The position numbers and the translations under genes were made by a program. Below are positions 1-64,000 of a DNA stretch of 64,000 nucleotides, in pieces. The notes under the pieces were generated by a model, which had not been told where the DNA came from, did not search any database, and worked only from the letters and a program-made list of their open reading frames with translations. Source of the DNA: Candidatus Nomurabacteria bacterium (GTDB lineage: Bacteria; Patescibacteriota; Minisyncoccia; Phycocordibacterales; UBA918); assembly GCA_023898585.1 (NCBI GenBank), contig CP060229.1:247707-311706 (forward strand). The letters are read 5' to 3'. The stretch's first letter is position 1, and each line of letters starts with the position of its first letter.

Positions 1-682
1 TAGCTATTTCTTCATGTAATCCCCGTAAAGTGCACCAATATCCTGGAGCGCAGTCCTGACCGATTCCGTAAGAGAAAATAAACTTATTATTTTCTCCTAA
101 ATACGCACGACTTTTGAGAGAAGATGGATATTCTTTGTCTCCTATCCACATGATTTCTTTAGCATCAATCTGATTAAGAAAAGAAGTTTTTGAAAAACTT
201 TCCTTTGACTCCACAAAAATGGAAAGTGCCACCTGAAGTGGTCCATATTTTTCTTTTATCTGAATATCAAATTCAACTTCGAAATAGTCAGATTCAAGCT
301 TCTCAATGTTTTCTTTTTGGACAAAATCTGGGAGCGATAATGAAAATCCGTACTCATTATTCACATATATCCATGGATTATAACCTGCAAGTAATATTTC
401 CTCATATGAGGAAGGATCCTCTTCCACTTCTTTTGAAACAAACTGAGTGGTTGTTGGTGACGTGTTAGTAATATGCTTACTGATTACCACTGGCTGAATA
501 AAATTTACATTCTGTTTTGAACTATAACTGAGACCCAACCAAAAGCCTAAAAAGGGTAAGGTAACAAAAAGTATTACACTAAGCAATTTTGAAAATGCCG
601 TAACTTTAAATAATGGAGCATACCGAGATTCTCTGGTAGTATCAACATCAGTGGCTTCCTGTAATAATTGTTCATTTTCCAT
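1..682 (-). CDS. Hypothetical membrane-anchored protein, partial (N-terminus at 682, continues past the window start)
   Basis: Manual translation of the minus strand from ATG at 680-682 is open through position 1 (MENEQLLQEATDVDTT...) with one N-terminal transmembrane segment (LLSVILFVTLPFLGFWLGL). It is absent from the ORF track because it is not closed inside the window. Confidence 0.5.
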   Translation of the reverse strand, partial: MENEQLLQEATDVDTTRESRYAPLFKVTAFSKLLSVILFVTLPFLGFWLGLSYSSKQNVNFIQPVVISKHITNTSPTTTQFVSKEVEEDPSSYEEILLAGYNPWIYVNNEYGFSLSLPDFVQKENIEKLESDYFEVEFDIQIKEKYGPLQVALSIFVESKESFSKTSFLNQIDAKEIMWIGDKEYPSSLKSRAYLGENNKFIFSYGIGQDCAPGYWCTLRGLHEEIA

Positions 683-713
683 ACTATTTTTAAAGTATAT
701 CAGACAAACCATC

Positions 714-742
714 AGAAAAAGTGGCTTGATGCCACTTTTTCT
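714..742 (-). terminator. Rho-independent terminator after rpsG (palindromic, could act in both directions)
   Basis: AGAAAAAGTGGC-ttgat-GCCACTTTTTCT. On the minus strand the stem is followed by UUUUUCUGAUGG. Confidence 0.6.
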
Positions 743-887
743 GATTTAGGAGTTTTCAAAATTGAATGGCTGGCTAGGAGCTCAGGCAAAATTGTAACGA
801 ATGGGACAACTGTCCAGTGAGTTGAAATCTTGCCGTAGGTGAAAAGTGACGGGGTCACTTTTCACAAGCCAGACGCCGATTCTGGAA

Positions 888-1358
888 TTACCAAGCAAAA
901 TGGGCAAAAGCTCGGTTAGCCTCCGCCATCTTATGTGTATCCTCCTTCTTCTTCACTGCATCTCCTTCTTCTTTTGCTGCTAGCATAAGTTCTTTAGCCA
1001 GAGACTTGTGCATCGGAGTTCCTTTTTGTTTTCGCGCCGCAGTAATGATCCAGCGAAGCGCTAGTGAAAGCCGTCGCTCTGGTCGAACTTCACGAGGAAC
1101 CTGATAGTTGGCTCCACCGACTCGACGTGAACGTACTTCCATCAAAGGTCCGGCATTTCGGAGTGCCGAGTTGAAAACCTCAACCGGATCGCCACCTTCT
1201 TTGTCATTTTTAATAATCTCGAACGCTCCGTAAACAATCTTACGCGCAGTCTCTTTCTGACCACGAAGCATGATGTAATTGATGAGTCGTTCGACATCAA
1301 CCTGACCGTACACCACATCTGGTGACACGACTGGTCGTTTCTTAATTGGTCGTCTCAT
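888..1358 (-). CDS. rpsG: 30S ribosomal protein S7
   Basis: MRRPIKKR...[25 protein letters not shown] is the S7 signature. Start taken at the internal Met (cat at 1356-1358) rather than the longer ORF. Confidence 0.95.
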
Positions 1359-1525
1359 GTAATTTCTTGTTAAACAAGAATGAGGAGTGTTATGAAAACA
1401 ATCTTCATTCTTCGCATAATTTGATTCCTTACCTTTTTCGGTTGAATCGCTTCCTATAATCTGTAGCGAATATAAACTATTTGTAATGTTCGGAGTCGCC
1501 ACCCCGATTCCTCTGACTAAAGAAA

Positions 1526-1936
1526 TTATCCTTTAGGCATCTTTGCTCCGTAACGAGATCGTCCGCGTCGGCGGGCGTCAACTCCAGTGGCGTCGTATTT
1601 TCCACGAACTATCGTGTAGTTGACTCCAATGTCCTTCACACGCCCTCCTCGTACCAACACCACTGAGTGTTCTTGGAGAGAATGCTTTATACCTGGAATG
1701 TACGCTGTAATTTCCTGACCATTTGAAAGTCGAACGCGAGCGATCTTTCTGATCGCCGAGTTCGGCTTACGAGGAGTCTTGGTTGTTACTCTGGTGCACA
1801 CACCACGCTTAAAAGGTGAAAAGTATGAGTTTGGTTGGTTCTTGATTTTGTTGAATCCGCTCTCCAAAGCCGCACGCTTACTTTTTCGCGCTTTGTCTAC
1901 TCGCTTTTTACGGGTTAATTGTTGAATTGTTGCCAT
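1526..1936 (-). CDS. rpsL: 30S ribosomal protein S12
   Basis: [12 protein letters not shown]...[26 protein letters not shown]...VRGGRVKD is the canonical S12 sequence. Confidence 0.97.
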
Positions 1937-2002
1937 AATTTAGCCCACGTAATGTACTACATGGGGATTATTTTGCAAGTTATTTGACAGCTTCTAGAAA
2001 AG

Positions 2003-2097
2003 AAAATCCGTCTTTGCGGGACGGATTTAAAAGAAACCATGTACGTGGGGTGCCGGGCACCGATATAATAATGAGGAGATTTACACCCCACGTACGC
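2003..2097 (-). terminator. Two tandem hairpins between the M50 protease gene and the rpsL promoter region
   Basis: AAATCCGTC-tttgcgg-GACGGATTT at 2004-2028 and a 13-bp inverted repeat GTACGTGGGGTG...CACCCCACGTAC at 2038-2097. On the minus strand both are followed by U-rich tracts. Confidence 0.5.
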
Positions 2098-2148
2098 TCC
2101 TCTCGGTCGGCGACGAGCAAAAAACTATTTGCTTAAATATAACACGAT

Positions 2149-2784
2149 TTATATTCCTATCAAACTGGTTGTTAGCCAAAAGGTTAATTCGTAGAGCGGG
2201 CGAGACAGCACAAAGACAAATATTAAAATGATTATCATGAACGACAGTCCGGCGTTTTGTTCCATCTTTCTTCGAAAATCATCGTACTTCATAGCCAAAG
2301 AAAAAGGCAGAAGTTTGGGTAGTATCTTCGAACCGTCAAGCGGAGGAAACGGCACCAAGTTGAAGCAAGCTAGGAATATATTAAGGAGAATAATCATGAA
2401 AGACAACTGTACAAAACTGTCACTAAGACCTAGCACATCGGCACTGCGAACCAAGACCGAGAAAATAACTGCGATAGCGATGTTTGAAGCCGGTCCGGCT
2501 ACAGCCACAATCGCTTCCCCCCATCTTTGGTTTGTGAAATTGTATGGGTTGTACGGCACGGGTTTGGCCGCGCCGAAAAGAATGGGTGAGCCTGAAAAAA
2601 GCAGAAGGCCAGGTAAAATCACTGACATCATTGGGTCAAGATGGACAAGCGGATTGGGACTAAGTCGTCCGGCCAGACGGGCGGTTGGATCCCCGAGCCA
2701 ATTGGCGGCGTAGCCGTGAGCCATTTCATGAATAATAACTGAAATAATTAGTGCGACGATCATCGCAATTTGTGTTGGTTCCAT
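2149..2784 (-). CDS. Site-2 protease family zinc metalloprotease (peptidase M50)
   Basis: HEMAHG zinc motif and a multi-TM profile. Start taken at MEPTQIAM (cat 2782-2784) so the gene does not overlap rpmB. Confidence 0.8.
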   Translation of the reverse strand: MEPTQIAMIVALIISVIIHEMAHGYAANWLGDPTARLAGRLSPNPLVHLDPMMSVILPGLLLFSGSPILFGAAKPVPYNPYNFTNQRWGEAIVAVAGPASNIAIAVIFSVLVRSADVLGLSDSFVQLSFMIILLNIFLACFNLVPFPPLDGSKILPKLLPFSLAMKYDDFRRKMEQNAGLSFMIIILIFVFVLSRPLYELTFWLTTSLIGI

Positions 2785-2865
2785 AAGATATGGTTTATAG
2801 TACTGGGGAAGGCTTGCAATATCAAGCGCACGTGGTAGGATGTCGCAACTAAAACAAGTATCTTT

Positions 2866-3108
2866 ATGGCCAAACAATGTGACATCACCGGTAAAAAGAC
2901 CCAAATGGGGGGTCGTTATTCAAACCGCACTCGTGCGACACAATTTAATCCGTGCGGAAAAACCACTCGTCAACCTAATCTGCAGAAGAAGAAGATCTTT
3001 GTTCCCGAGCTTAACAAGTCGGTGACGGTGAAGGTCTCAGCTTCCGCTCTCCGCACTATTGCAAAAAACGGTGCTTTTGAGACTCTGAAAAAGGCAAAAC
3101 TTATCTAA
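2866..3108 (+). CDS. rpmB: 50S ribosomal protein L28
   Basis: MAKQCDITGKKTQMGGRYSNRTRATQFNP...VTVKVSASALRTIAKNG matches the L28 pattern (VCQVTGK...N.SHA...R.F.PNL...L.VSA...R.I.K.G). Confidence 0.85.
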   Translation: MAKQCDITGKKTQMGGRYSNRTRATQFNPCGKTTRQPNLQKKKIFVPELNKSVTVKVSASALRTIAKNGAFETLKKAKLI

Positions 3109-3172
3109 GTGAAAGGTACCCCTTTCTTAAGACAACTTTTGCAAGTATTATCACTTAAACAATACAAGCAAT

Positions 3173-3448
3173 ATGTCCAAGAAAGGATACAAGATATCAG
3201 CTGAGATCAAAGAAGAAGTTATCAATAAAATCAAACACGAAGGCTTGAGTGTTAGTGATACTGCCAACCAATACGGCATCAGTAGTCGAACCATTTATGA
3301 TTGGCTAGGTACAAAGGCCACGGGTACGGTCAGTCTCCTTGAACACAACAAACTCAAGAAGGAAAACGAACAACTCAAACAAATCATCGGTGACCTCACC
3401 ATAAAAATGTCCATTGAGGCTAAAAAGGGGCTCTCCAAGGGATGGTGA
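3173..3448 (+). CDS. IS3-family transposase OrfA (HTH plus leucine zipper)
   Basis: 91 aa with an HTH (NQYGISSRTIYDWL) and a leucine-zipper-like LKKENEQLKQIIGDL, as in IS3/IS911 OrfA. Confidence 0.85.
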   Translation: MSKKGYKISAEIKEEVINKIKHEGLSVSDTANQYGISSRTIYDWLGTKATGTVSLLEHNKLKKENEQLKQIIGDLTIKMSIEAKKGLSKGW

Positions 3449-4218
3449 TCGGTTATTCACGTACGCATCACTATTATCACCATAAACAACCTCAAAAGGA
3501 TTGGCACACCAAGCAACTGATTGAGGCTGTGTTACGTGAGCACCCAGGCTATGGCCACAAGCGCTTGGCCACACACCTCAAGATCAACAAGAAACGAGTG
3601 CTGAGAGTTATGAAGTTGTTTGGTATTAAACCATACCGGAGAACTACTCCTAAAGTGTTTAAAAAGCCTAAAGGTAGTGTGTTTCCCAACTATTTAATGA
3701 GTGAGGAACCACGAGGGCCAGGTGATATATATGCCTCAGACTTCACCTATCTTAAATATCGAGGAAAGTGGTTGTATGTGGCTACAGTACTCGATACGTA
3801 CACTAGAGAGATAGTTGGTGTATCGATATTGACAACACATCAGACACAGCTCGTCATTAACGCTTTGGCTTCAGCAGTGCTCCATCGAGCTCCTCCACGG
3901 ATTATTCATTCCGATCAAGGGAGTGAGTACTGCTCAAAAGACTACACTGCCTTAACCCAAAAGCTTGGTATCAAACAGTCCATGAGTGCCCCCGGTTGTC
4001 CCTGGGAGAATGGTTACCAAGAGAGTTTCTATAAAGGGTTCAAATTGGACTTAGGTGACCCAAACCGGTTTGATACTCTCGGTGAGTTAGTGGCTACTAT
4101 TTATCAGACGATTAATTATTACAATCAAAAACGCATCCACTCCGTCTTAAAAGTACCACCTCGGTTGTTTAGAGACCAACATGAGGTATTATTAAAAGAC
4201 TTGCAAAAGGTGTCTTAA
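3442..4218 (+). CDS. IS3-family transposase OrfB (rve/DDE integrase core)
   Basis: YASDFTYL...HSDQGSEY...PWENGYQESF is the DDE(35)E integrase catalytic core. It overlaps orfA in the -1 frame. A probable slippery site TAAAAAGG lies near 3417-3424 for an OrfAB fusion. Confidence 0.85.
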   Translation: MVIGYSRTHHYYHHKQPQKDWHTKQLIEAVLREHPGYGHKRLATHLKINKKRVLRVMKLFGIKPYRRTTPKVFKKPKGSVFPNYLMSEEPRGPGDIYASDFTYLKYRGKWLYVATVLDTYTREIVGVSILTTHQTQLVINALASAVLHRAPPRIIHSDQGSEYCSKDYTALTQKLGIKQSMSAPGCPWENGYQESFYKGFKLDLGDPNRFDTLGELVATIYQTINYYNQKRIHSVLKVPPRLFRDQHEVLLKDLQKVS

Positions 4219-4259
4219 TTTTGGGGTATCTTCCAAAGTTTAATACTGAGGTTTGAAGG

Positions 4260-4288
4260 CCGGCCCCTACGGGGCCGGCCTTTTGTCA
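4260..4288 (+). terminator. Rho-independent terminator at the IS3 right flank
   Basis: GGCCGGCCCC-tac-GGGGCCGGCC followed by TTTTGT. Confidence 0.6.
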
Positions 4289-5152
4289 CTCAACCCACAC
4301 CTCTTTTCCATCGCTTTTAAAAATGATCGCTCCGCGCTCTGCCGTACTTAGCACCTCCGCTCCGGTCGCTTTAGCTCGTGCCAGAACCGACTCTTTTGGG
4401 TGTCCGTAACGATTGTTATTTCCGGCCGAAACGACGGCGTACAAAGGCTCTACAACTTTTAAGAATTTAGAATCGGATGATGTTTCTGAGCCGTGGTGAC
4501 CCAACTTAAGAACTTCGCTTTCCAATTGTTCCCCGTAGATATCAACCAAATAATTTTCAATACCGATGGGAGCATCGCCGGTAAGCATGAAACCCACTTC
4601 ACCATATTGGAGCTGTAGCACAATCGAGGCGGTGTTGTTCTCCCAATTAGTCGTGTCACCTTTGGGTGACAATATTTTGACTGTCGTTGATGCTCCGAGC
4701 TCGATAATTTGTCCGGCTTTTGCCGAAACCACGTGCGCGCCTTCGGCGCGCACGACCTTATCAAAAGCAATGACCGCTTGCGAATCACCTTCCACTTCCG
4801 TTTCCATAATCGCTCCTATCTGATACTTCTCTATTACATCCACTAAGCCTCCTATATGGTCGGTATCAGGATGCGTTGCAACCACAATATCTATTGAACG
4901 ATCAAAGAATGATCTCCCGTTAGCCAGCTCTCGCAAAACGGAACCACCCGGTCCACCGTCGATTAACATCTCATATCCATCAGGAGTTATGATGTGAATT
5001 GAGTCACCTTGACCGACATCTAAAAAACGAACTGTGAGTAACTGCGATTCATCTGCTTGCGAGAGAGAGACAAACGGAAACCAAACCACAACAGAAACGA
5101 CAAGCAAAAGCGTTAAGATGATACTTCTCACCAACAGAAAGCGGTCTGACAT
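4286..5152 (-). CDS. ComEC/Rec2-related metallo-beta-lactamase domain protein (stand-alone C-terminal part of ComEC)
   Basis: VRFLDVGQGDS...DGGP...ATHPDTDHIGG...LKLGHHGS is the ComEC-type MBL fold, behind a signal-anchor N-terminus. Start chosen at MSDRFLL (cat 5150-5152). Confidence 0.75.
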   Translation of the reverse strand: MSDRFLLVRSIILTLLLVVSVVVWFPFVSLSQADESQLLTVRFLDVGQGDSIHIITPDGYEMLIDGGPGGSVLRELANGRSFFDRSIDIVVATHPDTDHIGGLVDVIEKYQIGAIMETEVEGDSQAVIAFDKVVRAEGAHVVSAKAGQIIELGASTTVKILSPKGDTTNWENNTASIVLQLQYGEVGFMLTGDAPIGIENYLVDIYGEQLESEVLKLGHHGSETSSDSKFLKVVEPLYAVVSAGNNNRYGHPKESVLARAKATGAEVLSTAERGAIIFKSDGKEVWVE

Positions 5153-5211
5153 ACCACATGATACAATGCGTATAAACAATAAAGAACAATTAACGCACAC
5201 TAATTATTTAT

Positions 5212-5790
5212 ATGAGATACGAACCGCTAACATTTGACATCCCGGAACTGGAAGGAATGTCAAGAGATACAATCGATAATCATCTTGGTCTGTACAGAGG
5301 TTATGTAAAACACGTGAATCTGATTCAAGAAAAAATCGAATCATACAGTAACGACTTCAAAAATAATTCATTTGCCATTTCAGAGATGCAACGTCGTCTT
5401 GGGTTTGAGTTTGGCGGAATGCGTAATCACGAATATTACTTTTCCCAGTTTGAAGGTGGCGCAAAAAACCTACCTGAAGGTTCTCTAAAAACAAAATTGG
5501 AACAACAGTGGGGAACGTTTGATAACTGGTTTGAACACTTCAGACAAATCGCCAACACTCGGGGAGTAGGATGGGCTATGCTCTACCATGACCCACATAC
5601 CGATCAGCTGATACAAACTTGGGTGGACGAACAACAAATCGGGCAATTGGCTGATTTGGACATCATCTTAGCATTAGATATGTGGGAGCATTCATACATG
5701 CGTGACTATACATCCAGCGATAAGGGTAAATATGTCGACGCATTTTTTAGAAATCTTAATTGGGAGGTGGTGTCGGAGAGACTGGTTTAA
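5212..5790 (+). CDS. Fe/Mn-family superoxide dismutase
   Basis: HLGLYRGYVKHVN near the N-terminus and DMWEHSYMRDY near the C-terminus, matching the metal-ligand motifs HHxKHH and DVWEHAYY. 192 aa. Confidence 0.85.
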   Translation: MRYEPLTFDIPELEGMSRDTIDNHLGLYRGYVKHVNLIQEKIESYSNDFKNNSFAISEMQRRLGFEFGGMRNHEYYFSQFEGGAKNLPEGSLKTKLEQQWGTFDNWFEHFRQIANTRGVGWAMLYHDPHTDQLIQTWVDEQQIGQLADLDIILALDMWEHSYMRDYTSSDKGKYVDAFFRNLNWEVVSERLV

Positions 5791-5820
5791 CCACCAAACC
5801 AATAGACTGGCTAGTTTATT

Positions 5821-7401
5821 TTAGCGAAAAAAGATTGGTAAGTCGGAATCGACTGGCGAGCCTGGTGGTGTTTTACTGATCTGTCCGCCTACCGATTCTG
5901 TTTCTTCCACTATGGTCCAATCGGATAATGAGCTTTTTGAATTTTTCTTGGTTTTAAAATAATACCAAGCAGACATCATGAGACCATACAACACAACCAC
6001 CACCCCAAACGAAAACTCAGGAATCGTTACTGTAGCAAATGGTAGCATCGCAAACCACTTGGCCACCAATAAGATGTAGCTGAGCGAAATGTGAGAGACA
6101 TACCCGATGATGCCGGCCAACGAAGTTGAGACTAAACCAAGCAGACCGGTAGAAAATGTGAGTAGCATGGCCGGCGCCACCATTGGAAGCACGAGAACAT
6201 TTACCAAGACCGCAATCAAAGAAACTTCACCAATGTGATACATAAGCAAAGGACAGACGGCAATCTGGGTCGAGACTGTTGCTAGGAAAAACTCACGCCA
6301 GCCCGGTCTGCTTTTTTTGCGAATAACCGTTGATTCAAATTCGGGAACAATCAGTAACAATCCCAAAGTGGCCATAAACGATAGTTGAAATCCGATGTCG
6401 TAAACAAGTATATAAGGATTGACACAAACCATTACCACACCGGTAAGCAGGAGTGCTCGCATTACATCGTATCTTCTTCCCAATACCTGTGCCAATAGAA
6501 CCAAACCGGCCATTATACTGGCTCGAACAACAGTAGCCGAAAGGCCAACTATCAACGCGAAACAAACAATCGCGAGAACCCCGAACACCACCCGGTAACG
6601 AACAGGTAGTAAGAACGAAAAACAAAACATTATGAACGCCACCACCAACATGACGTTATAGCCAGAGAGTACAACGATGTGAATTATTCCGGTACGTCGA
6701 AAGTCTTGTTCGATGTCTTCGCCAAGAGCCGATTTAACGCCGAGCAATAAGCCCTCACCAAGTCCGACAGCGGGTTGTGGGATGATTTGTTCAAGCGAAT
6801 CAATGAACCTGTGTTTCGTGTATAACAGCCCGGCAATAATAGGGTTGGCCTCACCTGAGTCCACCACTTCCACCTCGGCAAAAGAAATATTGTATTCCAC
6901 CCCCTTTGCTTTCAGATAGCCCGGATAATCAAAGGTTCTACCAAGATCGGTTTCAAATTCTTTCGGCTTCTCTAATTTACCTGAAACGATTACTCTATCG
7001 CCATACGAATAAGCACTGAGGTGGTCTGCGGTGGCGAGAATCAGATCATCATCTGTCTTTATATAAAGGTGAACTGTCTTTTCTCGATAATCCGGCTCTT
7101 GAACGACAACACCTTCGAGCATGACCGGTTGACCAAGTGAGAATTCGAGAGGAGATTTGTTAAATTGCCAAGAAGCGATTTCGGTTCGGAGAATGCCAAG
7201 TGAAGAGGCAAATAAGACCAGACTGGTAATGAGGAGGTATGGCGCCGAAACAGCTTCGCTGTTTCGGCGCCATACCAACCCCACCCCGAGTGCTAGTAGC
7301 AACATCCAAACGACAACCTCCAGTGGTATCTCATACACAGTCCGTAGCCCAACCCCGATCAAAAAAGACAAAACGCCACTAATCACGATTTGCGATTGCA
7401 T
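5821..7401 (-). CDS. comEC: ComEC/Rec2 competence protein, N-terminal DUF4131 plus membrane competence domain, with no MBL domain
   Basis: Polytopic membrane protein. An OB-like DUF4131 region (VVQEPDYREKTVHLYIKTDD) is followed by the competence-domain block RRTGIIHIVVLSGYNV. Confidence 0.8.
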   Translation of the reverse strand: MQSQIVISGVLSFLIGVGLRTVYEIPLEVVVWMLLLALGVGLVWRRNSEAVSAPYLLITSLVLFASSLGILRTEIASWQFNKSPLEFSLGQPVMLEGVVVQEPDYREKTVHLYIKTDDDLILATADHLSAYSYGDRVIVSGKLEKPKEFETDLGRTFDYPGYLKAKGVEYNISFAEVEVVDSGEANPIIAGLLYTKHRFIDSLEQIIPQPAVGLGEGLLLGVKSALGEDIEQDFRRTGIIHIVVLSGYNVMLVVAFIMFCFSFLLPVRYRVVFGVLAIVCFALIVGLSATVVRASIMAGLVLLAQVLGRRYDVMRALLLTGVVMVCVNPYILVYDIGFQLSFMATLGLLLIVPEFESTVIRKKSRPGWREFFLATVSTQIAVCPLLMYHIGEVSLIAVLVNVLVLPMVAPAMLLTFSTGLLGLVSTSLAGIIGYVSHISLSYILLVAKWFAMLPFATVTIPEFSFGVVVVLYGLMMSAWYYFKTKKNSKSSLSDWTIVEETESVGGQISKTPPGSPVDSDLPIFFR

Positions 7402-7487
7402 TTCATAAGTGTAGCAACCAATTAAAAAACCACCCGTAGGTGGTTGGGTACATAAGCGGACTCGAGTCCGCTTATGTACAGATTCGA

Positions 7488-7673
7488 TCAGCTGACAGCT
7501 ATTTTGAGCCTTACTTTATTCACTTGGCTCTGGGCCATCTTTTGCCGTTCCTCGAGCATTGTAACTCGGTAGACGGTCTGACGACCGGCCCTATTTCGTT
7601 GCTCAACCATAACCTCTTCAATCTCATTATCGGCGATGGTTTCTCGTATTTTTTGTCTTCTGTCAAACGACAT
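7488..7673 (-). CDS. Small hypothetical protein (61 aa)
   Basis: The internal Met MSFDRRQKIRETIADNEIEEV... is preceded on the minus strand by a strong RBS (AAGGAGGGaatcATG). The longer TTG-initiated track ORF is probably an over-extension. Confidence 0.45.
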   Translation of the reverse strand: MSFDRRQKIRETIADNEIEEVMVEQRNRAGRQTVYRVTMLEERQKMAQSQVNKVRLKIAVS

Positions 7674-7779
7674 GATTCCCTCCTTCAAAACTGGCGCGCA
7701 AAAACAAACTTTTGCGCTCGACCAGGTATGAACGTTAACCCACATCGGCAGTCTCGTCAAGTTTTTCTGGGTAGAAAAA

Positions 7780-8490
7780 TTATGAGCCTTGTTTAAAATC
7801 TTTAATGATCTCCTTCTCTTCTTTCTCGGACAGAGCCTTTTTGAAACGCACCCCGCTTTGGCCTTTTACCCTCCCTTCACACTCTTTCCAAGTTTGATGG
7901 GTTTTGACCACACCATCTACCAGACTGACGTAAGAATACGCCTTGAGGGATTGTCTCTTTCGAGCATCGCTACGCTCCATCGCTTTCTCTTCATCGTAAG
8001 AAACATTTTCTATCTCGTGTTTATAACCCTTCCTCGACCCCTTATACAAGTCGACCTTCTTACCTTCTCCCAAATCAGAAGCAATTACATCTGCTCGTTC
8101 GTTTCCAATGATCCCGACATGTCCGGGAACTTTGTGCCAATTTATTTTTACTTTTTTAAGTAACGTCGCAAGTTCCTGCCAAACTTCCTTGTGTAGAACA
8201 TCGCTTCCGGTTTTTATTTTCCAACCATTTTTCATCCAACCAAATATCCAGCCCTTAGCTCCTTCAACCACGTATTTTGAATCTGTATAAATTTCCACCT
8301 CCCTTACATTCGCCGGCACCTGTTTCAACGCTTCCAAAACAGCTCGCAATTCCATCTCATTGTTCGTAGTCAGCGATTTACCTTCACCAATCTCAAGCAC
8401 ACTGTCTCCAAAAGACAAAACAGCTCCGTAGCCTCCCGGACCGGGGTTTCCCTTCGCCGCTCCATCGGTAAAGATAATAGCTTTATTCAT
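7780..8490 (-). CDS. rnhA: Ribonuclease HI with a C-terminal hybrid-binding (caulimovirus viroplasmin-like) domain
   Basis: MNKAIIFTDGAAKGNPGPGGYG...EIYTDSKYVV...HVGIIGNERAD is the RNase H fold. The C-terminus YSYVSLVDGVVKTHQTWKECEGRVKGQSGVRFKKALSEKE resembles the RNase H1 hybrid-binding domain. Start at MNKAII (cat 8488-8490). Confidence 0.85.
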   Translation of the reverse strand: MNKAIIFTDGAAKGNPGPGGYGAVLSFGDSVLEIGEGKSLTTNNEMELRAVLEALKQVPANVREVEIYTDSKYVVEGAKGWIFGWMKNGWKIKTGSDVLHKEVWQELATLLKKVKINWHKVPGHVGIIGNERADVIASDLGEGKKVDLYKGSRKGYKHEIENVSYDEEKAMERSDARKRQSLKAYSYVSLVDGVVKTHQTWKECEGRVKGQSGVRFKKALSEKEEKEIIKDFKQGS

Positions 8491-8804
8491 ATTCGAGTAG
8501 CCTATCATAAAAACAACATTTGTGATTGAATAATTCAGGAGTGTCCTTAAACCAAAAGTCGGAGACAGGTATGAAAAATGATAATTTCTTATACATGAGA
8601 CACGGATTGAATGAGCCGAAGAAAGAAGATTTCGGGCAGGGAACAACCTCTCACCGTCCCCAGCCCGATACAGTCAAAAGACCTAACCCCGCTCCTTCTG
8701 CGGAAGATGTCAGAGACGGGCTCGCTGAACCTAAACCAGGCAGATAAAGCCTTGGTACAGAGCTTTTAAAAAACACCCCACCTTACGGACAAGGTCGGGT
8801 GTTT

Positions 8805-10496
8805 TTATAGAACATCAACCAGCCTGATTCTCAACTGTCTTCGGCCCATGAAAAAAGACTCTTCTACATGCCCGATTGGTGTGCACAAAGCGCCAACTTC
8901 GGGAGTTTTGGTAAACTCGGTCGGAGTTTGAAAAAAGGCAATCGCTTCAATTTTTCCTTTTTCAGTCTGAAAAATCAGTTTGGTGTGTTCTTTGGCTTTA
9001 CCAAACAATTCAACCGACTGAGGTGAAACATTTTTAAAAGCAAAAATCGGTTTGTGATTGTCAGTGCCAAACGGCGCTAAAATATCCAACTGTCTGACCA
9101 AAAACTGATCAACTTCGTCAAGAGAAATTTCCGCGTCAACCAAAACTTCACTGTCTACCGTCGCCTCGTCGCTGAGCGTCTCCATGGCAGACACTAGCCT
9201 CTCACCAAAGGTAAAAATATGCTCGTCTTTAACGGAAAAACCGCCGGCGACATGATGCCCGCCCATTTCAATAAACACTTCCGAAACAGCCTGCATCAAC
9301 AGCACAACACTAACACCTCCTCCGGAACGACACGACCCTTTATAAACTCCGTTTCCATCAGCTCCCCAAATAAAAGTCGGGCGACCGTGCTCTTCGGCCA
9401 GTTTCCCCGCCACCAAACCAACGAGTGACGGTCGCCATTTTGGATTACCCATAACCAAAACCGAAGGGATTTCTTCCAAATCCTTGATTCGTTTATGAAT
9501 ATCTTTGGTGATAAGCGCCACTTTGGTTTTACGCTCGATATTTAATTTTTCCAGATGTTCGACTCTTTCTCCGGCCTTAGCCAGATCTGTCTCTGCCAAC
9601 ATGAAGAAGGCGTCTTCGGGATTATCCATTCTTGAAGCAGCATTGATGCGCGGACCGATGGTAAAACCAATGTCATCTTCTGTAAGGTAACTTTGATTGA
9701 CTTTAGTTTTTCTGAGCAGTTGTTGTAGGCCGGGGCGACGAGATTTACGCAACACTTTGAGACCAAAGTGAGCCAAAACGCGATTTTCACCAACTAACGG
9801 CACCATGTCGGCTATGGTAGCGAGACCTACCATATCAAGCCACCACTTTTCGTAGCCGGGTGTAATTCCGTAATCATTTCGATTCAGCATGGCCTTGATA
9901 AGCTTAAAAACAACCGCGGCACCGCACAAATCTTTGAAAGGATAATCGCCAAGCTTCGGATTCACCACTGCCACTGCTTCCGGTAAGACTGCTCCCGGTT
10001 CGTGATGATCGGTAATGATAATGTCAATGCCCTGTTTTTTGGCGTAAGCTACTTCAGTCACACTCGAAGTACCACAGTCGATTGTAATTACTACTCCGAC
10101 ATTATCATTTTTAAGTTTATCAATCGCGTCATTACTCAAGCCAAAACCTTCATAGTGACGGTGGGGGATATAATTTTGAAAATTACTGTAGCCGATGGCT
10201 TTAAAAAAATCGTGGAGAATCACTGCCCCGGGAATACCATCGCAATCGTAATCACTGAAAATAGCAATCCGCTCCCCTCTTTCCATGGCCGACTCAAGAC
10301 GAAGACAAGCCGATTCCATGTCATTGAGAAGCTCCGGTCTATGAAGATGATTGTCATAATCGGGCGTTAGAAACTCTTTCGCTACCGATTCTTCGGTGAT
10401 GCCACGTAATTTCAAAAGCCGATTCACCAAGGGTGATGCTAGTTCGGTTATCTCCGGAAAAGACTCGTCTTTAGGCGAAAATTTGTACAATGCCAT
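8805..10496 (-). CDS. recJ: Single-stranded-DNA-specific exonuclease RecJ
   Basis: DHH motifs (SDYDCDGI, ITDHH) and a DHHA1 region. 563 aa. Confidence 0.9.
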   Translation of the reverse strand: MALYKFSPKDESFPEITELASPLVNRLLKLRGITEESVAKEFLTPDYDNHLHRPELLNDMESACLRLESAMERGERIAIFSDYDCDGIPGAVILHDFFKAIGYSNFQNYIPHRHYEGFGLSNDAIDKLKNDNVGVVITIDCGTSSVTEVAYAKKQGIDIIITDHHEPGAVLPEAVAVVNPKLGDYPFKDLCGAAVVFKLIKAMLNRNDYGITPGYEKWWLDMVGLATIADMVPLVGENRVLAHFGLKVLRKSRRPGLQQLLRKTKVNQSYLTEDDIGFTIGPRINAASRMDNPEDAFFMLAETDLAKAGERVEHLEKLNIERKTKVALITKDIHKRIKDLEEIPSVLVMGNPKWRPSLVGLVAGKLAEEHGRPTFIWGADGNGVYKGSCRSGGGVSVVLLMQAVSEVFIEMGGHHVAGGFSVKDEHIFTFGERLVSAMETLSDEATVDSEVLVDAEISLDEVDQFLVRQLDILAPFGTDNHKPIFAFKNVSPQSVELFGKAKEHTKLIFQTEKGKIEAIAFFQTPTEFTKTPEVGALCTPIGHVEESFFMGRRQLRIRLVDVL

Positions 10497-10528
10497 AATC
10501 AGTTTTCGTATGGTAACATTCTTAACGT

Positions 10529-10930
10529 ATGGCTACTATTTTTTCTAAAATCATTGCCCGAGAAATTCCGGCGCAATTCGTCTTTGAAGATGAAGTTTGT
10601 GTGGTGATAATGGATAAGTTTCCGGCTATCAGAGGACAATTATTGGTCATTCCAAAAATTGAAGTTGATTATATTTTTGATTTACCGGAAGATGTTTATT
10701 TACACCTGTTCAAAATCGCCAAAAAGGTGGCCGTCGCAGCTGATAAGGCTTTCGAAACTTTTCGTACTTGCATCATAGTAGAAGGATTCGAAGTCCCGCA
10801 CGTTCATGTGAAAGTCTATCCCATGATGGCTAAAGAACACCTGGGTGTGGCAATTTCCCAAAAACCAAACGAGGCCTCCGACGTAGAACTTTTGCAACAA
10901 GCGGGGCAGATCAGGGCGAAATTACAATAA
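10529..10930 (+). CDS. HIT-family (histidine triad) nucleotide hydrolase
   Basis: EVPHVHVKVYP contains the histidine triad. 133 aa. Confidence 0.85.
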   Translation: MATIFSKIIAREIPAQFVFEDEVCVVIMDKFPAIRGQLLVIPKIEVDYIFDLPEDVYLHLFKIAKKVAVAADKAFETFRTCIIVEGFEVPHVHVKVYPMMAKEHLGVAISQKPNEASDVELLQQAGQIRAKLQ

Positions 10931-12034
10931 GTCTATAACCGAGGTTGAACCCCGCTCCAGAAAAGTCAGCGTGGAGCCTCCACCAATTGAGACAAAACCA
11001 AACGAATCATTGAGATTCAATTTTTCAATAGCCGCCACCGTATCACCACCACCGACCACGGAAAAAGCCTTGGCGGTGGCTATATGTCTCGCGGTTTGTT
11101 CTGTGCTCTTTACATAACCCTCTTCATAGGCTCCGAACGGTCCGTTCCATAGTACAGCTGAGGCTTCTTCAATGTATGAAGCCAACATGTCTATAGTCTT
11201 CGGACCACAGTCCATAATTCTTTCTTCGCTTGAAACCTGATTGGTTTCTTTTATCAACTTACCGTGAGGCCCATCAACAATCACATCAATCGGCAACAAT
11301 AACTTTTCGTTATTCAAAATTGGTGAATCTTTGAGTGAAATATCAGAGACTAACGACTTACCCACTTCCAGACCTCTAGCTTTAAAAATGTCATTAGCTA
11401 AGGCGCCTCCGATAAAGACATGTTCGTAGAGATTAAGATATTTCTCCGCCAGCGGTATTTTGGTTTCAAATTTCGCCCCGCCCAAAAGGAAGAGGGCAGG
11501 ATGTTTGGGGTGCAGTGCTTTGGAAAGCTCGGTAACTTCTTCTAACAAGGTCAATCCGGCGTAGGCCGGGAGTATTTTTGCCACCCCAAAAGTGGAGGCG
11601 TGTTCTCGATGCGCTTCTGCGAAGGCGTCATTGACATAGATTTCTCCCAAACCTGCCAACAACCCAACAAAACCGAAATCGTTGTTTTCTTCCCTCTCAT
11701 CTTGCCTCAGGTTCTCGGCCAGCAAAATGTCGCCTTCGGCCAGCAGTTTTCTTCTTTCTGCAAAGTTAATACTGTCCACTCTTCCACCCCAGTCGACTGG
11801 TAAGTGTTTTGTTAGTTCTTCATAAACCGGTTGCAGGGTTTCTGTCCGCTCTCGACCAATGTGAGAAATAATAATAACCTTTGCTCCCCGCTCACTAAGA
11901 TAGCGCATGGTTGGCAGAGCCCGCTGGAGTCGAAATTTGTTTCTAACCATTCCATTGTCGAGCGGGATGTTTAGGGATGACCTTAATAAAACAAACTTAC
12001 CACGCAGATCGGTTAATTCGGTGACTTTCTTCAT
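10922..12034 (-). CDS. pgk: Phosphoglycerate kinase
   Basis: 370 aa with N- and C-domain PGK motifs (KFVLLRSSLNIPL, GGGDTVAA). Overlaps tpiA by 4 nt. Confidence 0.92.
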   Translation of the reverse strand: MKKVTELTDLRGKFVLLRSSLNIPLDNGMVRNKFRLQRALPTMRYLSERGAKVIIISHIGRERTETLQPVYEELTKHLPVDWGGRVDSINFAERRKLLAEGDILLAENLRQDEREENNDFGFVGLLAGLGEIYVNDAFAEAHREHASTFGVAKILPAYAGLTLLEEVTELSKALHPKHPALFLLGGAKFETKIPLAEKYLNLYEHVFIGGALANDIFKARGLEVGKSLVSDISLKDSPILNNEKLLLPIDVIVDGPHGKLIKETNQVSSEERIMDCGPKTIDMLASYIEEASAVLWNGPFGAYEEGYVKSTEQTARHIATAKAFSVVGGGDTVAAIEKLNLNDSFGFVSIGGGSTLTFLERGSTSVIDLL

Positions 12035-12795
12035 GATTGGACGACCGCTTTAACGATGTCAGAAAAGTCTTCCGCCTTCAGACTGGATCCGCCGACCAAA
12101 AATCCGTTCATGTCACCCTCTTTGTGTAATTCAGTAGCGTTTTGTGGGGTAACCGAACCACCGTACAACAGACGCACGCTTTTGGCGGTTGGTCGATCAT
12201 AGATTCTGGTTAAGACACTGACAATAAAAATCTGCATTTCCTTGACATCCTCCGCTGTTGCGGTGTTGCCGGTTCCGATCGCCCAAATTGGCTCATAGGC
12301 GAGCACGACTTTTTTCATTTCTGCAACAGAAAGAACTTCGGCCAGATTCCGAATCTGATCTTCGATAAAAGTAAAGAAATTTCCCTGATCGTCTCGCTCG
12401 CGCTCCCCCACACAGACGATCGGCACCAACCGATGTTTGAGAACGGTTAACACTTTTTGACGCACATCTTCATTACTCTCTCCCATCGCTCGCCTTTCCG
12501 AGTGACCGATTATCACGTATTCAACTTCGAGATCTTTCAGTTGCAGAACGGAAACCTCGCCCGTGTAGGCGCCGATATTCTTAAAATACACGTCTTGAGA
12601 GGCTAATTGGACAGAGCTCTTGGCTATTTTCTTTCCCACCTCCGCTAAGTACGGAAAGGGTGGAGCGACGGCAACGTAAGGTTCTGAAATGGATTTTTGT
12701 TTTCTGGCAATGGCTTTGGCAAGATCTGAAGCATCAGACAAGGTAACCGGATTTAATTTCCAATTACCGACTATCAACGGTACGGTTTTTTTCAT
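12031..12795 (-). CDS. tpiA: Triosephosphate isomerase
   Basis: VGNWKLN, IIGHSERR and AYEPIWAIGTG motifs. Confidence 0.95.
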   Translation of the reverse strand: MKKTVPLIVGNWKLNPVTLSDASDLAKAIARKQKSISEPYVAVAPPFPYLAEVGKKIAKSSVQLASQDVYFKNIGAYTGEVSVLQLKDLEVEYVIIGHSERRAMGESNEDVRQKVLTVLKHRLVPIVCVGERERDDQGNFFTFIEDQIRNLAEVLSVAEMKKVVLAYEPIWAIGTGNTATAEDVKEMQIFIVSVLTRIYDRPTAKSVRLLYGGSVTPQNATELHKEGDMNGFLVGGSSLKAEDFSDIVKAVVQS

Positions 12796-12828
12796 ATGAC
12801 ACGAATTGTATCATGGGAGCAATAAAAA

Positions 12829-12868
12829 CGGTGTGGCCCGAGGGCCACACCGTTTTTATTGCTCCTCC
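12829..12868 (-). terminator. Terminator between the pilus block and tpiA
   Basis: AAAAACGGTGTGGCCC-gag-GGCCACACCGTTTTTATTG. Confidence 0.6.
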
Positions 12869-12888
12869 CGCAAGTCGGTGAGGCCGAA

Positions 12889-14337
12889 TTACCCATCCTT
12901 TCGCCAATCGTCAAAAATATACACTGAGGATGTTTTGGGAGTAAGAGGAGGAGGGTCATCGACTTGATCCTGATCAAAGGATGTTATTCTGTTTTCAAAA
13001 CCGGAATAAAAAGATGGTGGCCCTGGACAAACACTACTACCGCCCCATTTTGTACCAACCCTCCCGTTAGACACAACACTACCATATCTGGTTAAAGTAC
13101 CTCGACAGACATATGGATCGAGCGATGATGGCAGTCCGTAAAAACCAGATCTAACATAGTGATTCCTTCCATAATGACCAGTCTGAGCTATAAAAATGCC
13201 GTTGGCTTGTAAATTATAAGGGACTTTCAGGCCAATTAGAACATCGTGGTTGGCAATTGCCAGTAATCCGGCATCCGTCCCGGAAACATAATCTATATTG
13301 TCACTAATGATAATATCTTCTTCCGAAGCCAAGGAAACCTTCTGTGAAACATCCCCTTCCAGCCAAATTTTGTCAGCAAAGTAAAGTAATGGGCAATTAC
13401 TATCGATAGTTTTAGTCGCAACTGATGAAGTGGAACTAATAACATTTCTTACTTGGTTCCAGCCATCAGCCGAACTATATTCCCAATGCTGAATGGTGCC
13501 GGTTACTCTATTTATCTTAACGGTATCATCGCCGTTAAAAACTACCTGGTATCCGTAATTGGAACCCCCTGATGGTCCGTAATATATACCACCGTGGTTT
13601 TCAGCTCGGTCTTTCATCGCAACCAAATCAATTGTAAAGTTTGCAAAATTAACGGGAGTGATAGGGAAAGAGAATAAACCGGGCGTGGCATGACCGCTCG
13701 TTGTATAGACACCATCAACATCGTACTTCGTCGGACTACAGCCAAATGTACCTGTGCAATCCCAGGTTGGTACCCCACTCCCCACAAATGAGTTATGGTA
13801 GCCATCCATCCTTATACCTTGATTCGAATGCACCGGGCCGGTAATTACACGATCATCCCCGTACCACGATCCACCCTCAGTGATGAACGAATACTCAGCC
13901 ACCGTTGGTCGAGTATAGCGCGCACTTATAGTACTAACGGCACTTGGATCATCGTAAGTATAGCCAGTTGAAGTCACTTCAATTGAAGCAATACTACCAC
14001 AGTACGAACTGTGGGAAATATCCAGAGAGAATTCTCCGATCGCGCCCGCTTCCGGATCGTTGTAAACATGGACGTATGGCCCCGGTAGGCCGGTACCTTC
14101 AGTAACGTCATCGGGATAATGAGCCAAGTACCATTTGTAATAATTAAGTCCGGCTTCGGCAATCTCAGTTGCTCTTGCTTGTTCGTGACGAAAATTAATC
14201 ACCTGACTTTGAGTGATAACATATCCAACAAAAGAACTGATAATTACAAGAAAGACACTACCGAAAACCAAAACGAAAACTAGCAGATATCCGGCGGAGG
14301 TTTTCGTATGTGTGTGTAGGTTATACATTTGACTCAT
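12889..14337 (-). CDS. Pilus-associated hypothetical protein with an N-terminal membrane anchor (possible minor pilin or tip protein)
   Basis: N-terminal hydrophobic helix (YLLVFVLVFGSVFLVIISSF). It sits directly behind two prepilin-type genes in the pilB-pilC block. Confidence 0.5.
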   Translation of the reverse strand: MSQMYNLHTHTKTSAGYLLVFVLVFGSVFLVIISSFVGYVITQSQVINFRHEQARATEIAEAGLNYYKWYLAHYPDDVTEGTGLPGPYVHVYNDPEAGAIGEFSLDISHSSYCGSIASIEVTSTGYTYDDPSAVSTISARYTRPTVAEYSFITEGGSWYGDDRVITGPVHSNQGIRMDGYHNSFVGSGVPTWDCTGTFGCSPTKYDVDGVYTTSGHATPGLFSFPITPVNFANFTIDLVAMKDRAENHGGIYYGPSGGSNYGYQVVFNGDDTVKINRVTGTIQHWEYSSADGWNQVRNVISSTSSVATKTIDSNCPLLYFADKIWLEGDVSQKVSLASEEDIIISDNIDYVSGTDAGLLAIANHDVLIGLKVPYNLQANGIFIAQTGHYGRNHYVRSGFYGLPSSLDPYVCRGTLTRYGSVVSNGRVGTKWGGSSVCPGPPSFYSGFENRITSFDQDQVDDPPPLTPKTSSVYIFDDWRKDG

Positions 14338-14339
14338 AC

Positions 14340-14954
14340 TTATAGATTATCCTTCAAATTTCGTGGTGCAACACTCGACCTGAGCATAAACTCCCCCGGA
14401 GACTTAACAGGATCGATATTCACTATAATTTGCGCCTTTATATAGCGGAGGTCGATGATTGGCGACGTTGCTGTTAGTTGATTGCCTGCATTGTCGTAGT
14501 AAAGAAAAGTCGGAATACTCTGATTGATATTCTGCACGTACAAAGAGAGGGTTTTTTCTGAATCCGGGGTCGTAAGATTATACGTAGCGGGCGAACCACT
14601 TGGATCATAGGTGTACCTAGTAAGTGTGGTTCCAGACAGAATATATTCTATATACTCAACGGAAGAATCTTGATCTATGTCGCTGTAATATCCAAATCGA
14701 TGTTCTTCCATGACCACAACCGGGTATGTTCCATCTTCGGCTGTGGTCATTTCTTTGGTGTTACTACCCCACTCTGTCATACCTATGCGAGCATTGTTTA
14801 TTTCGCCCGCCTGTGCAACCGCGTATGAATTTGATTGATATAGGTTGAACACACTACTACTAATAGCCAACATCAAGATTGTGTAAAGACTGATCGTGAC
14901 AATCAACTCGACCAGAGTCATTCCTTTTTGTTCTATTATCACGAGACAAGTCAT
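14340..14954 (-). CDS. Type IV pilin-like / pseudopilin
   Basis: Prepilin-type N-terminal cleavage/methylation motif: leader ...EQKG | MTLVELIVTISL. Confidence 0.75.
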   Translation of the reverse strand: MTCLVIIEQKGMTLVELIVTISLYTILMLAISSSVFNLYQSNSYAVAQAGEINNARIGMTEWGSNTKEMTTAEDGTYPVVVMEEHRFGYYSDIDQDSSVEYIEYILSGTTLTRYTYDPSGSPATYNLTTPDSEKTLSLYVQNINQSIPTFLYYDNAGNQLTATSPIIDLRYIKAQIIVNIDPVKSPGEFMLRSSVAPRNLKDNL

Positions 14955-14958
14955 AATG

Positions 14959-16716
14959 TTAATTGGACAAAGAAATGTTGATTACAGAGTCCCCATCAAT
15001 CGCGACCGGATCTACCGTCTCGTTAATGTAACCGGGTGTATTCACATTAATTATATAATCGGTTTCCGCACTTAGACCACCAGTGAAAAACGCCTGTCCA
15101 CAAATGTTGGTCAAGACTGTTTCATCATATCCGGTACGGGTAAGATTAACGGGAGCTCCCGGAACTGCTCGTCCCAGATCATCCATAACCGACACGCGCA
15201 AGGTGTTAGTGTCATCAGCAACCAGCACTAATTCCAGCTCATCATCGACTCCAGCCTGATGGCTGAAAGGATGAGCGGGACAAGCCATAGCTATGTCGTA
15301 AGCCGGACTACTGAAAGTAAGTGTATATTCATCGAACTCAAGATCAGCCAGCTTAAGTTCTCCTGAAGCATTTGTCTGTAGATTGGCTTTATACTTGTAT
15401 ACTGACTTGGAATCAGCATCAGTTCCAATGATTTTATTTCCTCGAATATCAAACTGGACATTGGGAAGAGCAGTCTCTCCTTGTCGATAAAATACACTGA
15501 TCTCTTCCACTCTTGGTGTGACACTAGTGTCTGATGTTTCGATAGTGATTCCGGTATAGATTGAAGGATACGTAGACACGTCAAGCTGTGAGATGTCAAT
15601 AATCGAATCAGTGAAACCGACCGCGTTACCTGGTAACTCGCTATCAGGAATAAGTACATAAGGTCCACCAACCGGACCGGTGAAGAGTTGGACCTTGTGC
15701 GAGGTGTTGAGCGGAATCATAGTTGCCACGTGCACCGTTTGCCATTTTGAAAACGGTGTCGGTGTTATTGGACCAAGATATATATAGCCACTTGGTTCGT
15801 ACACTGATCCTATGTTTTTCAATATTAAAGCCCCGGCAGGGTTTTCTACTGAACTACTGGCAGTGAAAACCATTCCGTCAAAGTCTTCTTTAAACACTCC
15901 TTCGTTGATTGCAGAACGAGTTAATATATCGAGGTCACTTAGCTCACCGATTGTAAATGTAAGGGTCGACACATCTGCTTCCAAGACGGCAAAAGGTCCC
16001 GTGACAGGCGTCGGAATAACAACGGTTGGTTCGTAAGTCTGGTCAGTGGAATACTGATGGCCTGAGATATTGGCCGTAACAATCGCTTGGTATCCGCTAT
16101 CTTCAGGAACCGGAAATAAAGCAACTCCATTAGCGTCTGAGTAGGACGTCACGTCATACGGAAAAGTAGAACTGGAACCAATAATGCGAACAGTTGCACC
16201 TTGTAAAAATGTATTGTCGGCGTCCAGCACGTTTATCTTGGCCGTACCTCCTCCCACATTGGTTTCTATGGATCTCGGAACGATATTACTTACTATTGCT
16301 ATACTGTTAGTTTTTCCATTAAGAGTCCAGGTGTATTCCAGCTTTACTTGTTTGTAATCGGTAGTAATTCCGTTGGAGTCGGAACCTTCAAGACCATCAG
16401 CGGGATCATCAGACCATCTCATAAATACCCGCTCATTAAAATCAATCCCATTGAGTGTAACCACGCTATTTTGCGGAATAGATCCGTCGGGGAATCCGGA
16501 TACAACACCAACGTCATCATAAGGTAACGATCGTATGTATTCCATACGCTCGTTGGCAACCGATAAAGCGCTCAGTTTGGAACGAGAAACATTGATTAAA
16601 TCTAACGAATATTTAAAGGCGCCTAACAGAGCGGTAAAAATAAGAACAGACACCGCAGAAACAATAATAACTTCAACCAATGAAAATCCTGCAATTCGCT
16701 TTGATGAGTATCCCAT
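14959..16716 (-). CDS. Large pseudopilin (prepilin N-terminus, about 585 aa)
   Basis: ...RIAG | FSLVEVIIVSAV is a prepilin N-terminal motif. Start at MGYSSKR (cat 16714-16716), 4 nt after the pilC stop. Confidence 0.7.
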   Translation of the reverse strand: MGYSSKRIAGFSLVEVIIVSAVSVLIFTALLGAFKYSLDLINVSRSKLSALSVANERMEYIRSLPYDDVGVVSGFPDGSIPQNSVVTLNGIDFNERVFMRWSDDPADGLEGSDSNGITTDYKQVKLEYTWTLNGKTNSIAIVSNIVPRSIETNVGGGTAKINVLDADNTFLQGATVRIIGSSSTFPYDVTSYSDANGVALFPVPEDSGYQAIVTANISGHQYSTDQTYEPTVVIPTPVTGPFAVLEADVSTLTFTIGELSDLDILTRSAINEGVFKEDFDGMVFTASSSVENPAGALILKNIGSVYEPSGYIYLGPITPTPFSKWQTVHVATMIPLNTSHKVQLFTGPVGGPYVLIPDSELPGNAVGFTDSIIDISQLDVSTYPSIYTGITIETSDTSVTPRVEEISVFYRQGETALPNVQFDIRGNKIIGTDADSKSVYKYKANLQTNASGELKLADLEFDEYTLTFSSPAYDIAMACPAHPFSHQAGVDDELELVLVADDTNTLRVSVMDDLGRAVPGAPVNLTRTGYDETVLTNICGQAFFTGGLSAETDYIINVNTPGYINETVDPVAIDGDSVINISLSN

Positions 16717-16720
16717 AACA

Positions 16721-17950
16721 TTACTTAAGCCCATCCGAAATCGAATAAATCGGAGCGATGAGGGCCATAGCAAAGAAACCGACGCCACCTCCGATCACTA
16801 CCATCAATAAAGGTTCGATGATGGTCGAGAGGTCTTTTGTTTTTCTTTCGACTTCCGTCTCGTAAAAAATCGCCAACTCTCCCAACATACCGGAAATCTG
16901 ACCGGTCTCCTCTCCAACCAGAATCATTTCTCCAACCAAAATCGGATAGAGGTCTTTTCGTTCGATAAAAGTTTCGGAAAGAGCGGTTCCTTTCTCCACC
17001 CTTCTCGCCGCTTCGCCCAAAATATCTTTGTAAAAAACATTCTGGATCACTTCCTCGGTGATTTTGATTGACTGAATAACGTCGACACCGGAATCCAGAA
17101 GTGAAGAAAGGGTGCGGGCGGTGCGGGCGGAATTAGTTTCTTTGGCTAAAGTTCCGATAACCGGCAAGCGAACGATGAGCCATGAAGTCGCGATCTTGCC
17201 CCACTTGGTCTTAAGGCTGTACATGAATCCTGCCACCACTCCGATCATTCCCAGTATCACGACCAACGTGTGTGCTACCATGAAGTTACTGGCGTTGATA
17301 AGAAATGTGGTGGTGGCCGGCAATTCCTGATCCATGTTTTCAAAAATTCCGGTTATCGAGGGCATGACGTAGATCATCATCAAAATAGCGATGATGACCA
17401 TAATCACTATCACAATAGACGGGTAGATCATCGCTCCTTTTACTTTTTTAGCTAGGTTGTTGGAACGCTCCATCTGAATAGCCAAAGTTTGCAGAGACTC
17501 AGACAACTTACCACTCTCTTCCCCGGCACGCACCATGGCTATATACAAATCACTAAAAACCTCCGGAAACTCTTTCAAGGAATCGAAAAAAGATTCACCT
17601 TGGTTTATTTTCTCGACCAATCTTTTCATCACTCCCTTCAAGCGCGGATTGGTACTCTGACGCTCTATCACTGAAAGAGCGCGGGTGACTGTGAGACCGG
17701 CCTTAAGCATCGAACCGAGATTGCGCGTCACCATGATAAGTTCGTCCGCCTTCACCCGGCTCAATATGTAGTTTAGTTTTTCGATATTGAGAAATTTCTC
17801 AATACCGAATTTTGACGCCTCTTTAATGGAAGACACGGTGTGACCTTGGGTTCTCGCGATAGCATAAACCCCGAAACGATCATCAGCCTCGACGGTATTT
17901 TCTACCTTCTTACCTTCCTTATCTTCGCCGGAATACGTATAAGTGGTCAT
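16721..17950 (-). CDS. pilC: Type IV pilus assembly platform protein PilC (GspF family)
   Basis: 409 aa with a tandem GspF domain architecture and three TM segments. Adjacent to pilB. Confidence 0.88.
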   Translation of the reverse strand: MTTYTYSGEDKEGKKVENTVEADDRFGVYAIARTQGHTVSSIKEASKFGIEKFLNIEKLNYILSRVKADELIMVTRNLGSMLKAGLTVTRALSVIERQSTNPRLKGVMKRLVEKINQGESFFDSLKEFPEVFSDLYIAMVRAGEESGKLSESLQTLAIQMERSNNLAKKVKGAMIYPSIVIVIMVIIAILMMIYVMPSITGIFENMDQELPATTTFLINASNFMVAHTLVVILGMIGVVAGFMYSLKTKWGKIATSWLIVRLPVIGTLAKETNSARTARTLSSLLDSGVDVIQSIKITEEVIQNVFYKDILGEAARRVEKGTALSETFIERKDLYPILVGEMILVGEETGQISGMLGELAIFYETEVERKTKDLSTIIEPLLMVVIGGGVGFFAMALIAPIYSISDGLK

Positions 17951-17953
17951 GTT

Positions 17954-19702
17954 TTATTCGTTAATAACTCGTAAAACTTCCTCCACACTCGTCAAACCCT
18001 GAGCCGCTTTGAAAATACCATCTTCCATCATTGTTAACATACCCTCCTTTCTGGCCTGAGCTTCGATTTCATCCCCTGTCTTGTCGTCCATCACCATGTC
18101 TTTAAGAGTCGGTGACATCTCCAGTACTTCATGAATTCCCATTCTGCCCTTGTAGCCGTCCTCTGATTCACCCTTTTCTTTTGGATGATAGAAGGATATA
18201 TCGTTCCAAGTAGCATCTTCCTTCACAATCGACTCTTCTTTCAAGCACTTAAGCACATGATCCAAATCAACTTTTTCTCCCAGTTCTTCTCTTTCCGCTT
18301 TAGTCATTATGTAAGGTAGTTTGTCATCAGACAGTTTGCGAACGAGACGTTGTCCAACAGCAACCCGTAGAGTAGAGACCAACAAAAATGACTCGGCTCC
18401 CATGTCAACCAAACGTGCGATTGTACCGGCCGCTGAGTTGGTGTGGATGGTGGCAAGAACCAAGTGACCGGTAAGAGCGGCGTTTATCGCCAAACTGGCG
18501 GTTTCTTCGTCTCGAATCTCACCAACCATAATGATGTCCGGGTCTTGACGCATAAGCGAACGCAGGCCGGACGCAAAAGTAAAGCCGATGTCAGGCTTCA
18601 CCTGTGATTGATTGACTCTCGGCATTTGGTACTCAATCGGGTCTTCAATGGTGGAAATATTAACTTCCGGAGTGTTCAGAATATCAAGAATGGTATAGAG
18701 AGTGGTCGATTTACCAGACCCGGTTGGACCGGTGACCAAGATGATACCGGTTGTGGCGCGCGTAGCGCGGTGAACCCGATCAAGCGTACTACCATGAAAA
18801 CCTATACCCTCAAGCGAAAAACCGCTTCGATTTTCCCGCAAAAGACGCATAACAACCTTCTCACCGAAAAATATCGGCAATATCGAAACTCGAAAAGCGA
18901 CTTTTTGACCATCCATCTCCATCTTGAAACGGCCGTCTTGGGGCAATCTTTTTTGGTCGAGTTTCAAACTTGAAAGGACCTTGAGTCTAGCGACAATACT
19001 ATCGGACGCTATTTTAGGCAGTTTCATAGCATCGTTTAGAATACCGTCGATTCGGTAACGCACCAGAACTTCGCTTTCCATCGGTTCAATATGAATGTCA
19101 GACGCACCTTGGATAATGGCGTGCCGAAGTAACGTGTCGACTATTCTGACAACCGGCAAGTCTTCGGCCATCTGCTTGAGTTGTTTTTCGCTTACTTCAT
19201 CACCTTCTTCGGACAGTACTTTCAATTCTGAGGCATCCTTCATAATAAGATCGCCGAACTCGTCTTTCAGAGTCTTTTGGTATTGACGAAGAGCAAAACG
19301 CATTGATTCGGTATCGGTCAACCTCGGCTGTATCTTCAATCCCACCTTTTTTCTAATGAAGTCAATGGCTGGTAAATCGGCCGTGTCCAACATCGCCACT
19401 TCGAGGGTATCTTCGCTCTTTTTGTAAGCAATAATATTGTGAGTTCTGGCCACCGGTTCGGGAATGAGGGTTAAAATTTCAAAATCAATCTTCAAATCCT
19501 TCAGCGCCACAAACGGTATACCAAGCACGTAAGACTCAACTCGTCTCATGTCATCTTCCGTCATGTGACCATGCGCGATTAAAGCCTCGCTCAAGGTTCT
19601 GTTTTCTTCTTTGGCAATTTTTTCAACCGTAGAAATATCCGACTTGGTAATCAAACCCGCATCCAAAATGAATCGTTTCAGTTGTTCGTCTTGAATTCGC
19701 AT
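17954..19702 (-). CDS. pilB: Type IV pilus assembly ATPase PilB (GspE family)
   Basis: N-terminal GSPII-E domain, Walker A (GPTGSGKST) and Asp/His boxes. Confidence 0.9.
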   Translation of the reverse strand: MRIQDEQLKRFILDAGLITKSDISTVEKIAKEENRTLSEALIAHGHMTEDDMRRVESYVLGIPFVALKDLKIDFEILTLIPEPVARTHNIIAYKKSEDTLEVAMLDTADLPAIDFIRKKVGLKIQPRLTDTESMRFALRQYQKTLKDEFGDLIMKDASELKVLSEEGDEVSEKQLKQMAEDLPVVRIVDTLLRHAIIQGASDIHIEPMESEVLVRYRIDGILNDAMKLPKIASDSIVARLKVLSSLKLDQKRLPQDGRFKMEMDGQKVAFRVSILPIFFGEKVVMRLLRENRSGFSLEGIGFHGSTLDRVHRATRATTGIILVTGPTGSGKSTTLYTILDILNTPEVNISTIEDPIEYQMPRVNQSQVKPDIGFTFASGLRSLMRQDPDIIMVGEIRDEETASLAINAALTGHLVLATIHTNSAAGTIARLVDMGAESFLLVSTLRVAVGQRLVRKLSDDKLPYIMTKAEREELGEKVDLDHVLKCLKEESIVKEDATWNDISFYHPKEKGESEDGYKGRMGIHEVLEMSPTLKDMVMDDKTGDEIEAQARKEGMLTMMEDGIFKAAQGLTSVEEVLRVINE

Positions 19703-20011
19703 GAGTTAAATGATGTAAGGAAATAGGTTTTTAGCGACTATGACTAAAAAATTGGGTGAGAAATGACCAGAAAAATACACTCACCTGACCAAACCTGATT
19801 GGCTTGATCCGATTCTTTTTGACAAACCATCGGCATGTCAGCACAAACGCATACGGAATAAAACGAACCATTACCTCCGGTACTTGTCGTCATTATTATA
19901 TCATTCGATCGAGAAGTTAAACCAAAGATGTACACGATTATTTATCGTTATATAAAAAAGACCTGTCGTTTTCACACAAACCAGGTCTTTAATCGTTTTT
20001 ATGTTATTTTT

Positions 20012-20446
20012 TTATTGAGGAGCGTAATCTTGATAGGTAATGAGCACCTCTGTCCGCCTCCAGTCCCCTGCCAAATCAAGAACCAGAGCGTAAAAAATTC
20101 CTTTTCTTTCATTTTGGCTATAGACGATTTCCCCGGCCTTGAGAAATTCACACTCCACCCGGTAACTCTTTTCTTCGAGCGGGTCATCTGCCAACACCGG
20201 GCACGAACACCACTCCTTGGCGATTCTTATATCTTCTGCACCGACGTACGTCAGCACCTGACCTTCCTTGATAAAGTTTCCTTGCAGTCCGTTAATCTGC
20301 CTGAGGTTGGCTGTGGTAGTGGATTCAAGCTTGCTGGCGATGCCGGAAAGTGTATCGTCCGGCTCTACGACATAGGTTTCAGCCACCGCCTGCGATACAA
20401 AAAATACAGAATGAGCCATAACTATCGCCAAAAACAACGCTTTTAT
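20012..20446 (-). CDS. Secreted LysM-domain protein
   Basis: Signal peptide MIKALFLAIVMAHSVFFVSQAVA followed by LysM (YVVEPDDTLSGIASKL). Confidence 0.7.
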   Translation of the reverse strand: MKALFLAIVMAHSVFFVSQAVAETYVVEPDDTLSGIASKLESTTTANLRQINGLQGNFIKEGQVLTYVGAEDIRIAKEWCSCPVLADDPLEEKSYRVECEFLKAGEIVYSQNERKGIFYALVLDLAGDWRRTEVLITYQDYAPQ

Positions 20447-20576
20447 CATCATAAAGAACACCTCGCTTTTTAAATTTACCCAAGTAAAACCAATTATTTT
20501 ATACTACGAATAGCCAATTCTGTCAAAATTTCCTGTTATGCGTTAATGTTGAGGACGACTTTTACACAAAAAAGCC

Positions 20577-20618
20577 GTTAATTTGAAACAGAAGTTTCAA
20601 ATTAACGGCTTCCGTTTT
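20577..20618 (-). terminator. Terminator after the 20622..21086 gene
   Basis: AAGCCGTTAATTTGAAAC-agaag-TTTCAAATTAACGGCTT with a U-tract on the minus strand. Confidence 0.65.
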
Positions 20619-20621
20619 CAG

Positions 20622-21086
20622 CTAACCCAACTTGGCGACCCTTTTCTTATGTGCTTTCTCCCAATGTTCACGATCACTCTGGTCAAGTTCTGACAAATCA
20701 AATTTTTGAAAGTTATCAAGGAAAACATCAACGTCACCCGCTTCAAGTAACACTTCTATCACTCTTTTTCCAAAAACACCCTCATGCTCGTCATTTTTTA
20801 CAACCTGCACTAATGCAGGAGGCCAGCTAACATCACAGATAGCGTTGGCTATTGCTACAGTATCTTCTTCTGACCAATTGGTCTTGAAGTGGTGTTGGAG
20901 AAATTCCTTTACAACCTGACAGGCCATGACCCCGTCTTCTTGAATAGTATTAAGCACTATGCGAGCGTCGTATATACTACCACCATCCAACTTTACTTCT
21001 ATTTCTTTATACCTCCTATCGTGATCTTCTTGTAACGTTTCTTCGGTAATTTCTTCTGGTTTAAATTTTTCTAACATATGCTTCAT
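20622..21086 (-). CDS. Hypothetical protein
   Basis: Closed 154-aa ORF with protein-like composition. No motif recognised. Confidence 0.45.
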   Translation of the reverse strand: MKHMLEKFKPEEITEETLQEDHDRRYKEIEVKLDGGSIYDARIVLNTIQEDGVMACQVVKEFLQHHFKTNWSEEDTVAIANAICDVSWPPALVQVVKNDEHEGVFGKRVIEVLLEAGDVDVFLDNFQKFDLSELDQSDREHWEKAHKKRVAKLG

Positions 21087-21136
21087 TGTGTTTTATACTG
21101 ACAATTACTGTTCATCAGCTACAATCATACAATAGT

Positions 21137-21165
21137 TTTGACTTTTTCTTTCTAACGGCATATAG
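21137..21165 (+). promoter_or_regulatory. Sigma-70-like promoter upstream of nusA
   Basis: TTGACT, a 17-nt spacer, then TATAGT. A hairpin GACTGCTCGGCC-ctt-GGCCGGGCAGTC lies in the 5' UTR. Confidence 0.5.
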
Positions 21166-21295
21166 TTTACATATCTGACGAATGACTGCTCGGCCCTTGG
21201 CCGGGCAGTCTTCGTTAAGTAAGTTACAAAAACAATTTAATAAGAGGTGATGTATTCCATGACACACATCATGATGCTTCACGTAATAAAAGTAT

Positions 21296-22771
21296 ATGTT
21301 TGATTTGAAAGTAATTAATTCAGTTTTAGCGGAAATGGAAGAAGAACGAGGGATTCCTCGTGAGAAAATGATGGACGCCATAGAACAATCTTTAGCCACC
21401 GCCTACAAAAAAGAGTTCGGGAAGCGAGGGCAGATTATCACCTGTAAATTCGATTTGGAAACAGGGACCACCAACTTCAATCAGGTTAAGATTGTGGTCG
21501 ATGAATCAATGTTGAAACCGGAACCGGAACTGGATGAAGACGGAAACCCAATTGAAGAAGCGGAGCCAGAGGAAGAAGATGAAGAGAATAAAAAAGTGCG
21601 TTTTGATGAAGAAAAGCACATCATGCTTTCCGTCGCCAAAATGATTAAAAAAGGTGTGGTTGTTGGAGAAGAACTTGTTTTCCCGCTGGAACCAAAAGAT
21701 GACTTTGGGCGAATCGCAGCGCAGACAGCAAAGCAGGTTATTATGCAAAAAATTCGTGAGGCTGAGAAAGAGTCAGCTCTGGCGGAATTTGGACAAAAGG
21801 CCGGTGACATAGTAATCGGTCAAGTACAACGTTTCGAACGCGGAAATCTGTACGTGGATCTCGGCCGAGTAACTGCGATAATGCCCTATGAAGAACAAAT
21901 CCCCGGTGAAAGATTCAAGCCAGGCGAAAGAATCAGAGCCTTATTATTGGCTGTAGAAGAAACCCCACGTGGTATATTTCTTAAATTATCGCGCTCGCAT
22001 CCGGATTTCTTGGTGGCATTGTTTGCTGTCGAAGCTCCTGAGTTGCAATCCGGGGCGGTTGAAGTGAAAGCGGTGGCGCGTGAAGCCGGAGCCCGTACTA
22101 AGATAGCAGTACATGCCGTTGACGAACACCTTGATCCGGTTGGATCACTGGTTGGACAACGCGGGGTGCGTGTTTCAACCGTTATGAGTGAGCTAGGAGG
22201 AGAAAAAATCGACATTATAGAGTGGTCACCGGAAATGATTGAATTCATTGAAGATGCGTTGTCACCGGCTCAAGTTTTGGAAATAAAAATTGTATCTGAA
22301 CCAAACAGAGAGAAGAATGAACGTGGTCATGCTGTGGCTGAGGTTTCCGGCGATCAACAATCACTCGCCATCGGTCGTGGCGGACAGAACGTTAGACTGG
22401 CCGCTAAATTGACCGGTTGGAAAATTGATATCGTATCCGCCAATACTGGTGAAGGATTGGCTGAAGCGGACGCTGAAGGCAATGTCGAACTGGAAGCACC
22501 ACTCGATACTGAAGCCGGGTCAGACGATGATGCACTCGACAATGAAGACGCGACGACAATCAAACCGGATATCGAGGAAGTGCTAGAAGAAATAGACGAG
22601 ACCAAGGACCGCGACATGACTCCCGGAGCGGAGGATGAGGGTGAGGACGACATAGACACCCCCGAAGAAGCCGAGGAGGAAATGGCATCAGCTGTGGATG
22701 AAGAGATTGAAAAAGAAATCGAGGGTGAAATTGAAACAGAAGAAACCGAAGACGAGAAAGAAGCGAAGTAG
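21296..22771 (+). CDS. nusA: Transcription termination/antitermination factor NusA with a long acidic C-terminal tail
   Basis: NusA N-terminal, S1 and KH1/KH2 regions, then an acidic repeat (EDEGEDDIDTPEEAEEEM...). A terminator follows at 22788-22826. Confidence 0.9.
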   Translation: MFDLKVINSVLAEMEEERGIPREKMMDAIEQSLATAYKKEFGKRGQIITCKFDLETGTTNFNQVKIVVDESMLKPEPELDEDGNPIEEAEPEEEDEENKKVRFDEEKHIMLSVAKMIKKGVVVGEELVFPLEPKDDFGRIAAQTAKQVIMQKIREAEKESALAEFGQKAGDIVIGQVQRFERGNLYVDLGRVTAIMPYEEQIPGERFKPGERIRALLLAVEETPRGIFLKLSRSHPDFLVALFAVEAPELQSGAVEVKAVAREAGARTKIAVHAVDEHLDPVGSLVGQRGVRVSTVMSELGGEKIDIIEWSPEMIEFIEDALSPAQVLEIKIVSEPNREKNERGHAVAEVSGDQQSLAIGRGGQNVRLAAKLTGWKIDIVSANTGEGLAEADAEGNVELEAPLDTEAGSDDDALDNEDATTIKPDIEEVLEEIDETKDRDMTPGAEDEGEDDIDTPEEAEEEMASAVDEEIEKEIEGEIETEETEDEKEAK

Positions 22772-22787
22772 AGACTGGTCTTAGTTT

Positions 22788-22826
22788 TAAAAACCGGCCG
22801 GCGCCTAAAGGCGCCGGCCGGTTTTG
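22788..22826 (+). terminator. Terminator after nusA
   Basis: AAAACCGGCCGGCGCC-taaa-GGCGCCGGCCGGTTTTGTT. Confidence 0.7.
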
Positions 22827-22899
22827 TTCTTCTCAAAATCATTACTGGACTGTTGCCGACATTATAAACCAGGTGGTTGTGTTTTGGATCAGATATACC

Positions 22900-24084
22900 T
22901 CATTTAAGTAGCGACTTTTTGATGTATAAGTACATAGACAGTGAAGCAAGAAGGAAGAAAATTCCCAGACCAAAGAAAGCCATTTGATAGGTGGTATGTT
23001 CAATGGTCAAGCCTATAGCGAAGGATAGTACACCTTGTAGAATATTGTTTATCTGTGATTGAGTGGAAAGCAGTGTGGCTTTAAAATTACTATTCTTGAT
23101 GATGTCCATGATAAAACCACGAGAAACCTGAGTCAGACCCCACTGAAAACCATTGATTAAAATAAATACACCGGCTACGAACCAAGGGTTAACTGTAACG
23201 GATAAGAGTAAGATCAGTGCAGTGTATAAAATAATTTCAAACCTATAAAACAAAACGATGTTTCCAAAGTAATCTTTAAGTTGACCACTGTAGGCCAGAA
23301 TTAGGGAGGCTAATGCTCTACCCAAGCCAAATAAAACTCCGTACCAAATTACGGGAATTTCCAACAACACTTGGTAGGGAGCGCGGAAAATACCAATTCC
23401 AAACAAGACTGAGGCACCCAAGGAAGAGAAAAGTGCATATTTAAAAAATCCCAATTGATAACCAACTTGGACAACCTGTTTAAAATTGGTGGCGTTAACT
23501 TCTTCGATTTGTTCCGGTTTTACCGGGGGAGTGGTGAGAGCCAAAGCCACCATTAGACCAACCAGGTCAATTACTAATGCTAACGCAAATGGCGCTTGGT
23601 AGTTTATGCTTACCAAAAAAGGAACAATGACGGTGAAGATTATTGGGACAGCAAAACCAATAGAACTGGCTTTGCCCATTACTTTGGTGTAATCATTCTC
23701 GCGGTTTAGGGCACTTAGCGTTTCATGCATAAAAGCGGAGCCGGTTCCACTTAAGAAAGCCAGGCCAAGACTTAGAAAAACTGAACCCAAAATAAGGTAA
23801 TTGGTACTGTCTGCAAACAAGAAAAATAAAGTGGAAGCAACAAATAGTAGTCTAGATATGACTATAGCTTGTTTGTGTCCCAGTTTATCAGAGACGTAAC
23901 CACTAGGGATCTCGAAAACGAAGCCGGCTAGATTACCGATTAACAAAATTACTCCGATAGTTTGAGCGGTTACATCGGGAATGGTTAGGTAGTAGGCTGT
24001 CAAAATGGCTGCGTAGATACGCTTGTTTGCGACCAAGAGGACGGTGTATTTCCAAATATTGCTCTCTAGTTTACTTCGGTTCAT
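22900..24084 (-). CDS. MFS transporter
   Basis: 394 aa, 12 predicted TM helices, MFS-like G-rich motifs. Confidence 0.7.
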   Translation of the reverse strand: MNRSKLESNIWKYTVLLVANKRIYAAILTAYYLTIPDVTAQTIGVILLIGNLAGFVFEIPSGYVSDKLGHKQAIVISRLLFVASTLFFLFADSTNYLILGSVFLSLGLAFLSGTGSAFMHETLSALNRENDYTKVMGKASSIGFAVPIIFTVIVPFLVSINYQAPFALALVIDLVGLMVALALTTPPVKPEQIEEVNATNFKQVVQVGYQLGFFKYALFSSLGASVLFGIGIFRAPYQVLLEIPVIWYGVLFGLGRALASLILAYSGQLKDYFGNIVLFYRFEIILYTALILLLSVTVNPWFVAGVFILINGFQWGLTQVSRGFIMDIIKNSNFKATLLSTQSQINNILQGVLSFAIGLTIEHTTYQMAFFGLGIFFLLASLSMYLYIKKSLLK

Positions 24085-24134
24085 GCGAGTTAAATAAATT
24101 ATAGACGCCGTTTTCGTTTAGAAAAACGGTTTTG

Positions 24135-24629
24135 TTACAGTTGATGTCGAGCCGGATCGAATTGCTCTGCCAGCATAGCTACGTTAGGAAAGACCGGTAG
24201 GGTCGAAATGTCATTCTTGTTCACAAAGCGCACGGCAATACACTCATCGGACGCGGTAAAGTTTAGGTTTTCCAGTTCGGTTTCGTAGAGTAAGTTGGCT
24301 AACCAGACAGACTTATTCCGTGTTTGACCGGTTAAAAAATAGGACGGGTAGTAGGCTACTTTCGATACTTTAATACCCATTTCTTCTTGGATTTCACGTG
24401 ACAGGTCTTCTTGTGGCGTACAACCCCAATCTAGCCCACCGCCTGGCAATTCCCAGTCACCGTTTTCTTCCTGCACTATCAGAAATTTATCGCGAGATTC
24501 ATTTAAAACCAATGCTTTGATGCTAATGCGGTAGAAACAATTGGGGATTTCGAACTTAGCCATGGGTTGCATGATAGCATGATTCTTCTGAAGTACCCGC
24601 ACTTCAGCAATCAAGACTAGCCATGACAT
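24135..24629 (-). CDS. NUDIX hydrolase
   Basis: NUDIX box GGGLDWGCTPQEDLSREIQEEMGI. Confidence 0.75.
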   Translation of the reverse strand: MSWLVLIAEVRVLQKNHAIMQPMAKFEIPNCFYRISIKALVLNESRDKFLIVQEENGDWELPGGGLDWGCTPQEDLSREIQEEMGIKVSKVAYYPSYFLTGQTRNKSVWLANLLYETELENLNFTASDECIAVRFVNKNDISTLPVFPNVAMLAEQFDPARHQL

Positions 24630-25127
24630 TGTGGTGGCGGTCGAAGACTACGTAGATAGGTAAACCGAATTGGGTTCTTTGACGGGCTATCCAAACCGGC
24701 ACCACTTCTTCATTGTCCAAAACAAACTGAATATTTTGACAACGCCGGCCAGCTTTGGGTGATCGGCAAGTCGCTTTATCTCATGGCGATCGAAGAAGAA
24801 ATCGTCATCGAAGTGCGCAATTCCGACATCCAGAGACTCCTGCTTTCCATGTTCAAATTCATGCAGGACCATTCTCGCAAGATTGATGTCAACGCGCTAC
24901 TTCGCGACCTGATAGCAAAACAAAAAAGTTATACCATCCCCAATTTACGCTACAACATTAAAACAGGCCAGAATTTAGAGCGAAAAATGTAGCTGGAGCT
25001 GAGTTTTATCGAGATAAGACGAGGACGAAGCTACTTTTGTAGCCGAAATTATGACCTGTTTGTTGGATGGTTGATTGGGGATGGTATTAGGTTGGGAATG
25101 TTGTCGGGAGTAGTTTGGTGGAAAAAA

Positions 25128-25160
25128 CCGGTCGGCCCCTTTAGGGGCCGACCGGTTTTG
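25128..25160 (-). terminator. Terminator after ppa (palindromic)
   Basis: CCGGTCGGCCCC-ttta-GGGGCCGACCGG flanked by A- and T-tracts. Confidence 0.65.
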
Positions 25161-25196
25161 ATACCAACTCTACATTCAATGAGTAAGAAAGCGAGA

Positions 25197-25727
25197 CTAA
25201 TTCTTACCAAATCTCTCCACACACTCATTTATCACCTTGATCGCTTCCTTGGCGTCACCGTAGCCTAAAACTTTTGTGGTGCCGGGTTTTTTCAAATCTT
25301 TGTAAGTATTGAAGTGATATTCAACCTTACGCTTCCACTGTTCGGGCAAATCCTGCAATGTCTTTATAGCGTTACCACTATCTCGTTCGTCTGCCGGTAC
25401 ACAAATCACTTTATGATCCATCTCTCCATCGTCTTCAAAATTAAGAACACCAATAATCTTAGCTTTTATCACCACACCAAGAGGAAGCACTTCTGGACAC
25501 ACGATCAAAGTGTCCAGTTCATCACCATCCTCATCAAGCGTACCGGGAATAAAGCCGTAATTGGTCGGTTTGGCGAAAATTTCCGGCTCAACACGATCTA
25601 GCTCAAAAGTGCATTTTTCTCGGTTGTACTCAACTTTCAACATTGAACCCTTGGGGATCTCAACTACTGTATTAATTAAACTTTCTTCGAGCTCTCCTGG
25701 GGAGTATAGTTTGTTGTAATCTGTCAT
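25197..25727 (-). CDS. ppa: Inorganic pyrophosphatase (family I)
   Basis: DEDGDELDTLIV and GVLNFEDDGEMDHKVICVP motifs. 176 aa. Confidence 0.92.
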   Translation of the reverse strand: MTDYNKLYSPGELEESLINTVVEIPKGSMLKVEYNREKCTFELDRVEPEIFAKPTNYGFIPGTLDEDGDELDTLIVCPEVLPLGVVIKAKIIGVLNFEDDGEMDHKVICVPADERDSGNAIKTLQDLPEQWKRKVEYHFNTYKDLKKPGTTKVLGYGDAKEAIKVINECVERFGKN

Positions 25728-25872
25728 GGAAATATTTGGTTTAATGAAGGGGATTATATCACGCGAATTACCTTTTTTGAAACTCAGCTTTGCCTTACCT
25801 ATAAATGTTAGATATTGATAGATTCTTTCGGTAAAAACCGAAATGCGTTACTCTATGATTGTCATAATCAAT

Positions 25873-26427
25873 ATGAAAAAAATTACATTCATAACCGGAA
25901 ACGAAAATAAACTCAAAGAAGCAAGAGCCATCTTGAAAGATTTTGTCATTGAAAACAAAAAGCTCGATTTGCCGGAAATTCAAGAAATTGATGCCGGAAA
26001 AATTATCGAAGCCAAATTGAGACAGGCCTACGAATCAGAAAAAGCGACTTATATTGTAGAGGACACCTCCTTATACATAGAAGCCTTGAACGGATTACCC
26101 GGACCTTTAATAAAGTGGTTCTTGGAAACAATCGGGACAGTCGGCATTTATGAACTAGCGAGCAAATATGATAATCAGGTGGCCTACACCAGTTGCATGA
26201 TCGGCTACATTGATGAGAAAGGAAGAACTGACTTTTTTGAAGGGAGAGTAAAAGGAAAAATCGTAGAGCCAAGAGGTAAGACGAATTTTGGGTGGGACCC
26301 GATTTTCCTACCGGACGGTCATGAAAAAACTTTCGCCGAAATGACAGAGGAAGAGAAGAATGCTACTAGCCACCGAAAACTGGCCTTTGTTGCTTTGGGC
26401 GATTTTCTAAAAAATCTTAGACCTTAA
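25873..26427 (+). CDS. rdgB: Non-canonical purine NTP pyrophosphatase (RdgB/HAM1 family)
   Basis: [17 protein letters not shown]...FGWDPIFLP is the Ham1 signature. Start at the internal Met. Confidence 0.88.
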
Positions 26428-26657
26428 AACATGTCCAGAAACCCTCCAAGCTCCAGAGGTTTGCAAAATTTGTGGCAAAAAATTGATAGGATTTCGAGCC
26501 ACACTGGTGTACGGTAAGAAATTATAGCGGTTTTTTGACCAAATTTTTTTGTGTAGGGTTTTTGGACATGCTCTAGTGGTTAATTTGCTCAAAACTCACA
26601 TGTGCATATCACCTTTCCGCAAGCTGGCAAGCAACGTTATAATTTACAGGAACAGGG

Positions 26658-27473
26658 ATGTTACAAGATCATTTTATTTATTATATGAAAACCATTACTC
26701 ATATTGTTATTACCCATGCCGTGTTTCTGGCTTTCTTCGGTGTAGCTACTCTGGTGTTGGCTCAAACTTCAGAGACCGAAGCGACAACACCGGTAGTTAG
26801 TACCGATGAATCATCTGCCGAAACCACAACAGCAAGAGAAGCCAAAAAAGCGGAGTTCGATACTAATCTTGAAGAAAGGAGAACCGAGTTTGAAGCTAAA
26901 AGAGAAGAGGCGAAAGCTAATGTGGAAGAAAGAAAAGAGATGATCGCCGACAGAAAAACTGAGGTGGAAGCAAACATTGAGGAGCGCAAAGCCGAACGCC
27001 AGGAGAGAATCGATGAGAGAAGGTCACAACTGCAAGCGAGGGCTCAGGAGCGCATCACAAACCTGGCTGCCAACGTAAGCAACCGAATGGAGGCTGTGAT
27101 TGCGCGAGTCCAAAACATCATTGACAGAATGGATACTAGAATAACAAAATTATCTGATCTTGGTGTTGATACCATTGAAGCAGAGGGTGCTCTGGCTTCA
27201 GCGCAACTTTCCATTGATTCAGCCTTGGCTGAGATATCTGAGATAGATGCGGATGTGGCGTCTGCCGTTGGTTCCGAGGACATACGTTCCGCTTGGATAT
27301 CAGTCAAAGAAAAGTATTCGGGTATCCGAAACCATCTCAAAACCGCACATACCGAATTACGAGCAAGCGTGACGGCTTTAAAGCAGGCGGTGGCTGAAGC
27401 AAAATCCGATAGAGAGATGTCTGAAGGAGCACCAGCCGATTCTAATAACGAACCTGTATCATCCGACGAATAG
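26658..27473 (+). CDS. Secreted or membrane-anchored coiled-coil protein (hypothetical)
   Basis: An N-terminal hydrophobic segment, then repetitive EERK and charged heptads. No catalytic motif found. Confidence 0.5.
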   Translation: MLQDHFIYYMKTITHIVITHAVFLAFFGVATLVLAQTSETEATTPVVSTDESSAETTTAREAKKAEFDTNLEERRTEFEAKREEAKANVEERKEMIADRKTEVEANIEERKAERQERIDERRSQLQARAQERITNLAANVSNRMEAVIARVQNIIDRMDTRITKLSDLGVDTIEAEGALASAQLSIDSALAEISEIDADVASAVGSEDIRSAWISVKEKYSGIRNHLKTAHTELRASVTALKQAVAEAKSDREMSEGAPADSNNEPVSSDE

Positions 27474-27508
27474 GTAGTAGTAGAAGATAATAACTAATCG
27501 TTTATCAT

Positions 27509-27937
27509 ATGAATGAAGAAAATAAAAACGTACACACACCAGACTTTGAGGGAGAGAAAATGAAAATGCCCGAAAATTCCGACACAAGACCCGCACCGGA
27601 AGAGGAAGAGTCAACCGGTGTCATCAACGGCCCACTTTTGTTTGGTCTAGCTGTACTTTTGATTGCGATTCTCGGTGGTATGTATTACTGGTTTGCCAGT
27701 TTGACTGTTTCTAACGAGGAGGAAATGCCGGTGATCGACCGACCAACCGCAGAAGAAAACAACGAACCAGAAAGCACCACAGCCGAGGCTCAGGTGGAAA
27801 CCTTGCAAGCTGTCAGTACTTCCGACGAAATAGAGGCTATCGAGGCTGATCTTGAAGCAACCAACCTTGACTCACTCGACGCAGAACTTAACGCGATTGA
27901 TGCTGAAATTGAAGCGGCATTGAGTACGGAGTTGTAG
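27509..27937 (+). CDS. Hypothetical membrane protein with an acidic C-terminus
   Basis: One TM segment (GPLLFGLAVLLIAILGGMYYWF) and an acidic repeat tail. Confidence 0.45.
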   Translation: MNEENKNVHTPDFEGEKMKMPENSDTRPAPEEEESTGVINGPLLFGLAVLLIAILGGMYYWFASLTVSNEEEMPVIDRPTAEENNEPESTTAEAQVETLQAVSTSDEIEAIEADLEATNLDSLDAELNAIDAEIEAALSTEL

Positions 27938-28163
27938 TGGATCATCTTTAAGAAATGTAAAAGGTGGGGTTAGTACCCCAAGAGCACTTACTTTTCTTAT
28001 GGTCGCTCTCGGCTCCCTAAAATTAGGGCGCGACAAATCCCACCTTTTACAATCCCACCCTGCACCACACTTGCAAAAACACAGAAATGTGCTCTAATGT
28101 GAGTGGTGTCTTGAGTTCTGAGTCAGTAATTTTCCTCGCAAAAATAAACCTTGGGGAGAACAA

Positions 28164-28547
28164 ATGCCTAATCAGATCAGTTGTAAAAAATTGTCAGAAA
28201 CAAGGAGAAAGGGGGACAATGTCCCCTGTGAGACATGGATGATTTACCCTAAAGAAAAAGGTAACCTCCTGCAACCAATCGGACTAAAGTCCTGTCAAAC
28301 TGAAAATTGGTTAAAACACACCGCCTCTTGGTGCAAGGCGTCCTTAAAGAGATGGCACCTGCCTTCCTCGATGGACATCGGGAGAAGTATGAAAAACAAT
28401 AAAGTTACAGTGTTGGTTGTTGATTTTTATGCCGATAGAGGATGTTGGGGTGACCGACAACAACGGGAAGAAATAGTCATTAACATTGCGTCATCCCTGG
28501 AAGTTGTTCCGAATAGTAATCAATCCTCGCCCCCGAACGTCAATTAG
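28164..28547 (+). CDS. Hypothetical Cys/Trp-rich small protein (low confidence)
   Basis: Has a good SD (GGGGAGaacaaATG) and an upstream promoter-like TTGCAA-18-TAATGT, but the composition is odd. A terminator GTGCCGATATAT-gga-TATACGGCAC-TTTTT follows near 28538-28570. Confidence 0.3.
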   Translation: MPNQISCKKLSETRRKGDNVPCETWMIYPKEKGNLLQPIGLKSCQTENWLKHTASWCKASLKRWHLPSSMDIGRSMKNNKVTVLVVDFYADRGCWGDRQQREEIVINIASSLEVVPNSNQSSPPNVN

Positions 28548-28692
28548 TGCCGATATATGGATATACGGCACTTTTTATTTACACACCGACCAATCTATAA
28601 GCATGGGTGCGACGTGCTCTCCCCAAATGATCGTTGGGTGAATCATTATTTGATTTGCAATTTCCGCTCATTTCCGTACACTGGCGAACACT

Positions 28693-29886
28693 ATGTCACA
28701 TTCACACACCCATTCACACGAAGTAGATTTTAAAACCGCCTTCAAGGTGGAAGAATTGCCAGATTCACAAGTAAAAATAACCGGGGAATTACCTTACGCA
28801 GAGCTTCAAAGTGAGCGCAAATCCGCAATAGTAGCTCTCGGGAAAAATATTGAATTGGACGGCTTTAGGAGAGGTCACATCCCCACTCCGGTTCTCGAAA
28901 AACACTTGGGAGAAATGACCATTATGGGCGAAATGGCTGAAAGAGCCATTGCCCACTCCTATCCCCACATAATTGAAGAGCATGAAATTGAGGCTATCGG
29001 ACAACCGCAAATCGAAGTGACCAAGATAGCTCCGGGTAATCCGTTAGCTTTTAACATTACCGTCGCCGTTATGCCAAAGTTTTCTCTACCCGACTACAAT
29101 CAGATTGCCAAAGAGATAAATATCGGTCGGCCCAAGGACGAAGTTACCGATGAAGAATTGACAGAAAAAATCAAAGAAATTCAAACCCGAAAAAGAGCCT
29201 ACGAAAAAATGCAGAATTTGGCTTCCGAAAATACCAAAAAAGTTGAGTCTGCCGATGACACTGCCGATCCATCTGATCCAAGCAAAATAGATACTAAGGG
29301 CAAGGCCGAAAACCCATCTCAATCAGAAAACACTAAGGAGGTTGACGGGAAGGAAGCTCCCCTGCCGGAGCTGACTGACGAATATGTAAAAACACTAGGA
29401 CAGGAGGGGCAATTTGAAAATGTCGAAGATTTCAAAAACAAACTTCGAGAGCACTTGGAGATTGAAAAAAAACAAAATAATATCGCCCAACACCGAGCCA
29501 ATATCACCGACAGTATCATTGCTAAAACTGAAATGACCCTACCGAAAATTCTTATTGACTCTGAAATCAACCAGATGTTCGCGCAAATGGAAGATGATAT
29601 TAAGCGAGCGGATTTGAAGATGGACGACTATTTAAAGCATATTAAAAAGTCCAAAGAGGAATTGGCTGAAGAATGGAAGCCGGCGGCGGTAAAGCGGGCG
29701 CAATTACAACTGATACTGAACGAAATTGCCAAAAAAGAAGAGATTCATCCTGACGTGGAAAAAGTGAACGAGCAAACTAAGGAACTTATGAAAAGGTTTA
29801 AAGACGCCGACGAACATCGCGTCCGACTGTACGTCACTTCAGTGCTACTAAATGAAGAGGTGATGAAGTTTTTGGAAGAAAAGTAG
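28693..29886 (+). CDS. tig: Trigger factor
   Basis: LDGFRRGHIPTPVLEKHLG corresponds to the trigger-factor ribosome-binding region (E. coli IDGFRKGKVPMNIV). Followed by clpP, the usual arrangement. Confidence 0.85.
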   Translation: MSHSHTHSHEVDFKTAFKVEELPDSQVKITGELPYAELQSERKSAIVALGKNIELDGFRRGHIPTPVLEKHLGEMTIMGEMAERAIAHSYPHIIEEHEIEAIGQPQIEVTKIAPGNPLAFNITVAVMPKFSLPDYNQIAKEINIGRPKDEVTDEELTEKIKEIQTRKRAYEKMQNLASENTKKVESADDTADPSDPSKIDTKGKAENPSQSENTKEVDGKEAPLPELTDEYVKTLGQEGQFENVEDFKNKLREHLEIEKKQNNIAQHRANITDSIIAKTEMTLPKILIDSEINQMFAQMEDDIKRADLKMDDYLKHIKKSKEELAEEWKPAAVKRAQLQLILNEIAKKEEIHPDVEKVNEQTKELMKRFKDADEHRVRLYVTSVLLNEEVMKFLEEK

Positions 29887-29904
29887 TAAAACTTAAATCA
29901 AAAA

Positions 29905-29946
29905 ACAAAGAGGCGCGCCCAAAGGGCGCGCCTCTTTGTTTTTTCT
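29905..29946 (+). terminator. Terminator between tig and clpP
   Basis: AAGAGGCGCGCCC-aaa-GGGCGCGCCTCTT-TGTTTTTTCTG. Confidence 0.7.
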
Positions 29947-30002
29947 GCAATTTTGCTAGGATTGCATCGTACTAACATTTGAATTTAAATCTGAAAAAAC
30001 TT

Positions 30003-30611
30003 ATGAAAACCGAAAAACACACTGACTTACTGGATGCTACTCTAGTTCCAATGGTGATAGAGAAAACCGTTGGTGGCGAGCGTGCTTTTGACATCTTCTC
30101 CCGCCTCCTAAAAGAGCGGATAATCTTTGTCACCGGTACTATTGAGGACCACATGGCAAACCTAGTCGTCGCCCAATTGCTTTTCCTGGAAGCAGACGAT
30201 CCCAAAAAAGATATCTTTTTGTACATTAATTCTCCGGGCGGGAGCGTAACGGCCGGTCTTTCTATCATCGACACCATGCACCATATTAAGCCAAATGTCG
30301 CTACCGTCTGCGTTGGCATGGCCGCTTCGATGGGCTCGCTTATCCTTTCTCAAGGTGAAAAAGGCAAAAGATTTATTTTACCAAACGCCGAGGTAATGAT
30401 TCACCAGCCAAGTGGCGGGGCTTACGGCCAGGCAACTGACATCGACATTACTGCTAAGCATATTCTGAAAACTCGCGACCGCCTTAATAAAATGTTGGCC
30501 AAAGCGACTGGACAAAAACTAGCGAAAGTGGAACAAGACGTTGATCGAGACTTCTTCATGGATGCTGAAGAAGCCAAAAAATACGGTATTGTTGATAAGG
30601 TTTACGCTTAA
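30003..30611 (+). CDS. clpP: ATP-dependent Clp protease proteolytic subunit
   Basis: Canonical ClpP core ([13 protein letters not shown]...[10 protein letters not shown]...MIHQPSGG). No clpX follows it. Confidence 0.95.
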
Positions 30612-30974
30612 TTGCGTTAACCTATCGGCCGGCATCCTTCGGAATCAGGCTGTTTTGTAATAAAAAGAAAAAGCCCCAATAATCAGGGCTAAAATCAAGT
30701 ATGAATCAGAGTGATTCTTCCGATAGGGATAACTTGTGATCCCAGAGCCTAAGCTCTCACCGTTTCCGTTTAGAACTACAAATCTAAGTTCGTATATCCT
30801 AAGACAGTTCTTGGTCTAATCCTTGGGGAGGAACAGTGTAATTCTCTCAAAAGGTCAAACGGGCGTCGAGCTGGTCCCGTTTTTACCCCCATTGCCAACA
30901 TAAATTGCCCAAAGAATCCGCTAGCAGCGACATTAGGTCAGATGATGTTAAGCATAGGCTTACCTCCTTTGTTT

Positions 30975-31397
30975 TTAGGGAAAAGGCAGACTGTCATTAA
31001 GATCTGGAACTACAAAATTAAACAGTTGTTCAGTAGAGGTGATACGTCCAAGCATAACACCTCCCTTTATGTTGATATTAACAGTAATGTTATAGAAGCT
31101 CTCTTCTGTTCCCTGCTTGGCAAAGAACCTTAGTGTGACTACTGTTGTCGATAATAACTCCCAAGAAATTACAGCCGATAGGCGATAGGCGTATCGGTAT
31201 GCTCTTATCAACTTATCTTTATCTAATTTTTCTCTGAGATACTTGGGGCATTCTTTGTCCCAGTGTTGACCACCGCCTTCGCACATTTTCTGCAATCTAA
31301 ACGGTAAACTCTGCGCCATTTGGACCGGCTTTGTAACTCCTTCCAGTTCTATGCCCCGATGAAAAAATCTGTTATAGACAATTTCCACTTTTTTCAA
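30975..31397 (-). CDS. Hypothetical protein
   Basis: Closed 140-aa ORF with a Cys/His cluster (MCEGGGQHWDKECPKY). Function unknown. Confidence 0.35.
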   Translation of the reverse strand: MKKVEIVYNRFFHRGIELEGVTKPVQMAQSLPFRLQKMCEGGGQHWDKECPKYLREKLDKDKLIRAYRYAYRLSAVISWELLSTTVVTLRFFAKQGTEESFYNITVNINIKGGVMLGRITSTEQLFNFVVPDLNDSLPFP

Positions 31398-31661
31398 TTT
31401 TCTATCCTCTAAAGTCCTGAACTAAGGAAAGTTATAGATGATAAGAACACATTTTTGCAACCAAAAACAGGTCAATTGTTTTTAGCTGACAATCATTCTA
31501 GGGAGAGAATTATTACTGGCATAAACTCACAACAATCACCCAAAGGGTACTTCCAACGGTTACTCCGAAGGGGTGCGCTGACCCATTTGTTCGTTTACAA
31601 ATCGCCTTCACTCCTGTACAGTTCATGTGAACTGTTACGGATTAATTAGTAAATAAACAAC

Positions 31662-33191
31662 ATGCCACCAGGATTATTCATGATTGCTCTGGCGTTGACT
31701 TTATTTCTCGGTATTGGAGCTGGATACTTGGTGCGTTACCTGCACTCACAGTCAAAGAAAAATTCGATTGAACTGAAAATCAAAGAACTAGAAATCACAG
31801 CTGAAAAAAAGGCCTTAGCCACGATTGAAGAGGCGGAAGCTAAAGCTGAACGTATTGAGAACGAAGCAAAAACAGAGCGAAAACACCAAGAGGAGAAATT
31901 GGAACAAAAAGAAGAACGTCTTTCTAAACGAGAAGAAATTCTCGACGATCGACAGATTGATATTGATTCACAAAAAGAATCTCTGCAAGAAAAAATTGAT
32001 CAAATTAAATCAATAAAGGCTCAGCTTGATACAAGGGTTGATGAGGCGGATAAAAAACTAGAAGAAGTGGCCAATTTAACCAAGGAGGAAGCGTTCGAAC
32101 AAATAGTAAAGAAGGTTGAGACGGAAAGGGCGGAAGATCTGCGCGTCCGGATCGAAAAACTCGAACGCCAAGGAGAAGAACAATATGGAGCGAAAGCTCA
32201 AAACATTCTTTTGGCCGCTATTCATCGTGCCGGCAATACCGTCTCTCCCAATCTGATGACTTGTCACATTGAAATTCCGAGCGATGATCTAAAAGGAAAA
32301 GTCATCGGCAAAGAAGGACGAAACGTACGAGCTTTCGAGCGAGCAACTGGAGTTGATGTCATGATTGACGAATCTCCCGGCTACATTGTACTCTCTTCAT
32401 TTGATCCGATTCGAAGAGAAATCGCCAGAGTCGCTCTTGAATCTCTACTCAAAGACGGTCGTATACAACCGGCTAAAATTGAAGATGAGGTGGAAAAAGC
32501 CAGAGCCGAAGTGGCTAAAATTGTACGTGAACAAGGAAACAAAGCGACCTATGAAGCCAATGTGCCAAACCTACACCCCGATCTCATCACCATTCTTGGC
32601 AGACTTCATTTTAGAACCAGTTATGGACAAAATGTGCTTTGGCATTCGGTGGAAATGGCTCACATTGCAGAAGTGATAGCTGAAGAAACAGGAGCCAACG
32701 TCGCAGTGGCTCGAGCTGGCGCACTACTGCATGACATCGGCAAGACTGTTAGTCATGAAGTAGCCGGTACTCACGTAGAAATCGGTATTCGTATTTTAGA
32801 GAAATATGGTGTTGATCAACAAGTGATATTGGCCATGCGCGCTCACCACGAAGAGTATCCTTATGAAACTCCGGAATCAATCATCGTCCAAGTGGCTGAT
32901 GCCATTTCCGGGGGAAGGCCCGGGGCTCGCCGTGACTCCATGGAAAACTATGTGAAAAGATTGTCAGACCTTGAGCATATAGCCACCAGTCTTGCCGGAG
33001 TAGAAAAAGCCTTTGCCATTGCCGCCGGTAGAGAAATCCGAGTCCTGGTAAACCCAACCGCTCTCAGCGACTTTGAGACCAACAACCTAGCTCGCAAAAT
33101 AGCAACCGACATAGAAACTCAACTTAGATATCCGGGAGAAATAAAAGTTCACGTCATTCGTGAAACTAGAGTGATAAGTTACGCTCGGTAA
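31662..33191 (+). CDS. rny: Ribonuclease Y
   Basis: N-terminal TM segment, coiled coil, a KH domain and an HD domain (LLHDIGKT, RAHH). Confidence 0.92.
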   Translation: MPPGLFMIALALTLFLGIGAGYLVRYLHSQSKKNSIELKIKELEITAEKKALATIEEAEAKAERIENEAKTERKHQEEKLEQKEERLSKREEILDDRQIDIDSQKESLQEKIDQIKSIKAQLDTRVDEADKKLEEVANLTKEEAFEQIVKKVETERAEDLRVRIEKLERQGEEQYGAKAQNILLAAIHRAGNTVSPNLMTCHIEIPSDDLKGKVIGKEGRNVRAFERATGVDVMIDESPGYIVLSSFDPIRREIARVALESLLKDGRIQPAKIEDEVEKARAEVAKIVREQGNKATYEANVPNLHPDLITILGRLHFRTSYGQNVLWHSVEMAHIAEVIAEETGANVAVARAGALLHDIGKTVSHEVAGTHVEIGIRILEKYGVDQQVILAMRAHHEEYPYETPESIIVQVADAISGGRPGARRDSMENYVKRLSDLEHIATSLAGVEKAFAIAAGREIRVLVNPTALSDFETNNLARKIATDIETQLRYPGEIKVHVIRETRVISYAR

Positions 33192-33252
33192 TTACAAAAA
33201 AAATCATCCCTCACCTAAGCAGTGAGGGATTGATTGTTTTTGTCTGCAATCT

Positions 33253-33639
33253 CTACTTCATAACCTTTTCAAAAAGTAATTGATGGTCAGAAATCATGTT
33301 CGACATCTTGGCAAAATCATCACACGAAACAAATCGGCGAGATTGAGCCTTTTCGGAAACCACTCGATCCAAAGAAACAGCCGGTTTGAGACTAATCAGG
33401 CGTGGATGGTAAAAGCTTTTTCCGATCTTGATAGGCTTGCGCTCCTCAACAACATACCCTTCCTTTTTCAGACCTAGCATATCCAATGTTTTCTGAAGCA
33501 GTGCCCTGTTACAATCCGGACAACTCCAACCTTGAAAACTAGGAAACGACCACGACTGATCAGAATTATTGACTCTTTTTCTAATCAACAAAAAATGTTC
33601 CTTTTGATCGAAAATGACGGCGACTATTTCTCCCGACAT
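33253..33639 (-). CDS. Hypothetical protein (possibly a degenerate NUDIX-like fold)
   Basis: 128 aa with weak NUDIX-like strand-helix pattern and no clean NUDIX box. Confidence 0.35.
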   Translation of the reverse strand: MSGEIVAVIFDQKEHFLLIRKRVNNSDQSWSFPSFQGWSCPDCNRALLQKTLDMLGLKKEGYVVEERKPIKIGKSFYHPRLISLKPAVSLDRVVSEKAQSRRFVSCDDFAKMSNMISDHQLLFEKVMK

Positions 33640-33918
33640 GACGTTGACTCCTCAATGAAATATCCAAAATATCTTAACCGATACTATCCCCTCTCACGCC
33701 ATTGTCAATGAGTGTAAAACTAACATCGCTTTTCCTTAGTAGCTGACGGGATACCTTTGAACTGACTTACAAAAATATTACACCACACAAAATTCACATG
33801 TGTAGTCGTTGCAGGTAAAACGTGTTGATATATAATGTTTTCAAGCCATAAACAGGCACCGTGCTTGAGTTATCACTCACCACATATTTATACGCACTTA
33901 GAAAATAATTTCTGATTT

Positions 33919-34191
33919 ATGAATAAAGCAGACATCATAAGCAAAGTACATGAGGTGCTCGACACCACAAAAGCCGATGCGGAGCGAGCAGTAGACGCTG
34001 TGTTTAATAGTATCGAAGCTGCTATGAAAGACGGTACACAGGTATCAGTTGCAGGGTTTGGTATTTTTGAAGCAAAAATGCGCGCAGCTCGTGAAGCACG
34101 AAACCCTCGCACCGGTGAGACAGTACGAGTTCCAGCTATGCGAGTACCAAAGTTTCGAGCAGCTAAGGCTCTTAAAGACGCAGTTAAATAA
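33919..34191 (+). CDS. hup: HU-family DNA-binding protein
   Basis: MNKADIISKV...VSVAGFGIFEAKMRAAREARNPRTGETVRVPAMRVPKFRAAKALKD is the HU sequence. A terminator follows at 34207-34236. Confidence 0.93.
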   Translation: MNKADIISKVHEVLDTTKADAERAVDAVFNSIEAAMKDGTQVSVAGFGIFEAKMRAAREARNPRTGETVRVPAMRVPKFRAAKALKDAVK

Positions 34192-34206
34192 TTTTATCTT
34201 TATTCA

Positions 34207-34236
34207 AAAACAGGCGCGCCAAAGGCGCGCCTGTTT
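34207..34236 (+). terminator. Terminator after hup
   Basis: AAACAGGCGCGCC-aaa-GGCGCGCCTGTTTT. Confidence 0.7.
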
Positions 34237-34418
34237 TAGTTATCCACTCCCCATAAAAATAACTTATGTTATACTAATTATGTAGCGGAGGTAATAATCG
34301 CTATGCGGATATACAAAAAGGGATTTTGTATCTCCCACCACAAGTAAAAGCCCTGTCGCGGGGCTTTTACAAAGCAGTAAAATCGAACCTACGTATCGGG
34401 TATGATATACTATATAAT

Positions 34419-35102
34419 ATGACAAAAGTATCAGATAAAGAAGAGGCTATCCGGTTACGCAAAAATGGATATTCATATAACTTGATTGCTGAAAAGGTGT
34501 CAGTCTCTAAAAGCACTTTATCACTCTGGTTAGCAAAAATACCTTACTCACCAAACAAAGACGTCGTAAAGAGAATTGGAAAGGCCCATGCAGCCGTTAC
34601 AAAGTCTAAACATGAACAGAAACTTGCCAGTTTCAGGGAGGCAGAAAAGTTGGCCAAAATAGACATTGGTGACTTCATAGGCAGGGATCTTTTTATGTTG
34701 GGGTTGGCTTTATATATTGGTGAAGGTGAAAAAAATGACAATGTAGGAGTAATAAATGCCGATCCGAGAATAATCAGGACGTGCATTAGATGGTTGAGGA
34801 AATTTTATGACGTCCCAAATGAAAGTTTTACACTTGCAATACACCTCTATCCAGACAACAACGTCAAAGATTCACTTGAATACTGGTCAAGACAGACAGG
34901 GCTACCGTTGGTGCAGTTTGGAAAAACTCAGATTGATAAACGGAGAAACAAGCGACATAGCAAAAGAAGTAAGCTTCCTTACGGCACCGCACACCTGAGA
35001 GTCCGCGCCGCTGGAAACAAACAACACGGTGTGTTATTATCTCGCCGTATCCAAGCTACAGCGAAGCTGGCTTTGGAGCAAGAACAATATTTGCGGGTGT
35101 AG
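34419..35102 (+). CDS. HTH plus LAGLIDADG-like motif protein, paralog family member A, abutting tRNA-Gly
   Basis: N-terminal HTH (LRKNGYSYNLIAEKVSVSKSTLSLWLAK) and the motif DLFMLGLALYIGEGEK. Start aligned with the three paralogs. The stop TAG at 35100-35102 lies inside tRNA-Gly, which begins at 35093. Confidence 0.7.
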   Translation: MTKVSDKEEAIRLRKNGYSYNLIAEKVSVSKSTLSLWLAKIPYSPNKDVVKRIGKAHAAVTKSKHEQKLASFREAEKLAKIDIGDFIGRDLFMLGLALYIGEGEKNDNVGVINADPRIIRTCIRWLRKFYDVPNESFTLAIHLYPDNNVKDSLEYWSRQTGLPLVQFGKTQIDKRRNKRHSKRSKLPYGTAHLRVRAAGNKQHGVLLSRRIQATAKLALEQEQYLRV

Positions 35103-35163
35103 TTTAGTGGTAAAACACGACGCTTCCAACGTTGAGTCGGGGGTTCGATTCCTCTCACCCGCA
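35093..35163 (+). tRNA. tRNA-Gly (anticodon UCC)
   Basis: Manual fold: acceptor GCGGGTG/CACCCGC, D arm GTTT-AGTGGTA-AAAC, anticodon arm CGACG-cTTCCaa-CGTTG, T arm GGGGG-TTCGATT-CCTCT. No encoded CCA. Confidence 0.8.
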
Positions 35164-35207
35164 CTAGCACAAGAAAACCGGCCTCTTGCCGGTTTTCTTG
35201 TGCTAGC
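35164..35207 (+). terminator. Perfect 19-bp hairpin right after tRNA-Gly, shared with the tRNA-Pro locus
   Basis: CTAGCACAAGAAAACCGGC-ctctt-GCCGGTTTTCTTGTGCTAG. Confidence 0.6.
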
Positions 35208-35214
35208 AGGTTGA

Positions 35215-35290
35215 AGTGAGCAAACTGCTTTGCTCATGTGAGGAATCGAAGGACGGAACGATGTGAGGAAGAATGACGAACGAGCGAGTC
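35215..35290 (+). repeat. Conserved tRNA-downstream element, copy A
   Basis: AGTGAGCAAACTGCTTTGCTCATGTGAGGAATCGAAGGACGGAACGATG... is close to 53792-53842. It contains the hairpin TGAGCAAA-ctgc-TTTGCTCA and an inverted T-loop-like GGAATCGAAGG. Confidence 0.7.
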
Positions 35291-35330
35291 GGGGTCGAGA
35301 AAAATTTTCGCAGAACATTTATTCGTGACA

Positions 35331-35349
35331 GATTCCTCTCATCCACACC
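35331..35349 (+). repeat. Degenerate direct copy of the tRNA-Gly(UCC) 3' end
   Basis: GATTCCTCTCATCCACACC versus the tRNA 3' end GATTCCTCTCACCCGCACT. Confidence 0.5.
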
Positions 35350-35367
35350 ATCAAGCCACCCTTTCGC

Positions 35368-35778
35368 TTAAAAACCGAACCAATTAAACAAAATAATCCC
35401 ACTCATAAACCAACTGGTTGGTATCCACAATAAAAAAGCAAAAGCGTATTTTAGGTTGTACGAGGCTCGGCCGGATTGATCCAATTCCTCAAGTCTTTCT
35501 TCGGTAGCGATCAATAATCTAACCAAAACACCGGCCAACAAACCACCTTCGATACGACGGTATTCAAACTTGCTACCCATACGACCGCGTTCTTTTTCAA
35601 ATTCTTTATCCAGAAAATCACTGTTGCTTTTAAAAGACAATTTTGTTGTGTAAAAAACAACACACAGTGAAGCCAGTAGCGCCACCAAACTTAGCCACGG
35701 AAACTCCCACCGCTCGTTCATAACTGAAAGAACCATCAGTACAAGGATTATCAAAACAACATGTATTGGTTTCATCAA
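35368..35778 (-). CDS. Hypothetical membrane protein
   Basis: 136 aa with three predicted TM helices. Confidence 0.45.
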   Translation of the reverse strand: MMKPIHVVLIILVLMVLSVMNERWEFPWLSLVALLASLCVVFYTTKLSFKSNSDFLDKEFEKERGRMGSKFEYRRIEGGLLAGVLVRLLIATEERLEELDQSGRASYNLKYAFAFLLWIPTSWFMSGIILFNWFGF

Positions 35779-35987
35779 TGAAATTCTAACATTTCATTGC
35801 TTTTCCCCCACTCTTACTGTACCCTCTCCCCGAAATTTAATGCCAACTTCCTGACTTTCATCAAAAAGAGGACGGTTCATTTATATGGAATGTTGATCAG
35901 ACCAACAAGAAGAAATGGTCGCTTTCACTATAGAGATATATTCCGAAATCACAGAGACTACTTAGTGAACACAAAACACTTGATTAT

Positions 35988-36707
35988 TTACTTTTCAAGA
36001 GAAAATTCTCCAAGTATTTTCTGTTGGTAGACATGACCAGCATCAGTGACTGCAGAGAAGTAGATTTTTTCTACTTTCATCTCCACCACTCCTATCTCTC
36101 GATTAAATTTTGGATGTTTGATTAAACCCTTATGTTCTCCAGCTAAATATCCAATAGACATGTGGGGGTTGTAATTTTTGTATCGGTATTCTGGATGAAG
36201 ATCAAAGGGAATGGAATCTGCCAGCTGGTTGTGTAGAACGAAAATATTTCCATTCCTATCGTAGACTTCGCGAAAAATAGTTCCAGGGAAGTAATTTATA
36301 TTACCCAACTCGACAGAAAATTTAGGGAAGTTCTGCACAACCTTCTCGACAGAGCTACGTATTGAGTCAACATCTCTCTCTTGAAATTGTTTACCCATTC
36401 TACCTGGAATCATCAGTGTTATGTGCATATCCTCACTAGAGAGCCAGAGATTTGCCAGACTAGCAGGAACCATAGCTTGTAAATTATCGGATACAACTCT
36501 CATATGTTCATAACAACTTGGGTGTAACGGTACATTAATGCAACACAAGGTCGTTGAATCTTCCCGCCACAATGTATCACCAAAAGTTTTCTTGGTGTTT
36601 TCCCAGATCTCATCGAAATGTTTTATTTGTACTTGGTGGGTACGCATGCTATCCATTACGTTATTAACATCTCTCCTTATAATACTGCTTTTACAACGAT
36701 TGTTCAC
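35988..36707 (-). CDS. 2H-phosphoesterase superfamily protein (LigT / 2',3'-cyclic phosphodiesterase-like)
   Basis: Two H-x-T/S-x motifs (MHITLMIPG and PHMSIGY) in the expected spacing. The start may be an internal Met. Confidence 0.65.
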   Translation of the reverse strand: MNNRCKSSIIRRDVNNVMDSMRTHQVQIKHFDEIWENTKKTFGDTLWREDSTTLCCINVPLHPSCYEHMRVVSDNLQAMVPASLANLWLSSEDMHITLMIPGRMGKQFQERDVDSIRSSVEKVVQNFPKFSVELGNINYFPGTIFREVYDRNGNIFVLHNQLADSIPFDLHPEYRYKNYNPHMSIGYLAGEHKGLIKHPKFNREIGVVEMKVEKIYFSAVTDAGHVYQQKILGEFSLEK

Positions 36708-36763
36708 GTAAAAACAGGAAGTCAGTTACCTCCTGTAAAATAAATCATCTGATTTTTTAGTAC

Positions 36764-37249
36764 CTAGTCAAAGTCCAAAACATCAGACAGGTATTGTCCT
36801 GATTGTAAGAATACAACGTTGCAACCTTCGAAGTCAGAAAGGATCTCTTTGTTTGTTTTATGAGCATTTGTCATGATCTTCTCGACCACTTCTAACTTGT
36901 TACCTCTATCAATGTACCGTTGTCGATACTCATCTTTGAGTGACTCGTCAGGACAGATGACAGTGACAGACAATCCTCTTTCCCTGAGCGCTTGAACAAC
37001 TACAGGATTGGTTGTGATGAGCACCAAATCTGTGTCCCTGGAACGCTCTATAACTTCTTCTATGTAGTTGTTTGGCCAATCCTCTGCTTTTGTATACGGA
37101 GTTGGCTCTATATCAGCTACAGTTATATCGTCGGACAGACCTCCGGTCATAGTCGATTTGCCAACACCGGGCGCTCCAGCAATGATTCCTACAGGTTTAA
37201 TTTTTTCCACACTAGGAACTCCTTCATTTATTTGTTCAAATTTCTCCAT
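36764..37249 (-). CDS. Small P-loop kinase/NTPase (polynucleotide or nucleoside kinase-like)
   Basis: Walker A GAPGVGKST and a Walker B-like DLVLITT. 161 aa. It lies 56 nt upstream of the 2H phosphoesterase on the same strand. Confidence 0.6.
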   Translation of the reverse strand: MEKFEQINEGVPSVEKIKPVGIIAGAPGVGKSTMTGGLSDDITVADIEPTPYTKAEDWPNNYIEEVIERSRDTDLVLITTNPVVVQALRERGLSVTVICPDESLKDEYRQRYIDRGNKLEVVEKIMTNAHKTNKEILSDFEGCNVVFLQSGQYLSDVLDFD

Positions 37250-37315
37250 AGCTTATTATACAACTTGAATTATCTCTCTGAAGACTTCACACCCTTGTGC
37301 AATCCTCAAAAGATA

Positions 37316-37416
37316 GGGCGAGGAGCAATCTCAACTCGCCCATTACCACGATCACAGAAGGTACACACCAGAGTCTGAGCCTATCTCTACGCTAGAGCTC
37401 TGATGAGGGTTTTTGC
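37316..37416 (-). promoter_or_regulatory. Conserved leader/riboswitch-like element, copy 1, 3' part (terminator hairpin plus conserved core), truncated by IS1595
   Basis: Aligns with 39978-40095, with the core TTACCACGATCAC...GAGTCTGAGC...AGCTCT-ATGAGGGTTTTTGC. Hairpin GGGCGAG...CTCGCCC is followed on the minus strand by UAUCUUUUGAGG, about 65 nt before the kinase start. Confidence 0.55.
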
Positions 37417-38442
37417 GGAGTAAAGAAACTTTTTAGGACCTATTTAGTAGCTCAGAAATAACCCTAAGCCTTCTGTCTCTCCTCAGTCCATGGTGTTGGG
37501 CGATTTTCTTTTTGAGTGACGCAAAGTATTCATCAATAGTATTGGTGGTGTTAGGAATATTAAGCTCTGGATATTTTTGGTAGGTAAATAAATTAGGCAA
37601 GTTTCGTTTCAGTGACATATAGGCACTACGTACATTCTTGTGTGTGTAGTACCAATGGTTAGTACAGGTAACGTACGTTTTCTCAGTATAGAAATTATGA
37701 TACTTCTCCTCCCAAATAGTTAGAGCTTTAGCAAAGTCTTCTTCGTTTGTTTTCGTGAGTGTTAAAGCCAGTTTTCGCAGTTCTTTACCAGCTTCAGTCT
37801 TTGGCTTTCTAGTTAAGTACTTGGTCACGGTCTTCAGTTGATGAAACTGACAGATTTGTACTGGTATATCCTTAAAAACCGTTGCTAATCCACGCCTTCC
37901 GTCCACTACGGCAGCGATGAATGTCCAACCACGTTCTTCTAATAATTTACGAGCGTAGTGATAGTGAGACACTTTCTCAGTCTCAACCTCACCCCACCAA
38001 ATGTTTCTTCGTAAGTTCCATGATCTAAAGACACAGACACCGTAGTGTCGTCCCCAGAAGGTGGTGTCAGCTACGATAACCGTCTTTTGTGGTTGTATGT
38101 TTGGTATTGAGGTTTTAACTTGATCTAATCGTGTACGTACCCAGACGTGACTCTTCTTGTATTTGTTAGACAGTTCGGTCAGCGTTTGTTTTTGATGTGT
38201 ATACTCTTCCCATAATTTATTAACCAACCCTGTTTCTCTCTGCTTAGTTTGAAATCGTTTACCACAATCGTTGCAACCATAGCGCTGTCTACCACTTTGT
38301 TTACCTTTCTTTTTAGTTTGTAATGATAAACAATAGGGACATCTAACTCGTTTATTAACCATGCGAGCTAGATAAACATAAAACCACGGCTATACAGAGC
38401 CGTGGTTTTGGTGTTTTAGGTCCTAGATTGTTTCTTTAGCCC
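37417..38442 (-). mobile_element. IS1595-family insertion sequence, 1026 bp, 8-bp target-site duplication GTTTTTGC
   Basis: Imperfect 24-nt terminal inverted repeats (GGAGTAAAGAAACTTTTTAGGACC on the left; GGGCTAAAGAAACAATCTAGGACC as reverse complement on the right). GTTTTTGC flanks the element at 37409-37416 and 38443-38450. The uninterrupted target sequence is seen at 40089-40096. Confidence 0.8.
37433..38362 (-). CDS. IS1595-family transposase (N-terminal zinc ribbon plus DDE)
   Basis: RCPYCLS...YGCNDCGKRF zinc ribbon, followed by a DDE-type core (IVADTTFW, AAVVDGRRG). Confidence 0.75.
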   Translation of the reverse strand: MVNKRVRCPYCLSLQTKKKGKQSGRQRYGCNDCGKRFQTKQRETGLVNKLWEEYTHQKQTLTELSNKYKKSHVWVRTRLDQVKTSIPNIQPQKTVIVADTTFWGRHYGVCVFRSWNLRRNIWWGEVETEKVSHYHYARKLLEERGWTFIAAVVDGRRGLATVFKDIPVQICQFHQLKTVTKYLTRKPKTEAGKELRKLALTLTKTNEEDFAKALTIWEEKYHNFYTEKTYVTCTNHWYYTHKNVRSAYMSLKRNLPNLFTYQKYPELNIPNTTNTIDEYFASLKKKIAQHHGLRRDRRLRVISELLNRS

Positions 38443-38511
38443 GTTTTTGCCTATGTATGCCACTCATCCCGCCTGTGTGTCGTTTGTTGTCTCAAAATTC
38501 TGGGACTCACC
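38443..38511 (-). promoter_or_regulatory. Conserved leader/riboswitch-like element, copy 1, 5' part
   Basis: TTTTTGCCTATGTATGCCACTCATCCCGCCTGTGTGTCGTTTGTTG...GACTCACC, about 90% identical to 40096-40152. Confidence 0.55.
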
Positions 38512-38534
38512 TTCAACACGAACCTGTATTTTAT

Positions 38535-39902
38535 TTAAGCTGGATTACCTTTTGCAAAAGCGATGTAAAACCAAACTATCAGTCCCAACACACACGCCAC
38601 GATTCCGGGCACAGCGTTCATTAGAAAATCGGTGAACATGCCTTGCCACATCATGTAGAGGTAAACTCCGGTACCAGCCACAGTGACCAGGAACATTCCT
38701 CGGTCCAACGCTCGGCTGACTCCTTTGCTGTAAACTGAAGCAAACAAGGCCGGCGTCAAGACTGCCAAGAGAGTCAGTGCTCCGACAATGAAAGTAACGA
38801 CGTTAGTGATAGTAAGAGCTACAACGGTCAACACGACGAAGGCTATCGCAATCAATGTCCTGAGAGTTCTTCGATAGCGAGCCGGATTTTCATCCTTGTC
38901 AATTCCCAGCCAATTTGATGCGATAGTTGACAGAAACAGATACGCCTGCGTATCAACCGAACTCATGGTAAGGGCCAAGAGAGCCACGCTGATAATCGTA
39001 CCAAGCACCGGACTAATTGCTCCATCGGCCAAAGTATACAGAATCGTGTTCGGATCCGCTTCCGGATAGAGTGCCACCAGCGTCATACCAAAGGCAATAA
39101 TCACAAAGTAGATCGGCAGGTACGTGACACTGTATAGAGTCAGTGACTTGCGGGCAATCTTGGCACTGCCGGCAGTGTACATTCTCTGCCAAATCGCCGG
39201 CAAGGGATAAAACATCAGACCAAAGAAGAGTACTGTGCCCAATACACTGCGCCAATCCCCACCCATCATAAAGCTTTCCGTAGCAAACGAAAACGACGGC
39301 AAATCTGACACAAAAAGAGCCACAATAAGAACCAGAATTATCGCCAAAAATTGAACGATGTCTGTTTTAATAACTGTTTTGTAGCCCCCAACAAACATAT
39401 AGAGCCCGACAATTACCGAAGCAATTATCACCCAAAATGTTAACCCTCCGGCAAACAAGGTGCTGAAAATCTGACCGGTAATATGCAAGAGCGAGGCAGC
39501 TTGGGCTGCTACCAGCACAGTAACTATTACCAGTATCAGCGAGCTGGTCCAAGTCCCGATCTGCGACTTGAGCATATCGTTTTGGGTTAGATAGCGCTTT
39601 TCCTCCACCAATCGGCGGATGCGCGGAGCTTGGACATACAGAATGATGGCAGCTAGAATAATTCCCGCCACGAACCAGTACAGACCAAAGCCCATCACTC
39701 CGGCCAAAGCGACCAGAAAAACCAGTCCTGCCCCGTCTATCGTACTTACAAACAGCGAAGAAAAAGTTCCCAGTACTGATACATTATGGTTTTCACTGGC
39801 GAATTCCAGATCACTTTCACTTCTTAAAGCACGATAGGTAATAAATGCGAGCAAGCCTAAATAAATCAATACGGCTCCCACGACATAGATACTTATTGTC
39901 AT
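38535..39902 (-). CDS. Sodium:solute symporter family transporter
   Basis: 455 aa, about 13 TM helices, with an SSS-family topology and G-rich motifs. Substrate unknown. Confidence 0.7.
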   Translation of the reverse strand: MTISIYVVGAVLIYLGLLAFITYRALRSESDLEFASENHNVSVLGTFSSLFVSTIDGAGLVFLVALAGVMGFGLYWFVAGIILAAIILYVQAPRIRRLVEEKRYLTQNDMLKSQIGTWTSSLILVIVTVLVAAQAASLLHITGQIFSTLFAGGLTFWVIIASVIVGLYMFVGGYKTVIKTDIVQFLAIILVLIVALFVSDLPSFSFATESFMMGGDWRSVLGTVLFFGLMFYPLPAIWQRMYTAGSAKIARKSLTLYSVTYLPIYFVIIAFGMTLVALYPEADPNTILYTLADGAISPVLGTIISVALLALTMSSVDTQAYLFLSTIASNWLGIDKDENPARYRRTLRTLIAIAFVVLTVVALTITNVVTFIVGALTLLAVLTPALFASVYSKGVSRALDRGMFLVTVAGTGVYLYMMWQGMFTDFLMNAVPGIVACVLGLIVWFYIAFAKGNPA

Positions 39903-39977
39903 ATTTAGTTTTTTAATTTTTATTATCTCTCTCTGCGCACTACGTTGTTTTTGCTATGTAATAAGCAGAGAAGATAG

Positions 39978-40152
39978 CGGGAACAAACAACTATTTTGTT
40001 CCCGCAATAAACCTTTACCACGATCACGGCCGGTACACGTCGAGGAGTCTGAGCTGATCTCCCAATGAAGCTCTAATGAGGGTTTTTGCCTATGTATGCC
40101 TCTCATCCCGCCTGTGTGTCGTTTGTTGCCTAAGAAATTACTTAGACTCACC
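39978..40152 (-). promoter_or_regulatory. Conserved leader/riboswitch-like element, copy 2 (intact), upstream of the symporter gene
   Basis: About 175 nt aligning with copy 1. On the minus strand a long-range GAGUCU/AGACUC pairing and a GAUGAG/CUCAUY helix are possible. Terminator hairpin GCGGGAACAAA...UUUGUUCCCGC plus UAUCUUCUCU lies about 75 nt before the symporter ATG. Confidence 0.55.
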
Positions 40153-40215
40153 GCCACCATGCATCCTTGTTGATTTATTACGCGCAGGCAGGAACCAAGG
40201 TCTGCGCGTGCGAAC

Positions 40216-41154
40216 TCACTTGGTCCACAGTTCCAGTTCACGCCGATTCAGGGCATTTACCTGCTCCTCATACACTTCTGAGAAGTCGCTCAACTTGAGA
40301 TATTCCTTACCCCAAGGAGCGTAGAACTGTCCGTCCCAGCGGAGCACCACATTAGATGTGGCGATGACACTGTCCGGGTAGTAGACGATCCTACTACCGT
40401 TCGGGGTTTCAGCTTCGAGGCTGTCACCCGTGTCACTCGGCGCCCACGAGAACTCACTAAGAGAACCTCGCAGTATGCGCACGAACTCCGAGTCGTAGAG
40501 ATTGATGAGCTTCGGGATACCCGACAGTAGCACATCAAATCCTTCCCTCACCGTACGTTCGTCGGTAAAGTTGACCTGACCGCGTTTAACGGTCTCTGGG
40601 AAATTGACCACGAGCGCGACCGACATCGGAACATCATAGTCCCGGAGGCGCGCTTCGAAGTCGGACCAACCGTCAAACGACCACGGACTGAACGCGGTTG
40701 ACACGATGGGATCAAATCCAAGCGCTTTGAGGCGCAGGATCGTATCCCAAGCTTTGTCAAACGAGCCAACCTTGCGGCGCTGACGGTCGTGAGCTTCTGG
40801 CGACCCATCGAGGGAGATGCTGATATGGCCATACCGCGACAAGAAATCCTCTCTGCGCATTATGGTATAACCGTTATCAATGATTCCCAACGGAATGTCC
40901 CTTGCGAAACACTCCTCGATGAACCGCTCGCCTCGCGGTGTGAGCGTGCGACCGGCATAAACCACCGGCACACCCCACTTCGCGACTTGATCCGCCTGTG
41001 CAGTCCAGTCATTCCCATCTTTGGGCGACCCGACACCATGCGGCCAGAAGCAATGTTCGCACTTGAGGTTGCACTCAGCGACCGGGACCGCATCCACGCG
41101 TACCGGGTGCAAACTGTACAACTCGCCATTCATCCACTTTTCAATTGCTTTCAT
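40216..41154 (-). CDS. Radical SAM enzyme (CX3CX2C, no SPASM domain), function unknown
   Basis: AECNLKCEHCFW cluster, a glycine-rich region, IIDNGYT and ISLDGS motifs. Start at MKAIEKW has a good RBS (GAGGAAAGAGAAATG). The gene is GC-rich relative to its flanks. Confidence 0.75.
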   Translation of the reverse strand: MKAIEKWMNGELYSLHPVRVDAVPVAECNLKCEHCFWPHGVGSPKDGNDWTAQADQVAKWGVPVVYAGRTLTPRGERFIEECFARDIPLGIIDNGYTIMRREDFLSRYGHISISLDGSPEAHDRQRRKVGSFDKAWDTILRLKALGFDPIVSTAFSPWSFDGWSDFEARLRDYDVPMSVALVVNFPETVKRGQVNFTDERTVREGFDVLLSGIPKLINLYDSEFVRILRGSLSEFSWAPSDTGDSLEAETPNGSRIVYYPDSVIATSNVVLRWDGQFYAPWGKEYLKLSDFSEVYEEQVNALNRRELELWTK

Positions 41155-41739
41155 TTCTCTTTCCTCTTGGTTAGTAGAAATTGCAGCGCTAGTACTCACG
41201 CTGCTGTTCCTACCAACCAAGCTAGAGAATAGTGACAAAGAACAAATCTCAATGGATGCTCGATCTTTGATCAAGCACCTAATAGAGAGGAGGAAGTGTC
41301 TACTTCCTCCGAAATTTAAATGGCAGCCTGAGAAACGTGGCGCTGCCAGACCCCGCTGCCTTCCCGACAGAGGGCGTCCCTTTCAGGACTTTGGCCTTGG
41401 CGGCTCTTTACCCTTAGGCCCGGCGATAACACCCATGGTGTTCCCCCTACCGTTTGGACCGACGGTTTCGGTTTGGGCAGTATGCCCGCTTGACCGTGGA
41501 ACCTCCTTCCCTTTGGGACCGGCGACTGCTGGCATGGTTCTCTCCTCGCCCCCATGGGCTGTTGCGGGGCAGACGCCCCAGGTGTGATGAACTTTGAACT
41601 GCGATAATCATAGCCCAAAGTAGCTTGACAGTTAAATTATTATGTTGCTTTGTGTGCTAATTGGTATAATTACTTTGTTTATTGGGCTTTTTTGGAGTTT
41701 ATGTATTGACGGATTTCCCGTTATTTTTATAATAGAAGG

Positions 41740-42561
41740 ATGTCTAAAGTGACTGATTTAGCACAAACCATTGGCTTGGAAGCCACTGAGTCAACAGTGT
41801 TTAGCTCGCTCTTAGCCGGTGGGCGACAGAATGTCGCCCGCCTCACCCGCGCCTGTGGTGAGCCCCGTTCCACCGTAATCGATACACTCGCCCGCCTCCA
41901 AAAGCGCGGTCTAGTCCGACCAGTCCCAATCGGCAAACACACGGAATGGAAAGTTACCAACGCCATCACGCTGGCGGAGAAATTTCTGCGCGTGGCAGAA
42001 CTATTGCAGGCGCCAGCCGACACTGGCACGCAAGAAAAACATCTGCATCTCCAACTATCACGCGAGTCGGAATTCACCATCTTTGTCGGCTGGCGCAATA
42101 TGATCGCTATCTACAAGCGCGAAATGATCGCCCACGCAAACCAACGTCTTTTGGCAATGCAAAGTGCATCTTCAATCAAGACGGCTTTAGAAAAAGCTGG
42201 TTCTGACGATTTCATACCGGTCAACGATGCCATTCGTGAACACAAGGTAATCATCGAAGCAGTGATTGGCGAAGGGATGTTGAAGTGGTACACCGAACAA
42301 GATCCAAATTGGGTAAAAAGCCTTGAGGGCCGAACGATCGCCTACCGAGTGGTCGAAGACGAACTTCTCGACTTCACCGCCGAACTACTAATATTCAACA
42401 ACCTATTCTTGCTCGTGAACTGGCAAGAGGAAGTGCTGATCCTCATCAAAAACCAACAAATGCTCAACATGATGAAAAAGCTTCATACTCTCATGTATGA
42501 AACCGGCCATCAGTTTGATCAAAATGAGTATTTGCGTAAAGTATTGGAAAATAGGAAGTGA
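41740..42561 (+). CDS. TrmB-like / MarR-type winged-helix transcriptional regulator
   Basis: N-terminal wHTH (ESTVFSSLLAGGRQNVARLTRACGEPRSTVIDTLARLQKRGLV). 273 aa. Confidence 0.6.
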   Translation: MSKVTDLAQTIGLEATESTVFSSLLAGGRQNVARLTRACGEPRSTVIDTLARLQKRGLVRPVPIGKHTEWKVTNAITLAEKFLRVAELLQAPADTGTQEKHLHLQLSRESEFTIFVGWRNMIAIYKREMIAHANQRLLAMQSASSIKTALEKAGSDDFIPVNDAIREHKVIIEAVIGEGMLKWYTEQDPNWVKSLEGRTIAYRVVEDELLDFTAELLIFNNLFLLVNWQEEVLILIKNQQMLNMMKKLHTLMYETGHQFDQNEYLRKVLENRK

Positions 42562-42605
42562 TTGGAAAATCAAACTTGAGTCTATCACTGCTATGAATAA
42601 CAACA

Positions 42606-43118
42606 ATGAAAATCTCAATTATTGGACCCAGTGCCGGAGGTAAAAGTGTGCTAGCGAGAAAATTGTGTGAAAAATTTTCTCTACCAATGTTAGGGTTAGA
42701 TCGACTCTGGTTTCGTCACGGCGGAACTAACGCAAATACTACCGAACAAAAACAAGAGATAAACAAAAAGATTAGAGCGGACATAGAACAATTTGTAATT
42801 AGTAATGATAACTGGGTTACTGAAGGCACATACTCCAAAATCCAATTGTTCATTGCAAACAAAGCAGATACTGTAATTCTGATCAAACGACCTTTTCTTA
42901 GTCGATTGTTTAGCCACGTATTAAGAGTGATAAAGGGTAAGGATCGACATCCAGAAGTCACAAAGTGGCAAGACTTATGTTTCGCAAGAACGATATTTAG
43001 GCGCTGGCGAAATGGCGAAAATAAAAGTATTGAAGAGCTGGTTGGTCAGTTTAAAGGGAAGACTGTCGTCCTGAAAAGTTTTCAAGATATCGACCGCTAC
43101 TTTGACTCACTTCTATAA
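42606..43118 (+). CDS. P-loop NTPase, adenylate-kinase-like / topology-modulation-protein-like small kinase
   Basis: Walker A IIGPSAGGKS. 170 aa. Confidence 0.6.
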   Translation: MKISIIGPSAGGKSVLARKLCEKFSLPMLGLDRLWFRHGGTNANTTEQKQEINKKIRADIEQFVISNDNWVTEGTYSKIQLFIANKADTVILIKRPFLSRLFSHVLRVIKGKDRHPEVTKWQDLCFARTIFRRWRNGENKSIEELVGQFKGKTVVLKSFQDIDRYFDSLL

Positions 43119-43206
43119 ATAACAAAACGTTTTGAAATACTGAAACCAAACACCGCTTGCGCCAATGTGACACAAGTAATATTTCTAGCAATGCTATAAT
43201 TCCCCC

Positions 43207-44298
43207 ATGCATTTTTTTACTGATTTTGCTGTGAGTTTTTTACTCGCTTATTTAGCCTTCACAACCAACTTGGCTATGGAAATAAGTAGTTGGCTATTCA
43301 CTGAGAAAAGCACTCCTACTCAAGTTGAAGAAAAACCGGGGAGTGGTGACTCCGGCCTGTCTTCCCTGCCCAGCCTCATCAGCAAAGCGATTCCCGATAT
43401 TCTTCTTAGAAGTTCCGAATACCAACAAGCTTCATTGAGCGGGGCTACCGACATATCCGGGGCAACGACCAAAGACCCGCTCGAAGCTTTGGTAAATATT
43501 TTTTGCACCTTTACAACGAAAGAATATGTCAGGACCACTACCGGGACAGGCTTTTTTGTCGATCCGGACGGAGTCATTATTACCAACGCCCACGTAGCTC
43601 AGTTCTTGCTGATGGAAGAAACTGACGATCTCGGTGAAACAGAATGTGTCGTACGAAGTGGCAATCCGGCAGTCTCTCATTACTTAGCCGAATTACTCTA
43701 CCTACCCCCGGCCTGGGTGCAACAAAACGCTCATGTCATGAAAGATTCTGTGCCGATGGGCACAGGTGAGCGAGACTACGCACTAATGTACGTGAGCAAA
43801 AGCATAGACAAGACGCCCCTTCCGGCCGTATTCCCGGCTTTGAGTTTTGACACCAGCTTGCTTCCAGTTTCTACCAAAAACAACGTCGTCGTGGCCGCCG
43901 GCTACCCGGCCACCAACCTGCTTGAGAATGGACCAAGTGCTGACTTAATCCCGAGAAGAGCCACGACCACCGTCTCCGAACTATACACCTTTGGTTCCAA
44001 CTACGCTGATGTTTTTTCCATTCGTGGCAGTGATGTCGGCGCTGAAGGGGCTTCAGGGGGACCGGTAATAAATGAGAATGGTGATGTGATCGGCATCATC
44101 GTCACTCGTGGTAATGACGCTATTGACGGGAACGGTAGCCTGCGAGCCATTACTCTTTCTCACATCGACCGAACAATCACTGAGGAAACCGGCTTTTCGT
44201 TGGAGCAAAATTTGGGCGGGAATCTACCCTACCGTGCCAAGATATTTTCCGAGACTTTGACTCCCTTTTTGATAAGAATATTACAGTTGGCAGGTTAG
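43207..44298 (+). CDS. Trypsin-like serine protease domain protein
   Basis: Catalytic triad context GTGFFV...ITNAHV (His), D, and GASGGPV (Ser). Confidence 0.7.
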   Translation: MHFFTDFAVSFLLAYLAFTTNLAMEISSWLFTEKSTPTQVEEKPGSGDSGLSSLPSLISKAIPDILLRSSEYQQASLSGATDISGATTKDPLEALVNIFCTFTTKEYVRTTTGTGFFVDPDGVIITNAHVAQFLLMEETDDLGETECVVRSGNPAVSHYLAELLYLPPAWVQQNAHVMKDSVPMGTGERDYALMYVSKSIDKTPLPAVFPALSFDTSLLPVSTKNNVVVAAGYPATNLLENGPSADLIPRRATTTVSELYTFGSNYADVFSIRGSDVGAEGASGGPVINENGDVIGIIVTRGNDAIDGNGSLRAITLSHIDRTITEETGFSLEQNLGGNLPYRAKIFSETLTPFLIRILQLAG

Positions 44299-44308
44299 AG
44301 TGGGAAAC

Positions 44309-44345
44309 AAAGGGTGGCGAGCTTCGCTCGCCACCCTTTGTTTCC
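44309..44345 (+). terminator. Terminator after the protease gene
   Basis: AAAGGGTGGCGAGC-ttcg-CTCGCCACCCTTTGTTT. Confidence 0.7.
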
Positions 44346-44356
44346 TTGGACTCACT

Positions 44357-45466
44357 TTACGCAGATTTGGTATAAATCGTCTGGGTTGGATACGCGAACT
44401 CAATACCCAACTCCGCAAAACGCTCCATCAGATCAAAATTAAACTGCTGTTGTATATCTAAAAACTCTTTGTAATCGGAGGTATCGACAAAATAAACCAC
44501 TTCAAAAATCAAGGCGAAATCGCCAAACGAAGTAAAGTGCACCCTGTCCAAACGGACTCCATTCAGCGATTCAAAAATTCTGGTTACTATACCGGGTATT
44601 TCTCTCAACTTATCTTGAGGTGTTTCATACGTCACTCCAAACTGAGTCGATACTCGGCGTTCACGCATTTTTTTAAAGTTCTGGACACGCGCGGAAGTGA
44701 TCTCTGTATTTGAAACCACCAGTTCCTCACCTTGCAGGGTACGGATTCGCGTGGTTTTGACTCCTATTTTTTCCACTGTTCCCTTGTCGGTACCGACAAC
44801 GATAAAATCACCTATCCGAAATGGCTTATCAAAATATAGGGAAAAAGAAGCAAAGAGGTCTCCCAAAACTCCTTGTAAGGCGAAAGCGATGGCGATACCA
44901 CCTATTCCCAATCCGGCGATCAGTGATGTTACTTCGATACCAAGATTAGATAAGACAAACAGAACACCGAGCGACCAAAGAGTGATACGAGAAATGAGAG
45001 TCACCATATTAGAAGCCATGGCTGAGTTTGGATCCACCATCCCATCACCGTCCTCATCTTTTTCCAAAAACCTAGTGACGAAGTAATCGACAAATTGAGT
45101 GATTATTTCGATAATCTGCCAAACTACTGAGAATAAAAAGACACCCATGACTATTTTGTCGAGCAAATCCGGCAGGGTGAAAAATTGCAATGAGGCGTAA
45201 AGAGCAACGATGGTGTAGACCCAAGCCCGGACGTTTTGCACCGCATCCACAACCACATCATCAAATGTGCCGGCAGTTTTGTTTGCCAGCATTTTAGCTC
45301 GTTGCAGTATCACAATTCGCAAAAGCCAAAAGAAAAAGGTTAGGACGATAAATACAACTATCGAGGCAACCGCCATCCTAAAATCAACAGTGCCGAAGTA
45401 AGGTAGTGAATAGGTTAATTCCGGTAGCATCGCGGTGACTGTGTTGGCAGAAAGAAGTTCAAACAT
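44357..45466 (-). CDS. Mechanosensitive ion channel (MscS family)
   Basis: N-terminal TM helices, then the conserved MscS beta-domain (GDFIVVGTDKGTVEKIGVKTTRIRTLQGEELVVSN). Confidence 0.85.
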   Translation of the reverse strand: MFELLSANTVTAMLPELTYSLPYFGTVDFRMAVASIVVFIVLTFFFWLLRIVILQRAKMLANKTAGTFDDVVVDAVQNVRAWVYTIVALYASLQFFTLPDLLDKIVMGVFLFSVVWQIIEIITQFVDYFVTRFLEKDEDGDGMVDPNSAMASNMVTLISRITLWSLGVLFVLSNLGIEVTSLIAGLGIGGIAIAFALQGVLGDLFASFSLYFDKPFRIGDFIVVGTDKGTVEKIGVKTTRIRTLQGEELVVSNTEITSARVQNFKKMRERRVSTQFGVTYETPQDKLREIPGIVTRIFESLNGVRLDRVHFTSFGDFALIFEVVYFVDTSDYKEFLDIQQQFNFDLMERFAELGIEFAYPTQTIYTKSA

Positions 45467-45674
45467 ATGATTTATTACTGATTATGACGTAACCCTAGCA
45501 GATAGTTGTAAATGTCTCAATACTCATATCCCAAAATTCTCGTCTAGTCAGTCGAATAAGATTAAAACGACCCTAAATCTCCACAGTCATACCTTGGAAC
45601 ATCTAACGGTGTGTTTTGATCGAAAAAGAAAAGGGCTTAGAACATTCCAAGCCCCTTAAGAAATACGCCTCTCT

Positions 45675-45863
45675 TCAACTACTCCAACCAGTCGCGCTAC
45701 CGATTGTTTCTTTGAATCTAATCTTGCGAAACAAATGACCTAAGACTGAACCGATACTGTCACCGGTAAGCAACATCCAGTTTCGACCCAGATCATCGAG
45801 AGAAGTCTCTTTTTGAATTTGTAAACCATTTTCATCGGTAATGATGAGTTTGATTTGATACAT
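45675..45863 (-). CDS. Small hypothetical protein (low confidence)
   Basis: MYQIKLIITDENG... short closed ORF with no motif. Confidence 0.25.
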   Translation of the reverse strand: MYQIKLIITDENGLQIQKETSLDDLGRNWMLLTGDSIGSVLGHLFRKIRFKETIGSATGWSS

Positions 45864-46012
45864 TTTGTTTACCTCACTAAATTTTAAGAAAGGACAAGCC
45901 CCGCTTACGAAGCGGGGCTTGTTTAGATACACTTTCTTTAATCAGCATCCAGACAAAACCCGCCGTATAAACGACTGACTTTGCCACCACCAAGATTGAC
46001 TGATTTTGTGGA

Positions 46013-46807
46013 TCATACTTTAACAGGTTCATTAAGGTTATCACCATTCTCAACTGTCTCTGTTTGCATAGCCACAAACTTACTGAAATTGCGCAGAATT
46101 GAGTTGGAGTGAGGTTCGTCTTTGAATATTTCTTCAGCCAAGGCACCCTCCGGTAAATAACCGGTTGTACAGCTCATCCTTTCTATCATGTCATCGTAAG
46201 TCAATTCCGGGTGAAATTGAGTTGTATAGATATTATTTTTGTACTTAAGAGCTGAGACTTTACATTCTTCACCTCCGTTTATCAGGAGGACAGCTCCTTC
46301 TGGGACACGGTCTAAAGAATCTTTGTGCCCATAATGAGCGAAAAATTCATCTGGCAAATCTGAAAATAAGAAATAATCGTTCTTGTCCACCATCAATTTC
46401 ACCGGATGAGAGCGGGTTTTTCTCTGCACCGAATCACACGTCACTTGTGCTCCAGCGAAAGCACCCAGTAATTGGTGTCCGTAACAAATGCCCAAAGTGG
46501 GAATGTCGTTGTCGAAGACATACTGAAACAAAGATCTTAACCGATTAAGAAAAATATATGTGGTTTTCTTCGCTACATCTTCATCCGATCTTCCGCCATC
46601 AAAATAGTAGTCGCTTGATCCGCCAATTATCAAACCATGATAACCGGACATCAAATCCTGCGGGGTCCCCCAGTCGATACTCTCATCAGATACATTAACG
46701 AAGTCGATGTCGGTATAAATACCGGCTTCGCGTTGAATACAGGCACGCTCTTGCCTCATCGACTCTGCGTTTTCTCTAAATTGCAAACTTAATATTTTTG
46801 GTCTCAT
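46013..46807 (-). CDS. Class I glutamine amidotransferase-like protein (GATase1 / peptidase C26-like)
   Basis: GICYGHQLL nucleophile-elbow motif and a His near the C-terminus (TTQFHPE). Confidence 0.75.
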   Translation of the reverse strand: MRPKILSLQFRENAESMRQERACIQREAGIYTDIDFVNVSDESIDWGTPQDLMSGYHGLIIGGSSDYYFDGGRSDEDVAKKTTYIFLNRLRSLFQYVFDNDIPTLGICYGHQLLGAFAGAQVTCDSVQRKTRSHPVKLMVDKNDYFLFSDLPDEFFAHYGHKDSLDRVPEGAVLLINGGEECKVSALKYKNNIYTTQFHPELTYDDMIERMSCTTGYLPEGALAEEIFKDEPHSNSILRNFSKFVAMQTETVENGDNLNEPVKV

Positions 46808-46985
46808 TTTTTATGATTATAACTTCATTCAGATCCCAAATCAGAAAATATATAGTCGATTTCCAAGCTGGGAACTGAAGGCAGATTGATCTGCCCTTCG
46901 TGACTTATAAAGAACTAAACTGGGGAATTTTAGGAATTTTGAAGGTTACTCCTTGGGACGGCGGGCAAGCCCGCCGTCCTCGCGA

Positions 46986-47978
46986 TTAATGGTTGTTGAA
47001 AAGATCGTGCCATTGGTCCTCGGTCAGTGGTTTTGATAACAGATCGATTCGAGACCGTCGGGCTAAAAATTCAAAAGCACCCTCTGCTTCTTCGATACAA
47101 GTTACCGGTTGCCCGTCATTACAGTACCAAAACCATTCAAGCAGAATTTCAATCAGATCAACGGCTTGATTGACATACTTTTCTGCCAAATCAAGTTTCA
47201 TGGATGGCAGATACCTTAATTCCAAATAGGGACCAATCGGTCCGATTTTGGGACGTAAAAAACGCCACATGAACGTTAGATCGACCGGATTGTTGATACT
47301 CTGTTTACTCCCGGGATAAACATGAAGCTCATCGTTATCTGTTACTGCAAACAACGAAGGTAGAGACTCAATAAAGTGAATCATGTCCTCTGAGTCCTTG
47401 AACCAACACCCATACTGAGGAAACCGCTCCGGTTTGGCAAATTTTTGCCAAATAGACAAATGTTCCTTGCCCCTACCGACTTCTTTATGAACCAAGGCAG
47501 CCAACAGAGGTGCCAAGTTATTGATCATATTGTTGAGAAAAACACCGTCCTTGCCAAAGGGATCGATCAACTCTCCACTAAAATTCACATGAATCGCCGC
47601 GTGAGTGGTCATTTTGTCGACTAGATGACTTTGTCCGGGAACCTCAATTTCTAAAGCTTCTCTGAGAGCATTGTAACGAGGCTTTTTCTCCCAAATAATC
47701 TCCTGGCCGAATTTGGTCGGTCTTGACGGCACAAAACTGACGTTACCCTCGTCCCCGTTAATCAGTCGCCTGAGTGCACCGAAAGAACTGGCTACGTCAT
47801 AATACGGTGCGGTGATAAGTTCAAACATGTGTTTTCCTGCTTCGCCGATACGCTTTCCGCATCCTGGTATCTCAACTTCAAGCTTCTTTTTGCTGAATCC
47901 TTCGACCTCCATCCCAATTGTTTGGATACGGTTTAAGTATTCAGGCGAAAAATCTGCTTTGGTTAATATTGCACTCAT
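46986..47978 (-). CDS. Glutamate-cysteine ligase family 2 / carboxylate-amine ligase-like protein
   Basis: MEVEGF...ELITAPY... pattern typical of the GCS2/YbdK family. 330 aa. This is a call from the pattern alone. Confidence 0.5.
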   Translation of the reverse strand: MSAILTKADFSPEYLNRIQTIGMEVEGFSKKKLEVEIPGCGKRIGEAGKHMFELITAPYYDVASSFGALRRLINGDEGNVSFVPSRPTKFGQEIIWEKKPRYNALREALEIEVPGQSHLVDKMTTHAAIHVNFSGELIDPFGKDGVFLNNMINNLAPLLAALVHKEVGRGKEHLSIWQKFAKPERFPQYGCWFKDSEDMIHFIESLPSLFAVTDNDELHVYPGSKQSINNPVDLTFMWRFLRPKIGPIGPYLELRYLPSMKLDLAEKYVNQAVDLIEILLEWFWYCNDGQPVTCIEEAEGAFEFLARRSRIDLLSKPLTEDQWHDLFNNH

Positions 47979-48149
47979 CCTCTATTCCCCAATTTTATCT
48001 GACTCCTCGTCAGATTTGTTAAAGATCAGTACAGGTCATCCTAAAAGGCCCTGTCCCACCGCGAACCATCCATCATGGATGACCTATGGTCCGCTCTTGA
48101 ATTCAAATGAAACGATTTGATACCAAGAGCGAACAATAAGTGGTGATTG

Positions 48150-48258
48150 GTTTGGGTTGTCGGCCGGTCTAAAAATTGAAAGTCTTCAATTTTTAGACCG
48201 GCCGACAACTCTCTCTAAACAAAACCGACCCGCTTCTTATGAAGCGGGTCGGTTTTGT
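48150..48258 (-). terminator. Two tandem perfect palindromic hairpins (25 bp and 20 bp stems) downstream of the sigma/anti-sigma operon
   Basis: GTTGTCGGCCGGTCTAAAAATTGAA-agtc-TTCAATTTTTAGACCGGCCGACAAC and AAACAAAACCGACCCGCTTC-ttat-GAAGCGGGTCGGTTTTGTTT. Confidence 0.65.
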
Positions 48259-48441
48259 TTAGAGTTTCATCCCGTCACAACCAATCCGCCCGCCGAGGCA
48301 AAAATTATAAACAGAAAGATAATAAACCATGTTTGGCTCGATTCTATCTCTTGAGCGACGGTTGCTGTACAGGCAGATTGCATAATGTTCAATTTAATAA
48401 TACTCAAATACTCTAGGGTGTCAATTTTTGTTCTTCGGTTT

Positions 48442-49884
48442 CTATTCTGGAGCAACGATATCTCCATACTCAGGCCGTATCTCCATAAGAGATGAGTTGT
48501 GATTTGCAGGAAGAGAAGCTTGTGTTTCTGACGATGTCGCGACTTCCCCATCATTTACACCTGCATTGATAACACCATCAGTGGAAGAAGATGTTTCCTT
48601 ATCAACAAACTCCGCTCCGGAAACAATGTTTTGTTCTAAAAGAATCTTAGTATCACCAGCTAAACTCAACGCTTCTTTCGCCAGAGCCTCAAAGGTATCA
48701 AAATCAGTTGCTGAATTCATCTGATTATAGAGTTTCGTGATTGATGTTTTTGCGAACTCCACTTTAGCCAACACATCTTTATTCTCTAATCGGAGCGACA
48801 ATTTATCAATCTCTACTAACTGCTTAGCCACTTGTTCAGTTAAGTCTTTTGTAATAGTAGCTTCTTCATCATCAGTTAATACAACCGGGACCAATGTTTC
48901 AATATCGACAGTCTTTTTAACTTCCAGTTCGGTCATGTATACGATCAGCTTTTGAGTACGTTGTAAGATACCAACCAACTGCCGGCGTGATTCTTCCTCG
49001 TCTGACTCAACTAAGGCAACTGCTTCTTGTATCGCTCTTCCGATATCTTCGGTACGACGTCTCACCTCGGCCAGTTCTTCCTCCGGGATAATCTCGATCA
49101 GAGAAATGGATAACTCATGAATACGCGTGGTGTTTTGTTCTATACGAGCCATTAGTTTCTCAAAAGATGGCAAGCTTGTGGAAGCATTCCTTGCTTCACC
49201 CTGACTGCGAGACTCATCGATGGCATCGGCTATCAAATTGGTGGACTTGACTTCAACCGAACCTTCGGGCGAGACGATCGTTTCTTCAAGAAAAGAACTG
49301 GCTTGCACTTCCAAGGTGGTGTCGAGTGCAATAGAAGCCATCATCGCTTCATCCGCATCGTGCGTGCGAAGTTCGTCGATCTCACGCTGAGCATTTTCAG
49401 TATGAACTTTTACAGCCTCCGCAACCTCGGCTTCAACTTCTTCGGTCAACCGCCCTTCACTAGCTAACAATCGCGCTTCAGAAATACGCCGACTGAGACG
49501 GGTGGCTTCCCATTCTACTTTCTCGTAACCGTCAAACGTGAGAGTACTACGAAGTTCTTCATTAAATTGAACCTTAACGGCATACAAAGTGTCTCCCGGG
49601 ACAGCCTTTTCGGCCACGAAGGGTATAACAACCAAAACCACAGCCACCACCACGGCTGATGTTTTGAATAAAATATTAAACGGAATATGAAAAGTTTTGA
49701 AAGATTCAGTTAACAAAGGAGAGACTGTCGTCCTGCTCTTTTTAGCCATCTTGGTTCTAAGATGGAATGGTAGAGGGTGGTATTCCATATACGAAACAAC
49801 CCGCTCTCTGAGTTCGCGCTTTTCGGCCGACCGCAGTCTTACAGACTGGGCTTTTTTGTTAAGTTGTTCGCTAAATCTTTTCAT
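48442..49884 (-). CDS. Membrane-anchored anti-sigma-factor-like protein with a DUF5667-type extracytoplasmic domain
   Basis: Cytoplasmic N-terminus, one TM segment (AVVVAVVLVVIPFV), then PGDTLYAVKV and long coiled-coil regions. Overlaps the sigma gene by 4 nt. Confidence 0.65.
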   Translation of the reverse strand: MKRFSEQLNKKAQSVRLRSAEKRELRERVVSYMEYHPLPFHLRTKMAKKSRTTVSPLLTESFKTFHIPFNILFKTSAVVVAVVLVVIPFVAEKAVPGDTLYAVKVQFNEELRSTLTFDGYEKVEWEATRLSRRISEARLLASEGRLTEEVEAEVAEAVKVHTENAQREIDELRTHDADEAMMASIALDTTLEVQASSFLEETIVSPEGSVEVKSTNLIADAIDESRSQGEARNASTSLPSFEKLMARIEQNTTRIHELSISLIEIIPEEELAEVRRRTEDIGRAIQEAVALVESDEEESRRQLVGILQRTQKLIVYMTELEVKKTVDIETLVPVVLTDDEEATITKDLTEQVAKQLVEIDKLSLRLENKDVLAKVEFAKTSITKLYNQMNSATDFDTFEALAKEALSLAGDTKILLEQNIVSGAEFVDKETSSSTDGVINAGVNDGEVATSSETQASLPANHNSSLMEIRPEYGDIVAPE

Positions 49885-50486
49885 TGTTTATTCTGTGTAT
49901 TGTCTTTCGACTTGGCTTTACGTCTTTCTTCTGCATATTGGTCGTTGTCCTCGATCGTCTTTCTAAGCAACCTCAATCCGCGATGGATCCTAACTGAGAC
50001 TATATTCTCACTTTCCTCGACCAATTCGCTGATTTCTTTGGGTCCTAGTTGATCAACGAAACGATACAAGAGTACTTCACGGTACTGATCCGGCAATTTT
50101 TCGAGCAACTCAAACGCTTTTTTGCCATCTATCGTTGCCGCCAGCACTTCCGCCGAATTTTCGTTCAACTCGTCGAAACTACCCTCGTCCACCCCTTCAG
50201 TTTCCAAAATGGCATCAAGTGAAGCTTCTTTTCGTCTCCGATATTCGTCAATTATCTTATTATTGAGAACCTTGTACAAAAATGGGCGAAAATTATCAAT
50301 CTCGTAACCGTCCCGAATATATGACCAGACCTTGGTGAAAGTATCATGCACCAGGTCGACAGCTTTTTCTCGGTCACTTATGCGTAAAAAAGCGTGCCGG
50401 AACAAAGCGTCATTATACTCCTCGAAAGCTTTCAAAAAACGGGCTTCGTGGTCACTTACGTTGTCAGTCAAATTTCCTCCTGCCAT
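49881..50486 (-). CDS. ECF-type RNA polymerase sigma factor (sigma-70 family)
   Basis: Region 2 (FLRISDREKAVDLVHDTFTKVW) and region 4 (LPDQYREVLLYRFVDQLGPKEISELV). Start at MAGGNLTD. Confidence 0.85.
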   Translation of the reverse strand: MAGGNLTDNVSDHEARFLKAFEEYNDALFRHAFLRISDREKAVDLVHDTFTKVWSYIRDGYEIDNFRPFLYKVLNNKIIDEYRRRKEASLDAILETEGVDEGSFDELNENSAEVLAATIDGKKAFELLEKLPDQYREVLLYRFVDQLGPKEISELVEESENIVSVRIHRGLRLLRKTIEDNDQYAEERRKAKSKDNTQNKQ

Positions 50487-50871
50487 GTAATGACCATTAT
50501 ATACGTAGACGGTCGAAAGAGCACTTTCTTTCAACAATTAGGTGTAAATGGTTGGCGGAGTGACACTAGGTATTGGTACGTGGCAGGGCTTTTCCTTCGG
50601 AAAAGCCCTGCCACTACCCCGCCCAATTAATACAATATCGAAGTAGCGCTCAACACATCTGAACATCTGACCACGGTTTTGTTGCCCCTTGACACAACAT
50701 TCATTTCCCCTCATAGTATCGAAAATTGTTCAAAATCAGTTCATCTCAAAAAAACTAGTGTGTTATCTCATTTATGGACGAACCTTAAATTGTTCTTCGT
50801 TGTTCGGTTTAGTCTAGGGGAAAGTGGGTGTTTATTGTATTTTAGGCAAATTTACTTTACATGGAGACATC

Positions 50872-51312
50872 ATGAAAGGACATAATGGTAGAGATAGTGG
50901 AGGTTGTTTTATTTTGCTTGATAGCAATAATAGTGTGATTGGAATCAGTTACCAATCATACAAAAGCCATGAAAAAGAAGATATGTTTTGCCTCTCTTTC
51001 CCCGTCGCTTTCACCGCTCGGCAAGCATGTATTATCTTTAGACAAGACAGTCTGATTTTTTGTGACAGACACGGAAACAAGGCTACTTTTGCAGGATCGA
51101 GAGATTTGATTTTAGACTTAGCCAAACTCTATATGGATCAGCGATCTTCTCTTAGAGCCTTTCTGATAAGGGAGCCTAGAAGATTTGAAATCAGACTCCC
51201 AGAGAGTGAGATTCAAAAATTGGCACCGCTTAAACCTGTTGCAACAAAAAAGAAAACGGCCACCTTTCTTGTTGCGTTCACCTCCGCCAAGAGCGAACGG
51301 ATCATTCTGTGA
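50872..51312 (+). CDS. Hypothetical protein
   Basis: SD GGAGAcatcATG. A promoter-like TTGACA-19-TAGTAT lies upstream near 50690-50730. A terminator follows at 51331-51377. Confidence 0.45.
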   Translation: MKGHNGRDSGGCFILLDSNNSVIGISYQSYKSHEKEDMFCLSFPVAFTARQACIIFRQDSLIFCDRHGNKATFAGSRDLILDLAKLYMDQRSSLRAFLIREPRRFEIRLPESEIQKLAPLKPVATKKKTATFLVAFTSAKSERIIL

Positions 51313-51330
51313 TGAGTTAGTAAAGGTTAG

Positions 51331-51377
51331 ACCGGTGCGGAAAATCTCTTTGAGACTTTCCGCACCGGTTTTTTTGG
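51331..51377 (+). terminator. Terminator
   Basis: ACCGGTGCGGAAA...TTTCCGCACCGG-TTTTTTT. Confidence 0.7.
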
Positions 51378-51460
51378 CCGAAACGTCAAACAGAGATCGG
51401 GTGCTGGGCATAAGTCAAAAAACAACCTTGTAAATAGGTTACTACAGCCGAGACTTAAAG

Positions 51461-51555
51461 TTTTTAACGATTATGTCAATAATAATCGTTAAAAACGTGA
51501 ATTTTTCGCACTTTTTAACGATTATCAATATCTATATCGTTAAAAATTCACATCC
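51461..51555. repeat. Cluster of nested palindromes built from TTTTTAACGATTAT / ATAATCGTTAAAAA
   Basis: TTTTTAACGATTAT-gtcaata-ATAATCGTTAAAAA (14-7-14), then GTGAATTTTT-cgcac-TTTTTAACGATTAT-caatatct-ATATCGTTAAAAATTCAC. Lies in a convergent intergenic region. Confidence 0.6.
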
Positions 51556-52165
51556 GTCTAACCATCTCCAACAACTCCGGAAACTCCTCGATGAGGAAGT
51601 GATTTTTGTCTTCAAAAGTCACCAGCTCGGCCTCTGGCAATGCTTCTTTATACTTTAGAGCATGTTCGTACGGCACAACAAAATCATCTTTAGAGTGCAT
51701 GATTACAATCCTGTCCGTTTTTTTAGTCAACTCCCCCACACGACTGGTGTCAAACTGGAAATCAGCGCCGTCCTCTCCGGTATCATCATGATGCGCCTCA
51801 AGCGGTGCAGCCAACAGAAATAATGCTTTTATTTTGAAAGGGAAATCATTCTCGGTCAGATACTTGGCAAAAAAGTAACTTCCCTGCGACCAACCCACCA
51901 AAATTACGCCATCCCGCAAATACTCAAAATGCCTCTCAAACCAGATCTTCCACTCCTCATACTTGGCGTTTTGCTTGTTCGGCATGGAAGGTGTAAACAC
52001 TTCAAAATCTTCCCCAAAATCTTCCGCAATTCTTCGACTCCAGATATCCAGCGCTTCTTCCCCCGGCAAACCGCGTACCGTCGCCGTCCTTAAGTAATTC
52101 AAAAAATCCTCGTATTTCGAAAACGCATTTCCCCCGTGAATATAAAATACTTGTTGTTTTGCCAT
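51548..52165 (-). CDS. Alpha/beta-hydrolase fold serine hydrolase (YdeN/RBBP9-like)
   Basis: GWSQG nucleophile elbow. 205 aa. Confidence 0.65.
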   Translation of the reverse strand: MAKQQVFYIHGGNAFSKYEDFLNYLRTATVRGLPGEEALDIWSRRIAEDFGEDFEVFTPSMPNKQNAKYEEWKIWFERHFEYLRDGVILVGWSQGSYFFAKYLTENDFPFKIKALFLLAAPLEAHHDDTGEDGADFQFDTSRVGELTKKTDRIVIMHSKDDFVVPYEHALKYKEALPEAELVTFEDKNHFLIEEFPELLEMVRRM

Positions 52166-52179
52166 AGTGTCTTATCCTT

Positions 52180-52599
52180 TTAAACCCCTTTTTCTATCCA
52201 CTTATCAAAAACCTCTGCCACGTCGTAAAACAAATTAAAGTTTTTGTGGTTATGCGGTTCTATCCACTCAAACGAATCGTGGTCTTTACTTAAAACAACT
52301 TCGGAACTGTCCGACGTGCACTGATAATAAATCCTCACAATGTGTACCTTCTCGCCTTTGATTTCTTGAAATTTCTCATCCACATGCACCAGTTCACCAA
52401 TCTCCACCTCCAGACCAGCTTCTTCCTTGACTTCCCTCTTGAGACCATCAATTAAAGATTCCTCCGAACTGATACGCCCGCCAACCACATCATAAATCCC
52501 TTTTAAAGACCCTTCCACATAATCCGAACTTTCACGCACGATCAATATCTTTTCTTCAGAATTTTGCACCATTGCTTTTACCGCCACAAATAACTTCAT
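52180..52599 (-). CDS. NUDIX hydrolase
   Basis: GGRISSEESLIDGLKREVKEEAGL NUDIX box. Confidence 0.8.
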   Translation of the reverse strand: MKLFVAVKAMVQNSEEKILIVRESSDYVEGSLKGIYDVVGGRISSEESLIDGLKREVKEEAGLEVEIGELVHVDEKFQEIKGEKVHIVRIYYQCTSDSSEVVLSKDHDSFEWIEPHNHKNFNLFYDVAEVFDKWIEKGV

Positions 52600-52648
52600 G
52601 TGTTCATCTTATCATTATTTTAAACTTAGAAAAGATTATTTCTAAAAA

Positions 52649-53245
52649 TCACAAAAACGGATTCTCCATCTCAAACACAATTTTTGGCGTGTGGTTATTG
52701 ATCCGATCAACTGGAATGTTGTATTTTTCGCTATAGAGAACATCAACCGCACAAAATTTGGCTTCCTTCCACTTGAAACCGAGTTTTTCCGCCACCTGCT
52801 GTACGACCGACTCTGACTCGCCTTCAATTTCGACAAAAGGTTCTAAAAACGGCCAGGTGTCTATGGTTATTTCGACACCGTCAAGCGACCACAGTTCCCT
52901 TTTGGTTTCTTGATAAGCTTTCTTTTCACACCCGAGCGCCTGCAACAAGGCTTCCGCTTGTGCGAAATCATCAACCGTCACGCAAGTTTCCTTTTGACTT
53001 TCTATTCCCTCGCCTGCCACCGACTTCACGCTCATGGTTATCCGATCGCCCTCGTCGCGCACCCGCGCCCAACCGCGTACCGAATCAGAACCGGCTGGCA
53101 AATTAAATGCTGTTCTTTTCTGTAAATATTCCGGCCGCTTCAACTCCGCGCCGGCTTTTTCTAACCGCAAGCGCATTTCTTCTTTATCAACATTAGTAAA
53201 CACCGCTTCGTATTCTACATTCATGTCAATGAGTATATCAGACAA
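52649..53245 (-). CDS. CYTH-domain protein (triphosphate tunnel metalloenzyme family)
   Basis: N-terminal EYEAVF motif and a later ExExE acidic pattern (FVEIEGES). Confidence 0.65.
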   Translation of the reverse strand: MSDILIDMNVEYEAVFTNVDKEEMRLRLEKAGAELKRPEYLQKRTAFNLPAGSDSVRGWARVRDEGDRITMSVKSVAGEGIESQKETCVTVDDFAQAEALLQALGCEKKAYQETKRELWSLDGVEITIDTWPFLEPFVEIEGESESVVQQVAEKLGFKWKEAKFCAVDVLYSEKYNIPVDRINNHTPKIVFEMENPFL

Positions 53246-53491
53246 GACTCACCCTCGCTTTTTTTTAACAGGAGTGTTATATTTTGCTGACTTAAATCAC
53301 GTTTGTGGTTTTTGTTTGGGTGATCGGGGTGTATCTTCGACTGCGGGCTCGATACATTCCCTCTTTGTTCGGTCATGGTGTGCTATGCAAGCGTAGCTTG
53401 CATCAAGAAATTTTTACCGAGAAGCCGTAAGCAAGCTTCCGCTGCTCGGGAAAAATTTCTTGACTTCTGCACACCACGACGCTCACGACAT

Positions 53492-53533
53492 CGGGGTGTA
53501 GCATAATGGTAGTGTACGCGGTTTGGGGTCTGT
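53492..53533 (+). repeat. 5' fragment of tRNA-Pro (about 42 nt, diverges after the anticodon loop)
   Basis: CGGGGTGTAGCATAATGGTAGTGTACGCGGTTTGGGG, then unrelated sequence. Confidence 0.6.
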
Positions 53534-53562
53534 CCTTTCAATTTTCATATTTTTGGCTACGT

Positions 53563-53633
53563 CGGGGTGTAGCATAATGGTAGTGTACGCGGTTTGGGAC
53601 CGCGCGGCCCGGGTTCGATTCCCGGCTCCCCGA
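53563..53633 (+). tRNA. tRNA-Pro (anticodon UGG); U6-U67 mismatch and two G-U pairs in the D stem
   Basis: CGGGGTG-TA-GCAT-AATGGTA-GTGT-A-CGCGG-tTTGGGa-CCGCG-CGGC-CCGGG-TTCGATT-CCCGG-CTCCCCG-A. The architecture parallels E. coli tRNA-Pro(UGG). Confidence 0.7.
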
Positions 53634-53704
53634 CGTAGCCCGAAATGGAAATTGAAAGAATTGACCAACAAGCTGGGAGCTTGTTGTGGCTTCGAAGAAG
53701 GCGT

Positions 53705-53733
53705 GGCCCGGGTTCGATTCCCGGCTCCCCGAC
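53705..53733 (+). repeat. 3' half copy of tRNA-Pro (T arm plus acceptor 3' strand)
   Basis: GGCCCGGGTTCGATTCCCGGCTCCCCGACA. Confidence 0.7.
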
Positions 53734-53736
53734 AAA

Positions 53737-53778
53737 CACAAGAAAAGTCAGGTTTATTTATTCCTGGCTTTTCTTGTG
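53737..53778 (+). terminator. Hairpin related to the one after tRNA-Gly(UCC)
   Basis: CACAAGAAAAG-tcaggtttatttattcctgg-CTTTTCTTGTG. Confidence 0.5.
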
Positions 53779-53791
53779 GTAAGGAGGGACT

Positions 53792-53842
53792 AGTGAGCAA
53801 ACTGCTTTGCTCACGTCGGGAATCGAACGGCGGAGCGATGAG
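53792..53842 (+). repeat. Conserved tRNA-downstream element, copy B
   Basis: AGTGAGCAAACTGCTTTGCTCACGTCGGGAATCGAACGGCGGAGCGATGAG versus copy A at 35215. Confidence 0.7.
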
Positions 53843-53911
53843 TTTACGAACAAGTGAGCCGTGTCCCATGGCACCGAGTATTTTGTGGCGCTAAGGATAC
53901 AGAATACGCTA

Positions 53912-53944
53912 GTGACCGTCAGGACGATTCTCCGCTCCCCGACA
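53912..53944 (+). repeat. Degenerate copy of the tRNA-Pro 3' end
   Basis: GACGATTCTCCGCTCCCCGACAAATG. Confidence 0.5.
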
Positions 53945-54008
53945 AATGAAAACCTGCTTGAATAACAAATTCATGCAGTTTTTCGTTATAATTCAAAAAT
54001 TGTGAGCC

Positions 54009-54322
54009 TTAGATTCCCAAATCAGACAACACCTCCTCAAAAGTATCCAGACGAGTTACATGCGGGTGAAAATGAAAAACTGTTAGATTGTTATACTCAC
54101 CAATTGCGTAGACCTTGGCATTATTTGATAACGCGGCCCCCATTTCAACAAACATTCCTGTCCCTGACTTATCACCAAGTATAATAAACACATCAGCGTC
54201 TCTTGCTCCAGCGATATCATTTTCAGCGAATTCCTGAACCTTCTCTAAATGATCCTCATACGGCCTTTTTACATCCGCACCTTCTACCGCAGTCCAATCG
54301 TGAGTACATTCATGACCTTTTT
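54009..54322 (-). pseudogene. N-terminally truncated nucleoside 2-deoxyribosyltransferase-like gene fragment
   Basis: The frame ...VEGADVKRPYEDHLEKVQEFAENDIAGARDADVFIILGDKSGTGMFVEMGAALSNNAKVYAIGEY... has no ATG start and is opened by an in-frame TAG. The track ORF begins at an internal GTG. Confidence 0.45.
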
Positions 54323-54497
54323 TCTAACATACTGATCATTCACTTTGTTTCACTCATCACTGCTGTTCTTGATGCTATATAAAATTTCATAATCATTATG
54401 TAAGTTAATGAGTATAACACACAAACTAAACTCAGACGTTTGTTTCACGTGGAACACTTCCCTGCTGTTTCATGTAAAAACATCATTTGAACTTTAA

Positions 54498-54728
54498 TTA
54501 AGTTCCAATATATTCAAATCTAGGCTTTTCCACTCCGCCAACCGTAACTTTCTCACAAAACATGTCCTTAGGTCGTACCCACAAGGAATTTAGACCGAAA
54601 TCCTCAGAATCATATAAAGCTCTATAAACAACAAGATCTTCCAGCGTCTCACTATGCTTAGCAACTCCAATAACTTCGTATTCATTACCTTTGTAATGTC
54701 TGTATTTTCCTAGTTTCACGTCAAACAT
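54498..54728 (-). CDS. DUF1653-like small protein
   Basis: KYRHYKGNEYEVIGVAKHSETLEDLVVYRALY...WVRP. Start at MFDVKLG. Confidence 0.6.
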   Translation of the reverse strand: MFDVKLGKYRHYKGNEYEVIGVAKHSETLEDLVVYRALYDSEDFGLNSLWVRPKDMFCEKVTVGGVEKPRFEYIGT

Positions 54729-54732
54729 TATT

Positions 54733-55143
54733 CTAGTATACATTTGATAAGTACTTAACAGAAGCATATTTTTCACGTGGAACCACTCTGATTGCTAAAA
54801 CATCTATTTGCCAATTACCTGCATACTTTTTCTCAGAAATCCAACTTTCAATTGCTTTGGTAAGCCTTTTTATCTTAGAATAGTGTACGTTTTCCTCCGG
54901 ACGCCAAGTTCCACTTGAAATAGCCTTGTTTAGATCATCTTTAGTTTCATATGAAACAGTCTTTACCTCAACAAAATGCACCTTTCCGTCAGTTCCACGT
55001 GCAACAATGTCAATTTCACCCCATTTTTTAAGATAATTACGTTCAATTACAATAAAACTCAGCTTTCCAAGATATTTGGTAGCAATTTCCTCACCCAGAG
55101 CACCAGTTTTGTTTCTTTCTCCCTTTTTATTTTGCTGTTCCAT
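54733..55143 (-). CDS. yraN: UPF0102 / YraN-family endonuclease-like protein
   Basis: GEEIATKYL...GEIDIVARGTDGKVHFVEVKT. Confidence 0.75.
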   Translation of the reverse strand: MEQQNKKGERNKTGALGEEIATKYLGKLSFIVIERNYLKKWGEIDIVARGTDGKVHFVEVKTVSYETKDDLNKAISSGTWRPEENVHYSKIKRLTKAIESWISEKKYAGNWQIDVLAIRVVPREKYASVKYLSNVY

Positions 55144-55370
55144 GTTTAACGACTTTGATATGTTCCACGTGAAACGTCAAATATTTATTTCTAGTATTTG
55201 TTTCATGTGAAATACGGCCTTAATTATAGCAGTATCGTATAAAGGACACTAGGGTTTGAAAAGTGTGGATTGTCCTTTATCCCCATATCAACTGGTTATC
55301 CACAGTTATTAACATACGAAAAACACCTAGTAGGGGTGTCTTTCGTATTTTGTTGAGGCGTCATTATTTG

Positions 55371-55568
55371 TGCGGGTAGGGGTAATCGAAACCTGACGGT
55401 CTCTAAATTCACCCCAAGGGCACTTCCAACGACTTTGTCGAAGGGGCGCGCCACTCATTAAGAGCCGCGGGTCACGCCTCGACTGTCGTACTCTCTTCGC
55501 TCCGTGCGACATGTCTCCGGCGGTTTTGATTACCACGAAAGGTGCGCAGGCACCTTTCTCCTACCCGC
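55371..55568 (-). ncRNA. tRNA-Gly(GCC)-derived structured element of about 198 nt (tRNA 5' and 3' ends flanking a hairpin-rich insert); interrupted pseudo-tRNA or tRNA-like RNA
   Basis: On the minus strand it starts GCGGGTAGG (the tRNA starts GCGGGTATAG) and ends CAGGTTTCGATTACCCCTACCCGCACA (the tRNA ends GGGGTTTCGATTACCCCTACCCGCACCA). The insert contains AAAGGTGC-ctgc-GCACCTTT and CGAC-aaa-GTCG hairpins. Confidence 0.45.
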
Positions 55569-55573
55569 AGTCG

Positions 55574-55600
55574 AAAAAAGCCCTTTGTGGGGGCTTTTTT
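55574..55600 (-). terminator. Terminator after tRNA-Gly(GCC)
   Basis: Minus strand: AAAAAAGCCCCCACAAAGGGCTTTTTT. Confidence 0.65.
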
Positions 55601-55602
55601 CT

Positions 55603-55676
55603 TGGTGCGGGTAGGGGTAATCGAAACCCCGTCTTCTGATTGGCAACCAGACGTTCTACCACTAAACTATACCCGC
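55603..55676 (-). tRNA. tRNA-Gly (anticodon GCC), CCA encoded
   Basis: Minus strand: GCGGGTA-TA-GTTT-AGTGGTA-GAAC-G-TCTGG-tTGCCaa-TCAGA-AGAC-GGGGT-TTCGATT-ACCCC-TACCCGC-A-CCA. Confidence 0.85.
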
Positions 55677-55692
55677 ATTTTATCTCTTCCTG

Positions 55693-56358
55693 TTAAACAG
55701 TTGTTCTATTTAATACCATTTCAGGTAATTGGTCAATCCACAGATTTATCTTCTTTTTTAGATAAGTGTTTGAGACAACAACCGTACACACTCCGTGTGG
55801 CAGTTTTTTTGTTTTGTGCCTACTGGGCAACACTTGGGTTTTGTGAAACTTTTGAATACCGGTGATGTCACTCCAAAAATTTTTACACACTGTTTCATTT
55901 AAGTCTGTATAGATAAATAAGGCCAATTTAATCTTCTCGATCGGTACTTTACAGATAATCAAAAGGAATTCTAGAAAAATCTGGATCATTTTAGGGTCAG
56001 TATTTGTTAGTCTAACTTGATTACGGCTCAATTTGTCACCTTCGCCCCAATAAGCGAAAACTGCCGAGATAAAGAGGGGATCATTTTTGTATTTTTCCAT
56101 TTCCATTTGTGCCTCTTGCTTGGCAACCTCATACGACGCTCTTAGTGTCTCGCCACGAGTTCGGTTTAAATCTTTTATTCTTGCAGAACTAGTACGCCTT
56201 GATTCTTCTACCAAGCTTTTTCTAATTTTCTCTGAAAAATCAACACCTTTAAACCAATTTGAAAGGGTGCTTTTTGATATACCCAATTTGTCACAAATAT
56301 CCCTATAGCTCTTTCCTTGTTGACGTAATGCAAAGGCTTTGTCTTTATCTGTTCTCAT
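55693..56358 (-). CDS. HTH plus LAGLIDADG-like motif protein, paralog D, immediately 5' of tRNA-Gly(GCC)
   Basis: LRQQGKSYRDICDKLGISKSTLSNWFK HTH and the motif DPLFISAVFAYWGEGDK. The stop lies 17 nt from the tRNA 5' end. Confidence 0.7.
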   Translation of the reverse strand: MRTDKDKAFALRQQGKSYRDICDKLGISKSTLSNWFKGVDFSEKIRKSLVEESRRTSSARIKDLNRTRGETLRASYEVAKQEAQMEMEKYKNDPLFISAVFAYWGEGDKLSRNQVRLTNTDPKMIQIFLEFLLIICKVPIEKIKLALFIYTDLNETVCKNFWSDITGIQKFHKTQVLPSRHKTKKLPHGVCTVVVSNTYLKKKINLWIDQLPEMVLNRTTV

Positions 56359-56390
56359 GTATACTGACTAGTATACATCACTAGTTCAGT

Positions 56391-57047
56391 TTATAGTTCC
56401 TTTTTCAACATTTCAACCCAAACAAGCAGTTTCTGCTTTGCCAAAACGCTATTTAACAAAGTGTTTCCTGTGCCTTTATGGGCTGACTTGGTTCGACTTG
56501 ATACGAATTGTGGCTTACCAAAGGCAGAAACTGAAAGTTTGATTTGCTTTGACCACCATCTTGTGTTTTTTTCAATTGAACTGCCTTGAGGGAGTAAAAG
56601 CCAAAATTTGATGCTTGTTTTTTCCGCACCAATGTATTCATGTAAAAACTTGATAAAAATTTGATGAGATTCAGCTCGGTTAACAGACAAGCGAATCCGA
56701 TTGCTTGTGTTAAGATCTCCAGCCACCAGATAAATCATCAACCCAGCAACGAAAAGGGGATTGTTTTTGTAATGTTTGAACTCAGTTTCGGCGGAGCGGA
56801 CAGCCTCGCGGTAGCGTGCGACTCGCTCTGTACCGCGCGCTTTATTTATCAGCTTCAGTCGTTTGGCGTTTTCAGCGCCGGCGCGCTTAACGTTTTGCTT
56901 GGTAACTTGTGCTGAAAAAGCCTTATTTTTCAACCATTTTGAGGCGGTGGACTTCGAAATGTCACAGTACTTGGCAATCTCTTCTAAAGTAAAACCGCGC
57001 TTACGCAAACGCACTGCCTGATCGTATTTTTCCTTATTTCGAACCAT
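56391..57047 (-). CDS. HTH plus LAGLIDADG-like motif protein, paralog C
   Basis: LRKRGFTLEEIAKYCDISKSTASKWLK HTH and the motif NPLFVAGLMIYLVAGDL. In tandem with paralog D. Confidence 0.65.
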   Translation of the reverse strand: MVRNKEKYDQAVRLRKRGFTLEEIAKYCDISKSTASKWLKNKAFSAQVTKQNVKRAGAENAKRLKLINKARGTERVARYREAVRSAETEFKHYKNNPLFVAGLMIYLVAGDLNTSNRIRLSVNRAESHQIFIKFLHEYIGAEKTSIKFWLLLPQGSSIEKNTRWWSKQIKLSVSAFGKPQFVSSRTKSAHKGTGNTLLNSVLAKQKLLVWVEMLKKEL

Positions 57048-57122
57048 ATCGTGTGTATATTATATACTAATTCTATTTGTTCGATTTGGGTTATTCAGAC
57101 CAAAGCATGTTAAAATCTTTTT

Positions 57123-57398
57123 ATGCTTGAGTTAATCACTTGGCTTTACGCCGGAAATGGTGTCATCGCCCTGCTGGCCTACCTACCACAAATTAAAAAA
57201 CTTGTCACAGAGAATAGTCGGGCAGTGAACTTTTCCATATTAAGCTGGTCAATGTGGACGTACTCGAACTTGGTTGCTGTGCTTTACGCGATTTTTGTAG
57301 TCCATGACCATCTTTTAACTACCGTTGTCAGTATCAACTTGGCTGGCTGTACTCTGGTCTTATCGCTGGTTTTGTTTAAAAACTCTAAGTACAAATAG
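57123..57398 (+). CDS. PQ-loop / SemiSWEET-like small membrane protein
   Basis: 91 aa with three TM helices and an LAYLPQIKKL PQ motif. Confidence 0.5.
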   Translation: MLELITWLYAGNGVIALLAYLPQIKKLVTENSRAVNFSILSWSMWTYSNLVAVLYAIFVVHDHLLTTVVSINLAGCTLVLSLVLFKNSKYK

Positions 57399-57496
57399 AG
57401 ATATTTTTCTCCCCAGAGGTGCTATATTCAGAAAAAGCCCAGTGTAAAACTGGACTTTATTCAGTATGTGCGGGCTTATTCAACGATTTAGAACTC

Positions 57497-58027
57497 TCAA
57501 AGATAGAATCGTCTAACAATATCTGACAAGTCGCTTTTCATTATTTCTCCTTCATCACCTCTTTTAACTATCTCTTCTGGTGTTAGCCATTCGAAACCTG
57601 AAAATTCTTCAGGATTATAAGAGGGTGTTTTGTTGGTTTTGATTTCAAATAGTTTCTGGAAACAAGCAGTATGGTCTAGGTGTGGTTTAAGGTGTGCGAT
57701 TTCTACAAAGTTTTCTGGAGTGAGTTGTAAATTAACTTCTTCTTCGGCTTCCTTAATTAGCGCTTCTTCGTATGTTCCACCAGAGGATACGTGTCCGGCA
57801 ATACTATAATCCAGTCCGTTAGGAAATAATTTTTTGGTAGAAACTCGGCGAGGTGTCCAGATCTTTCCTTCAGAATTAATGATAAAAGCATGCACTACTC
57901 TAAAGTTTTTTAAACCTCTCCTGTACACTTCTTTCCTGGAAATAGAATCAATAACTGAGTCATTTTCATCAACTAAGTCCAGTACTTCTTCCGGTGAATC
58001 TGCCTCTCTGGGTGCATGGTTTTGCAT
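57497..58027 (-). CDS. NUDIX hydrolase
   Basis: GHVSSGGTYEEALIKEAEEEVNL NUDIX box. Confidence 0.8.
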   Translation of the reverse strand: MQNHAPREADSPEEVLDLVDENDSVIDSISRKEVYRRGLKNFRVVHAFIINSEGKIWTPRRVSTKKLFPNGLDYSIAGHVSSGGTYEEALIKEAEEEVNLQLTPENFVEIAHLKPHLDHTACFQKLFEIKTNKTPSYNPEEFSGFEWLTPEEIVKRGDEGEIMKSDLSDIVRRFYL

Positions 58028-58210
58028 GCTGTCATTGTATCAGAAATCTGAACGATAAAAGCACCTAATTAGGCGCTTAAATCATGTGTGCACCTGCCAG
58101 GACTCGGTCACAAGTCGCTCCCTTCAGTCGCGCTCGCGACCCCGCCTCCTTACGCTTCACTCCAGTCCGGCTTTCGAGTTTGCCCCCAACAATGCGAGAC
58201 CAAACTAAAA

Positions 58211-58255
58211 ACAACCCAGTTTTATTGGGTTGTTTTTAGTTTGGTGCACCCGCCA
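58211..58255 (-). terminator. Perfect 19-bp palindromic hairpin immediately 3' of tRNA-Arg
   Basis: CCAAACTAAAAACAACCCA-gttttat-TGGGTTGTTTTTAGTTTGG. Confidence 0.6.
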
Positions 58256-58328
58256 GGATTCGAACCTGGGACGACGGTTCCGAAGACCGTAATGATAATC
58301 CGCTTCACCACGGGTGCAAAATGTACTG
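58253..58328 (-). tRNA. tRNA-Arg (anticodon UCG), CCA encoded
   Basis: Minus strand: GCACCCG-TG-GTGA-AGCGGATTA-TCAT-T-ACGGT-cTTCGga-ACCGT-CGTC-CCAGG-TTCGAAT-CCTGG-CGGGTGC-A-CCA. Confidence 0.8.
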
Positions 58329-58338
58329 TAGGAGTCTA

Positions 58339-59016
58339 CTACCTTTTGCAGTGATATTCAACAAGCGCCTTTGTCCATCCCGTGATCTGTAGAAAAAGCG
58401 CTGTACTTCTCGGGACTTCTATACGCAAGCACCCTTCGTAATTTGGGCGCTTCTTGTGGCCACGACTAGTAGGCTTGATGACGGTCTTCTTAAATTGAGA
58501 TAAGGAGACCTGCAACTTTTTTGCCCAAACTCTTTCATATCCCAAGTGCGCATATGGTTTATGTACATACAGACGATATCCCAACTCTTCTCGCTTATAT
58601 GCAGTAAATCGCTGTATCCACTCAAGCATAATGAAAATCATGTCAGGATCTGAATTCACAAACTGAAACGCATTGCTTCGCTTGGCACCCTCAGCCCAGT
58701 AAAGTGCAATACCAACGTGAAAAAGAGGATCGGTGGCGAGGGAGGAGAATTCTGTCTGAGCTGCTTTAATAATTTCTCCGTCACGTTTTAGCTTATTATC
58801 ATGATGAGCTGTCGCAGCTTTGATCCTACCTTGAGAAATGTTTGTGTCACATCTTTTCCGCAGATATCTTTTTTCAGCTACAGTAAGAGGCAGATCCTTG
58901 AGCCACAGCGATAGTGAACTCTTTGCCACCGGCACTTGCTTGAGGATCTCGTTGTAGCTTAAGCCTTTCTTTCGCAGGGCAATGGCTTTTTCTTTTTCTT
59001 GAACTAGTTTTTTCAT
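58339..59016 (-). CDS. HTH plus LAGLIDADG-like motif protein, paralog B, immediately 5' of tRNA-Arg
   Basis: LRKKGLSYNEILKQVPVAKSSLSLWLK HTH and the motif DPLFHVGIALYWAEGAK. The stop lies 11 nt from the tRNA 5' end. Confidence 0.7.
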   Translation of the reverse strand: MKKLVQEKEKAIALRKKGLSYNEILKQVPVAKSSLSLWLKDLPLTVAEKRYLRKRCDTNISQGRIKAATAHHDNKLKRDGEIIKAAQTEFSSLATDPLFHVGIALYWAEGAKRSNAFQFVNSDPDMIFIMLEWIQRFTAYKREELGYRLYVHKPYAHLGYERVWAKKLQVSLSQFKKTVIKPTSRGHKKRPNYEGCLRIEVPRSTALFLQITGWTKALVEYHCKR

Positions 59017-59113
59017 GTATGTATCATTATATCACAGTTCGAATGTTTGTTAAAAAAAACCGGGAAAGGTTGGAACCTTTCCCGGTGTGAAATAGAGAAC
59101 AATTGAACAATGA

Positions 59114-59782
59114 TCAAGTCTTGACTACTACTTCCGTGGGCTCATAAACCACAGCTTCGTCTTCTGTGTCGGTAGACGGCCAATCAAGGCGTGACAGAAA
59201 AACATTGACATCCATGATCGCGCAATCACGGATGTGAGCCGGTATAGCCACTTTAGGTTTACCTTCAGTCACCAGATCACAATACCGTTGCACCTCATGG
59301 TACAGTTGCCACCAGTTTTGTTTTCCTTCCGCTACTATTCTGTCGAAGACTACTTTCTTTGCTCGCAAGCCATCCGGATCGCTGGAATCGTCCGGGCTAA
59401 GTTCGCGCGACAGTTGATTTACAATATCTTGTTGCTTAAACAGCTCTTGCAACCCTTCGGCCTCTTTTTTCAGTAGTTGAAGCCAAGAGGCGATCAGTTT
59501 TTCCGGTGTTTGAGATTGTTTGGTTAGTGTCCAGATTTCCTGATCAATAACCAACCTCATTCCTATTCTGTAAATCAAAGTGAGTGACACCACAATAAAA
59601 ATGGCGCCCGGAAACAACGCAACGAACCAGATCTCATCTAGAAAACCAGGCGCGTCGGGCATAAATAACCGACTGATAGCAACGACAGCGGTTAAAAAAT
59701 ACCAGCTTGCAACCCATGACCATGAGTTTATGAAATACCGTTTATCAGAAGCTCTTTCTAACTTCATCTCAAGGATCTCCAC
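59114..59782 (-). CDS. Hypothetical membrane protein
   Basis: Two N-terminal TM helices. 222 aa. Confidence 0.45.
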   Translation of the reverse strand: MEILEMKLERASDKRYFINSWSWVASWYFLTAVVAISRLFMPDAPGFLDEIWFVALFPGAIFIVVSLTLIYRIGMRLVIDQEIWTLTKQSQTPEKLIASWLQLLKKEAEGLQELFKQQDIVNQLSRELSPDDSSDPDGLRAKKVVFDRIVAEGKQNWWQLYHEVQRYCDLVTEGKPKVAIPAHIRDCAIMDVNVFLSRLDWPSTDTEDEAVVYEPTEVVVKT

Positions 59783-59934
59783 ACACTTCCTGCCACAATG
59801 AACTTCAGAGTTCTTCTGAAGCTGGGGCGATCTGCGCCCCTACAGGAACATCTGCACTATGCACTGGTTTTAAACGGAAAGCAATGGCTTAACTTTTACG
59901 TGTGTATTGTTGATTTTCTGCTAGAATAGCCAAC

Positions 59935-61407
59935 ATGACCATCAAGCCGACTGACATTCCAATGGAAGTAAAGCAAGTGGCGGAAACCTTGGAAAAGGCC
60001 GGTTTTGAGGCGTATGTGGTCGGTGGCTGTACGCGCGACCTGATGCTGGGGAAGACGCCGAAAGACTGGGACCTGACCACCAACGCACATCCGGAGCAAA
60101 TCCAAGAGCTTTTTCCAGACCACTACGCCAATAACGATTACGGTACCATCGGGATAAAGACTGAGTCAGAAAATGATGCTTTGAAGGTAATTGAGGTCAC
60201 TCCCTACCGCAGAGAAAGTGGATATAGTGACGCCAGAAGGCCGGACGAAGTAACTTTCGGTGTCTCGTTGGAAGAGGATCTCAAACGCCGAGATTTTACC
60301 GTCAATGCCTTAGCATATCGCATTTCAACCGAAGAATTGGTGGATAATTTTGGTGGGGTAGAAGATCTCGTTGCTAAACGTCTTAAGGCAGTCGGTAACC
60401 CCGATGAACGCTTTGCCGAAGACGCGCTTCGCATGTTGCGGGCGGTACGCCTCGCGGCCGAACTCGACTTTGTAATTGAGTCTGAAACCATGCTAGCAAT
60501 TACCCGTCATAACCAGCAATTAAGCCGTATTTCCATCGAAAGGGTGGCTAGTGAGTTTCTTCGCACTGTTAATTCTCCAACTTCTATGCAGGGTATCGTC
60601 TTCATGGAAAAACTGGGTCTGTTGGAGCAGTTTTTGCCAGAACTGCAGGAAGGAATCGGGGTAGAGCAGGGAGGAGCTCACGTTTACGACGTATTTGAAC
60701 ACCTTTTGCGCACCATGCAGGCGGCCACTGATAAAGAATTTTCGCTTTCGATGCGCCTGGCGGCACTCTTTCATGACATTGCCAAGCCGACAACGCGACG
60801 GACTGGTGGCAAACACAAACACTATACTTTTTTTGGCCATGAAGTGGTCGGAGCCAGAATGACTAGGGAAATCATGGGTAGATTAAAGATGCCTCGCGAG
60901 CTGACTGGCGAGGTGGTCAATCTGGTGCGCTGGCACATGTTTTTTGCCGATCCGGACGAAATCACTTTGTCGGCCGTAAGGCGAACCATAGTAAGAATCG
61001 GCGAAGACCATATCGAAGACCTCCTAAACCTGCGCGTATGCGACCGGATAGGCATGGGCCGACCTAAGGAACAGCCGTTTCGCTTCCGCAAATACAAGGC
61101 GATGGTGGATGAGGCGCTTCGTGAACCGATTTCAGTGAAACTCTTGAAAATAAACGGTGACCGGATTATGGAACTGTCTGGCGAGAAGCCGGGGAGGCGA
61201 CTTGGCTATATTTTGCACGCTCTTTTGGAGGAAGCACTTGATGACGCTAGCAAGAATACGATGGAATATATGGAAAAACGGGCGCTGGAATTGCTTGAAT
61301 TACCGGAAAAAGAGCTGATCGAACTGGCGGAGGCTGGTAAACGCCGGCAAGCAGAGGGGGAGGAATCGGCTTTAAAGGACATCGCTCGCGAGCATAAGGT
61401 GGGGTGA
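59935..61407 (+). CDS. cca: CCA-adding tRNA nucleotidyltransferase (class II, with HD domain)
   Basis: GGCTRDLMLGKTPKDWDLTT...RRDFTVNALAY head domain and an HD motif (ALFHDIAKP). Confidence 0.88.
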   Translation: MTIKPTDIPMEVKQVAETLEKAGFEAYVVGGCTRDLMLGKTPKDWDLTTNAHPEQIQELFPDHYANNDYGTIGIKTESENDALKVIEVTPYRRESGYSDARRPDEVTFGVSLEEDLKRRDFTVNALAYRISTEELVDNFGGVEDLVAKRLKAVGNPDERFAEDALRMLRAVRLAAELDFVIESETMLAITRHNQQLSRISIERVASEFLRTVNSPTSMQGIVFMEKLGLLEQFLPELQEGIGVEQGGAHVYDVFEHLLRTMQAATDKEFSLSMRLAALFHDIAKPTTRRTGGKHKHYTFFGHEVVGARMTREIMGRLKMPRELTGEVVNLVRWHMFFADPDEITLSAVRRTIVRIGEDHIEDLLNLRVCDRIGMGRPKEQPFRFRKYKAMVDEALREPISVKLLKINGDRIMELSGEKPGRRLGYILHALLEEALDDASKNTMEYMEKRALELLELPEKELIELAEAGKRRQAEGEESALKDIAREHKVG

Positions 61408-61441
61408 GAGTTTAAAGATTTAAAGATTGAAATATTTAAAG

Positions 61442-61465
61442 AAAACGGCTCAACAGAGCCGTTTT
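61442..61465 (+). terminator. Terminator after cca
   Basis: AAAACGGCTC-aaca-GAGCCGTTTT. Confidence 0.7.
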
Positions 61466-61491
61466 CATAATTGGCGTGCTAACTAACAAAG

Positions 61492-61773
61492 TTAGAAGGA
61501 ATTAATGGCTTCCAAAATTTCTTTCATCATTTCCTTTGAAACAGGCTCGGCCAAAACATACGAACGATCATGGAGACGAACAATACCCCATGTTTGAGGG
61601 AAAATTATGGAACTCCAGAACCCTTGATACTCACGTTCTTCTTTGAACAGATCGAGAACTTTGTTGAATGAACCAGTGATTGCTTGGCTCTCGCCGCAAG
61701 CGTTGGGTGTGTAGCTTACGAGAAAAAAATATTCATTGGTTCCATCACTAAGATTTGCACTATGCACCTTCAT
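61492..61773 (-). CDS. Hypothetical protein
   Basis: Closed 93-aa ORF with no recognised motif. Confidence 0.4.
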   Translation of the reverse strand: MKVHSANLSDGTNEYFFLVSYTPNACGESQAITGSFNKVLDLFKEEREYQGFWSSIIFPQTWGIVRLHDRSYVLAEPVSKEMMKEILEAINSF

Positions 61774-61974
61774 TTCACACTCCTTAATTTGCAGAACTTT
61801 ATTTCACTTTAAAGTACAGTGATTTCTATTTTTTGTCAAATTGAAGTATTTCTTTTTAAGTTGAGCAAATTGTTTAGGTGGTAAGCAAAAATTTGAAGAA
61901 AGCGTACCCAGGTGGCTAGATAGACCGCGACTAAAATTTGCTCACAGTGAAAATATTTGCCAGAGTAATAGAAA

Positions 61975-62036
61975 AGACCTGAAGGTATCGGGAGCCAATC
62001 TGTGGTGATGATCAGCTACCGGTGCCTTCAGGTCTT
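61975..62036 (-). terminator. Long hairpin that reads as a minus-strand intrinsic terminator about 550 nt downstream of xthA
   Basis: AAGACCTGAAGG...CCTTCAGGTCTT stem. On the minus strand it is followed by UUUUCUAUUACU. Confidence 0.5.
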
Positions 62037-62584
62037 GTAAAAAATGAGCTTTCCTTTTTGAGGATTATGGTAATCCTAGTGGGCGTCTTCTATGAGACTA
62101 ACCCGATCCGAAGCTCTACGTTATTTTTGAGATTTCTTTATTGACTTTGCTCCGAGTCGGTGCAACGTCTGAATCTCATTGGGGTGGGATGTTGTTATGA
62201 ACGTTTTTGTTTGAGTGTAAGGTCTTGCGACCTTGGAGGTAATACTCAATTGTTTTTTGGAAGATCTCTTTAAGGGTAGCTCCCAGGGTTTTGTTTGGAA
62301 ATCCTTCTGAACAAAACTCTGGAAGTTACTGCTCGCCCTTTCTGGGCCTGCCAATAATATACTCCTCATAAAGGACAGAGTAAAGGACAAGTGCTTTTGT
62401 ATCTGTGGATAACTTGTCCTTTATAGATTTGCTTGACAAAATTGTGTTTCGTGTGATTTTACTTTCTTAAAGTCGCTGTTTTCTACCCTTATTTATAGCT
62501 CTACAATTGAGGTGGTTTTGGTTTTGCGTGATGCATAGCTTATGAATGATTACTTACTTGCGTATTTTTGCTTTCGTGTTTTTA

Positions 62585-63391
62585 TTATGACCACAAAGTT
62601 ACGTTGATTTCTATCGAAACAGGGCAGTGGTCAGAACCCACAACACCGGGATGAATGCGTGCATTTTTTATCAATGGCATGAGTTGCTTCGAGACCATGA
62701 CATAATCAATCCGCCATCCAACATTACGTTCGCGAGCCCCGCCCCAGTGACTCCACCAGGTGTATAATTCCGGTACACCGGGATTAAAGTGGCGCAAGGT
62801 GTCGACGAACTCTTTTTTGAGAATAGACTCAAAGCCGGCTCTTTCCTCCAACGTGAATCCCTTTTTACCTTCATTGGGTTTTGGTCGGGCTAAATCGATT
62901 TCTTCATGAGCTACGTTAAGGTCTCCGCAGAAGATGACCGGTTTTTTATGTTGAAGCCTGTCCATAAATTCGAGATACGCCGGATCCCATTGTTGTCGCA
63001 TAGCAATTCGCGACAGATCGTCTTTGGCGTTCGGGGTATAAACCGTACTGACGTAAAATGGCTCATATTCGGCAGTGATTACCCGGCCCTCTTTGGTGGT
63101 ATCACCATAAACATCTGCCAATTCGTATTTGGACATGATATCCTCCGGCAAACCATTTGTAACATCAATAGGTGAGCTTTTGGTGAAAATGGCCGTACCG
63201 GAATAGCCTTTTTTGTCAGCTGAGTGCCAATATTCTTCGTACTCTGGCCAATCTAAATCTATTTGGTCATGGTTAGCCTTCGTCTCTTGGAGACAGAGTA
63301 TGTCCGGTTGATGTTCGTCTAAAAATGGCTGTAATAGGCCCTTTTTGTGCACAGCGCGAATGCCGTTTACATTCCATGAGTATATTTTCAT
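62585..63391 (-). CDS. xthA: Exodeoxyribonuclease III
   Basis: MKIYSWNVNGIRA...LQETK...GDLNVAHEEIDL...SDHCPV are canonical ExoIII/AP-endonuclease motifs. Confidence 0.93.
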   Translation of the reverse strand: MKIYSWNVNGIRAVHKKGLLQPFLDEHQPDILCLQETKANHDQIDLDWPEYEEYWHSADKKGYSGTAIFTKSSPIDVTNGLPEDIMSKYELADVYGDTTKEGRVITAEYEPFYVSTVYTPNAKDDLSRIAMRQQWDPAYLEFMDRLQHKKPVIFCGDLNVAHEEIDLARPKPNEGKKGFTLEERAGFESILKKEFVDTLRHFNPGVPELYTWWSHWGGARERNVGWRIDYVMVSKQLMPLIKNARIHPGVVGSDHCPVSIEINVTLWS

Positions 63392-63576
63392 ACTTACATA
63401 GTCTACATCATCGACCGAATAGTTCGAGCTTGACGGATTGTAGGTCTGACTCCCGAGATATTATTCGCGTCATAGTACTTGTGAACTTGCGACTCTTGAC
63501 AGTAAAAAGCGGTAGGTATTGAATTATGTTAGGTGGATAATTGTGCGTGATGAATGCGTGGTGCAGGAGGTTTAAG

Positions 63577-63906
63577 ATGTTCAATTTACAAGAACCGATG
63601 ACACTCGAAGAGGCAAGAGAGGGGATCAGGGCCGGATGGTCTCAACCGGGGCTGACGGGGGACGAGAGATTCTTTTTGGAACAAGCCGGGTGTATTCTCG
63701 GGGAAGAGAACGCGTATTTCACCTACGAGTCAGAAGTGCCAATTAGACAAAGGGGTGAAATCCGAACTTTGGACGATCATCCAAACGGAGCCGGTCTTGC
63801 TTTCTTACACTGGGCTAAAAGTGGTGCTCCAGATACATGGGGAAGCACACATGGATCAGCCGAAAGACAGGAGACCCGTAAGAGGGTCTGTCCCGCTCGA
63901 ATTTAA
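63577..63906 (+). CDS. Hypothetical protein
   Basis: Closed ORF. A terminator GACGCAGG-gaaa-CCTGCGTC-TTTTTTT follows at 63937-63965. Confidence 0.35.
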   Translation: MFNLQEPMTLEEAREGIRAGWSQPGLTGDERFFLEQAGCILGEENAYFTYESEVPIRQRGEIRTLDDHPNGAGLAFLHWAKSGAPDTWGSTHGSAERQETRKRVCPARI

Positions 63907-64000
63907 AACGTTAAAAGATTAAAAGATTGTCAGCCACTTGTGACGCAGGGAAACCTGCGTCTTTTTTTAACAATCATGATTGTACTACCCTAACTGTAAA

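Follow-up and report, generated by a model that had tools for sequence, protein, structure and literature searches.

What is the structured stretch of about 200 nt that lies on the minus strand directly 3′ of an intact tRNA-Gly(GCC) gene in this Candidatus Nomurabacteria contig: a broken tRNA gene, the scar of an attachment site, or an expressed tRNA-like RNA? The stretch, here called E1 (55568–55371, minus strand), is numbered by its place in the window, the whole 64,000-nt stretch of DNA that was analysed. It begins with the 9-mer GCGGGTAGG (55568–55560) and ends with GGTTTCGATTACCCCTACCCGCA (55393–55371), with about 165 nt of hairpin-rich sequence between the two. The neighbouring tRNA-Gly(GCC) (55603–55676, minus strand) is detected by both ARAGORN and Rfam (tRNA model, 71.4 bits) and ends in GCACCA. 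The 3′ end of E1 is identical to nucleotides 55628–55606 of this tRNA; the first-pass annotation had noticed this match, of which the exact part is 23 nt and not 26 nt, and the 23-mer occurs only twice in the window even with three mismatches allowed (expected 0). The 9 nt at the 5′ end had also been matched to the tRNA. Seven of them do equal the tRNA 5′ end (GCGGGTA) and the other two differ, but all nine are complementary to the 3′ copy in E1, and complementarity is the property that matters. GCGGGTAGG or its complement is found three times in the window (0.14 expected), each time at the E1 locus. The MFE fold of the 198 nt has −92.2 kcal/mol as compared with −65.8 ± 4.8 kcal/mol for 200 shuffles (z = −5.5), far more stable than chance. 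In this fold the 9 nt at the 5′ end are paired to the 3′ end of the element, and the acceptor-like pairing reported earlier is retained. With this fold and the 23-nt repeat, the structured element is real, and the hairpins listed for it (AAAGGTGC/GCACCTTT, GGCGCGCC, and CGAC-aaa-GTCG) are all present.

E1 has neither a D arm nor an anticodon arm, and neither ARAGORN nor Rfam cmscan calls a tRNA over 55371–55568, even at E ≤ 10. ARAGORN finds no tmRNA in the window. A lone 13-bit match to tmRNA_permuted is partial and covers the tRNA tail and the spacer, and the acceptor-like stem of E1 has G3-C70. Within 55200–55800, Intron_gpI and the group II models give no match at E ≤ 10, so none of the models proposed earlier for checking (tRNA, tmRNA, and group I/II introns) matches E1 itself. 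The hammerhead, HDV-like, twister, twister-sister, pistol, hatchet, and hairpin ribozyme models have no match in the same region at E ≤ 10 or in four other carriers at E ≤ 1. At gathering and at permissive thresholds, Rfam reports only tRNA and tmRNA matches in the window and the four carriers.

The history of the site is seen by comparison with relatives, in which the gene order cca | HTH-ORF – tRNA-Arg – HTH-ORF – tRNA-Gly(GCC) – UPF0102 is kept (the loci compared with the window, whether carriers, relatives, or metagenomic copies, are given numbers with the letter L). The tRNA-Gly(GCC) site is empty in L047, where the tRNA ends in GCACAAAA. L050 holds a remnant made up only of an antisense segment (A′, described below), a hairpin, and an anti-T segment; L051 has a different core, of type A; L052 has two tandem elements, the proximal spacer being nearly that of E1 and the core non-alignable; and L054 has yet another variant. 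The sequence 3′ of the distal repeat of E1 aligns with the sequence directly 3′ of the L047 tRNA, including the terminator and DnaA-box-like motifs. This is the native terminator of tRNA-Gly(GCC) (55314–55350, minus strand), which stands directly after the tRNA in L047 and now lies 3′ of E1; the terminator scan called the hairpin at 55314–55350 on the opposite strand. The native gene end is GCACAAA without CCA, as is the distal repeat of E1, and the intact tRNA has GCACCA followed by a new hairpin. As the native flank comes after the distal copy, E1 is an insertion that brought a new tRNA 3′ end with CCA. The inserted unit is about 235 bp, has no ORF of note, and consists of the tRNA 3′ end with CCA, a hairpin, A′, a side hairpin, and the core. 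As in integrase-type islands, the insert lies between direct repeats of the tRNA 3′ part and restores the gene that it entered. Compared with a MITE, inverted repeats (A′/A) are present, but they are target-derived and change with each tRNA, and the ‘duplication’ is 17–26 bp. The earlier reading of E1 as an attachment-site scar is therefore right for its 3′ 23 nt, which are the displaced tRNA 3′ end of the host, attR-like and joined to the native flank and terminator; the remainder of E1 is a conserved, covarying element and no scar.

Several features surround the site. The DnaA-box-like TGTGGATAA / GGATAAAGGACAATCCACA lies just after E1, and a palindromic 15-mer, GTTTCACGTGGAACA, occurs seven times around the UPF0102 and DUF1653 genes (window 54440–55300); both the 15-mer and the DnaA-box-like motifs are kept in L047 and L054. 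The cumulative GC skew has its minimum near 60 kb of the window, so a replication origin may be close. Between 40001 and 42000 of the window, G+C is 0.53 as compared with about 0.43 elsewhere, with no Rfam match there.

Read along the minus strand, the tRNA is followed by spacer X (55573–55601), a hairpin with the sequence GAAAAAAGCCC-CCACAAA-GGGCTTTTTTC that contains only four G-C pairs and was not called by the terminator scan. The spacer is near-identical in the orthologous element of L052 and absent from the empty site in L047, and it resembles a weak terminator that arrived together with the insertion. The antisense segment A′ comes in two halves. The first is the acceptor 5′-strand mimic GCGGGTAGG (55560–55568), which pairs with CCTACCCGC; the second is the anti-T segment GGTAATCAAAACC (55522–55534), the complement of the T-arm sequence GGTTTCGATTACC with one A·C mismatch. 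Between them, hairpin Hc (55537–55558, from sequence and fold) has a 9-bp stem and a CUGC loop (GAAAGGTGC-CTGC-GCACCTTTC) and occupies the position that the D and anticodon arms have in a tRNA; an identical hairpin is found in L098, L065, L077, and L121. The core has two arms. P3 (55475–55522), defined from alignment A5 and RNAalifold, is formed by CGCC...GGCG, a G/A-rich internal loop (GGAGA/TCGAG), and the variable hairpin Pa. P4 (55392–55474), defined by RNAalifold covariation, runs through TGACC-C-GCGG, the long variable hairpin Pb (55401–55464), and A-CCGT-CA-GG; GUGNCCCGCGGC and GACCGUCAGG are invariant in P4, the latter being partly forced by the search pattern. The displaced original tRNA 3′ end (55371–55393), the exact 23-nt repeat from T-loop to discriminator, closes the helix of the element and is contiguous with the native flank. 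All these parts lie on the minus strand. In the loops of Pa and Pb, and in some spacers, a motif recurs that reads GAGCGAAGCGA(A/G) or GCGAAGC (for example, window 55490–55502, L001, L016, L062, and L114); it makes a mini-stem of 2 bp that is capped by a GAA/GUA/GNNA loop and flanked by G·A.

Under the insertion model, the 3′ part of the present tRNA-Gly(GCC) and its encoded CCA would derive from the element. The T-arm of this tRNA (55606–55634) reads GGGGT-TTCGATT-ACCCC and has U53-A61; G53-C61 is near-universal in tRNA T-arms. The U53-A61 T-arm is also found in the A2-type carriers L055, L063-L065, L071, L077, L098, and L121, and the empty-site orthologue L047 has GGGAG-TTCGATT-CTCCC. From these sequences, the U53-A61 T-arm of tRNA-Gly(GCC) may be derived from the element.

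All four tRNAs of the window are followed by such an element. Sibling E2 (58089–58198, minus strand) has a short type A core and lies 3′ of tRNA-Arg(TCG) (43.5 bits, E 1.4e-10 with R1, one of the two covariance models described below); the orthologous sites in L047, L050, and L051 are too short to contain one. E3 (35207–35347, plus strand), 3′ of tRNA-Gly(TCC), has a type A core with a GTGAGCAAACTGCTTTGCTCA hairpin (R1, 78.4 bits). E4 (53779–53943, plus strand), 3′ of tRNA-Pro(TGG), has core subtype A2 as in E1 (76.5 bits, E 5e-16 with the second model, R2). After each of these three tRNAs comes first a hairpin and then a short stretch that complements the 3′ strand of the acceptor; a second hairpin leads on to a segment antisense to the T-arm of the tRNA in question, to shared motifs (GGAGC..GCGAG, GGGGTCG, and GTGACC), and finally to a repeat of the 3′ end of the tRNA from the T-loop onwards. 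Beside E4, the tRNA-Pro(TGG) gene (53563–53634) lies between a copy of its own 5′ part (53488–53527, nt 1–37) and one of its own 3′ part (53701–53733), with spacers that have complementary arms (53527–53567 and 53628–53666). The sequence of 53488–53735 suggests that a complete tRNA-Pro cassette went into a tRNA-Pro gene that was there before, at its anticodon loop.

The GTGAGCAAACTGCTTTGCTCA hairpin, common to two window elements, was used for an exact search in one genome per species and gave 39 loci (species-level genomes), nearly all just 3′ of a tRNA and one 3′ of a tmRNA. The carriers are Saccharibacteria, many Parcubacteria lineages, one Elusimicrobia MAG, and one GC-rich Betaproteobacteria MAG. 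In the first 39 loci and the window together, 36 of the 93 t(m)RNAs have the layout, as judged by a second tRNA-tail copy within 600 nt. When the metagenomic loci are included, the count rises to 72 distinct tRNA-element pairs at 23 t(m)RNA species, including one tmRNA, and the hosts are almost all Patescibacteria (CPR). The family order is an intact tRNA, a short hairpin or terminator, A′, a three-way-junction core, and a tRNA 3′-end copy; the elements are non-coding and roughly 110–250 bp long. Tandem arrays of different cores at one tRNA are observed, many distal repeats have decayed, and in L019 the same four tRNA species as in the window carry elements. In L012 and L019 an element follows the tRNA by 7–20 nt with no terminator between. 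The Betaproteobacteria MAG (L023) has two tandem copies of 68% G+C after tRNA-Arg(CCG), and in the Elusimicrobia MAG (L014) the second copy ends inside the hairpin loop; both have the identical 21-nt hairpin. Its identity across Saccharibacteria, Parcubacteria, Betaproteobacteria, and Elusimicrobia suggests horizontal spread. We found no description of this element in the literature on CPR tRNA group I introns, the tmRNA database, or TIGR-Tas; the family is apparently undescribed, a structured RNA absent from Rfam 15.

A′ is complementary to the T-loop, the 3′ strand of the T-stem, and the 3′ strand of the acceptor of its own tRNA. About half of the copies have A′ split exactly at the acceptor/T-stem boundary by a 9-bp hairpin with a 4-nt loop, mostly CUGC; in the remaining copies it is contiguous, and in many it reaches into the T-loop. 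There are 17 distinct 9-4-9 hairpins at the Hc position, with covarying stems, and their non-Watson–Crick pairs on the tRNA-sense strand are G·T in nine cases and A·C in none. Where the proximal and distal tails differ, A′ agrees with the proximal tail 51 times and with the distal tail 12 times (8 ties), part of the excess stemming from A′ reaching T-loop positions that are missing in the distal copy. This fits with the proximal tail and A′ travelling together in the element. In many copies the proximal tail folds back on A′ across the spacer into a single long hairpin that is almost perfectly paired. The P1/P2 pairing with the distal copy has no G·U excess (80 versus 67), and so there is no sign of selection for a tRNA-like cap in the integrated state.

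Several core types exist, of which types A and A2 were modelled. The type A structure, from a 12-sequence alignment, has a closing helix P2 and the arms P3 and P4. P3 is GNC...GN′C (N′ complementary to N) with a G/A-rich internal loop (GGAGC/GCGAG) and a variable hairpin, a motif also present in E1; P4 is GGUCG/UGACC with an invariant G·U, followed by a second variable hairpin. The core carries GNRA-like loops and tandem G·A motifs. R1, the covariance model of the type A core built from this alignment, has 38 matches, including E2 and E3. In the type A alignment 90.7% of cells are paired as compared with 70.1% in shuffles and 29–53% with slid partners; alignments derived from a covariance model are fitted to it, which biases these percentages in favour of the structure that was modelled and has less effect on the slid controls and on the strand bias. 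Double-change cells number 148 versus 42. The core helices contain 58 G·U/U·G pairs and 14 A·C/C·A pairs, and together with the 9 to 0 in the 9-bp hairpin these counts place the constraint on the fold mainly on the tRNA-sense strand. A single-stranded DNA with the sense-strand fold would explain the covariation and the strand bias as well as an RNA does.

R1 does not find E1. E1 and E4 have GACCGTCAGG in common, and metagenomes were therefore scanned with a pattern around it. Of the matches, 48 have the anti-T context that a family member should show, 39 of them being distinct in sequence, and they lie next to tRNA-Gly, -Pro, -Arg, -Met, and others; several more are in coding DNA and look like chance. 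E1 aligns over its full length with about 30 of the metagenomic copies. In A2, the 4 bp of P3 covary at two positions (5 and 11 double changes). The P4 pair 89/173 is U-A in 15 cases and A-U in 14, the search pattern having fixed part of P4, and the first base pair of Pb takes all four Watson–Crick forms. R2, the A2 covariance model, was built without E1, E4, and the closest relatives of E1, and it scores E1 with 72.3 bits (E 5.4e-15, 55379–55536, minus strand). On sequence and covariation, E1 is a member of the tRNA-end element family with core subtype A2. The type A and A2 models cross-match, and thus the core types are related. Because E1 fits the A2 alignment and R2, what the first-pass annotation called a hairpin-rich insert is the conserved core with an unusually long Pb. 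The first-pass annotation would have read the insert as a simple pseudogene scar if no transcript was detected and homologs and covariation were lacking; homologs and covariation are both present (72.3 bits with R2, covarying core).

We looked for the machinery that would move the element. ORF clustering at about 100 carrier loci gave no recombinase, transposase, or reverse transcriptase that is enriched or consistent nearby, the clusters being syntenic housekeeping neighbours only (UPF0102, the CCA enzyme, and the HTH-LAGLIDADG ORF) and a Xer-like recombinase in five loci. There is no second tRNA-tail copy 0.6–9 kb away that would mark a larger parent element, and no parent transposon is known for the family. 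BLAST searches of phages and plasmids with E1 and a type A element gave tRNA matches only or nothing, and a scan of IMG/VR (viral contigs) with the type A core pattern gave nothing. IMG/VR matches to the hairpin 21-mer were one phage coding region found seven times with no tRNA nearby, a coincidence. No IS110, IscB, or TnpB gene is adjacent to an element, and there is no Rfam match to their RNAs. Three further candidates were dropped. The 22-bp palindromic hairpin is not a convincing cleavage site for the neighbouring LAGLIDADG-fold protein, as its sequence varies freely with covariation and the ORFs are conserved syntenic genes that are also present at empty sites. The repeat differences are not adenine-specific, as a DGR-type template/variable repeat would have them, and the complementarity tracks the genomic trailer, whereas a retroviral-style primer-binding site would track the mature CCA.

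E1 is one copy of a large family of insertions at tRNA and tmRNA 3′ ends, and we consider it probable that it is a non-autonomous mobile element that targets tRNA genes; its RNA is probably excised by the enzymes of tRNA processing. The inserted DNA runs from within or after the segment between T-loop and 3′ end, with the original 3′ end and flank of the host pushed to the far border. The element would be transcribed from the tRNA promoter, by read-through or, in some copies, without any terminator in the way. In the transcript, A′ and the displaced 3′ end are predicted to rebuild an acceptor stem of 7–9 bp stacked on a T stem; with the 9-bp hairpin in place of the D and anticodon arms, this would make a tRNA-shaped cap in which the core replaces the T-loop. 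RNase P, RNase Z, and the CCA enzyme require no more than such a shape to recognise a substrate, and a discrete RNA should therefore be released. RNase P and the tRNA 3′-end and CCA enzymes would thereby release a stable RNA of about 200 nt with the core as an enlarged ‘T-loop’. That E1 is an expressed tRNA-like RNA, the third of the options opened by the first-pass annotation, is plausible. Integration would most likely be recombination between the tRNA segment of the element and the T-loop-to-3′-end segment of the target by an enzyme acting in trans, as for integrase-borne islands, and the element would spread horizontally and turn over quickly. Our best guess for the core RNA is that it serves the maintenance or mobility of the element itself.

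A different account starts from A′. We hold it possible, if doubtful, that A′ has a guide-like role or that the element passes through a single-stranded or circular intermediate. With the same reserve, the family can be pictured as mobile RNAs or single-stranded circles that target themselves without a protein, in which a copy of the target and its complement, a tRNA-shaped rod, a catalytic or recruiting core, and insertion driven by base pairing would make a viroid-sized parasite of the tRNA genes of bacteria that have very small genomes. As an explanation of E1, such a self-guided RNA or ssDNA element, with A′ as the guide to the tRNA gene or tRNA, the core as a ribozyme or a scaffold for a recombinase or reverse transcriptase, and a free circle of about 200–250 nt folded as a rod (A with A′, spacer and core at the tips), appears unlikely. 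It would account for the finding that A′ fits its own target in every one of the 23 t(m)RNA species and reaches further into the T-loop than pairing with the distal copy needs, for the long near-perfect hairpin of proximal tail, spacer, and A′ in many copies, and for tandem arrays of different cores at a single tRNA; the invariant G·U in P4, the GNRA-like loops, and the tandem G·A are of the kind expected for such a core. However, carrier neighbourhoods have no associated protein, no known ribozyme family is matched (E up to 10 in the E1 region, up to 1 in four carriers), and no circular junction is observed. The elements at tRNA-Glu form specific lineages that share spacers across classes, which suggests that retargeting is rare and not programmable. 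Somewhat less probable again is an RNA of benefit to the host, a tRNA-shaped regulator or decoy (for example, for toxins or enzymes that bind the acceptor or T-arm, or in tRNA homeostasis) spread by transformation and homologous recombination with the tRNA gene and the repeat as arms. The strongly conserved core structure speaks for it, as do the tRNA-mimic geometry (7–9-bp acceptor, T stem, and 9-bp side hairpin at the 7/49 junction), the four of four tRNAs with an element in the window, the same four species in L019, and the lack of a mobility enzyme near carriers. Against it stand the patchy occurrence in close relatives, the finding of remnants and of truncated copies where others have an element, the decay of many distal repeats, and non-alignable cores at orthologous sites.

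The simpler readings fare far worse. Islands brought in by an integrase are classically recognised by a direct repeat of a tRNA 3′ end with its start in the T-loop, and E1 has such a repeat; it could then be the functionless attR end of a degraded prophage or genomic island in tRNA-Gly. We judge this very improbable, as the same covarying core of about 100 nt lies beside many tRNAs in many phyla, the size is uniform, and no island genes are left; conservation across the family already contradicts the plain scar. Least credible is a tRNA pseudogene, or a tRNA gene with an intron or insertion at a non-canonical position. In its favour, the element opens with 7 nt of the tRNA 5′ end and keeps the acceptor pairing, but no tRNA, tmRNA, or group I/II intron model matches and the D and anticodon arms are absent. 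The 5′ segment is antisense to the tRNA 3′ end and in relatives is a contiguous antisense copy of it, the same core lies 3′ of 23 different t(m)RNA species, and the comparison with the empty site places the insertion 3′ of an intact tRNA. The suggestion that a tRNA gene had been broken by an insertion is not supported, and the non-autonomous mobile element remains the reading that we prefer.

tRNA genes are classic landing sites of islands and phages, to our knowledge always through an encoded integrase; here a conserved, gene-less unit of about 200 bp lands at tRNA genes as integrase-borne islands do. The elements are found at many tRNAs and in a large part of the Patescibacteria, organisms with otherwise much reduced genomes, and the family defines a new structured RNA family with clear covariation. 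They change the tRNA genes at which they sit, adding an encoded CCA and new terminators and perhaps replacing T-arms, and they break assemblies and confuse the annotation of tRNA loci. The family poses a tractable question, namely what recognises or moves a tRNA-shaped RNA or DNA that carries its own target sequence within it; should A′ turn out to act as a guide, the element would amount to a programmable insertion system of minimal size.

Tyrosine-integrase islands and prophages, with their CIME-like derivatives, are alike in the tRNA or tmRNA target, the repeat from T-loop to discriminator, the supply of a new tRNA 3′ end that leaves the gene intact, and tandem accretion at one site. The present family differs in its size of 110–250 bp, with no integrase or gene and no larger parent found, in its antisense copy of the target and folded core, and in that one core type serves more than 20 tRNAs. 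Integron attC and CTX-phi attP sites (XerCD) share conservation of structure over sequence, a strand-specific fold, a duplex version of the target made by intramolecular pairing, and small units arrayed at one site. The family differs from them by having no linked IntI- or Xer-type enzyme, a tRNA-gene target, and core motifs that look like RNA (GNRA-like loops, tandem G·A, and the three-way junction), and a single-stranded DNA stage is not indicated for it. An acceptor/T-stem mimic that closes a large extra domain is also found in tmRNA, viral tRNA-like structures, mascRNA, and dicistronic tRNA-snoRNA genes, and by analogy the ends of the family RNA are likely made by RNase P and tRNA 3′-end enzymes, as there. 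The family has no G3·U70, tag reading frame, pseudoknots, or intact T-loop; its extra domain replaces the T-loop and not the anticodon arm, and its cap consists of sequence displaced from the gene next to it. Group II intron EBS/IBS pairings, the IS110 bridge RNA, and the IscB/TnpB omega RNAs share a segment complementary to the adjoining DNA and a structured RNA of 150–200 nt. As compared with these systems, the family is without an intron core, a recombinase or nuclease gene, or an Rfam match, and its complementarity extends over 20–25 nt and also pairs in cis.
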